A stretch of 64,000 nucleotides of DNA, taken from NCBI GenBank assembly GCA_964016885.1, contig OZ024749.1:39928001-39992000 (forward strand), written 5' to 3'. The notes under the pieces were generated by a model, which worked only from the letters and a program-made list of their open reading frames with translations, searched no databases and was not told where the DNA came from. This DNA is from Eledone cirrhosa. Its lineage: Eukaryota. Below, in pieces: positions 1-64,000 of this stretch (the stretch's first letter is position 1; the number at the start of each line of letters is the position of its first letter). The translations under genes and the position numbers were made by a program.

Positions 1-14330: not shown

Positions 14331-14511
14331 CAATCTATACTGAAACCGTAGTGAATTCCAGAGCTTGATTGATGAGTTGGCAATGTCATCTTTACGTTCT
14401 ATTTTTCCATTGTCTTTGTCTTGTGCGCTCCTACTATGAATTTATATTCTAAAGACTTAGCCATGCGTGCTTGTATGTATGTGTTATGTATATATTTATG
14501 TACATATATCT

Positions 14512-14660
14512 TTTTTCATTGGCTGACCAAGATATTCTCATAGAATGACCAAATGAGGTTTATCTTTCAACATGGAAAGAAACACTGTAATTATAAATAA
14601 GAGCTGGAATTAATGCATGCAAAATCACAGCTCTAGCCTCATTTTCAGCCCAGCTTCGTA
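14512..14660 (+). mobile_element. Partial copy of the mariner-like non-autonomous element at 21539-21752
   Basis: Shares gaccaagatact/ttctcatagaatgaccaaatgaggtttat and a similar end (ttttcagcc...cgta). Confidence 0.6.
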
Positions 14661-14700
14661 CGCACACACACATACAGACACACACTGCTGCACACACACA

Positions 14701-14740
<40 letters not shown>

Positions 14741-15136
14741 TGAACACACACAGACACACACACATACACACACACACACACACACACTGCTGCACACACA
14801 CACACACACATATATAGACACTGTTGCACACACACATACACACACAACCCTCATTAACTTCTGCTATTTGGTTCGTGATCTCCTCGACGGAGACGAGAGT
14901 CGAAATAATTATGTATCCTGCTCACTCTCTGCAATTACTAGAACTAATGAGACCTGTTGATGTTGTTATGTATTGATATATGTCTGGCTTGATCATCTGA
15001 ACATCTAATCATTTGATCATTTAAATCATTTGATCAGTTGATCCTGTTTATATAGAGTTTTGTGAGAGGGACAAATCAGAGAACGTGACCTGAACACTGA
15101 TTGGAGTCTTATCGGAATTGCAAAGATGCTCTAACG

Positions 15137-15216
<80 letters not shown>

Positions 15217-15231
15217 ATATATATATATATA

Positions 15232-15284
<53 letters not shown>

Positions 15285-15525
15285 ATATATATATATGTGT
15301 GTGTGTATATGTATATATATATGTGTGTGTGTATATATATATATATGTGTCTGTGTATATATATATATGTGCGTGTATATATTTATGTGTATATATATAT
15401 ATGTAAATATATATGTGTGTGTATATATTTATGTGTATTTATATATATATATGTGTGTGTGTGTGTATATATATATGTGTATATATATATGTATATATAT
15501 ATATGTGTGTGTGTATACATGTATA

Positions 15526-15566
<41 letters not shown>

Positions 15567-15577
15567 ATATATGTATT

Positions 15578-15609
<32 letters not shown>

Positions 15610-15683
15610 TATGTGTATATAAGTATATATGTATATATATATATATAAGTATATATGTATATATATATATATAAGTATATATG

Positions 15684-15714
<31 letters not shown>

Positions 15715-15845
15715 GTGTATATAAGTATATATGTATATATATATGTGAGTATATATATAAGTATATATGTATATATATATATAAGAATATATGTATATAT
15801 ATATGTATATATTTATGTGTATATATGTATGTATGTATATGTATG

Positions 15846-15948
<103 letters not shown>

Positions 15949-15999
15949 TGTTAGTACAAACAAAACAAAAGAGCAATCAACACTTGTGCAAGTTGACAG

Positions 16000-16074
<75 letters not shown>

Positions 16075-16151
16075 GGAGAGAAAGAGAGAGAGACAGAATG
16101 GGTGAGAGATGGAGAGAGATGTATATATGACTCTGCCTGTATGTGTGTGTG

Positions 16152-16190
<39 letters not shown>

Positions 16191-17563
16191 TGTTGGCATG
16201 TGGTTGTGTTGTCTGATGAGGCCATGAGAAACATGCATTGCTTTCACTCACACCAGTCATTTGACCTTTCACTCCGGCACTCCGAATAACAACAGACACA
16301 ACAACAACAACGGCATCGCTAGCAATATTAACAACAACAACGGTATCGCTAACAAAAACAAGAGCAAAAATAACCAAAACAATACAACAAAACAACTGCC
16401 ACGATATTAACAACAATAACAATAACAATGGCAACGATAATGACAACAACAACAACAACAACAACAATAAAAACAACAATAAAAACAACAATAATGGCAT
16501 CACTAACGAAAAGAAAAAAAAACAATAAAAAAAACAGCCACAACAACAACAACAGCAATCAATTTAACCATTAAGTCACTATCAACAACAACAACAACAA
16601 CAACAGTAGTAACAGGGACGACGACATCACTAACAACAACCAATCATATTAACCATTAAGTCACTATCAACAACAACGACAACAACAACAACAGTAACAG
16701 GGACGACATCACCAACAAAAACAACAACAACAACAAGAAAGGCCTGAATTGTTTGAAAAAAAACAAACTATGAAAGTCTTTGACAAAAGCCAAGACAAGA
16801 CGATTAAGAACCAAGAACAACAAGAGGAATATATCAACAACATCAACATCAACAGCAACAACAACAAAAATAACAATACTTGGATCAACAACAACAGCAA
16901 CATCAGCAACAACAACAATAGCAATAGTAACAACAACCATAACAACAGCACCAGCAATAGCAACAACAACCATAACAACAGCAACAACAATCATATAAGG
17001 AGCAACAATAAGAACAACAGTAATCGTAACAACCACCATAACAGCAACAACAACCACAACAACAGCAACAACAACCACCAAATCAACAGCAACAACAACA
17101 ACAACCATAACAACAACATCAACAGCAACAGTGATAAAAAGTTAACAGCCAAAATATTTGTAAATCTGCTACATTGCAACCAAAAACAAACGTCAAACTC
17201 TTCGTGAAAAAACTTTGGCCAAAATCTCGTTCTTGTTCATTCTTCAGATTTGATTGAAGTCTGCCAAGACAGTAGGTAAGATGTCTTGGCAATGTCTTTA
17301 AATATACTTAGAACATGGTGAGCAGACTGTCGAAACATGGCGATTTTGCCTCCAATAAAACCATTCAGATCCTCCCACACATTGGCTGTAGTTAGTTTCG
17401 CTATTTTCACAGCATCCCATCTCATCTCTCCTGGCTAAGAGTCATGGTACACCTCTGGAGTTTTAACAAAGAGCGGTCCAATACTTCCAACAAAAGTTCG
17501 GGCAAAATGCCGCAGAATATACCGCCTCCACCTCTAGCTGGAATCAAATGCACGCAAGTGCGC

Positions 17564-17594
<31 letters not shown>

Positions 17595-18317
17595 TGGAGG
17601 ATCTCCGTCAGTTCCAACGATTGGTGTTTACAGCTATTCGAAGCAATGGAGCAGATTTCTTATGAAATTACAAGTGGTTAAACGTTTCTCAGCCCTTTGG
17701 ATTACGAATACGTTGTATGATTTTACGGAAGAGGTCAACTTTATTTAAAGCAGTGGAAATATATCAATAAGTACCTGGAGAAGAAATGGGCCCAGCCATG
17801 CTTTCAATTGCCCTAGAAACGCCGTATGTCAATGTGATGTCCCAACGACGCCCCAAGGGTTACGGGCCCAGATACATAGATTATAATGTAAGTGATAATG
17901 GTGGTGATGGTGATGGTTATGATGAGGATGATGTTGATAGCAATGAAGGTTATGATGATAGTGATGATGATGGTGATGGGCAATGAAGGTGATTATGATG
18001 ATGATGGTGATGATGATGATGATGATGATGATGATGGTGGTGGCAATGAAGGTGATGATGATAGTGGTGATGATGATGATGACAATGAAATAGAGGTGAT
18101 GATGATGATGGTGATGATGGTGATGATGATGTTGAGGACGATGACGATGATGAAGAAGAAGAACGAACCCGAAAAAATGAAAATATATATTATTACATGA
18201 TTGACAGACAAACAAAAGTCTTTGGTTGTTGTCCACCATTGCAATAATTGTTGGACATGAGAGACTTCCCCACTCCCGCCCTTCTACTCACAGTTACCTT
18301 TCTCCCGACACCGCCAC

Positions 18318-18857
18318 CATCCCAACACCAACACCACCACCACCACCACCATACACCACCACCACCACCATACACCACCACCACCACCACCACCACCACC
18401 ACCATACACCACCACCACCACCATACACCACCACCACCGCCACCCCCACCACCACCACCATACACCACCACCACCACCATACACCACCACCACCACCATA
18501 CACCACCATACACCACCACCACCACCACCATACACCACCACCACCACCATACACCACCACCACCGCCACCCCCACCACCACCACCATACACCACCACCAC
18601 CACCATACACCACCACCACCACCATACACCACCATACACCACCACCACCGCCACCCCCACCACCACCACCATACACCACCACCACCATACACCACCACCA
18701 CCACCACCACCACCATACACCACCACCACCACCATACACCACCACCACCACCACCACCACCACCATACACCACCACCACCACCATACACCACCCCCACCG
18801 CCACCCCCACCACCACCACCATACACCACCACCACCATACACCACCACCACCACCAT
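18318..18857. repeat. (CAC)n/CCATACAC-rich compound minisatellite
   Basis: Direct inspection. Confidence 0.9.
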
Positions 18858-19109
18858 TTATGTCAATTAACTCACTTCATTTTCAAGTACATTTCCTTTA
18901 ATTGTGTCTTTTTGTCTGTGTGTGTATATGTGTATGTAAATGTGTGACAATGTGTGTGTGTATATATGTGTGTACATATTTGTGTGTACGTGTGTATTCA
19001 TGTGTTTATGTATTTATATGTGTGTCTTTTTGTGCGTATATGTGTATATATATATGTGTATATATATTTGTGTGTGTAAGAGTGTGTCTACGTATTTGTT
19101 TGTCTGTAT

Positions 19110-19702
19110 TTGTGCGTATATGTGTATGCAAATGTGTGACAATGTGTGTGTGTGTGTATATATATATATGTGTGTTTGTGTGTATTTATGTGTGTGTGAG
19201 AGTATCAACATATTTGTTTGTGTGTTTCTGTGTGCATATATGTAAATGTGTGACAATGTGTGTGTGTGTGTATATATATATATGTTTGTGTGTATTTATG
19301 TGTGTGTGAGAGTATCAACATATTTGTTTGTGTCTTTCTGTGTGCATATATGCAAATGTGTGACAATGTGTGTGTGTGTGTATATATATATATGTGTGTT
19401 TGTGTGTATTTATGTGTGTGTGAGAGTATCAACATATTTGTTTGTGTGTTTCTGTGTGCATATATGTAAATGTGTGACAATGTGTGTGTGTGTGTATATA
19501 TATATATGTTTGTGTGTATTTATGTGTGTGTGAGAGTATCAACATATTTGTTTGTGTCTTTCTGTGTGCATATATGCAAATGTGTGACAATGTGTGTGTG
19601 TGTGTATATATATATATATGTTTGTGTGTATTTATGTGTGTGTGAGAGTATCAACATATTTGTTTGTGTGTTTCTGTGTGCATATATGTAAATGTGTGAC
19701 AA

Positions 19703-19733
<31 letters not shown>

Positions 19734-19932
19734 GTTTGTGTGTGTATTTATGTGTGTGTGAGAGTATCAACATATTTGTTTGTGTGTTTCTGTGTGCATA
19801 TATGCAAATGTGTGACAATGTGTGTGTGTGTGTATATATATATATATGTGTGTGTGTGTATTTATGTGTGTGTGAGAGTATCAACATATTTGTTTGTGTG
19901 TTTCTGTGTGCATATATGTAAATGTGTGACAA

Positions 19933-19963
<31 letters not shown>

Positions 19964-20048
19964 GTTTGTGTGTGTATTTATGTGTGTGTGAGAGTATCAA
20001 CATATTTGTTTGTGTCTTTCTGTGTGCATATATGCAAATGTGTGACAA

Positions 20049-20079
<31 letters not shown>

Positions 20080-20162
20080 GTTTGTGTGTATTTATGTGTG
20101 TGTGAGAGTATCAACATATTTGTTTGTGTGTTTCTGTGTGCATATATGTAAATGTGTGACAA

Positions 20163-20193
<31 letters not shown>

Positions 20194-20392
20194 GTTTGTG
20201 TGTGTATTTATGTGTGTGTGAGAGTATCAACATATTTGTTTGTGTGTTTCTGTGTGCATATATGCAAATGTGTGACAATGTGTGTGTGTGTGTATATATA
20301 TATATATGTGTGTGTGTGTATTTATGTGTGTGTGAGAGTATCAACATATTTGTTTGTGTGTTTCTGTGTGCATATATGTAAATGTGTGACAA

Positions 20393-20423
<31 letters not shown>

Positions 20424-20505
20424 GTTTGTGTGTGTATTTATGTGTGTGTGAGAGTATCAACATATTTGTTTGTGTCTTTCTGTGTGCATATATGCAAATG
20501 TGTGA

Positions 20506-20537
<32 letters not shown>

Positions 20538-20620
20538 GTTTGTGTGTATTTATGTGTGTGTGAGAGTATCAACATATTTGTTTGTGTGTTTCTGTGTGCA
20601 TATATGTAAATGTGTGGCAA
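19110..20620. repeat. ~114-bp tandem repeat built from TG/TA blocks
   Basis: Anchor gagagtatcaacatatttgtttg recurs every ~110-118 bp. Confidence 0.92.
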
Positions 20621-20709
20621 TGTGTGTGTATGTATGTTTAAGTGATTCTTTGAACGTATATGTATGGCAATGTGTGTCTATGTATTTGTTTTGGTGTTTT
20701 TGTATATGT

Positions 20710-20745
<36 letters not shown>

Positions 20746-20864
20746 CTAAATGCGTGTGCCGCGTTCTATGGGGATCGATTCCACAGTGTAACACCTTGGG
20801 CGTGTAATTTCCATAGTTCCATGTCGAAATATGTGTGTAGAACTTTTCATGTGTTGGTATGTAG

Positions 20865-20896
<32 letters not shown>

Positions 20897-21143
20897 ACAC
20901 ATACACACACACTCACTCACACACCCACACACACATACACACACACGCACGCACAGATACACACACTCACACACACACACACACACAAAGACAGAGAGAG
21001 AGAGAGAGAAAGATTTATCGAATCATGTTGCATTTAGGCAATGATGTCGAAAATAAATTCCTGTGTGTGTGTATGTGTGTGTGTGTATGTATGTGTGTAT
21101 GTGTATATGTGTGTGTGTGTATATATATGTGTGTGTGTGTGTA

Positions 21144-21179
<36 letters not shown>

Positions 21180-21201
21180 CGTGTGTGTGTGTGTGTGTGT
21201 G

Positions 21202-21275
<74 letters not shown>

Positions 21276-21538
21276 AACACAAAGTAATATAATGAAAATT
21301 TCGTTTTCCGTTTTATTTTTATTTTCCATTTTATATGTACCAAACATTTCAATTTTTTTCTATCTCACCAATTTTTGATTGTTTTGTGTCTATTTTTCAA
21401 CACATACTTAGGTTATGAAGTACATGACCTACAACTAATCAATATATATGCCAGACTGGCTTTAGGTTACATTAAATGGAATACGAAATACAATAGAAGA
21501 GGTGTTCACACGCATACGTAATTAAATTTATATATATT

Positions 21539-21752
21539 CGAGGGTCAACTGAAAGGTTCATGGGCTGAAAAGTTCATGAGTTGACCAAGATACTCTCATG
21601 GAATGACCAAATGAGGTTTATTTATCAACACAGTCCCTGGAAAGAAACAATGTAGTTATAAATACGAAGAATCGAAATTAATGCATGAAGGATTTCACAG
21701 CTTCAACTTCACTCCCTCATATTCAGCCTATGAACTTTTCAGCCTAACCTCG
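21539..21752 (+). mobile_element. Tc1/mariner-type non-autonomous element (MITE)
   Basis: Imperfect TIRs cgagggtcaactgaaag / ttttcagcctaacctcg in TA context. An internal subterminal inverted repeat (ggctgaaaagttcat / atgaacttttcagcc) is also present. Confidence 0.7.
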
Positions 21753-21776
21753 TATATATATATATAGAAATAGTAT

Positions 21777-21900
21777 TAGGAAAAGAGTCAGGACCCCGAC
21801 GGCTGAGCTCCGGCCGTTTCGACAGCTAGATCCGTCGAGGTACTGACTCTTTTCCTATTACCCACTCTACTACCTAGTTCCTTACCACACTTTCTTTGTT
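21777..21900. mobile_element. Family P fold-back fragment (probable Penelope-like pLTR piece)
   Basis: aggaaaagagtcaggaccccgacgg... followed by its reverse complement ...tgactcttttcctattacccactctac. TA-flanked. Confidence 0.65.
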
Positions 21901-21971
21901 TTATATATAACAGCAATGGTTGCATTCTTTAAGGGTATGTCAATATTTATTTATAAAACTGCTCTATATTA

Positions 21972-22036
21972 TATTTTATCTGATGAAAGCACACCATAAT
22001 TTAACTTGGTGTCCTTGAAATATGTATAATGAAATA
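21972..22036 (+). ncRNA. Type I hammerhead ribozyme motif (HHR1)
   Basis: Stem I tattttat/atgaaata; CTGATGA at 21980; stem II aagcacacca/tggtgtcctt (9/10 paired); GAAA at 22017; short stem III a-tatgta-t; AUA triplet, predicted cut after 22028. Confidence 0.8.
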
Positions 22037-22168
22037 AATATGGTTTTATAAATATAGTTTCCATTTGTTAATATATCGTATTTTTACTCCAATAATTTGT
22101 TGAGTGCTTTATATCAGTTATAAAAATATTTGCTTGTTGTATCCCAACAATTTAAATAGAACTTCTAC

Positions 22169-22294
<126 letters not shown>

Positions 22295-22536
22295 TAAAAT
22301 AACAGATTAAAGTTTAAGCAAAGAATCACTGCTTTCACCCTTAACGGGATCATACATACATACACACACACACATACACACATACACACACACATATATA
22401 TATATATATGCATATATATATATACATATATAGTATTAAATAGTATATATATATAGTATGTATATAGTATTAAATAGGTCGAAGGCCTTCGATCTATTTA
22501 ATACTATATAATGCTCCGGCTTGTACCATTTATACG

Positions 22537-22613
<77 letters not shown>

Positions 22614-22615
22614 CA

Positions 22616-22690
<75 letters not shown>

Positions 22691-23135
22691 CGTTATATGG
22701 AGACTTCTCTTTGAAATTGAAGTGTCTTGGCCAGTGATACCATACAGTGTAACCAACAGGAAACCAAGGTCGTTGACCTCCGTTACCATCACAACCACTA
22801 ATACCACCGTTACCAACACCACCACCAGCACTGCTGTTATTACCATTAAGACAATGCTATCATCCTCACCGCCATTACTACCATCTTGTCTTCTCTTCGT
22901 CAAACAGAGCAATGCAGTGACCACGTGACAAGGCAATGCCAGTTTCTTACATATTCCAAATACTAACCACACACACACACAGAGACATACACACACAGAG
23001 ACATACACACACAGAGACATACACACACAGAGACATACACACACAGAGACATACACACACAGAGACATACACACACACAGACATACAGACAGACACACTT
23101 TTTGTAGCGGCCAAGATAAATTTTTATCATTTTGA

Positions 23136-23315
23136 GGATCGGACGCCATGCTTTGACGCATAGAGTTACGGCCCTTGTCATTCTGACTTCAAATCCCGCC
23201 GAGCTTAACTTTTTCCTTTCATCCTTACGGGGTCGATAAAATAAAGTACCAGTAATGCACTGGCTAATCGCTGGCCTTGTGCCTAAAGTAGAAACAATTA
23301 TTATTATTATTATCA
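23136..23315 (+). mobile_element. tRNA-derived SINE (major family), 5' truncated
   Basis: B-box-like ttcaaatccc, central ctttcatccttacggggtcgataaaataaagtaccag, (ATT)n tail. Confidence 0.85.
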
Positions 23316-23349
23316 TTAAGGTTGGTGTCATGGTCGCTTTTCTTGATCT

Positions 23350-23892
<543 letters not shown>

Positions 23893-24055
23893 TAGAAGCA
23901 ATTATTTTAACTATGTATATATGTATGTACGCATGAATGCAAGAGTGCATGTATGTATTTATATATGTATTATGTATGTATTTGTTGCTATGATATGTCT
24001 ATCTGAATTAAACAAGCAAGAAGCATGGATTTGAAATATACCACACTATGAAAAT

Positions 24056-24231
24056 ATTTGTTTCTACTTTTGTCACAAGGCCAGCAATTACACCAGTGCA
24101 TTACTGGTACTTTATTTTATCGACCCCGTAAGGATGAAAGGCAAAGTTTACCTCGGCGGGATTTGAACTCAGACCATAAAGGGGCGTAACTCTTTGCTGC
24201 AAAGCATGGCGTCAGACCCTCTACCGATACT
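24056..24231 (-). mobile_element. tRNA-derived SINE (major family)
   Basis: Reverse complement of the same head, core and tail. Confidence 0.85.
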
Positions 24232-24379
24232 ATTGAGTCCTTCACACAACAATTTATCACGTCTGCTGATGTTGAATTAAAGACAAGACAGTTTGTCATT
24301 TGGGGTATCAGATCACGTGGCATGCCACGTGGGGTATCAAGTCTGTCACCCTTTCATCTTCCTCTTTTCTTTCATTGCC

Positions 24380-24572
24380 TAATAATTGTTTCTACTTTTG
24401 GCATGGCACAAGGCCAGCAATTACCTCAGTGCATTACTGGTACTTTAATTTATCGACCCCGTAAGGATGAAAGGTAAAGTTAACCTCGGTGGGATTTGAA
24501 CCCAGATCGTAAAGGGTCGAAACTCTGTGCTGCAAAGCATGGCGTCCGACCGCCTACCGATACTGCCAATCC
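24380..24572 (-). mobile_element. tRNA-derived SINE (major family)
   Basis: Reverse complement, including the head ggattggcagtatcggtag. Confidence 0.85.
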
Positions 24573-24914
24573 AATTGCTGCCTTTTTCTGCCCGTTTGCT
24601 CCTTTTTTTCTCTCATTTATAGTATGTGTGTGTACATGTATGTATATATGTGTGTATGTATGTAATGTATGTATATATGTGTGTGTACATGTATGTATAT
24701 ATGTGTGTATGTATGTAATGTATGTATATATGTGTGTGTCCATGTATGTATATATGTGTGTATGTATGTATGTGCATGTTTATGTATGGATATGTGTGAG
24801 TATGACTGCGTGTCATTTGTGTGCGTGTGTATGCATGTGTGTGTGTATGTGTTAATTTCGATGAATACAGAGGGAAAAGGAAGTGGGAGGAGGAAGTAGA
24901 AGGGTTAAAAAGAA

Positions 24915-24952
<38 letters not shown>

Positions 24953-25014
24953 AGGCTGAAATTGAATTTATCATTATTAAGAACAAGATGTAGAAAATAT
25001 GAAGTAGGTTATTG

Positions 25015-26005
25015 AGGTGGTGGTGGTGGTGGTGGACGGTGGTGGTGGACGGTGGTGGTGGTGGTGGACGGTGGTGGTGGTATTGGTGGCGGTGGTAGGG
25101 GACGGTGATAGTGGTCGTGGTGGTGGACGGTGGTGGTGGTGGACGGCGGTACTGGTGTTGGTGGCGGTGGTAGTGGTGGACGTGGTGGTGGTGGTGGTGC
25201 TGGTGGTGGTGGCGATGGTGGACGGCGGACGATGGTGATGGATGGTGGTGGTGGACGGCGGCAGTGGTGGTGGTGGTGGACGGTGGTGGTGGTGCTGCTG
25301 GTGGTGGTGATGGTGGACGGCAGACGATGGTGATGGATGGTGGTGGTGGACGGCGGCAGTGGTGGTGGTGGTGGACGGTGGTGGTGGTGGTGGTGGTGGA
25401 CGGTTGTAGTAGCGGTGGTGGTGGACGGCGGTAGTGGTGGCGGTGGTGGACGGCTGTGGTGGTGGTGGTGGTGGTGGACGGCGGCAGTGGTGTTGGTGGT
25501 GGACGGTGGTGGTGGTGGTGCTGGTGGTGGTGATGGTGGACGGCAGACGATGGTGATGGATGGTGGTGGTGGACGGCGGCAGTGGTGTTGGTGGTGGTGC
25601 TGGTGGTGGTGATGGTGGACGGCGGACGATGGTGATGGATGGTGGTGGTGGACGGCGGCAGTGGTGTTGGTGGTGGTGCTGGTGGTGGTGATGGTGGACG
25701 GCGGACGATGGTGATGGATGGTGGTGGTGGACGGCGGCAGTGGTGGTGGTGGTGGACGGTGGTGGTGGTGCTGCTGGTGGTGGTGATGGTGGACGGCAGA
25801 CGATGGTGATGGATGGTGGTGGTGGACGGCGGCAGTGGTGTTGGTGGTGGTAGACGGCGGTAGTGGTGGTGGTGGTGGACGGTTGTAGTAGCGGTGGTGG
25901 TGGACGGCGGTAGTGGTGGCGGTGGTGGACGGCTGTGGTGCTGGTGGTGGTGGTGGTGGTGGACGGCTGTAGTGGTGTTGGTGGTAGTGGACGGCGGCGG
26001 CGGTA
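25015..26005. repeat. GGT/GGAC-rich minisatellite
   Basis: Recurring ggtggtggacggcggcag and gacgatggtgatggat blocks. Confidence 0.9.
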
Positions 26006-26376
26006 GTGGTTATTGACGGAGGTGGCGGCAATCGTGATGGTGCGGTCATTATCATGATGATGCTTATGTGGATAATAATAATCATAATGATGATGATGAT
26101 GATGATGATGAAGACGACGATAGTGTTGATGACTGTGGTGATGATAATGTGCAACCGGAAGTCTCACATCTACATCCGGTAGGTGTATGTAAGCCCATTG
26201 TTATATCTACCAATTAGTTGTCTGTGTAACAAACCTTTACAACTGGCATCACTTGATATTTGTTACAAACGACGAGAACATTCTCTTTAGTAATCTATAT
26301 ATCTATCTTTCTACTTGTTCATCTCTCTATCTATCTATCACTCTATCTATCTATCTATCTATCTAAATATCTATCT

Positions 26377-26752
26377 TTTTTTCAAATACCACTTTGGAAG
26401 AAGAGTCAGGATGGAGAGAGAGGTGCTGTACCCCAGCAAGTTTTATGAAAGGTGGGTGAAAGTGGCGAGAATGGCCCGAGTGAATGGGCCTTCTCTCTAT
26501 ATCAGCCTGTAGGTTGAGGAAAAGAAGGAGGAGAGGAAAGGAGTACAAACTCTTCGTACTCCTGGAGATGAGGGTTGCACATTTTTTTTCGGGGGTATGT
26601 GTTACCCATATAAACTGTCTCCCTCTATTGGGGAAAATCGACTAACTTTTTAAATTCCATTTGTGATAACATTTTACACGTTTTTATTGTATGTAAACTT
26701 CCCCCTTTGTATTTGTCCCCTTCTTTTGTGCCCCTGTGGCTAATAAAGAAAT
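26377..26752 (+). mobile_element. 5'-truncated Tx1/L1 copy (last 44 codons of ORF2 plus 3' UTR), sister subfamily of the full-length element
   Basis: FFKYHFGRRVRMEREVLYPSKFYERWVKVARMARVNGPSLYISL* matches the ORF2 C-terminus at 37/44 residues. Ends gcccctgtggctaataaagaaat. (TATC)n on both sides. Confidence 0.93.
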
Positions 26753-26984
26753 ATATCTATCTATCTATCTATCTATCTATCTTGATAGAGTAAGACACGC
26801 TTCGCATCGGCTCCGCTATTCCATCGGGATTTACCCTTACTATTGTAAGTACCGGATAAATTTTTTAGTGCAACACATTTGGAACACTAACCCCTGTTAT
26901 TTAGGGAAACATTTTTGCATTTACCCCCTTTTTAGGGGGTAAAATAAATATCTATTTTTGCCGAAAAATTTCTTTCTTGGCAGC

Positions 26985-28373
26985 ATGGCGGAAAAGATGG
27001 CAGACATGTCTGCCATTAGCTCTGCCACGCCCCCCAAGTCTGAAGAACAAAAAATAATTACAACAAAATTAGACATTGAAACAAACAAACAAAATGAAAA
27101 AACAAATGTTAAGGAAAATGAGCAAACAGAAAACAAACAAACAGAAAATAATACAAATAACGACAGGGCAACTTTCGCCCAGAAAACAAAGCAATCCATT
27201 ACATACACACCAATTGACCTAACTGCCGCCAGAGAAAAACTGGCCGAAGCAAAGAAACATATTGTTTTGGGGGAAAACGGAATGTTTTCCATTAACTCCC
27301 CCCCAGAATTCAAGAAAGCCAGAGCAGAAAACACAGTTATATACAGAACTATACTAAACCAGTCAAGAAAGCCAGCACAGCCCAGCCAAATGGAAATAGA
27401 GTTAGTCCTAAAAGACTATATGAAGAATATTCTCTTCATACGAAAGGACCGACTCTATGGCAGCATTTCGGTCCTAACAAGAGACAAAGAAACGGCGGTT
27501 CAGCTTTCCCTAAGCCCACTCTCGTCGACAACATATAGCTTCTATCCCTCCTACATGGGTAGAAGAACACAGAGGGTAAAAGTAAAAACAATGCTGCCCA
27601 CAATGGACTTCTGGTGGGCTATTGCTGGCTTCATTGATATGGGCGAAGACACTATGCTGTCAATGGGGAAGGCAACTGGAGATGCGTTCCTGGGAATGGG
27701 CCTCGACATACTAGTCCAAATGAGGCCCGAAAGAATAGCACAAATCCCGGATCGCATCTGGCTGGATGACCTTACCCCAATAGACATAATTGTAGAGGGG
27801 AGAAGACCAGCATGCTATTTATGCATGGAAAGGGGACACGTTAAGGCTAACTGCCCGAAACGTATCCCCCAAAAAGGACTATTGCCCACACCCACCACAA
27901 ACAGTACACCAGCACCACCCACCTCCAAAAATACACTAATACCACACACAGCAAACAAAATACAGACACCACCAACCACAAACACAACACAAACATCACC
28001 ACCACCAGCACCAAACACAAGCACGACACAAAAATCACCACCACCAACCACAACACAAACATCACCACCACCATTACCAACCACAAGCACGACACAAACA
28101 TTACCACCACCACCACCACAAAACCCATTCCAAACAAATAATAAAAAAAACAGTAACAAATCTACCCCTCCCGCAAAAAAAAAACAACCACACAACACGT
28201 CCCTCCCACCTAGCGCTGAAGAGTTTCCCCCAACTTCTGAAGAAGAAGGAGGAGAAGCCTTCAGACAAGTTAAAAGAAAAAAAAAGAAAACACACACCCA
28301 GCACACCACAAATAACCCACACACAAACACCAACTCCAATCAAAAACACCCCACCCTCAACAAACAAAAATAA
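26985..28373 (+). CDS. ORF1 (gag-like nucleic-acid-binding protein), N-terminal part
   Basis: ATG at 26985 in strong Kozak context (agcATGG). CX2CX4HX4C knuckle CYLCMERGHVKANC, Pro/Thr-rich linker, basic KRKKK patch. Confidence 0.88.
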   Translation: MAEKMADMSAISSATPPKSEEQKIITTKLDIETNKQNEKTNVKENEQTENKQTENNTNNDRATFAQKTKQSITYTPIDLTAAREKLAEAKKHIVLGENGMFSINSPPEFKKARAENTVIYRTILNQSRKPAQPSQMEIELVLKDYMKNILFIRKDRLYGSISVLTRDKETAVQLSLSPLSSTTYSFYPSYMGRRTQRVKVKTMLPTMDFWWAIAGFIDMGEDTMLSMGKATGDAFLGMGLDILVQMRPERIAQIPDRIWLDDLTPIDIIVEGRRPACYLCMERGHVKANCPKRIPQKGLLPTPTTNSTPAPPTSKNTLIPHTANKIQTPPTTNTTQTSPPPAPNTSTTQKSPPPTTTQTSPPPLPTTSTTQTLPPPPPQNPFQTNNKKNSNKSTPPAKKKQPHNTSLPPSAEEFPPTSEEEGGEAFRQVKRKKKKTHTQHTTNNPHTNTNSNQKHPTLNKQK

Positions 28374-28821
28374 ATCTGCGCCTCCCCTCTCCGAAACATT
28401 GACAGCATCACAAAAAAAGACGTTGCAATACACATATATAAATAAAGAAAACAAAAAACTGGTTAAATTAATAAACAATAACCCTATGGTGCAGACCGAA
28501 GGGCCAAACTTTATCTCAACAGAGAACTTCACCCATTTAAAAATGATAAAGGTCCCTCTGGACCTTTATCGTTCCTTAAAAGAACAATTTAGACGGGACG
28601 TGAGCCCCCCCTGTTTAAAACCGTTGAATCGCGTCCTCTTGAAAGATTTCCCCATAACCGCCCCTCTCCCTGACACAACTCCAAATACCCCAACCCCACC
28701 ACACACGTGTACCCCCACACCACCACAAAACATCCCTCCACCCAACACACCTGATGCCATGGAAATTACGCAACCCGGAGAGGTAAGTGCTTTTCTTTCT
28801 TCACTTTCAACACCAAAATAG
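28286..28821 (+). CDS. Probable ORF1 C-terminal part in the +1 frame
   Basis: The frame of the 140-aa ORF is open back through the A-run at 28277-28285 (RKHTPSTPQITHTQTPTP...). Removing one A joins it to ORF1 to give ~611 aa. Confidence 0.7.
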
Positions 28822-28826
28822 ATCAA

Positions 28827-31800
28827 TTGAGAGTTGGCTGTTTGAACGCGCGTGGCCTGAGCTCAGCTTGGAAGCAAGCAAAGCTTCTAAGTGACCTCAG
28901 GTCACAAAGTATAGATGTGATGGTTGTTTGCGAGAGTCGGATCAGCAGCGTGAGACAGCTGGCGCCCGCCTTCGATGACTTTGAGATGCACGCATCTCTC
29001 TGTCAACCCGGAGGCGGGGGGGGAGTTGCCGTACTGCTGGATAAACGTCTGACTCTCGACGTACAGATTGTTCACTCGGACCCGGGGGGTCGATTACTGG
29101 TGCTGGACGTCGGAGGTGGTGAAGGCGGGGCTTTCAGACTGATCGGTCTTTATGCTCCCTTCGGGGCGGAGAGAGCCGACTTCTTCCAACGTCTGGAGAC
29201 TTTTCTAGGAACGTCGCGTTCCCTGCTTTTAGTGGGGGACTGGAATGGAATCCTAGATGCGCGTTGGGACTATGCAGGGGCATGTCCCGATAGAGGGGGG
29301 TGTAGCAGCCTCAAGGGGTTACTCGATCGATTCGACCTGGTCGATAGATTTCGACTAGATTGTCCAACTGCGCCAACCTGGACCTGGGCAAACCGCAGTG
29401 GACAATCTAGATCGTACCTAGATAGGTTTTTGGTTAGGAGTAAGGATAGGGACGTATTTAGTTGTCCAGAACTGATCATGGTTGGCTATTCAGATCACAA
29501 ATTAGTGACCTGCGTGGTCAACCTTGATAGAACGCATAGACAGGGTCCCGGTTACTGGAAGATGAACTTGTCCTTACCGACAAAGAAAGATTACAGAAAC
29601 CGGATTAGTAGCTTAGTTAAGATGCGGTTGACGGGAGCGATCGTCAACAGTAGGTGGTGGATATCTCTAAAGAGAGAGATTAGAGTAAGTTCGATAGGTT
29701 ACAGTAAGGAACTAGCGGCGAATAGAAATAGGAGGGAAAGGGAGTTAACAGATAAACTAGAAGAGGCGATTAGGAGCGGAGACGTAGCCAGAGTGTTAGC
29801 GACGAGAACGGCATTGAGCCAGTTCTTTGACGCGAAGCACGAAGGCTGCGTTGTCCGAAGTAAAATACGTGCTTTAGGAAACGAGGGGACCAAAGCTGTT
29901 AGCTGGGCCCGCGTGACAGAAGCCAAGAGTGGGATTAAATCCACCATTCGGTCTTTGCGAGACCAGGATGGACGGGTGATCCTTGAACCTGAGCGAATGT
30001 GCGAGACCTTTCAAAGGCACTTTGCTCGACTGTTCGGAGGTGGCGGGGGGCCGGACGGGGATGTGGACTTCGGTCCATACCTCGACGGTCTACCGCGTCT
30101 TTCGAGCGGCGAAGCGGAGTGCTGCGAAGGGCCAATCACAGCCACTGAAATCGGGGAAGCGCTCAGCCAATGCAGCAGACGCAAATCCCCGGGTCTCGAT
30201 GGTCTACCATACGAACTTTATTTAGCTATGCCGGTCTTGTTCTCCGAACTCCTCGAGGCTGTCTATTGCAACTGGCAACAGAACGGGAGAATTCCCTGTT
30301 CTGTGACCAAGGGCGTGGTCACGCTAGTGAGGAAGGACGAGAGCAAGGGGGACGACTTAAGTAACTTTAGGCCCATAACTCTGCTGAATGCAGAGTTACA
30401 GATTTTGGCCAAGGTGTTGGCGAAGAGGTTGGCGCTTGTGGTGGGTGGTTTGGTGGGAGACGCGCAGACATGCGCTATCCCGTCCAGGTCCATTCACGAC
30501 AACCTCCACCTCATGCGATACATCATAGAGAGGGTTGGCTACGAACCCGGCTTTGGTGGGGCCCTGATCAACTTGGATCAATCTAAAGCGTTCGATAGGG
30601 TCGACCATGGTTACCTGGATGCGGTGCTAGCGGCGGCGGGCTTCGGACCCGTTTTCAGGGGCTGGATTTCTGCCATGCACAGTGGCAACATCTACTCTAG
30701 GATTAAAGTAAACGGCTACCTCTCGGAGCCGTTTCAAATCACCCGATCCATCAGACAGGGGTGCCCCCTCTCCTCCCTTCTGTACGTATTGACTCTCGAG
30801 CCACTGCTGCGGAAGTTGGAGTTGCTGCGGGGCATACCCCTGGAACCGGGATTGCACAAAGCGGTCTCGGCCTATGCCGACGACGTAACAGTAATGGTGG
30901 CGGACGCCTCGGAAATCGGGGCGATCGCCACCCTACTGGAGGAATACGAAAGGCTGACGGGGGCTAAGCTGAACCAGGACAAGTCAGTCGGTTTGCAACT
31001 CGGAACGTGGAGGGGCAAACCGATGCCGTTAGACGGTGTCGTCGGGCGGTGGACGGAGGGCCCGGTGAAGCTGCTCGGGGTCTGGTTCGGACCGGACCTC
31101 CAGGTGGAGAAGAATTGGGGCGAGGTGACGAGCAGGGTGTTTGCGCTGACCCAGAAGTGGGCCAAGTGCAAACTATCACTGAAAGGTCGGGCGGAGGTGA
31201 CGAACGCTTACATAGCGTCCGTCATCTACTACCGCCTGACCGTCGTGCCTTGCCCCAAGGAAAAGCTCACCATCATGGAACGCATGCTCTTCCAGTTCCT
31301 CTGGAAGAAGCGGCCTCCCATGGTGAGGAGATCCATCTGCTGCCAGCACCCTTCGAAAGGAGGGCTGGGTATGCCGTGGCTGTTGATGCGTAGGCACGCA
31401 TTGAGGCTACGGCATCTACAGGTATTCCTCAACGGTCAGCCGGTGTGGGCCCCGTTTGTGAGGCGAGCCTTCCCACAGCTCGTCTCGCTCACCGAACTGC
31501 AATCCTGGGTGAAGCAAAGACCGAGAAAACTGGGCAACTGGCACACTGAGTGTGCCCAGGCGCTCACGGCTATCTGGCAAGCGGACCCGACTGTCAGTGG
31601 AGAATCCACCTCGACATTCTATAGAGGGTTGGTGGCTAGCAGGGGCGACGACACCCTTGGAGAGTCGCTAGGCATGGAGGAGGACGAACTGGCCAGCCTG
31701 TTCGGTAGAACTTTCGGCCCGGGACCCATGGACAACTTCCAGAGGTCCCTAGCCTGGCAGTGTTACCGGGGGGCTCTGCCCGTTCGAGAAAAGCTCTACA

Positions 31801-32255
31801 GACACGGGCGCCCGGGCAGGGATCCCGCGAAAAAGATCTGTCCCAGATGCGTGCGCGACGAGGAAACCGTTGCGCATGCACTGGTACACTGCCCGGGCGT
31901 TGCCGATCTGTGGGGCTACGTCGAACGACTGCTGTCGCGTGTGGCGCCGATTCGATTAACCGCCGAGTCTGTGGTGAACATCAAGCCGCCTCCTCCCTTC
32001 AGAAATGAAGCAGAGGCGGTCTTTCTGTGCGTAATAGCCATGATGAAAGAGGTTGTGTGGTGGACGCGCCTGAAAGGTCTGAGGTCGGGTGACTTTCTCT
32101 CCGGCCATCACCTGGTTTACTTCTTCCGATACCACTTCGGAAGAAGAATCAGGATGGAGAGAGAAGTGCTTGGTCCCAGACAGTTTTATGAAAGGTGGGT
32201 GAAAGAAGCGAGAATGGCCCGTGTAAATGGGCCTTCTCTCTACATTGTTCTGTAG
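28827..32255 (+). CDS. ORF2: AP endonuclease, reverse transcriptase and C-terminal CCHC zinc finger
   Basis: APE motifs LNARGL, YAP, GDWN, YLDRFL, SDH. RT motifs KSPGLDG, FRPITLLN, DQSKAFDRVDH, RQGCPLS, YADD. C-terminal CPRC...ETVAHALVHC. Uninterrupted 1142-codon frame. Confidence 0.97.
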   Translation: MRVGCLNARGLSSAWKQAKLLSDLRSQSIDVMVVCESRISSVRQLAPAFDDFEMHASLCQPGGGGGVAVLLDKRLTLDVQIVHSDPGGRLLVLDVGGGEGGAFRLIGLYAPFGAERADFFQRLETFLGTSRSLLLVGDWNGILDARWDYAGACPDRGGCSSLKGLLDRFDLVDRFRLDCPTAPTWTWANRSGQSRSYLDRFLVRSKDRDVFSCPELIMVGYSDHKLVTCVVNLDRTHRQGPGYWKMNLSLPTKKDYRNRISSLVKMRLTGAIVNSRWWISLKREIRVSSIGYSKELAANRNRRERELTDKLEEAIRSGDVARVLATRTALSQFFDAKHEGCVVRSKIRALGNEGTKAVSWARVTEAKSGIKSTIRSLRDQDGRVILEPERMCETFQRHFARLFGGGGGPDGDVDFGPYLDGLPRLSSGEAECCEGPITATEIGEALSQCSRRKSPGLDGLPYELYLAMPVLFSELLEAVYCNWQQNGRIPCSVTKGVVTLVRKDESKGDDLSNFRPITLLNAELQILAKVLAKRLALVVGGLVGDAQTCAIPSRSIHDNLHLMRYIIERVGYEPGFGGALINLDQSKAFDRVDHGYLDAVLAAAGFGPVFRGWISAMHSGNIYSRIKVNGYLSEPFQITRSIRQGCPLSSLLYVLTLEPLLRKLELLRGIPLEPGLHKAVSAYADDVTVMVADASEIGAIATLLEEYERLTGAKLNQDKSVGLQLGTWRGKPMPLDGVVGRWTEGPVKLLGVWFGPDLQVEKNWGEVTSRVFALTQKWAKCKLSLKGRAEVTNAYIASVIYYRLTVVPCPKEKLTIMERMLFQFLWKKRPPMVRRSICCQHPSKGGLGMPWLLMRRHALRLRHLQVFLNGQPVWAPFVRRAFPQLVSLTELQSWVKQRPRKLGNWHTECAQALTAIWQADPTVSGESTSTFYRGLVASRGDDTLGESLGMEEDELASLFGRTFGPGPMDNFQRSLAWQCYRGALPVREKLYRHGRPGRDPAKKICPRCVRDEETVAHALVHCPGVADLWGYVERLLSRVAPIRLTAESVVNIKPPPPFRNEAEAVFLCVIAMMKEVVWWTRLKGLRSGDFLSGHHLVYFFRYHFGRRIRMEREVLGPRQFYERWVKEARMARVNGPSLYIVL

Positions 32256-32503
32256 GTGAAGAAGTGAAGAGGAAAGGGGGAGCGCCTCCTCTCTGGGCTT
32301 CCCCCGCGAAAAGAGTTGCACACTTTTCGGGGGTATGTGCAATCCCCAACACGCCCCCTCCCTTTTGAGGACTTTTTATTGTTATATTATTATTGTTATT
32401 CCTTTTTTCTTTACTCGATTTATGTAAACTCCCCCACTGTGTAAATGTCCCCTTCTTTTGTGCCCTCGTGGCAAATAAATAGAAATTTATCTATCTGTCT
32501 ATT

Positions 32504-32577
<74 letters not shown>

Positions 32578-32579
<2 letters not shown>

Positions 32580-32764
32580 AATAAATTATTGAGAATCGGA
32601 ATCTTGGCCCACGAAATAACGAAACACAATCTTCGAAATGCGTGGCAAAGTGCTCAATAGTTTGGATAAACCAGAGCTATAACTAACGTTTAAATACCAA
32701 CACACTGAGACAATGCTTAAAATCATTCGCACAGCCGAAAAAACGACCAAGAAAATTCGGGCCA

Positions 32765-32767
<3 letters not shown>
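32578..32767. mobile_element. Unclassified (TA)n-bounded repeat, family Q
   Basis: Shares ggcaaagtgctcaatagtt...aaaccagagcta with 52422-52790, and more loosely in reverse with 58815-59017. Confidence 0.5.
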
Positions 32768-32853
<86 letters not shown>

Positions 32854-32961
32854 GGATAGAGTGATATATAGATAGAGAGATGAAGAAGTAGAAAGATATA
32901 TATATAGTTATATATCACTCCATCTATCTAGCAGACTGTTTCTTTATGCATATCCTTCTAT

Positions 32962-33087
<126 letters not shown>

Positions 33088-33152
33088 AACGTATTCAATA
33101 TTAGTCCTTCACCAGGAAAGAGCAAAGTTCAGAGAAAGAAGAGTTTGGAATG

Positions 33153-33183
<31 letters not shown>

Positions 33184-33360
33184 ATATTTATATATATGCA
33201 TACATACATCGAACTCACAACCTCACGATTGCGAATCCAATTCTCTTACCACTCAGCCACACACCTTCACATACATACATACATACATACATACATACAT
33301 ACATACATACATACATACATACATACATACATACATACATACATAATACATACATACATA

Positions 33361-33752
33361 CATGGTGACTGCCAACTCGTTTTCGAGTACGGCCACTACT
33401 TTATATCCATGTAGGAGAACTCCTACCGATGCGCTGAACGAATGTGACTTTTTAGTCCAGCCAGCGACTTGAAAACTCTGGTACAAACACTACACTTGTG
33501 ACAATTATTGACACATAGTGCTGGGCCCTTGGTACCATGTGACGACAATTGCAGAGAGATCTCCAGATATAAAGCAATGCCTGTGCCGTGAAGCTTTTAT
33601 AGTGAGCAAAGGCACTGCATAAAGCCAGTCCCACTCTCTTAACCAAGATGATATTTACCAAAAAGAAGAACAAGTCAACATCATTGGATACCAGCAGAAT
33701 TCTAGGAGAAGGAAAACTCTGATATAACACCTGCAACTCTGATGGTATCTAA
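33361..33752 (-). mobile_element. Non-autonomous RTE-type retroposon copy with a 5' inversion
   Basis: 33361-33693 is the reverse complement of 53681-54013. 33694-33752 is a direct copy of 53632-53690. (CATA)n on both sides. Confidence 0.85.
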
Positions 33753-33820
33753 CATACATACATACATACATACATACATACATACATACATACATACATA
33801 CATACATACATACATACATA

Positions 33821-34140
33821 CATGATGGCTGACCCCTCGTTATGGAGTATGGTCATTGCACGATATACCATTATTAGTAATTATTAATTAATTCTATCGT
33901 GCAATGCCTGTGCGTGATGATATTTTTAAAGTGAGGAATGACTGTGCACTGAGCCAATCCCACTCTCTGAGCGACAGTAGCTATAATCCTAAAAGAAGAA
34001 AAGATCAACATCATCGGTAACTACTGAGCCGCAGGTTTTATATCGGAATTATCCCAGTTTCCTGAGTTGCCTTCTCCTAGAAGAATGCCTTGAGAAAGGC
34101 TAGGGGTCCTTTACTCCCAGTGGTTTAACCGCGCGGTACA
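33821..34140 (-). mobile_element. Diverged relative of the (ATGT)n-tailed retroposon
   Basis: Shares gcaatgcctgtgc, tgtgcac..agcca.tcccactctct, aaaagaagaa..ag.tcaacatcat and ccttctcctagaa with the family. Confidence 0.65.
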
Positions 34141-34161
34141 TGTGTATATACATATTTACAC

Positions 34162-34189
<28 letters not shown>

Positions 34190-34192
<3 letters not shown>

Positions 34193-34478
34193 GGTGGCTG
34201 CCAACTCGTTTTCGAGTACGGCCACTACTTTATATCCATCTAGGAGAACCCCTACCGATGCGCTGAACGAGTGTGACTTTTTAGTCCAGCCAGTGACTTG
34301 AAAACTCTGGTACAAACACTACACTTGTGACAATTACTGACACATAGTGCTGGGCCCATGATACCATGTGACGACAAGTACAGAGGGATCTCCAGATATA
34401 AAGCAATACCTGTGCCGTGAAGCTTTTATAGTAAGCAAAGGCACTGCACAAAACCAGTCCCACTCTATTGACCAAGAT
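34190..34478 (-). mobile_element. 5'-truncated copy of the (ATGT)n-tailed retroposon
   Basis: Near-identical to 33361-33650. (CATA)n on both sides. Confidence 0.85.
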
Positions 34479-34879
34479 ACATACATACATACATACATAC
34501 ATACATACATACATACATACATACATACATACATACAATTACGTACACATAATCCTGTTGATTACTCGTCAGTTAACAGCCTTTGTCCTTTATTTATTTC
34601 CATTCGATAGTGTTAAATAAATCAAGAAGAAGAATTGATTATATACTTGAGAATGCCATTACATCATTAGAAGTCAATGCTTTCAATTTATCTGCCATAA
34701 AACACCAAGTAACAATAGTCTGGTATGTTAGGCAAAAGCTGAAATATCTCTTCAACTCTTCACCACTTCAGCTCTTCGCCACATCAGTACTTCAAAACAT
34801 CATATTGTCCATTGCTATTATTATTTATGTTTATATATATATATGTTTTTTTTTTCTTTTATATATATGTCTTTTTTTT

Positions 34880-34992
34880 TCTTTTCTTATATAAATAATA
34901 AAAATATTTACACGCACAAAACCCACATCGTACCATCCTGTCCCGTCTGTAATGTTTTTCTTGATGTCAGCCCTTGTGGCCAATAAAGAAAT
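34880..34992 (+). mobile_element. 3' UTR remnant of another Tx1-like family
   Basis: Ends gcccttgtggccaataaagaaat like the two Tx1 copies, but the upstream UTR is unrelated and the flank is ATT-rich. Confidence 0.6.
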
Positions 34993-35008
34993 CATTATTA
35001 TTTATTAT

Positions 35009-35200
35009 CGGTCGGACGCCATGCTTTCCAGCATAGTTACGTCCCTTTACGATCTGAGTTCAAATCCCGCCGAGGTTGACTTTGCCTTTCATCCTTACGG
35101 GGTCGATAAAGTAAAGTACCAGTAATGTACTGGGGTAATTGCTGGCATTGTGCCTAAAGTAGAAACAATTAGTATTATTGTTGTTGTTATTATTATTATT
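35009..35200 (+). mobile_element. tRNA-derived SINE (major family)
   Basis: gagttcaaatcccgccgaggttgactttgcctttcatcc core and ATT tail. Confidence 0.85.
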
Positions 35201-35375
35201 TTGAAGGCCGCGGCATTCATCATCCTTCTTCTTCTTCTTCTTCTTCTTCTTCTTCTTCTTCTTCTTCCATCTATCTATCTATCTGTCTCTCTACTTGTCT
35301 GTCTGTCTACTTTTCTGTCTGTCTGTCTATCTCTCTATCTGTTTCTCACTATCTATCTATCTATCTATCTATCTA

Positions 35376-35468
<93 letters not shown>

Positions 35469-35511
35469 CTCTATCTGTTTCTCACTATCTGTCTGTCTGT
35501 CTATCCATCCG

Positions 35512-35545
<34 letters not shown>

Positions 35546-35934
35546 CATGTATATGAGAATGTCTGTGTGTGTGTGTGTGTGTGTATCTCTATTGATGTAT
35601 TTGTGTAATTGTGTGTTTGCGTCTGTCTCTATCTCTGTGTGTGTGTCTGTATGTGTATTGATGTATTTGTGTAATTGTGTGTCTGTCTGTCTCTATCTGT
35701 GTGTGTCTGTCTGTCTGTCTCTATCTGTGTGTGTGTGTCTGTCTGTGTACATCTGTGTGTGTGTGTCTGTCTGTGTACATCTGTGTGTGTGTCTGTATGT
35801 GTACATCTGTGTGTGTGTCTGTATGTGTACATCTGTTTAGTGTAAGTGTCCCTGACTTCCTTAACAACATCTGTACAGTTCAATTGCTCACTGGGTCAAG
35901 TAGATGCAGGTTTGATGCAACAATGACACCGACA

Positions 35935-35991
<57 letters not shown>

Positions 35992-36054
35992 GATAATATA
36001 TATATATATATGTATATATGTATAGGGTATGTATATGGATATATATATATACAC

Positions 36055-36089
<35 letters not shown>

Positions 36090-36148
36090 ATATACATACA
36101 TATATATATGTATATATATATATATATTTATATATATATTTATATATA

Positions 36149-36225
<77 letters not shown>

Positions 36226-36231
36226 ATATTT

Positions 36232-36262
<31 letters not shown>

Positions 36263-36317
36263 AAATTTATATATATATATATTTATATATATATATATAA
36301 ATATATATATATATATT

Positions 36318-36440
<123 letters not shown>

Positions 36441-36443
36441 ATT

Positions 36444-36493
<50 letters not shown>

Positions 36494-36799
36494 TATATAT
36501 TTATATATATTTATATATATTTATATATATTTATATATATTTATTTATATATATATATATACTTTCATATATGTGTGTGTATCAAATAAGACGCAGACTA
36601 ACCAAATGGAAGATCCTAGTAAAGTACTTTAAAATAAAGAAGCTTCACAGGCATCTTACCCCAGGGGTAGATTATTCGTTAAGCAAGCTAAAGCTAGAAG
36701 ACTCAAGGAATATCCCCCTTACTGCAGTTTCACGAGAAAAAGAACAGAATTGACCATTTTAATTAGTATTCTTTATATAAATAAATATATGCTTGTTAC

Positions 36800-36992
36800 C
36801 AAGCCTCTTCTCTAGCTTCTTGGCAACGTTCCCTGCTTCCCACATTCTGCCATCTTTCCATGTATGTCTCTTGGCCTTAGTTGTTTCGTCCAATCTACTA
36901 TTCCACCACCAACCACTCTCCTACTCCCTGAACGTACTCTCCAGCCACAGACCTCGTTTGTGGCCTTCAGCAGATTATCTTCCACTGCTCCT
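36800..36992 (-). pseudogene. Old LINE (RTE-like) ORF fragment from the EN-RT linker
   Basis: Frameshifted minus-strand peptide ...KATNEVCGW...WWWNSRLDETTKAKRHTWK... resembles the WWN...KR..W linker motif. Confidence 0.5.
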
Positions 36993-37057
36993 GTATAGTA
37001 TATGTCGCTATTTCTTCTTCCTTTCTGTCGTATATGTGCATATATATATATATATAT

Positions 37058-37135
37058 ATAACGAAGGAGTTGTGGTAAAGAATCAGATGGACGATAACGC
37101 CCCAGAGTACTCAATACTTAGGGTAGTAGAGTGGG

Positions 37136-37140
<5 letters not shown>
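37058..37140. mobile_element. Family P fragment
   Basis: gtggtaaagaatcagatggacgataacgcccagagtactcaatacttagggtagtagagtgggtaat, TA-bounded. Confidence 0.65.
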
Positions 37141-37182
<42 letters not shown>

Positions 37183-37341
37183 GGATGTGAGTTTTATTGT
37201 AGTACAATAAAGCAATGCAGATATCGGATAAGAAGCACTCTACAGTTTGTAGGACTGGGGTATACATAATATATAAGATCAATATGTTGATTTAAAACTG
37301 CACTATCCACAAGTGTTTTTAACCGTCATATCATGTCTTCC

Positions 37342-37412
37342 TATTTTATCTGATGAAAACACAAATGTTATTGCATGATGATATTTGTTTTTGAAATGCG
37401 CATAATAAAATA
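37342..37412 (+). ncRNA. Type I hammerhead ribozyme motif (HHR2)
   Basis: Perfect stem I tattttat/ataaaata; CTGATGA at 37350; 14-bp stem II with one mismatch and G-U pairs; GAAA at 37393; palindromic stem III atgcgcat; AUA triplet, predicted cut after 37404. Confidence 0.85.
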
Positions 37413-37690
37413 CATGGAACTCTTTTAACCATCTTTTGATCTTATATATATTATATATATATATATATATAATGGCGGGGATATGTGTAGGTATAAATAC
37501 ACTTTAAGAATACAAATGTAATTCATTCTGTAAAACTAGTGTATATATATATATATATATATGAATAAAATGAATCACAAATTCTGAAATCACAACTCTC
37601 TAGAGTATTGAGTACATTAATTGTTATCTCTAACCAACCCCTCTTCTTATGAACAATACATTATGTGTGTGTGTATACATACATATATAC

Positions 37691-37721
<31 letters not shown>

Positions 37722-37747
37722 TCAATCTATATATAAATATGTATACA

Positions 37748-37855
<108 letters not shown>

Positions 37856-37901
37856 TAGAGATATATACATACATATATATATATACGCACATAAATATCT
37901 C

Positions 37902-37943
<42 letters not shown>

Positions 37944-37962
37944 CTATAAATATATATATATA

Positions 37963-38018
<56 letters not shown>

Positions 38019-38254
38019 CAAATAACCACACGACAAAACCTTTTCACAGTACAGCAAGGCTTTCAGGCAATTTGTTTTGTCTCCAAGTTAAAACTAAACT
38101 AACAAAAGGAACTGCTGCTGCTATTGGTATATATAGGAATATGTACAATCTCAAAGCTACTCATCTTTTCAATAAAATCTATTCGGGTCTATTGTACATT
38201 ATGTGACGTCATTACATCATTTGATGTCCGCCATTACGATAGTATACACGGTAA

Positions 38255-39105
<851 letters not shown>

Positions 39106-39257
39106 ATCACACAGACCTTATTTTTCATCAAAGACATTCAAATGGTAAACGCCCCACTTTATATTCAGCTGTAGATGTCCTCCGCCACATTCTATTAAAC
39201 ACTCTTATGTGCTTCTTTATAGAGTAACATGTCCTCAGACGCAGAGTCTGACAAACA

Positions 39258-39284
<27 letters not shown>

Positions 39285-39296
<12 letters not shown>

Positions 39297-40030
39297 ACAT
39301 ACATACACAAATTCATACATACACACGCACATACACACACATACACATACATACACAAATTCATACATACACACGCACATACACATACATACACACGCAC
39401 ATACACACACATACACATACATACACAAATTCATACATACACACGCACATACACATACATACATACGCACATACACACACATACACATACATACACAAAT
39501 TCATACATACACACGCACATACACACACATACACATACATACACAAATTCATACATACACACGCACATACACACACATACACATACATACACAAATTCAT
39601 ACATACACACGCACATACACACACATACACATACATACACAAATTCATACATACACACGCACATACACACACATACACATACATACACAAATTCATATAT
39701 ACACACACATATACATACACAAATTCATATATACACACACACATACACATACATACACAAATTCATACATACACACACACATACACATACATACACAAAT
39801 TCATACATACACCCGCACATACACATACATACACATACATACACAAATTCATACATACACACGCACATACACACATACATACACAAATTCATACATACAC
39901 ACACACATACACACACATACATACACAAATTCATACATATACACACACACATACACATACATACACAAATTCATACATACATACACACATACACATACAT
40001 ACACAAATTCATACATACACACACACATAC
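39285..40030. repeat. ~40-60-bp CA-rich minisatellite
   Basis: Anchor acacaaattcatac recurs throughout. Confidence 0.9.
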
Positions 40031-40163
40031 GCACGCATACATACATTCATGCATTCATACATATATATATACATATATATATATAGTTTATAATTTCTCT
40101 ATTCTTTATTATACTTATATATATATATATGTGTGTGTGTGTATCTGTGTATTTATGTGTGTG

Positions 40164-40244
<81 letters not shown>

Positions 40245-40364
40245 GTGTGTATATGTGTGTATGCATATATATATAATTGCTAAGTTGATAAAATGGTAGG
40301 GTATGATGTATGACGTGAGGTATTTATGTCGGCTGTTTCTTGCAGACTGATCAACTAGAGAAAG

Positions 40365-40428
<64 letters not shown>

Positions 40429-40835
40429 TCTCCCGTTGGTTGAAATTGTAGATACAAAAGCTATTATCACTGTAGTCTCACAGTGATATATCTGAGTTTA
40501 TCACACTCAGAAATGAGATATTGATTCGTCATATTGAGATAATTGTTGTCACACATGCGCAGTCTTAGCCTGGCCTTTTATAAGGTTACATCTCATAGGA
40601 TGCTTCGTAGGTATTTTAATGATAGGAGTATGACAATTGACGTAATTATTGGTGAGACAGAATGGATAAATATAGTAGATTGGATCAACCACAGTACATT
40701 TCTGGTTTGTCTGCTCTGTTTTTGTTTTTTTTATCGACCTATGAAGGTATGAAAATCAAAATCGACTGACGGGCACAGTTATGGCTGTATGGTTAAAGAA
40801 TCTGCTTCATAGCTTTTTGATTTGGGACTTTAAAC

Positions 40836-41033
40836 CAGGCATATCAAACTGAGCGTCCCCGAGGGCCATATTGGTCACATATGTGTTGTCTGAGGGTCAC
40901 ACATGGCATCTAATTGTGCACATTACAACTCATTTTTTTTTTTATATTACGAAGATAAAACATGCTCGCGCTGTAAAAACCCTTGTGCGAGCCACATGTG
41001 TGCTTGTACAGGGCCGCATGTTTGACATGACTG
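40836..41033. mobile_element. hAT (Charlie-like) MITE, probably nested in an old SINE (~40770-41125)
   Basis: TIRs caggcatatcaaac / gtttgacatgactg. Near-perfect 8-bp TSD ctttaaac / gtttaaac. Confidence 0.75.
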
Positions 41034-41269
41034 GTTTAAACTGTCTGAGTAGCAACTTGGGAAAATATTGTATATCCTTGCCTCAGTAAAAATTGTTGGC
41101 AGCTGCTGTGTGGAAGCCCATCGAGGGGATCTTAGCCTTTCTTGGAGAGGGTGTTGGAATCGTCCCTTAAATTGAGGTCATTTAAATCATCCGTTAAATT
41201 CCCACCAACACCTGTTTCTTTAGTTACATTTATCTGAGTTCATTTGTTTAAAGTATATATATATATACA

Positions 41270-41326
<57 letters not shown>

Positions 41327-41558
41327 GAAATGAATACAAAGAGTTTAAAACCGTTAAAACATGTTTATATAATTGTGTACCTACGTACGTTTCGCCCTGA
41401 GCGTGTCTATCAACGGCTTGGAAAGCAAAAAACAAATTGACGCCTCTAATATTTAACCCTGTAGGCACGAGTATTGAGCACACATGCATAAACTATTGGC
41501 AACTAAATATATGTATCGACCATCTTTCCATTTTCTTCTCTCTCTCGATACCTAATCA

Positions 41559-41615
<57 letters not shown>

Positions 41616-41618
<3 letters not shown>

Positions 41619-41890
41619 GGGGGGGTAAATTCCAGAGATCCATGGTCGAGTTCTCTCCAGCGGTCTCTGTCCCTTATTATCGCTGCCATGTCCTGCGTCT
41701 CCAACAGACCAGTGTCTGTCCTTAGGGCATCAACATACGTTAACCTTGGTCTTCCTCGTCCAGTGTGTCCATGTAGGGGCTCCCACAGGAGCACTGAGTG
41801 CAATGTCAACTCTGGATGTCGGTGAGCATGTCCAGCCAACCTCAGTCTCCTCTGTGTCACTTTTGACTGACTCTTGGGAGGCTCCCGTAC
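41616..41890 (-). mobile_element. RTE-clade LINE 3' fragment
   Basis: [47 protein letters not shown]. (TA)n on both sides. Confidence 0.85.
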
Positions 41891-41946
41891 ATATATATAT
41901 ATGTATATATATGTGTGTATATATATATTATATATATATATATGTG

Positions 41947-41984
<38 letters not shown>

Positions 41985-42005
41985 CACATGTATATATATA
42001 TATAT

Positions 42006-42119
<114 letters not shown>

Positions 42120-42159
42120 TATACACACATATATATACATATATATATATATGTATATA

Positions 42160-42250
<91 letters not shown>

Positions 42251-42342
42251 GAACCAGTAAGACCCCGACGGCTGAGCTCAAGCCGTTTCGACGGCTAATT
42301 CTGGACGTTATGGTCCACCTGGTTCCTTACCACATTTCCTTC

Positions 42343-42346
<4 letters not shown>
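42251..42346. mobile_element. Family P fragment with an internal inversion
   Basis: gaaccagtaagaccccgacggctgagctcaagccgtttcg... is joined to opposite-orientation cgttatggtccacctggttccttaccac. Confidence 0.65.
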
Positions 42347-42404
<58 letters not shown>

Positions 42405-42420
42405 TATATGTATATATATG

Positions 42421-42454
<34 letters not shown>

Positions 42455-42499
42455 TGTATATATATATGTGTGTATATATATATATATATATACATATTT

Positions 42500-42552
<53 letters not shown>

Positions 42553-42568
42553 TATATGTATATATATG

Positions 42569-42602
<34 letters not shown>

Positions 42603-42610
42603 TGTATATA

Positions 42611-42642
<32 letters not shown>

Positions 42643-42649
42643 CATATTT

Positions 42650-42685
<36 letters not shown>

Positions 42686-42939
42686 TTATACATATATATA
42701 TATATAATATATATATATATATTAGCTGTTTTTCTGTTCTCAAATATCTTGTGTAGCCGTTCCCTACAAGATCTGTGAATTCGTGAAGTAACTAAGCAAC
42801 TAATTACCACCAGCACCACTACCTCCATCATCCCCGCCACCGCCACCACCACTGCCACCGCCACTGCTACTACTACTACCACTACTACTACCACTACTAC
42901 TACTACTATTACTACCACCACTACCACTACTACTACTAT

Positions 42940-42984
<45 letters not shown>

Positions 42985-42986
42985 CA

Positions 42987-43023
<37 letters not shown>

Positions 43024-43179
43024 TACTACCATTAATGATAACACTTTTAACAGACTTCCAATTTGTTTCCATAGCCCTGAGTATCCTCCAGCCCCCACCC
43101 CCGCCCCAACAAAATAAACCCCTTAATTCTGTCTACAAACATAAAGTAATGATCATCGTTTATTAACTCCTCTGTTTTA

Positions 43180-43221
<42 letters not shown>

Positions 43222-43453
43222 GACATATATATATATATATATGCATACATATATACATATATATGGACACACATATATATATATATATGCATATATATCT
43301 ATATTTATAGATATATGCATATATATATATTTATATATATATATATATATTTATATATATGCATATATACATATATGCATATATATATATATATGCATAT
43401 ATATATATATTTATATATATATATATATATGTCCATATATATGTATATATGTA

Positions 43454-43520
<67 letters not shown>

Positions 43521-43955
43521 GCTTATATATTCCTTTTATTTTATTTATATATATATATATGTATCTATTTATTTATATTTGTTGGTTCAGTATTATTGCT
43601 GTGAATACAATTAACTTTTTAATCTAGTAATCAGTGAAATGATGGAAAGTTTTCCTTCCGAATTAACAATGGCGAACTTAAATCAAGAACATAGTCGCCT
43701 TCCTTTTTCCTTTTTGGTTTTCTTTCTGCGAGTATTATATTTTATTTTATTAGAATTTTGTTATTTTAGTTTAGCTTAGCTTCATTTAATTTGTTTATTT
43801 TATTATTATCCTGATTATTATTACTATTATTATTATTATTATTATTATTACTATGCAGTAGTGGTAGTGGTGGTCGTTGTGGTGGTAGTTGTAGTAATAG
43901 TACTAGTAGTGGCTGTAGTAGTAGTGGTAGTAGTAGTAGTAGCAGTAGTAGTAGC

Positions 43956-44007
<52 letters not shown>

Positions 44008-44246
44008 TTTATATTTATTTTTATTTATTTATATATGTATGGATTTATTTATTTCATTTGCTGAAAAAATATTCAATTATGTACTGAAAATAGATAGTAA
44101 ACTCTTATGATTGAGTTTATAACCATTATTTTAGTAATTACTGAGCACTCATTCCCCCCCCCTCACTCACACTACACCCCACAGACATTTTCTGTCTCTC
44201 TATCTCTCTCCCTTTCCTCTTACTCTCTTCCTCTTCATTCTCTCTG

Positions 44247-44281
<35 letters not shown>

Positions 44282-45309
44282 TATATTATATTATATTATA
44301 TTATATATATATATATATTATATTATATATATATTATATTATATATATATATATATTATATATATAATATATATATATTATATTATATATATTATATATA
44401 TTATATATATATATATTATATATATTATATATATATATATTATATTATATATATTATATATATTATATATATATATATATAAGGGTGTATGTTTGTATTG
44501 TTCACTCTCTCTCCTTGTCTCTTTCCTCTCTCTTTCTCTCTCTCTCTCTCTCTCTTTCTATCTCCCCTCCCCTCTCTCTCTTTCTCTCTCTCTTTCACTC
44601 CCTCACTCATTCACCATCTTTTCACTCTTTATATCACTGACAAACAACATATTAGCAGAAACATCACATTCTACTGACGTCTCAACCATTATTACAGTTT
44701 TTAATTATTTTTTTAATTGAATTTATTAAGCAATCAATGTGCTGTCTGCGTGCGTGTGTCTGCATGTGTGTGTGTCTCTGTGTGTGTGTGTGTGTGTTTG
44801 TATGTATGTGTGGCTGTGTTTGTGACGGTCGAATAGCCTGCTCATAAAATTAACATATAAGTAGCCGGGCATTCTACAGACACAATCTAACCTTAATTTA
44901 ATTCTCAGTGTGGGGCATGGCTGGCCATTTGAATTACATCCCTTCAGATGGGATTCCAAGCTGTCTCCATCCACCCACCTAATTTTACTCATAAGCCTGG
45001 GTGATGTTGAGGCTACGTTAACAACACATTCCCAAGAATCATGGAAATGGGATTAAACTCTGGACGTAATGATTGCGAAGCAAACTCCTATTCCGCACCC
45101 ACATATTTAGAATATTTAGATTATATTTTTTTCCGTGAGCTGCTAAAATGTGACGTTTCGGACAACTATTCTTCTTCGGAAAGGAATTGCAGAAAGGTGA
45201 ATGTTTTAAAATAGCTCCACTAAAACCATTCTACTTTTGGTAGATTATTTCTGCAAAGGAAATCTATGTAAAATGTTTGAAACGAATAAAAATATGAGGC
45301 ATTTAAATG

Positions 45310-45347
<38 letters not shown>

Positions 45348-45351
<4 letters not shown>

Positions 45352-45918
45352 CGGGTAAAATTCCCGAGATCCATGGACGAGTTCTCTCCAGCGGCTCTGT
45401 CACTCATTATCGCTGTCATGTCCTGCGTCTCCAACAGACCACTGTCTGTCCTTAGGGCATCAACATATGTTAACCTCGGTCTTCCTCTTCCAGTGTGTCC
45501 ATGCAGGGGCTCCCACTAGACCATTGAGTGCACTGTCAACTCTGGATGTCGGTGAACATGTCCAGCTAACTTCAGTCTCCTCTGTGTCACTTTTGAGCTG
45601 ACTTTTGGGAGGCTGCCGTACAGCTCTGAGTTCTTCATCCTCAGTGTATACTGATTAATGTTCAGAGCCATTACTAATGTAGGCGGGAAGCCGCAAGAAT
45701 TGGTTGAGGACTTCCTGTATTTGGGAGCAAAGATTGGGAATACGGAAGATGATGTGGTCGAGAGGAAGAGCAAAGCCTGGGCGGCGTGCCACAGCTTGAG
45801 ATCGGTGTGGAAGTCGGACCTTCGTTGCTGTAGTGGAGTCTGTGCTGCTGTACGGGTCTGAGATTTGGACACTGACCAAGAAACTCACTCAGATGGTGGA
45901 TGGGTGCTACACGAGAAT
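45348..45918 (-). mobile_element. RTE-clade LINE fragment with a 5' inversion
   Basis: Minus 45348-45671 encodes MALNINQY...RRLKLAGHVHRHPE. Plus 45670-45918 encodes the upstream part VEDFLYLGA...VESVLLYGSEIWTL...DGCYTR. Confidence 0.85.
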
Positions 45919-46022
45919 ATATATATATATATAGAGAGAGAGAGAAAGAAAGAGAGTTGGGGAGAGAGAGATATTATATATATTTATTATATATATTGTA
46001 TATATATATATATATATATATA

Positions 46023-46218
46023 TAATCAAGGAAGTGTGGTAAGGAACCAGGTGGACCATAACGCACCAGAGTACTCGATATTTAGGGTAGTAGAGTGGGT
46101 AATAGGAAAGGAGTCAGGACCCTGACGGCTCAGCTACGGCCGTTTCGACAGCTAGGTCTGAACTCCTAGCTGTCGAAACAGCCGGAGCTCACCTGTCGGG
46201 GTCCTGACTCTTTTCCTA
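46023..46218. mobile_element. Family P fold-back element
   Basis: Imperfect palindrome centred on gacagctagg-tctgaact-cctagctgtc (46147-46174). Confidence 0.7.
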
Positions 46219-46564
46219 TATATATATATATATAATTGGTTATGCACGAGTGCATTAATGTTTTCCAGGACACAGTGTTATGTACCGTGTAGTGGAATGT
46301 CAGCTTACAACAGAGTGGTGCTCAACGAAATGCAGAAAAAAGGTGTATATTCCAGTTTAGCTATATTCCGGGGCGTGTATAAAGAATTAAAAAGAACAGA
46401 AAGATGCAGTAAAAGAGATTTATTCGGTTCTTACGTACGTTTCAATAGACATCTATTTGCCTAGATCTCGCTACATCTATAATATTATATATTTAGTAGA
46501 GCATTCGATATCCAATGCACAATCGATCCCTTATCATCAGAGATATATATAATATATCCATGAC

Positions 46565-46633
46565 TTTTCATCTGATGAGCGAACTAGACATATATTAATA
46601 TTGTCTAGAGTCCTGAAACCGTGGGTAATGGAA
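46565..46633 (+). ncRNA. Type I hammerhead ribozyme motif (HHR3), somewhat degenerate
   Basis: Stem I tttcat/atggaa; CTGATGA at 46572; stem II core ctagaca/tgtctag; GAAA at 46615; stem III acc-gtg-ggt; GUA triplet, predicted cut after 46627. Confidence 0.7.
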
Positions 46634-46964
46634 TAGTTTTATTGTGTTGTTTACTTTCTAATTAAATATAAATATATTAAACGAAATTGAATAAAAACAT
46701 TTTATTAATGACATTTTAAGGAAAAAAAGCTGAAAAAAATCAGAATACTATATGTTTAACCAGGCAGACCACTTCATCAGCACTGGAGTAGACCATATCA
46801 TAGGGAGAGGGGATCCTAGGATTAATGTATTATATTACCAACCTCGATATAGGTTTTATTTCAACATTTTTATATTAGACAAAAAGTAGATAAATAAATA
46901 AATAAATAAACAAACAAATAAACAAATAATTAGGAGAAATAAACGCAGTGAATTAACGAATAAA

Positions 46965-47060
46965 ATAATTGTTTCTACGTTTGGCACAAGGCCAGCAATT
47001 ACCCAGTGCATTACTGGTACTTTATTTTATCGACCCCGTAAGGATGAAAGGCAAAGTTAA
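46965..47060 (-). mobile_element. SINE 3' half
   Basis: Reverse complement of the core and tail. Confidence 0.8.
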
Positions 47061-47165
47061 CAACGTATTGAAGTTACAATTACTTCGTTTATATATATAC
47101 ACACACACAAACACACACACCACACACATACACATACACACACACACATATATATATGGAAGGAG

Positions 47166-47200
<35 letters not shown>

Positions 47201-47206
47201 CATACA

Positions 47207-47238
<32 letters not shown>

Positions 47239-47264
47239 GATGTGTGTGTGTGTGTTTATATATA

Positions 47265-47343
47265 TTGGGTTGTCAAGTATGAAATTTGTAGAAATTTGTT
47301 TTGTTTCTACAAAATTCTACAAATTTCATACTTGACGATCCAA
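47265..47343. mobile_element. 79-bp mariner-type MITE (MADE1-like architecture)
   Basis: TIRs ttgggttgtcaagtatgaaatttgtagaa / ttctacaaatttcatacttgacgatccaa, with TA on both sides. Confidence 0.8.
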
Positions 47344-47363
47344 TATATATAGATGTATGTATG

Positions 47364-47397
<34 letters not shown>

Positions 47398-47636
47398 TCA
47401 CGTAATGACACACGGTATATATCGACATAGAGTGAAGAGGGAGGAGATATGCTCTTTGGAGAGGATATTTCCAGGAGCAAACGCATGGCCAGCCATGACT
47501 GAAGAGTGCATTAAAAGATTTACTCCATATTTTTTTATCTTAGTATGACACACCCTATAATCTTTAAAAAGGGAAAGTGTATATTGTGAAATATCGTCAT
47601 AAATATACTAAAAAAATATTAAGGCCTGACCTGTCG

Positions 47637-48275
47637 TTAACCCTTTGGTACCAACCCTGCAAAAACCAGCTTTGGTCCTATGAAATATAACTATTTCTAC
47701 TTTAGGCACAAGGCCAGCAATTACCCAGTCCATTACTCGTACTTTATTTTATCGACCCCGTAAGGATGAAAGGCAAAGTTAACCTCAAATATAACCACCC
47801 ATTATAAGGCTTCCTATTTAACCCTTTGGTTACCAACCCTGCCAAAGCCAGGTCTGGTCCTATGAAACAAAACTACCCATTGTATAGGGTTCCTGTTTAA
47901 CCTTTGTGGTACCAACCCAGCCAAAGCCAGGTCTGGTCCTATGAAACAAAACTACCCATTGTATAGGGTTCCTGTTTAACCTTTGTGGTATCAACCCTGC
48001 CAAAACCAGGTCTGGTCCTATGAAACAAAACCACCCATATATGTTGTTCCTGTTTAACCTTTTTGGTACCAATCCTGCCAAAACCAGCTCTAGCCCTATG
48101 AAACAAAACTACCCATTATACAGTGTTCCTATTTAACCCTTTGGTACCAACCCTACCGAAGCCAGATCTGGTCCTATGAAACAAAACTACCCATATATGT
48201 TGTTCCTATTTAACCCGTTGGTTACCAACCCTGCCAAAGCTATCTCTGGCTTTATGAAATATAACCTCCCATATA
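47637..48275. repeat. ~78-bp tandem repeat whose units start TTAACC, interrupted by a SINE
   Basis: Unit ttaaccctttggtaccaaccctgccaaagccaggtctggtcctatgaaacaaaactacccat...ttcctgt, about 7 copies. Confidence 0.9.
47692..47786 (-). mobile_element. 5'-truncated SINE with a 9-bp TSD (aaatataac)
   Basis: Core and tail in reverse; aaatataac on both sides. Confidence 0.8.
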
Positions 48276-48315
48276 TTATATTTTGTTCCCATTGCTACCA
48301 ACGCAACCAAAACTA

Positions 48316-48492
48316 TGGCAGTATCGGTAGAGGGTCGGACAGCATGCTTTCCAGCATAGTTGCGTCCCTTTACGATCTGAGTTCAAATCCCACCGAGGTT
48401 GACTTTGCCTTTCATCCTTACGGGGTCGATAAAATAAAGTACCAGTAATGCACTGGGTAATTGCTGGCCTTGTGCCTAAAAGTAGAAACAGT
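48316..48492 (+). mobile_element. tRNA-derived SINE (major family)
   Basis: tggcagtatcggtagag head, gttcaaatccc B-box, core. Confidence 0.87.
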
Positions 48493-49376
48493 TATATGAA
48501 ACAAACCACCCATTTTAAAACGTTCCTATTTAAATTAAAATCCACCGAAATAATTTTTACTATCTTAGTAAAGAAATAATTAATAATTTTAGCAAATCCG
48601 TCAGAATTCTTCATTAATTAATTGAAGAGTGTCTCTCATTAGATATACAGTTGCAAATGTCTTAAACAACTACAACAACTACATCAACAACATTAGCAAC
48701 CAGCAGTATACCCTTCTCCCTTAAAATGTTAATACCAGAATGAAAAAATCATTTTTAGCAGTTGCTGTTGTTGTTGTTGTTATTGTTGCTATCGCTGCTT
48801 TGGGTGCTGTAGTTGTGATGGCTAATGTTGTTGTTATTGGTGGTGGTGGTGGTGTTGTTGTTGTTGTTGTTGTTGCCTCTGTTGTTGTTGGTGGTGGTGT
48901 TTTTCTTGTTGTTGTTGGTGGTGGTGTTTTCTTGTTGTTGTTGTTATTGTTGCTATCGCTGCTTTGGGTGCTGTAGTTGTGATGGCTAATGTTGTTGTTA
49001 TTGTTGCTACTGTTGTTGGTGGTGGTGTTACTGTTGTTAGTTGGTGTTATTGTTGTTGCTGCTGCTGCAGTTGTTGCTACTGTTGTTGGTGGTGGTGTTA
49101 CTGTTGTTGTTGCTGCTACTGTTGTTGGTTGGTGTTATTGTTGTTGTTGGTGGTGTTGGTGGTGGTGGTATTGGTGTCATTGTTGTTGTTGTAGTTATTG
49201 TTGTTGTTGCTATTTCTACCTTTCGTGTTGTAGCTGTGCTGGCTACTCTTCTACAACAATTACATTGGTAATTGTTCTTTCTTATACAGGCGCCACAGTG
49301 TAATCTCGCCTCAAAATATCATATAACGTTTTACTGTTTTACATGGTGGCTTGTTATTTCTCTTCACAGTTTATTT

Positions 49377-49663
49377 TCTTTCTTTCCTTCCACCTTTCTT
49401 TCCTTCCACCCTTTCTTTCCTTCCACCCTTTCTTTCCTTCCACCTTTCTTTCCTTCCACCTTTCTTTCCTTCCACCTTTCTTTCCTTCCACCCTTTCTTT
49501 CCTTCCACCCTTTCTTTCCTTCCACCCTTTCTTTCCTTCCACCTTTCTTTCCTTCCACCTTTCTTTCCTTCCACCTTTCTTTCCTTCCACCCTTTCTTTC
49601 CTTCCACCTTTCTTTCCTTCCATCCTTTCTTTCCTTCCACCCTTTCTTTCCTTCCACCCTTTC
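49377..49663. repeat. 17-18-bp polypyrimidine minisatellite (tttctttccttccacc)
   Basis: Direct inspection. Confidence 0.92.
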
Positions 49664-50000
49664 TAAAAACTTGCCTTAATCAGATTAGATTTAGTAATTA
49701 CCTGAAACGGACTTAAATGTATTCATTCTTAAGATTTCCCCTTAAGCATGAGAATTAAATTATTTTTTCTAATTAATGTTCAATTTACTGGAGTTATCTC
49801 CCCTTTCCTTCATAGATCGCTAACGAATGCTGGTAGGTCTCTCTCTTTCTCTCTTCATCTCTCTCTCTCGCTCTCTCTCTCTCGCTCTCTCTCTCTCACT
49901 CACACACACACTCTCTCTCTTTCTTTCTCTCACTCACACACACTCTCTCTCACACTCACTCATTTACACTTTCACTCACTCACTCACTGTCTCTCACTCA

Positions 50001-50045
<45 letters not shown>

Positions 50046-50132
50046 ATTCACTCACGCTCTCTATTTCTCCAGCTAGGCGGTGAAATTTCGAAACCTTAAC
50101 AATTATTTCTACGTACATTATTTATTCAGTAA

Positions 50133-50327
50133 AGGGCGGTGAATTGGCAGTATCGGTAGAGGGTTGGACGCCATGTTTTCTAGCATAGTTACGTCCCTTT
50201 ACAGTCTGAGTTCAAATCCCGCCGAGGTTAACTTTGCCTTTCATCCTTACCGTGTCGATAAAATAAAGTACCAGTAATGTACTGGGTAATTGCTGGCCTT
50301 GTGCCTAAAGTAGAAACAATTATTTAT
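50133..50327 (+). mobile_element. tRNA-derived SINE, full length
   Basis: gggcggtgaattggcagtatcggtagag (A-box-like), gagttcaaatccc (B-box), core and tail. Confidence 0.88.
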
Positions 50328-50764
50328 TCAGTATTTCCCTACACGATTTATCTCAATCCCAAGGCATGGGTTTATTTTAGTTACTTCCCTTAGTTCCTTT
50401 TTATTCTATTTATTCTCATGTGTTCTTATACAATTACAGGCTACAAAATATCTCTTGAAAAGTGCCATGGACTCCAGTGTCAAGATAAATAATGTTGCCA
50501 GCGATATACTAAACTGATGTTGTTACTATTGTTGTCGTAGAGATTCTTCTATTGGCTTAAATTCTTCTTCTTCTTCTTCTTCTTCTTTTTCTTCTTCTTC
50601 TTCTTCTTTTTCTTGTTCTTCTTTTTCTTCTTCTTCTTCTTCACCGTCTTCTTCTTCTTCTTCTTCTCCTTCTCCTTCTCCTCCTTCTTCTCCTTCTCCT
50701 TCTCCTTCTTCTTCTTCTTCTTCTTCTCCTGCCCCCCTCCCCCTCCTCCAAAGTAATACAAACT

Positions 50765-50915
50765 GAGTTTATAGATGTTTAGATGTTATCCCACCATCTT
50801 GTTCGTGGTCCACCGCTGTGTCTCCTCCAGGTAGGCATTACCTGCAAAACCAATCCTGCGAATCTTCCCATAGACATTCTAACCACGTGTCCATAGCATC
50901 GTCACATCAGGTTCA
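50765..50915 (-). pseudogene. Old RTE-like LINE 3' fragment
   Basis: Minus-strand RCYGHVVRMSMGRFAGLVLQ..WRRHSGGPRTRWWDNI, next to a (GAA)n tract at 50562-50730. Confidence 0.65.
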
Positions 50916-51341
50916 AGTTATAGACTGGGGGAGTCTTTGAAATCTCATAACTTTAATACCAGTCATAACAAAACAAAAAAACAGAGATCGTAGTAACTCA
51001 ATTGATCACATCTGACCCTACACCCTTTCTCCGCCTCCTCACCCTCCTCTTATTCCTCCTCCTCCTCCTCCTCCTTATCCTCATTCTCCTCCTCCTCATT
51101 CTCCTCCTCATCATCATCCTCTCCACCTCCCCCTCCTCCTGCCATCACTGCTCTAATGTAGAAACTGATGAGTTTTGAAATGCATTTTCTCTGACATACA
51201 CTGTTGTAAGTGTTAGTACTGGTTAGAATAACGAGACGGAGATCGACATAGACTCACTTGACCACACGTGGTACTTATATATATATATATATATATATAC
51301 ATGTGTATATATATATATACATAAATATGTGTGTATATATT

Positions 51342-51468
<127 letters not shown>

Positions 51469-51489
51469 ATATATATATATATACATATA

Positions 51490-51565
<76 letters not shown>

Positions 51566-51667
51566 TGTGTGCATATATATATATATATATATGTGTATAT
51601 ATTTATATATATATATATACATACATATATGTGTGTATATATTTATATATTTATATACATACATATA

Positions 51668-51704
<37 letters not shown>

Positions 51705-51751
51705 GTTTTGCAAAGTTTTTGATATGAAATCGTGTGTCGAAACAAATATTG

Positions 51752-51796
<45 letters not shown>

Positions 51797-51811
51797 AGTG
51801 TACATATATAC

Positions 51812-51847
<36 letters not shown>

Positions 51848-51953
51848 AACCTCCTCCTCGACTTCCCTTCCCCCTCCTTTCTTCCCTCTCCTGTGCACCT
51901 GTCAATGAAACCTAATATGTGACATTCGAGGATGATAACGAAGAGATGTTTTC

Positions 51954-52069
51954 AAAGTCGTTTAAACAATCAAGTATGTAAGCAAATATATAAGCCTCTT
52001 CCACTTCAATATGTTTCACCTCATATATATACATTCGTAACTTATCTACGTATGAAAGTATACACAAAC

Positions 52070-52155
<86 letters not shown>

Positions 52156-52346
52156 GTTATCCCGGGTTCAATCGGGGGTAACCACAGTAAGTAAGGTACT
52201 CAATACTGTGCAGAGTATAAATGTCGTATTAAAGTCGTTTAAACAATCAAGTATGTAAGCAAATATATAAGCCTCTTCCACTTCAATATCTTTCACGTCA
52301 TATATACACATTCGTAACTTATCTACGTATGAAAGTATACACAAAC

Positions 52347-52398
<52 letters not shown>

Positions 52399-52793
52399 AT
52401 ATATATATATATATATATATACAAATAAAGATTCAGCGAGAATCGCACTTTCGGCGGGCAGGAAAAGCGAAGCGAAGCGAAACGCAAAAATCAGAAATGA
52501 TGCTGGCAAAGTGCTCAATAGTTAAAAACCAGAGCTAAACAATGTGTTAAGAAGCCATACAAAACTGAAAAGGTGGTCAAGAAGGCATTAACCACTCAAG
52601 CCAAAAACCAAATCAAGCTAAACAGGTCAAAACAAAATAAATGATAAAAAATAAATGATAACCAGACCTGGACTCCCGGAATTGCTGTTAAAATCCGATG
52701 TAGAGTTTCCGTGACACCTAAATCAAAATGCAGTCTGCTTAAAAATATTATAAGCTTTGGGTATAATGATCGAACAAGGAATATCACGTTATC

Positions 52794-52879
<86 letters not shown>

Positions 52880-52991
52880 AATATAGAAAAGCTTCTACAG
52901 GGCTAGAACTGTTTCATTCGTGAGAAATCATCATTAAGCTTCCTGATGATTTCTCACGAATGAAACAGTTCTAGTCCTGTAGAAGCTTTTC

Positions 52992-53067
<76 letters not shown>

Positions 53068-53266
53068 TTGTGTATACTTTCATACGTAGATAAGTTACGA
53101 ATGTATATACATATATGACGTGAAAGATATTGAAGTGGAAGAGGTTTATATATTTGCTTACATACTTGATTGTTTAAACGACTTTGATACGACATTTATA
53201 CTCTGCACAGTATTGAGTACCTTACTTACTGTGGTTGCCCCCGATTGAACCCGGGATAACTTACAT
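51954..53266. repeat. Three copies of a ~200-bp module: 51954-52070 and 52153-52348 direct, 53065-53266 inverted
   Basis: aaagtcgtttaaacaatcaagtatgtaagc...tatgaaagtatacacaaaca and its reverse complement. Confidence 0.88.
52936..52988 (+). ncRNA. Type I hammerhead ribozyme motif (HHR4) inside a palindrome
   Basis: AAGCTTC CTGATGA TTTC-TCAC-GAAT GAAA CAG-TTCTAGTC-CTG TA GAAGCTT: 7-bp stem I, short stem II, 4-bp stem III, GUA triplet, predicted cut after 52981. Confidence 0.85.
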
Positions 53267-53292
53267 ATATATATAAATATATATATATAATA

Positions 53293-53369
<77 letters not shown>

Positions 53370-53390
53370 GTATGTATGTATGTATGTATG

Positions 53391-54013
53391 TCACCTCATA
53401 TGTCAGGTCACCAGTTGGTGCTACTGGTAACATTGTATCCCAGTATAACCTGTCTCATGGTGGGGTCGTTGGCGACTAAACTGGCAACCCCACCAAGGTT
53501 TCTTGGTGAGGAGGGTGACTTTGGACATCCTGCAGGACTAAAAACAAAACCTGTCAAAGGGCAAAGGAGCTCTTAAGAGTCAATGGCCATCCAAAATCAC
53601 CGGGAGAGATGACACCTTAGCCTTTGTCAAGGCAGAATTCTAGGAGAAGGAAAACTCTGATATAACACCTGCAACCCTGATGGTATCCAATGATGTTGAC
53701 TTGTTCTTCTTTTTGGTAAATATCATCTTGGTTAAGAGAGTGGGACTGGCTTTGTGCAGTGCCTTTGCTCACTATAAAAGCTTCACGGCACAGGCATTGC
53801 TTTATATCTGGAGATCTCTCTGCACTTGTCATCACATGGTACCAAGGGCCCAGCACTATGTGTCAATAATTGTCACAAGTGTAGTGTTTGTACCAGAGTT
53901 TTCAAGTCGCTGGCTGGACTAAAAAGCCACACTCGTTCAGCGCATCGGTAGGGGTTCTCCTTCATGGATATAAAGTAGTGGCCGTACTCGAAAACGCGTT
54001 GGCAGCCACCATG
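53391..54013 (+). mobile_element. Longest copy (~620 bp) of a non-autonomous RTE-type retroposon with an (ATGT)n tail
   Basis: No credible ORF. The ctaggagaaggaaaactctga motif resembles RTE 5' UTRs (from memory). (ATGT)n on both sides; three related copies at 33.3-34.5 kb. Confidence 0.7.
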
Positions 54014-55335
54014 TATGTATGTATGTATGTATGTATGTATGTATGTATGTATGTATGTATGTATGTATGTATGTATGTATGTATGTGTGTATGTATGTAT
54101 GTATGTATGTATGTTTGTACTCGTGCATAAGTGCTGCAATTGTCTCATTATTAAATTATGTATTAACTATTGTCGTTGTTCTTGGTGTTGTTGTTGTTAT
54201 AATGATATTGCTGCTTCACAATCTATTTCGTTTAACTATACAACGACGACGACAACAACAACAACTGCTAAAATAAAAAAAAAAAACAGTCATGATACTG
54301 CACCATGTTTAACATCCTCATCCGATGTCTGAGTGTTTTGTACAGAATTTACTCTCTTGAAATTATTTGAACGAGGTCTCCGCTCTATAGCTGTTATGAT
54401 TTATTACCCCTTCTTTCCCCCACCAGCCCTGTAAAATCTTGCCACAATATCAAGGGCTTTGCCTTCACTCCTCCGACTATGTTATAAAATCACAACAGAA
54501 TAGTAGTGGACATTACTCATCACCCAATTTAACACCACTACCTGGTAACTAGGGTCCACTCTGTTGTAAGCATTCGATCCAAGTGTGGGGTTTCAGGGCA
54601 CCCTCCTTCCTCTCACCATCTCTCCTTCATGTCTTGGATACCAGTAAAAGTGTCATGGCCACTGTCTTTCCTTTCATATATCTAAAGCATCTTGAAAATA
54701 TTCTTTAAAAAACTGTGGATCTTTACCATTCCGTTGGATCACTTAACTCCCAGGGACATTCGAACGGATTTTACCATTTACAATCCATGGAGAGGAATAA
54801 CAGATCTTTAGAAGAAAAATTTGAAAGGATTGGTTGCGGACCGGAATCCACTGACACATTCCTCAGGCGACAACGCATGAAACCAACCTGGAGCAATTGT
54901 ATCACACAATTACACACGCAATTAACACATTCCTCCTTAACGTACACTTACAATTTTTCAAAAAAATAAATGGTTAAAAAAGGGAAAGCGAGAAATCCGA
55001 TGTGTCGAATGAATGGTTAGTGTCACCTCCCAAGTCTTACTCAGATTCAGCAACACATTTGTAGGCAATGTACTTAACTGTCAATGGACTCGTCTAACCT
55101 AGCCGCAAGCAAGTATCACACAGAAAGCAGCATGATCCAATACTGTAAAAGGTGGAACCTCTGTATAACTGACAGAGGCTTCGTTAAATCGCAGTATTAA
55201 GTTCGATCTTCGGAACTGATATGGTTCGTGATAAATGTGTTATCAGCGAGGCTTCGTTTTATAAACGACACTACACAGTGGAATCAAGACTGAAGCTACT
55301 ACCACTACTGCCACTACTACTACTATTACTACTAG

Positions 55336-55383
<48 letters not shown>

Positions 55384-55933
55384 TACTACTACTACCACTA
55401 CTACTACTACTACCACTACTACTACTACTACCACTACTAGTACTACAACTACTACCACTACTACTACCACCACTACTACTACTGCCACTACTACTACTAC
55501 TAGTAGTAGTGGTACTACTACTACTACCACCACCACTATTACTACTGCCACTACTACTACTACTACTACCACCACCACCACAACTTCTACTACCACCACC
55601 AGTACTACTACTACTACTAATAGTACTACTATTACTACTTCGTATTTCTACCCGTTTTACCAGGAAATAGTCAACAACTTCCGAGAATCGAACAAAACTA
55701 ACCAAACAACTCACTAAATAAATAAATAGGAAAAGGAAAGATTAAATAAATAAATATGTGTAATAGAAACGAAAGTTTCAGAAAATTCTAAAAAAGAAAG
55801 AGAAAAAAGAAAAAAGAGAAAAAAAAGAGAAATAATGGTAAAAAAAAATTTTTGCCAAACAAATAAATTAATAAAAAATAGAAATAAATATAAAATAAAA
55901 TAAAATGTAATAAAATAAAATTATTTAATAAAA

Positions 55934-55979
<46 letters not shown>

Positions 55980-56208
55980 CATGTATATATGTATATATAT
56001 TATACATGTATATATATGTATATATTATAGATGTATATATATATATATATTATACATGTATATATATTATACATGTATATATATATATATATTATACACG
56101 TATATATATGTATGTATTATACATATATATATATATATTATACACGTATATATATATATGTATTATACATGTATATATATATATATTATACATGTATATG
56201 TATATATT

Positions 56209-56262
<54 letters not shown>

Positions 56263-56375
56263 GCGTGTATAATATAAAATGATGCGAAGAATTGCTGTCC
56301 AAACGATGAAATCATTTGGAATTAGAGAACAGTTTTTGGCCATTTAAAGTTCAAAATCTTTCTCTCTCTCTCTCT

Positions 56376-56421
<46 letters not shown>

Positions 56422-56537
56422 CTCTCACTACTCCTTACCGCTCCTCACCCCTCTACCTAACCTAAACGTTGCCACCTGCCATTTGAAAGCACAACTAACA
56501 CCACAGTTTTTCAGAGAAAAAATAAATTGCCAGGACG

Positions 56538-56577
<40 letters not shown>

Positions 56578-57132
56578 ATATTACTACTACTACTGCCACT
56601 ACTACTACTACCACCACCACTACCACTACTACCACCATCACCACCACCACTACTACTACTGCCACCGCCACCACTACCACTACCACTACTACTACTACCA
56701 CTACTACTACTACTACTACCACTAACACTACTAATACCACTACCACTACTGCTACTACTACAACCCCCTCCACTACTACTACTACTATTACCACCACCAC
56801 CACCATCACTACCACTACTACTACTACTACTACTACTGCCACCACCACTACAACTACTGCTACTACTACTACCATCGCTAACACTACTAATACCACCACC
56901 ACTACTATTACATGTGTCTCACATTTTTATCTTAACTCAATCAACTTGATGGAAATGTGAGGAGGTTGTGATTAAGGTTTTATTACTCCTAGGCTTTGGA
57001 GATATTTTTTTTTAACATTTTCATAGGTTTTTATCCGGAAGCCTTTTAGTGTTTGTTTATTAGTTTTCTCTTTTTAGTTTAGTTTTTTTTTTGTTTTTAA
57101 TAATTTGGTGTTGAATTAATTCCTAGAATATA

Positions 57133-57243
57133 GGATTGGCAGAGTCGTTAGAGCATCGGAGAGTATGCTTTGCGGTATATAGTTATGACCCTTTACATTA
57201 TCAGCCCAAATTCCGCCGTGGTAAATTTTGTCTTTCATCCTTC
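57133..57243 (+). mobile_element. Diverged SINE 5' part
   Basis: ggattggcagagtcgttagagcatcgg...ctttcatcc. Confidence 0.65.
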
Positions 57244-57329
57244 AAGAATATTCGTATAGAGACATCAGGGCAGCAAGAAGCTGACCATAATCCCATACTC
57301 CAGCACAGCCTTCCACAGTGTTAATGTTA

Positions 57330-57470
57330 AGGAGCATGGCTTAGTGGTTAGAGCATTGGGCTTGCAATCGAAAGGTTGTGAGTTCAATTCTCGGACCGGG
57401 TGATGTGTTGTTTCCTTGAGTAAGACACTTTATTTCACGTTGCTCCAGTTTACTCAGCTGTAGAAATGAG
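57330..57470 (+). mobile_element. Second tRNA-derived SINE family
   Basis: A-box tggcttagtggt, B-box gagttcaattc, then ccttgagtaagacactttatttcac. Confidence 0.7.
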
Positions 57471-57599
57471 ATGATAGGGACTGGGGTCCATATCTTTGAA
57501 TCCTCCAAGACATCTCCAACGAGATATACCTTGGAGGAGGCCAGCTAAAACTGCATTATGTGAGTTGTCACACACACACACACACACACACTTTCACAG

Positions 57600-57832
57600 C
57601 AGGTCCCAAAGAACGCGGTTTCGTATGCCTTTTCAAGGTCGACAAAACAAGAATATACTTCTTGGCAGTATTCCCACGATTTCTCGAGTACCCATGAGCT
57701 TGGCTGGTCACACTTTGGGATCCAGCCGAATCAGTTTGAGACGGTTGCTTCTGACAGGACCCGCTGGAAGGAGGGCTTGGGGACTCTGCTCCCACGACCC
57801 TTTCTGAAATAAGTGGGTGAAGAAAAAGAAGA
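57600..57832 (+). pseudogene. RTE-like LINE 3' remnant
   Basis: FGIQPNQFETVASDRTRWKE (A.DR..W motif) followed by a GAA-rich tail. Confidence 0.45.
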
Positions 57833-57844
57833 ATCTTCCAATGG

Positions 57845-58122
57845 TTGATAAAATAAAGTACCAGTTATGTACTGGGGTCGATATAATAAACTTTCCCAGC
57901 CCCACAATTTGCAGGCTTTGTGCCCAGATTAGAAACGCTGGACTGGCAGCATAGAGTTATGGCTCTTTACGTTCTGAGTTCAAATCCAGCCTAGTTTAGC
58001 TTTGCTTTTCATCCTTACGCGGTCGATAAAATAAAGTACCAGTCACGCACTGGGGTCGATTTAATCGACTTTCCCCTCCCCCTTCAAATTGCTGGTCTTG
58101 TGCCTATAGTAGCAACAATTAT
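57845..58122 (+). mobile_element. Two tandem truncated SINEs
   Basis: gataaaataaagtaccag...ctggggtcgat core occurs twice. Confidence 0.75.
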
Positions 58123-58732
58123 TGTAACATCACGGGAGAGTCATTTTAGTCATTCAAAAACATGTTTTTTTAAATGTGAAAAGTTTGTTGTAAAGGTTTT
58201 ATTACTGGTAGGCATTGCGGTTGTTTCATTTTATGTTTTTGTTATTTTAAATTTTACACATTTTTTTTATCCGGAAGCATTTTGCTTATTTCTTTGTTTT
58301 TAGTTGTCTTTTTTGTAAATTTTAGATTTTAGGTTGAATTAATTTCTAATATATTATTACAGTTATTATTATTTTAACATCATGGAAGAGTCATTAGTGA
58401 TTTTTAAAAAAATATATATATATATACAAATATAAAATATAAAAAAATATATATATAAATATAAAATATAAAAAAATATATATATATAAATATAAAATAA
58501 TAACAACATAAAATAAGAACAAAATAAAATAAAATAAGATGAAAACAAAATGTTAAATTCACTTTTACATTTATCATTTATTTAGTGGTGTCAAACGATT
58601 CTCCTCGTGGCATGGTCATTGACACAATTCATATGTATGTATTGTGTGTGTGTGTAGGCAGGGCCGGTGCTACCATACAGGCAAACTAGGGCGCTGATTT
58701 CAGGGGGCGCATTTCTCCAAATCAACAACATA

Positions 58733-58815
58733 TATTACCCACTCTACTACCCTAAGTATCGAGTACTCTGGTGCGATATGGTCCACCTGGTTCCTTACCA
58801 CACTTTCTTTGTTTC
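58733..58815. mobile_element. Family P fragment
   Basis: tattacccactctactaccctaagtatcgagtactctggtgcg...ccttaccacactttct. Confidence 0.7.
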
Positions 58816-59014
58816 ATATATAGATTAGTTCTTTCGTTGTTTTTGGTATTGTATGGTTGGGTTTTGCCTACCGCAATTTTCAATTTGTCAAGCTTTTTAA
58901 ACGTAATGTTATTACTCTAAGGACCTACCCTTATTGAGTGCTTTGCTACTCATTCCTTATTGTAGGTCGACTTTGCTTGGCGACAGCCGAAGCTTCGATT
59001 TTACTAAGCTTCCA

Positions 59015-59050
<36 letters not shown>

Positions 59051-59242
59051 CTTGGTTATGGTTTAGCAATGAGTCTTGTTTGATGGTGCTGTGAGTACAC
59101 AGGTGAAACTCTGTAGTAACAAGACTCATCACTTAACTTAAATATTAAACAATATTTAAACGCTACTTCGGTATTGAGTACTCTTTCTCATATCATTATC
59201 ATTATCACTCAGATACATACATACACTTATATATATACATAT

Positions 59243-59648
59243 ATAGGAAAAGAGTCAGGACCCCGACGGCTGAGCTCCGGCCGTTTCGACAGCTAGATCC
59301 GAACGTTCGGACCTTGCTGTCGAACCGGTCGGAGCTCAGCCGTCGGGGTCCTGACTCTTTTCCTATTACCCACTCTACTACCCTAAGTATCGAGTATTCT
59401 GGTGCGTAATAGTCCACTGGTTTCTTACCACACTTTCTTTGTATTATATATATATATATATATAACGAAGGAAATGTGGTAAGGAACCAGGTGGACCATA
59501 ACGCACCAAAGTACTCAATACTTGAAATAGTAGAGTGGGTAATAGGAACCAGTAAGACCCCGACAGCTGAGCTCAAGCCGTTTCGACGGCTAATTCTGGA
59601 ATTAGCCGTCGAAACGGCTTGAGCTCAGCTGTCGGGGTCTTACTGGTT

Positions 59649-59653
<5 letters not shown>
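59243..59653. mobile_element. Two adjacent family P fold-back elements in alternating orientation
   Basis: Palindromes at 59243-59366 (imperfect) and 59542-59653 (perfect arms, 2-nt loop at 59597-59598). Their tails face each other across (TA)n. Confidence 0.8.
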
Positions 59654-59692
<39 letters not shown>

Positions 59693-60294
59693 TGTGTTTT
59701 GTGTGTGTGTGTAGGTCTATCAATTATCTATCTATCTATCTATTGTTTTATCTTCACCACTGTTCCGGCCGTGACCTTTGCCCTAATCGCTGCTTTAAAC
59801 CTTAGTTGTCTTCAAGTGTGATGGATGACCTTGACATTTCTGAAAGATTTAACAATGACTTAACGGAAATGCCCTTCTCTGAACACGCACGCGCACACCT
59901 ACACCCTGAACACTTTCACTCAAATATATATATATGGAGAGAGAGAGAGGGAGAGAGACGAGAGAGAGAGAAGCCCACTTGTAGACACATATACACAGAT
60001 AGACAAATAGGCACATTAACACATATACGCACATACTTGGTACCACTGGTAATTCCACACGTGTCACCTCCATCCCTCACACCACCACTGACACCCCACC
60101 CACTCCACTGTATCCACCGTTAACTGTGACCCACCCTGCAATAATTCGGATCCCATTAGTGGCACCACGCCCACCATTTCCATACCATCACCACCACCCG
60201 ACCACCACTGGCACCACCACCACCCGACCACCACTCCCACCAACACCATTTTTCATCATCACCCATTATCATTATTGCAACATCCGCCGCATTC

Positions 60295-61695
60295 ACCACC
60301 ACCACCACCATTATCACTACTACTATCATCACCGTCACCATCACTACCACTACCACAACCATCACCACCTCAGTCTCACCACATGCACCACCTCAACCTC
60401 ACCACAAGCACCACCCCAACCATCACCATCACCATCACTACCACTACCACAACCACCACTACCACAACCATCACCACCTCAACCTCACCACAAGCACCAC
60501 CCCAACCATCACCATCACCATCACTACCACTACCACAACCACCACCACCTCAACCATCACCACCTCAGTCTCACCACAAGCACCACCTCAACCTCACCAC
60601 AAGCACCACCCCAACCATCACCATCACCATCACTACCACTACCACAACCACCACCACCTCAACCATCACCACCTCAGTCTCACCACAAGCACCACCTCAA
60701 CCTCACCACAAGCACCACCCCAACCATCACCATCACCATCACTACCACTACCACAACCACCACCACCTCAACCATCACCACCTCAGTCTCACCACAAGCA
60801 CCACCTCAACCTCACCACATGCACCACCTCAACCTCACCACAAGCACCACCCCAACCATCACCATCACCATCACCATCACTACCACTACCACAACCACCA
60901 CCACCTCAACCATCACCACCTCAGTCTCACCACATGCACCACCTCAACCTCACCACAAGCACCACCCCAACCATCACCATCACCATCACTACCACTACCA
61001 CAACCACCACCACCTCAACCATCACCACCTCAGTCTCACCACAAGCACCACCTCAACCTCACCACAAGCACCACCTCAACCTCACCACAAGCACCACCCC
61101 AACCATCACCATCACCATCACCATCACCATCACTACCACTACCACAACCATCACCACCTCAGTCTCACCACATGCACCACCTCAACCTCACCACAAGCAC
61201 CACCCCAACCATCACCATCACCATCACTACCACTACCACAACCACCTCAACCTCACCACAAGCACCACCTCAACCTCACCACAAGCACCACCCCAACCAT
61301 CACCATCACCATCACTACCACTACCACAACCACCACCACCTCAACCATCACCACCTCAGTCTCACCACATGCACCACCTCAACCTCACCACAAGCACCAC
61401 TCCAACCATCACCATCACCATCACTACCACTACCACAACCACCACCACCTCAACCATCACCACCTCAGTCTCACCACATGCACCACCTCAACCTCACCAC
61501 AAGCACCACTCCAACCATCACCACCACCATCACCAAAACCACGACCATTATCACCACCACTATCATCACCATCACCATCACCACCACTATCATCACCAGC
61601 ATCACCCCTACCACAACCACCACCACCTCAACCATCACCGCCTCAACCTCACCACAAACACTACCCTAACCATCATCACCAACATCACCACCTCA
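60295..61695. repeat. CAC/CCA-rich compound minisatellite
   Basis: Recurring ctcaacctcaccacaagcacc and ccatcaccatcac blocks. Confidence 0.9.
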
Positions 61696-61836
61696 ACTGA
61701 AGCTCTGCACCAGTAAAGATGCTATAAACATTTAAAATAAATCAGCACTATGACTGCCTCGCATTGAAATTTGAAATTTTTACTTTAATTCTGCAAATTT
61801 TCACAACAATCTTTCCACCACAAACCTTCCAACATT

Positions 61837-62485
61837 GATTGGCAGTATCGGTAGAGGGTCGGACGCCATGCTTTCCAGCATAGTTACGTCCCTTTACGAT
61901 CTGAGTTCAAATCCCGCCGAGGTTGACTTTGCCTTTCATCCTTACGGGGTCGATAAAATAAAGTACCAGTAATGCACTGGGTAATTGCTGGCCTTGTGCC
62001 TAAAGTAGAAACAATTACTAATTTATAAAGAGTCGTGGATTGGCAGTATCGGTAGAGAGTCGGACACCATGCTTTGCAGCATAGAGTTATGGTCCTTTAT
62101 GGTCTGAGTTCAAATTCCTTCGAGGTTAACTTTGCCTTTCATCCTTAAATGGGTCGATAAAATAAAGCACCAGTAACGTACTGGGGTCGATTTAATCGAC
62201 TTCCCCCTCCCCCCTTACAGGCCTTGTGCCTATAGTAGAAATCATTATTATTTTTCCTCGTAGCGGTGGATTGGCAGAATCGGTAGAGTGTCGCACACCC
62301 TGCTTTGCAGCATAGAGTGTAGACCCTTTACATTCTGAGTTCAAATCCAGCGAAGGTTAGCTTTGGCTTTCATCCTTACGGGATCTATAAAATAAAGTAC
62401 CAGGAACGTACTGGGGTGGATTTAATTGACTTTCCTTTCCCCTTACTGTACTGGCCTTGTGCCTATACTAGAAATCATTAATAAT
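61837..62485 (+). mobile_element. Three head-to-tail SINE copies (61837-62020, 62036-62250, 62262-62485)
   Basis: Each has a gattggcag head, B-box, core and ATT-type tail. Confidence 0.87.
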
Positions 62486-62632
62486 TTATTTCAATATACC
62501 TGTTCTTTGGTTTTTACAACATTGATATTCTATTGACTCTAAATATGTTAGTGTGGTCATGTTTATAATTTCTTCCTTAGTCTCATATTGGTAATTTAAA
62601 AAAGCGTGAGCTAATAATAATGGTTTCTTATA

Positions 62633-62782
62633 CAGGCACAAGGCCAGCAATTTATGGATTGGGGTAATCGATTAAATCGAAACCAGTGCATGACTGGTAC
62701 TTTATTTTATCGCCATCGTAAGGATGAAAAGCAAAGCTAAACTTGGCGGAATTTGAACTCAGAAGGTTAAGGGCCGTAACTA
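62633..62782 (-). mobile_element. SINE copy, reverse strand
   Basis: ggcacaaggccagcaa...ctggtactttatttta...gatttgaactcaga. Confidence 0.8.
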
Positions 62783-63081
62783 GACTATAATAATACACAT
62801 GTACAGTATATATGCTTACCCCCCTCCCCATCACAAAACTGAAACGGAAGCTCTGATTTAAGGTATTTTATAGCATCTCCGCGCATGAGGACACCACTCC
62901 TTATATTAAGACTAAAATATTTTTTAGATGAAAGACTCTACCCGAAACGTTACACTTCTCGTTTTCTTCGCGCGAAAACAATTTATTGTACTTTGTGAAC
63001 TTTTTGTGACATTTACATATGTTTACACGTGTTTGTATATAATTTTGTGTGTTTGTGTATATTTGTGTATGGTTTGTATAT

Positions 63082-63112
<31 letters not shown>

Positions 63113-63483
63113 CGCATGGCTTGTGTATATGAGTTTGTGTATAACAGTATATGTTTGTATATGTTTGTGTGTGACTTGGGTATGTCTGTTTGTTTCTGTA
63201 TGGCTTGTGTGTTTATGTATATATGTGTATGGTATGTATATGTTTGTGTTTGTTTATGTATATCTGTGTATGTATGTGTATACATGCGTATGGTTTGTGT
63301 ATGCCCTGTGTCTGCTTATGTATATATGTGTATGGTCTGTTTATGTTTGTGTACGTTTATGTGTGTATGTTTATGTGTGTGCATGTTTATCTGTGTATGT
63401 ATGTGTATACATGAGTATGGTTTGAGTATATATGTGTGTGTTTGTATATATATATATGTGTGTATAGTTTGTCTATTTCTGTG

Positions 63484-63554
<71 letters not shown>

Positions 63555-63726
63555 TTTTTAATATGGCTTGTGTATGTGTGTCTATGTTTACATATATCAA
63601 AGTTGACTTAATTAGCTACTTGTGAGAGATGCTGAAGTGGTGTGGGAGGAAGTGTACAATGATGTCAACAACTAAACAAACGCCTCTTCTAGTTTGTTCC
63701 AAGGACTTAGACATCTTTGAAGAACA

Positions 63727-63775
<49 letters not shown>

Positions 63776-64000
63776 TGAAACTGGAAGAGATACTGAGAGA
63801 GGGAGAGAGAGAAAGAGAGGTGTCGAGAGAACAATAGAGAGAGAGAGCGAGAGAGATATTGAGGGAGAGGGGGTGGTGTGGGGGGAGGGGGGAGGTGAGA
63901 ACAACAGAGAGAGACATTGAGAGAAAGGGAGAGGTGGAGGAGGTGGTGATGGGAGAACAATGGAGAGAGACGAGAAGAGAGAGAGAGAGAGAGGGGGGGG

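What the first reader, a model, noticed from the sequence alone, without database searches (positions are those of the whole stretch)
26325..32505. Tx1-clade retrotransposons stacked in a (TATC)n microsatellite: candidate new target specificity
Seen: the order is (TATC)n, truncated copy, (TATC)n, full-length copy, TATCTATC. Both copies are in the same orientation and neither has a poly(A) tail. They are distinct subfamilies (37/44 aa identical, partly diverged 3' UTRs), so they are independent insertions into one tract. Known: Tx1-group elements include sequence-specific families (Kibi and Koshi in TCC/TTC-type repeats, Keno in U2 snRNA, Dewa near tRNA genes), and in APE-type elements specificity is attributed largely to the endonuclease. 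Inference: a GATA/TATC-tetranucleotide-specific lineage with an open ORF2, i.e. a candidate site-specific integration enzyme. I cannot confirm it is absent from Repbase or Dfam.
Basis: partly seen in the sequence, partly recalled or inferred. Interest (0 to 1): 0.72.

Follow-up and report, generated by a model that had tools for sequence, protein, structure and literature searches.

The report
Retrotransposon lineage targeting TATC microsatellites
A young, abundant jumping gene in this animal genome lands mostly in TATC repeats while close cousins sit in ATT repeats, which likely makes the pair a ready test of how such genes choose a landing site; repeat-seeking jumping genes are known, but I did not find this repeat described as a target.

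Summary
Confirmed, with corrections; the scan noted this family before on other DNA of this genome (e1-9510316, e1-9556944). The window holds a truncated family-B copy and a full-length family-A copy of an L1/Tx1-group LINE in one TATC tract. The 3' end abuts TATC in 40 of 40 family-A copies. TATC is target, not only tail: 46 of 67 5'-truncated copies of four other subfamilies have a TATC run at the 5' junction (background 0.28% per position), and 8 of 63 carry target duplications with non-repeat letters (14 of 3906 mismatched pairs). Targeting is strong, not absolute. Full-length copies also bring about 20 nt of repeat on their own 5' end, so RNA-DNA pairing probably assists the endonuclease. 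Sister lineages, 67-68% identical in ORF2, sit in (ATT)n instead (40 of 40 3' ends; 19 of 20 5' ends). Family A is young: 39 of 40 full length, 13 of 39 with both ORFs intact. The window copy's ORF1 is frameshifted and ORF2 has AUA where relatives have AUG. I found no paper naming TATC as a target; Repbase and Dfam could not be checked. Tx1 membership is likely but untested by phylogeny.

The parts
26293..26376 (+). degenerate (TATC)n tract, the pre-existing target
   Evidence: TRF period 4, 21 copies, 72% matches
26374..26753 (+). 5'-truncated family-B copy (last 44 codons of ORF2 and 3' UTR); TCT microhomology at its 5' junction
   Evidence: 99.2% identical to a full-length 5.84-kb B copy
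26754..26782 (+). 29-nt perfect TATC run: B's 3' target junction plus repeat probably brought in by A's 5' end
   Evidence: 24 of 39 full-length A copies have 19-29 nt here
26783..32487 (+). full-length family-A LINE, 5.7 kb
   Evidence: 39 of 40 fetched copies start and end at the same bases, 98.7-99.9% identical
26985..28821 (+). ORF1 (611 aa in intact copies, weak CCHC knuckle); frameshifted in this copy at the A run 28277-28285
28783..28788 (+). splice-donor-like GTAAGT just before ORF2, conserved as GT(A/G)(A/G)GT in seven families; function untested
28818..32255 (+). ORF2 from ATA (overlapping ORF1's stop): APE endonuclease about 28875-29498, RT about 30351-31085, zf-RVT about 31746-31913
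32474..32479 (+). AATAAA, 8 nt before the element's end
   Evidence: same position in all related 3' ends
32488..32496 (+). TATCTATCT, 3' target junction; matches the 9 nt at B's 5' junction, so probably B's original target duplication

Best explanation
This is a young, high-copy L1/Tx1-group LINE lineage that inserts preferentially and in one orientation into (TATC)n, likely by its endonuclease nicking the GATA strand while TATC repeats carried on both ends of its RNA likely pair with the target. Shown: TATC at 3' junctions, TATC at most 5' junctions of truncated copies, target duplications of 5 to about 35 bp that begin at TATC, extra repeat at the 5' end of full-length copies, same-strand stacking, and sister lineages on (ATT)n. 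Inferred: (1) transcription starts in the upstream repeat and, with AAUAAA only 6-8 nt from the end, is cleaved inside the downstream repeat, so the RNA is (UAUC)n-element-(UAUC)n; (2) the endonuclease nicks the GATA strand and the freed 3' end pairs with the RNA's UAUC tail to prime reverse transcription, which is why no poly(A) is copied; (3) a loosely placed second nick 5-35 bp away gives the duplication; (4) full-length cDNA ends in GATA repeats and anneals to the upstream TATC, giving an invariant junction, while truncated cDNA joins by short microhomology; (5) each insertion leaves new target on both sides, so copies stack.
For: 3' junction TATC in 40 of 40 A copies and 124 of 130 lineage 3' ends. 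Truncated copies with a TATC run of 5 nt or more at the 5' junction: B 18/24, C 12/15, D 3/7, E 13/21, plus 9 of 12 longer ones; background 0.28%. Duplications with shared non-repeat letters: 8 of 63 own pairs against 14 of 3906 mismatched pairs; lone TATCT sites duplicated in L135 and L153. RNA-borne 5' repeat: 5' run of 19-29 nt in 24 of 39 full-length A copies against 6 of 43 truncated; at sites with a 3' run of 10 nt or less, median 23.5 against 10 nt, P=0.008; an inherited variant TCTCTATC in 10 of 15 B heads; L110 has a 21-bp duplication plus three extra ATCT. Stacking: 18 of 39 A copies directly follow a lineage 3' end; 16 of 30 have lineage DNA within 1.5 kb downstream, first hit on the same strand in all 16. 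Control: sister lineages end in (ATT)n in 40 of 40 and begin after ATTATT in 19 of 20; TATC families form one clade, FastTree support 1.0. Catalytic motifs align with human L1 ORF2p; the model matches L1-EN, TM 0.8.
Against: 21 of 67 truncated copies have no TATC run at the 5' junction under the strict rule; for 9 such copies no same-strand remainder was found in 10 kb upstream, so they are off-target insertions or deletions. One miss (L150) is an interrupted full-length copy. The 57 distinct full-length A junctions are not independent evidence, because their 5' repeat is partly element-borne. Only one locus among 15 testable full-length A copies shows an informative duplication. No empty site, RNA or enzyme assay was obtained. 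Copies were the best-scoring hits, mostly from the largest contigs, not a random sample. Truncated and full-length sets come from different subfamilies of different age.
Confidence: 0.72

Rival explanations
1. The endonuclease alone sets the target, and the repeats at RNA ends are by-products.
For: Tx1L endonuclease nicks almost only at its target (PMC1950540, passages). 19 endonuclease columns separate TATC from ATT families, one at the hairpin loop tip, S against I. Duplications start at TATC even where the flank leaves the repeat after 5-7 nt.
Against: Inherited 5' repeat variant and excess 5' repeat. Diagnostic columns are as dense near the C-terminus (17 per 100 aa) as in the first 100 aa (12), and two clades give only one contrast.
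Confidence: 0.15
2. A loosely specific endonuclease nicks many AT-rich sites, and pairing of the RNA's UAUC tail selects which nicks are used; the ATT to ATCT switch would then be a change in the RNA.
For: About 30% of truncated copies lack 5' TATC yet all end in TATC; ATCT and ATT differ by one inserted base; PMC1950540 (passages) names RNA-target pairing as a possible extra constraint.
Against: Only 5-7 nt of pairing are available at lone sites (L135, L153, L306), which is weak selection by itself; two long-lived clades keep distinct targets.
Confidence: 0.1
3. TATC is only a tail, and copies accumulate passively in a microsatellite-rich genome.
For: The window has 210 tandem-repeat rows; LINEs with microsatellite tails are known (PMC13295347, passages).
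Against: 5' flanks of truncated copies, informative duplications, single orientation, and ATT-bound sisters in the same genome.
Confidence: 0.03

Closest known systems
Kibi (TC)n and Koshi (TTC)n of teleosts; crocodilian Tx1 families on (TTCC)n/(TTTC)n (PMC4494074, passages and section 15 read)
   Same: L1/Tx1-group APE LINEs that insert into microsatellites
   Different: Repeat unit is TATC, with sisters on ATT; neither is among the Tx1 targets in the text I read (figure 3 labels and supplement not visible). Host is probably an octopod, not a vertebrate.
Waldo (ACAY), Mino (AC), Dong (TAA) (PMC3812793, passages read)
   Same: Microsatellite-specific non-LTR elements; Waldo's target is a tetranucleotide
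   Different: Other clades (R1 for Waldo and Mino by the cited paper's title; R4 for Dong, recalled). No GATA/TATC target in that list.
Tx1L of Xenopus laevis (PMC1950540, passages; PMC85248 not held)
   Same: Sequence-specific APE element; top fold match of the endonuclease model is the L1-EN chimera with the Tx1L loop (2v0r), marginally ahead of L1-EN
   Different: Targets a DNA transposon, not a microsatellite
Human L1 (PDB 8uw3)
   Same: APE-RT-zinc finger ORF2, E 1.5e-49; variable target duplications; short 5' microhomology
   Different: Here no poly(A), CCHC-type ORF1, overlapping ORFs, and 39 of 40 family-A copies full length
Octopus vulgaris 'L1-Tx1' families (PMC13282606, passages and one supplement row)
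   Same: 13 recently active L1-Tx1 families, 80 in all, in an octopod; may include this lineage
   Different: The paper has no occurrence of 'target' or 'GATA'

Membership tests
L1 group, APE-type non-LTR retrotransposon | APE endonuclease N-terminal to RT, C-terminal zinc finger | tested here: met
   Pfam PF03372, PF00078, PF13966; L1 ORF2p E 1.5e-49 against R2 1e-22; fold matches L1-EN
L1 group, APE-type non-LTR retrotransposon | Target-site duplication and 5' truncation, as left by target-primed reverse transcription | tested here: met
Tx1 clade | RT phylogeny groups with Tx1L, Kibi, Koshi, Keno | not testable with these tools
   No named Tx1 protein was returned; the tree has only unnamed relatives and one plant L1
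Tx1 clade | ORF1 of RRM/zf-CCHC type, not Transposase_22 (PMC5203782) | tested here: inconclusive
   One CCHC knuckle at E 0.014, below cut-off; no RRM and no Transposase_22 hit
Tx1 clade | Target preference: one sequence type in more than 20% of flanks (criterion of PMC4494074) | tested here: met
   46 of 67 truncated 5' junctions; 40 of 40 3' junctions
Kibi / Koshi / crocodilian TTCC-TTTC group | Target is (TC)n, (TTC)n, (TTCC)n or (TTTC)n | tested here: not met
   Junctions are TATC, sisters ATT
Sequence-specific endonuclease | Isolated enzyme nicks the target in vitro | not testable with these tools
   Needs a nicking assay

The most novel reading that the evidence does not exclude
An undescribed (TATC)n-specific LINE lineage arose beside (ATT)n-specific sisters by a one-base change of target. 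Both are active now with intact ORF2s, and they aim by a two-part code of endonuclease plus target repeats on both RNA ends, which yields almost only full-length insertions and could be reprogrammed by swapping the RNA ends.
Probability: 0.3. Interest if true: 0.72.

Novelty: new variant of a known kind. Interest (0 to 1): 0.5.

Why it matters
A review says the mechanism of microsatellite targeting by APE-type elements is not well understood (PMC3812793, passage). Two young sister clades, 67-68% identical with intact ORF2s and targets one base apart (ATT, ATCT), let one swap endonuclease, loop or RNA ends and read the target. A LINE that inserts 5.7 kb nearly always full length into a defined repeat would also interest gene-insertion work. 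If the family is already in Repbase with this target, only the mechanistic details are new.

Tried and rejected
Empty-site test by reads was not obtained. No RNA holder was listed. Contigs laid on 28450-32500 showed no joint from 28782 to 32256 among the 15 of 441 joint rows shown: inconclusive on splicing. Homolog searches gave no named Tx1 protein; the only close named hit is Argonauta hians, 63%. Metagenome scans: nothing, then 80 loci at 23-40% identity that were too distant to inform on target and were not analysed. The treekit run did not finish; FastTree was used, leaving out partial proteins P0075 and P0076. My first 'informative duplication' rule was too loose (21 of 67 against 8.4% control) and was replaced. 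The idea that misses are copies split by later insertions failed for 9 of 9 checked. A splice from the donor to a nearby acceptor does not fuse ORF1 to ORF2 in frame (read). The head of A is the reverse complement of the target, but the predicted hairpin is weak, -6.9 kcal/mol. Paper searches for a GATA/TATC target returned none; searches listed no paper naming it. Supplement of PMC4494074 and paper PMC85248 were unavailable.

Full report
OBSERVATION. The window is G000:C9:39928001-39992000 in a 3.0-Gb assembly. Both copies are on the same strand, lack poly(A) and end in AATAAA plus 6-8 nt. Their last 44 residues differ at 7 positions. ORF2 has APE endonuclease, RT and zf-RVT domains; ORF1 has one weak CCHC knuckle. 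The best solved relative is human L1 ORF2p, E 1.5e-49, with the catalytic motifs aligned. A model of the endonuclease (pLDDT 82.6) matches L1-EN structures at TM about 0.8. The only close named homolog is from Argonauta hians, 63%, so the host is probably an octopod (inference).

FAMILY A IS YOUNG AND MOSTLY WHOLE. A 341-nt 3' query gave 2234 candidates, of which the 40 scored were 100% identical; a 5' query gave 659. Candidates are not copy numbers. Of those 40, 39 are full length at 98.7-99.9% identity; the other joins a related subfamily at its 5' side. Both ORFs are intact in 13 of 39. Intact copies have a 611-aa ORF1; the window copy has nine A's instead of eight at 28277-28285 and its ORF1 is frameshifted. 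ORF2 has ATA overlapping ORF1's stop in 39 of 40 copies, where six related families have ATG. Non-AUG reinitiation is known for human L1 ORF2 (recalled), so this need not inactivate it.

TARGET OR TAIL. All 40 A copies have TATC at the 3' junction, as do 124 of 130 lineage 3' ends found in the loci (many lie in stacks, so they are not independent). All 57 distinct full-length A 5' junctions end in ATCT (30, 39, 12 shared), but this is not independent evidence, as shown below. The clean test is truncated copies, which have lost their own head. I searched four other subfamilies with their 3' UTRs and mapped 5' boundaries. A TATC-phase run of 5 nt or more lies within 2 nt of the junction in B 18/24, C 12/15, D 3/7 and E 13/21, 46 of 67 in all, and in 9 of 12 further copies truncated at 2-4 kb. 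Background is 0.28% per position in the rest of the window, at most three times that for three offsets. Dropped before counting: tandem duplicates (L065, L066, L249, L250, L267) and copies with internal deletions, chimeras or unresolved boundaries (L132, L136, L146, L276-L278, L283, L291, L293, L326). One counted miss, L150, proved to be an interrupted full-length copy. For 9 other misses no same-strand remainder was found in 10 kb upstream, so they are off-target insertions or deletions. Targeting is a strong preference, not absolute.

TARGET DUPLICATIONS. Pure repeats hide duplications, so I looked for ones that share non-repeat letters. With four more tandem rows removed, 8 of 63 truncated copies show one, against 14 of 3906 mismatched 5'/3' pairs (binomial P 9e-11; 38 of the 63 had a 3' flank that leaves the repeat within 16 nt, and 7 of the 8 are among them). 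Examples: L306 TATCTGTTTGTATC, L313 TATCTATATATATAG. Lone TATCT sites are duplicated in L135 and L153. Duplications run from 5 to about 35 bp, start at TATC and end freely, often with a few nt of microhomology. That fits a sequence-fixed first nick and a loose second nick (inference). The exact nick cannot be placed, because the RNA probably carries the repeat.

REPEAT CARRIED ON THE RNA. Full-length A copies have a 5' run of 19-29 nt in 24 of 39 cases, against 6 of 43 truncated copies; where the 3' run is 10 nt or less the medians are 23.5 and 10 nt (P=0.008; different subfamilies, so age is a confounder). Ten of 15 full-length B heads share a variant repeat, TCTCTATC, which must be inherited. 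L110 shows a 21-bp duplication followed by three extra ATCT. Only that locus among 15 testable full-length A copies has an informative duplication, as expected if the junction forms by annealing in pure repeat. At the 3' end, AATAAA sits 6-8 nt before the repeat in every family; cleavage normally falls 10-30 nt downstream (recalled), i.e. inside the repeat. I infer an RNA flanked by UAUC repeats that pair with the target at both junctions. No RNA data were available.

STACKING. 18 of 39 A copies directly follow another lineage 3' end. 16 of 30 have lineage DNA within 1.5 kb downstream, the first hit on the same strand in all 16 and within 120 nt in 13. In the window, B's 9-nt duplication appears split by the later A insertion (inference).

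SISTER CONTROL. Searching the genome with two outside homologs retrieved other lineages with stop-free ORF2s, 66-68% identical to A. All 40 end in AATAAA, a short spacer and (ATT)n; 19 of 20 checked 5' ends follow ATTATT, and one had no head. On a FastTree tree the four TATC families form one clade (support 1.0) beside the ATT clade (0.97). So the flank depends on the family, not on genome composition. Nineteen endonuclease columns separate the clades, one at the tip of the hairpin loop that PMC1950540 (passages) links to target selectivity; diagnostic columns are as dense near the C-terminus, and two clades give one contrast only.

COMPARISON WITH WHAT IS KNOWN. Microsatellite-targeting Tx1 families are known: Kibi (TC)n, Koshi (TTC)n, crocodilian (TTCC)n and (TTTC)n (PMC4494074, passages and section 15). 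A review lists ACAY, AC, TC, TTC and TAA targets and calls the mechanism poorly understood (PMC3812793, passages). An O. vulgaris annotation counts 13 recently active L1-Tx1 families without mention of targets (PMC13282606, passages and one supplement row). PMC9115989 has no mention of Tx1. Searches listed no paper naming a TATC/GATA target. Repbase, Dfam, most subscription journals, figure 3 labels and the supplement of PMC4494074 were not visible and could overturn the novelty. It works like Kibi and Koshi and meets Kojima's 20% criterion; it is not one of them by target; Tx1 membership is likely but was not tested by phylogeny.

EARLIER NOTES OF THIS SCAN. The family and its ATT cousins were noted on other pieces of this genome. 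I tested both claims here with far more copies. The splice-signal and zipper leads were checked in part: a donor-like GT(A/G)(A/G)GT precedes ORF2 in seven families, and the regions around ORF2's start and stop form a predicted duplex of -56.4 kcal/mol against a mean of -25 and a minimum of -37.6 for 300 random ORF2 segments, not matched for composition. No spliced form was seen (inconclusive).

VERDICT. Real feature. Preferential insertion into (TATC)n: about 0.95. Combined endonuclease and RNA-pairing mechanism: 0.72. Target undescribed in any database: about 0.55. New variant of a known kind; interest 0.5.

Noticed in passing
window 28783-28788 and 32250-32255: Donor-like GTAAGT before ORF2 and acceptor-like CTGTAG at its stop; removal would leave ORF1 with a new stop. 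The two regions are also complementary (-56.4 kcal/mol). The donor is conserved in seven families; two ATT families end in CTGTAA, not AG.
   Followed up: partly
window 28818-28821: ORF2 start is ATA overlapping ORF1's TAG in the youngest family, while relatives have ATG.
   Followed up: partly
window 26783-26790; L133:1173-1180 region: Family A's first 8 nt (TGATAGAG) are the exact reverse complement of family B's head (CTCTATCA); possibly an old inversion at the 5' end.
   Followed up: partly
L091-L130: 39 of 40 family-A copies are full length, unusually high for an L1-type element; B, C and E are often truncated.
   Followed up: partly
window 525-13399: 51-bp tandem array, 252 copies, 95% matches; several frames are stop-free for thousands of codons, and one minus-strand frame reads as a Thr/Pro-rich mucin-like repeat. 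Satellite or coding exon not resolved.
   Followed up: partly
window 19031-20633: 114/230-bp satellite built from TG and TA microsatellites.
   Followed up: no
window 23240-23310; L369:476-546: A short repeat with an (ATT)n tail, probably a SINE; a similar copy is the 5' flank of an ATT-family insertion.
   Followed up: no
L150:7015-7090: A B copy's TATC tail turns directly into a long (GATA)n run on the same strand.
   Followed up: no
sequencing runs X5, X6: Runs labelled as other organisms hold 0.49 and 0.38 of family A's sampled words, some contigs without differences: close relatives of the host share the family, or labels differ.
   Followed up: no
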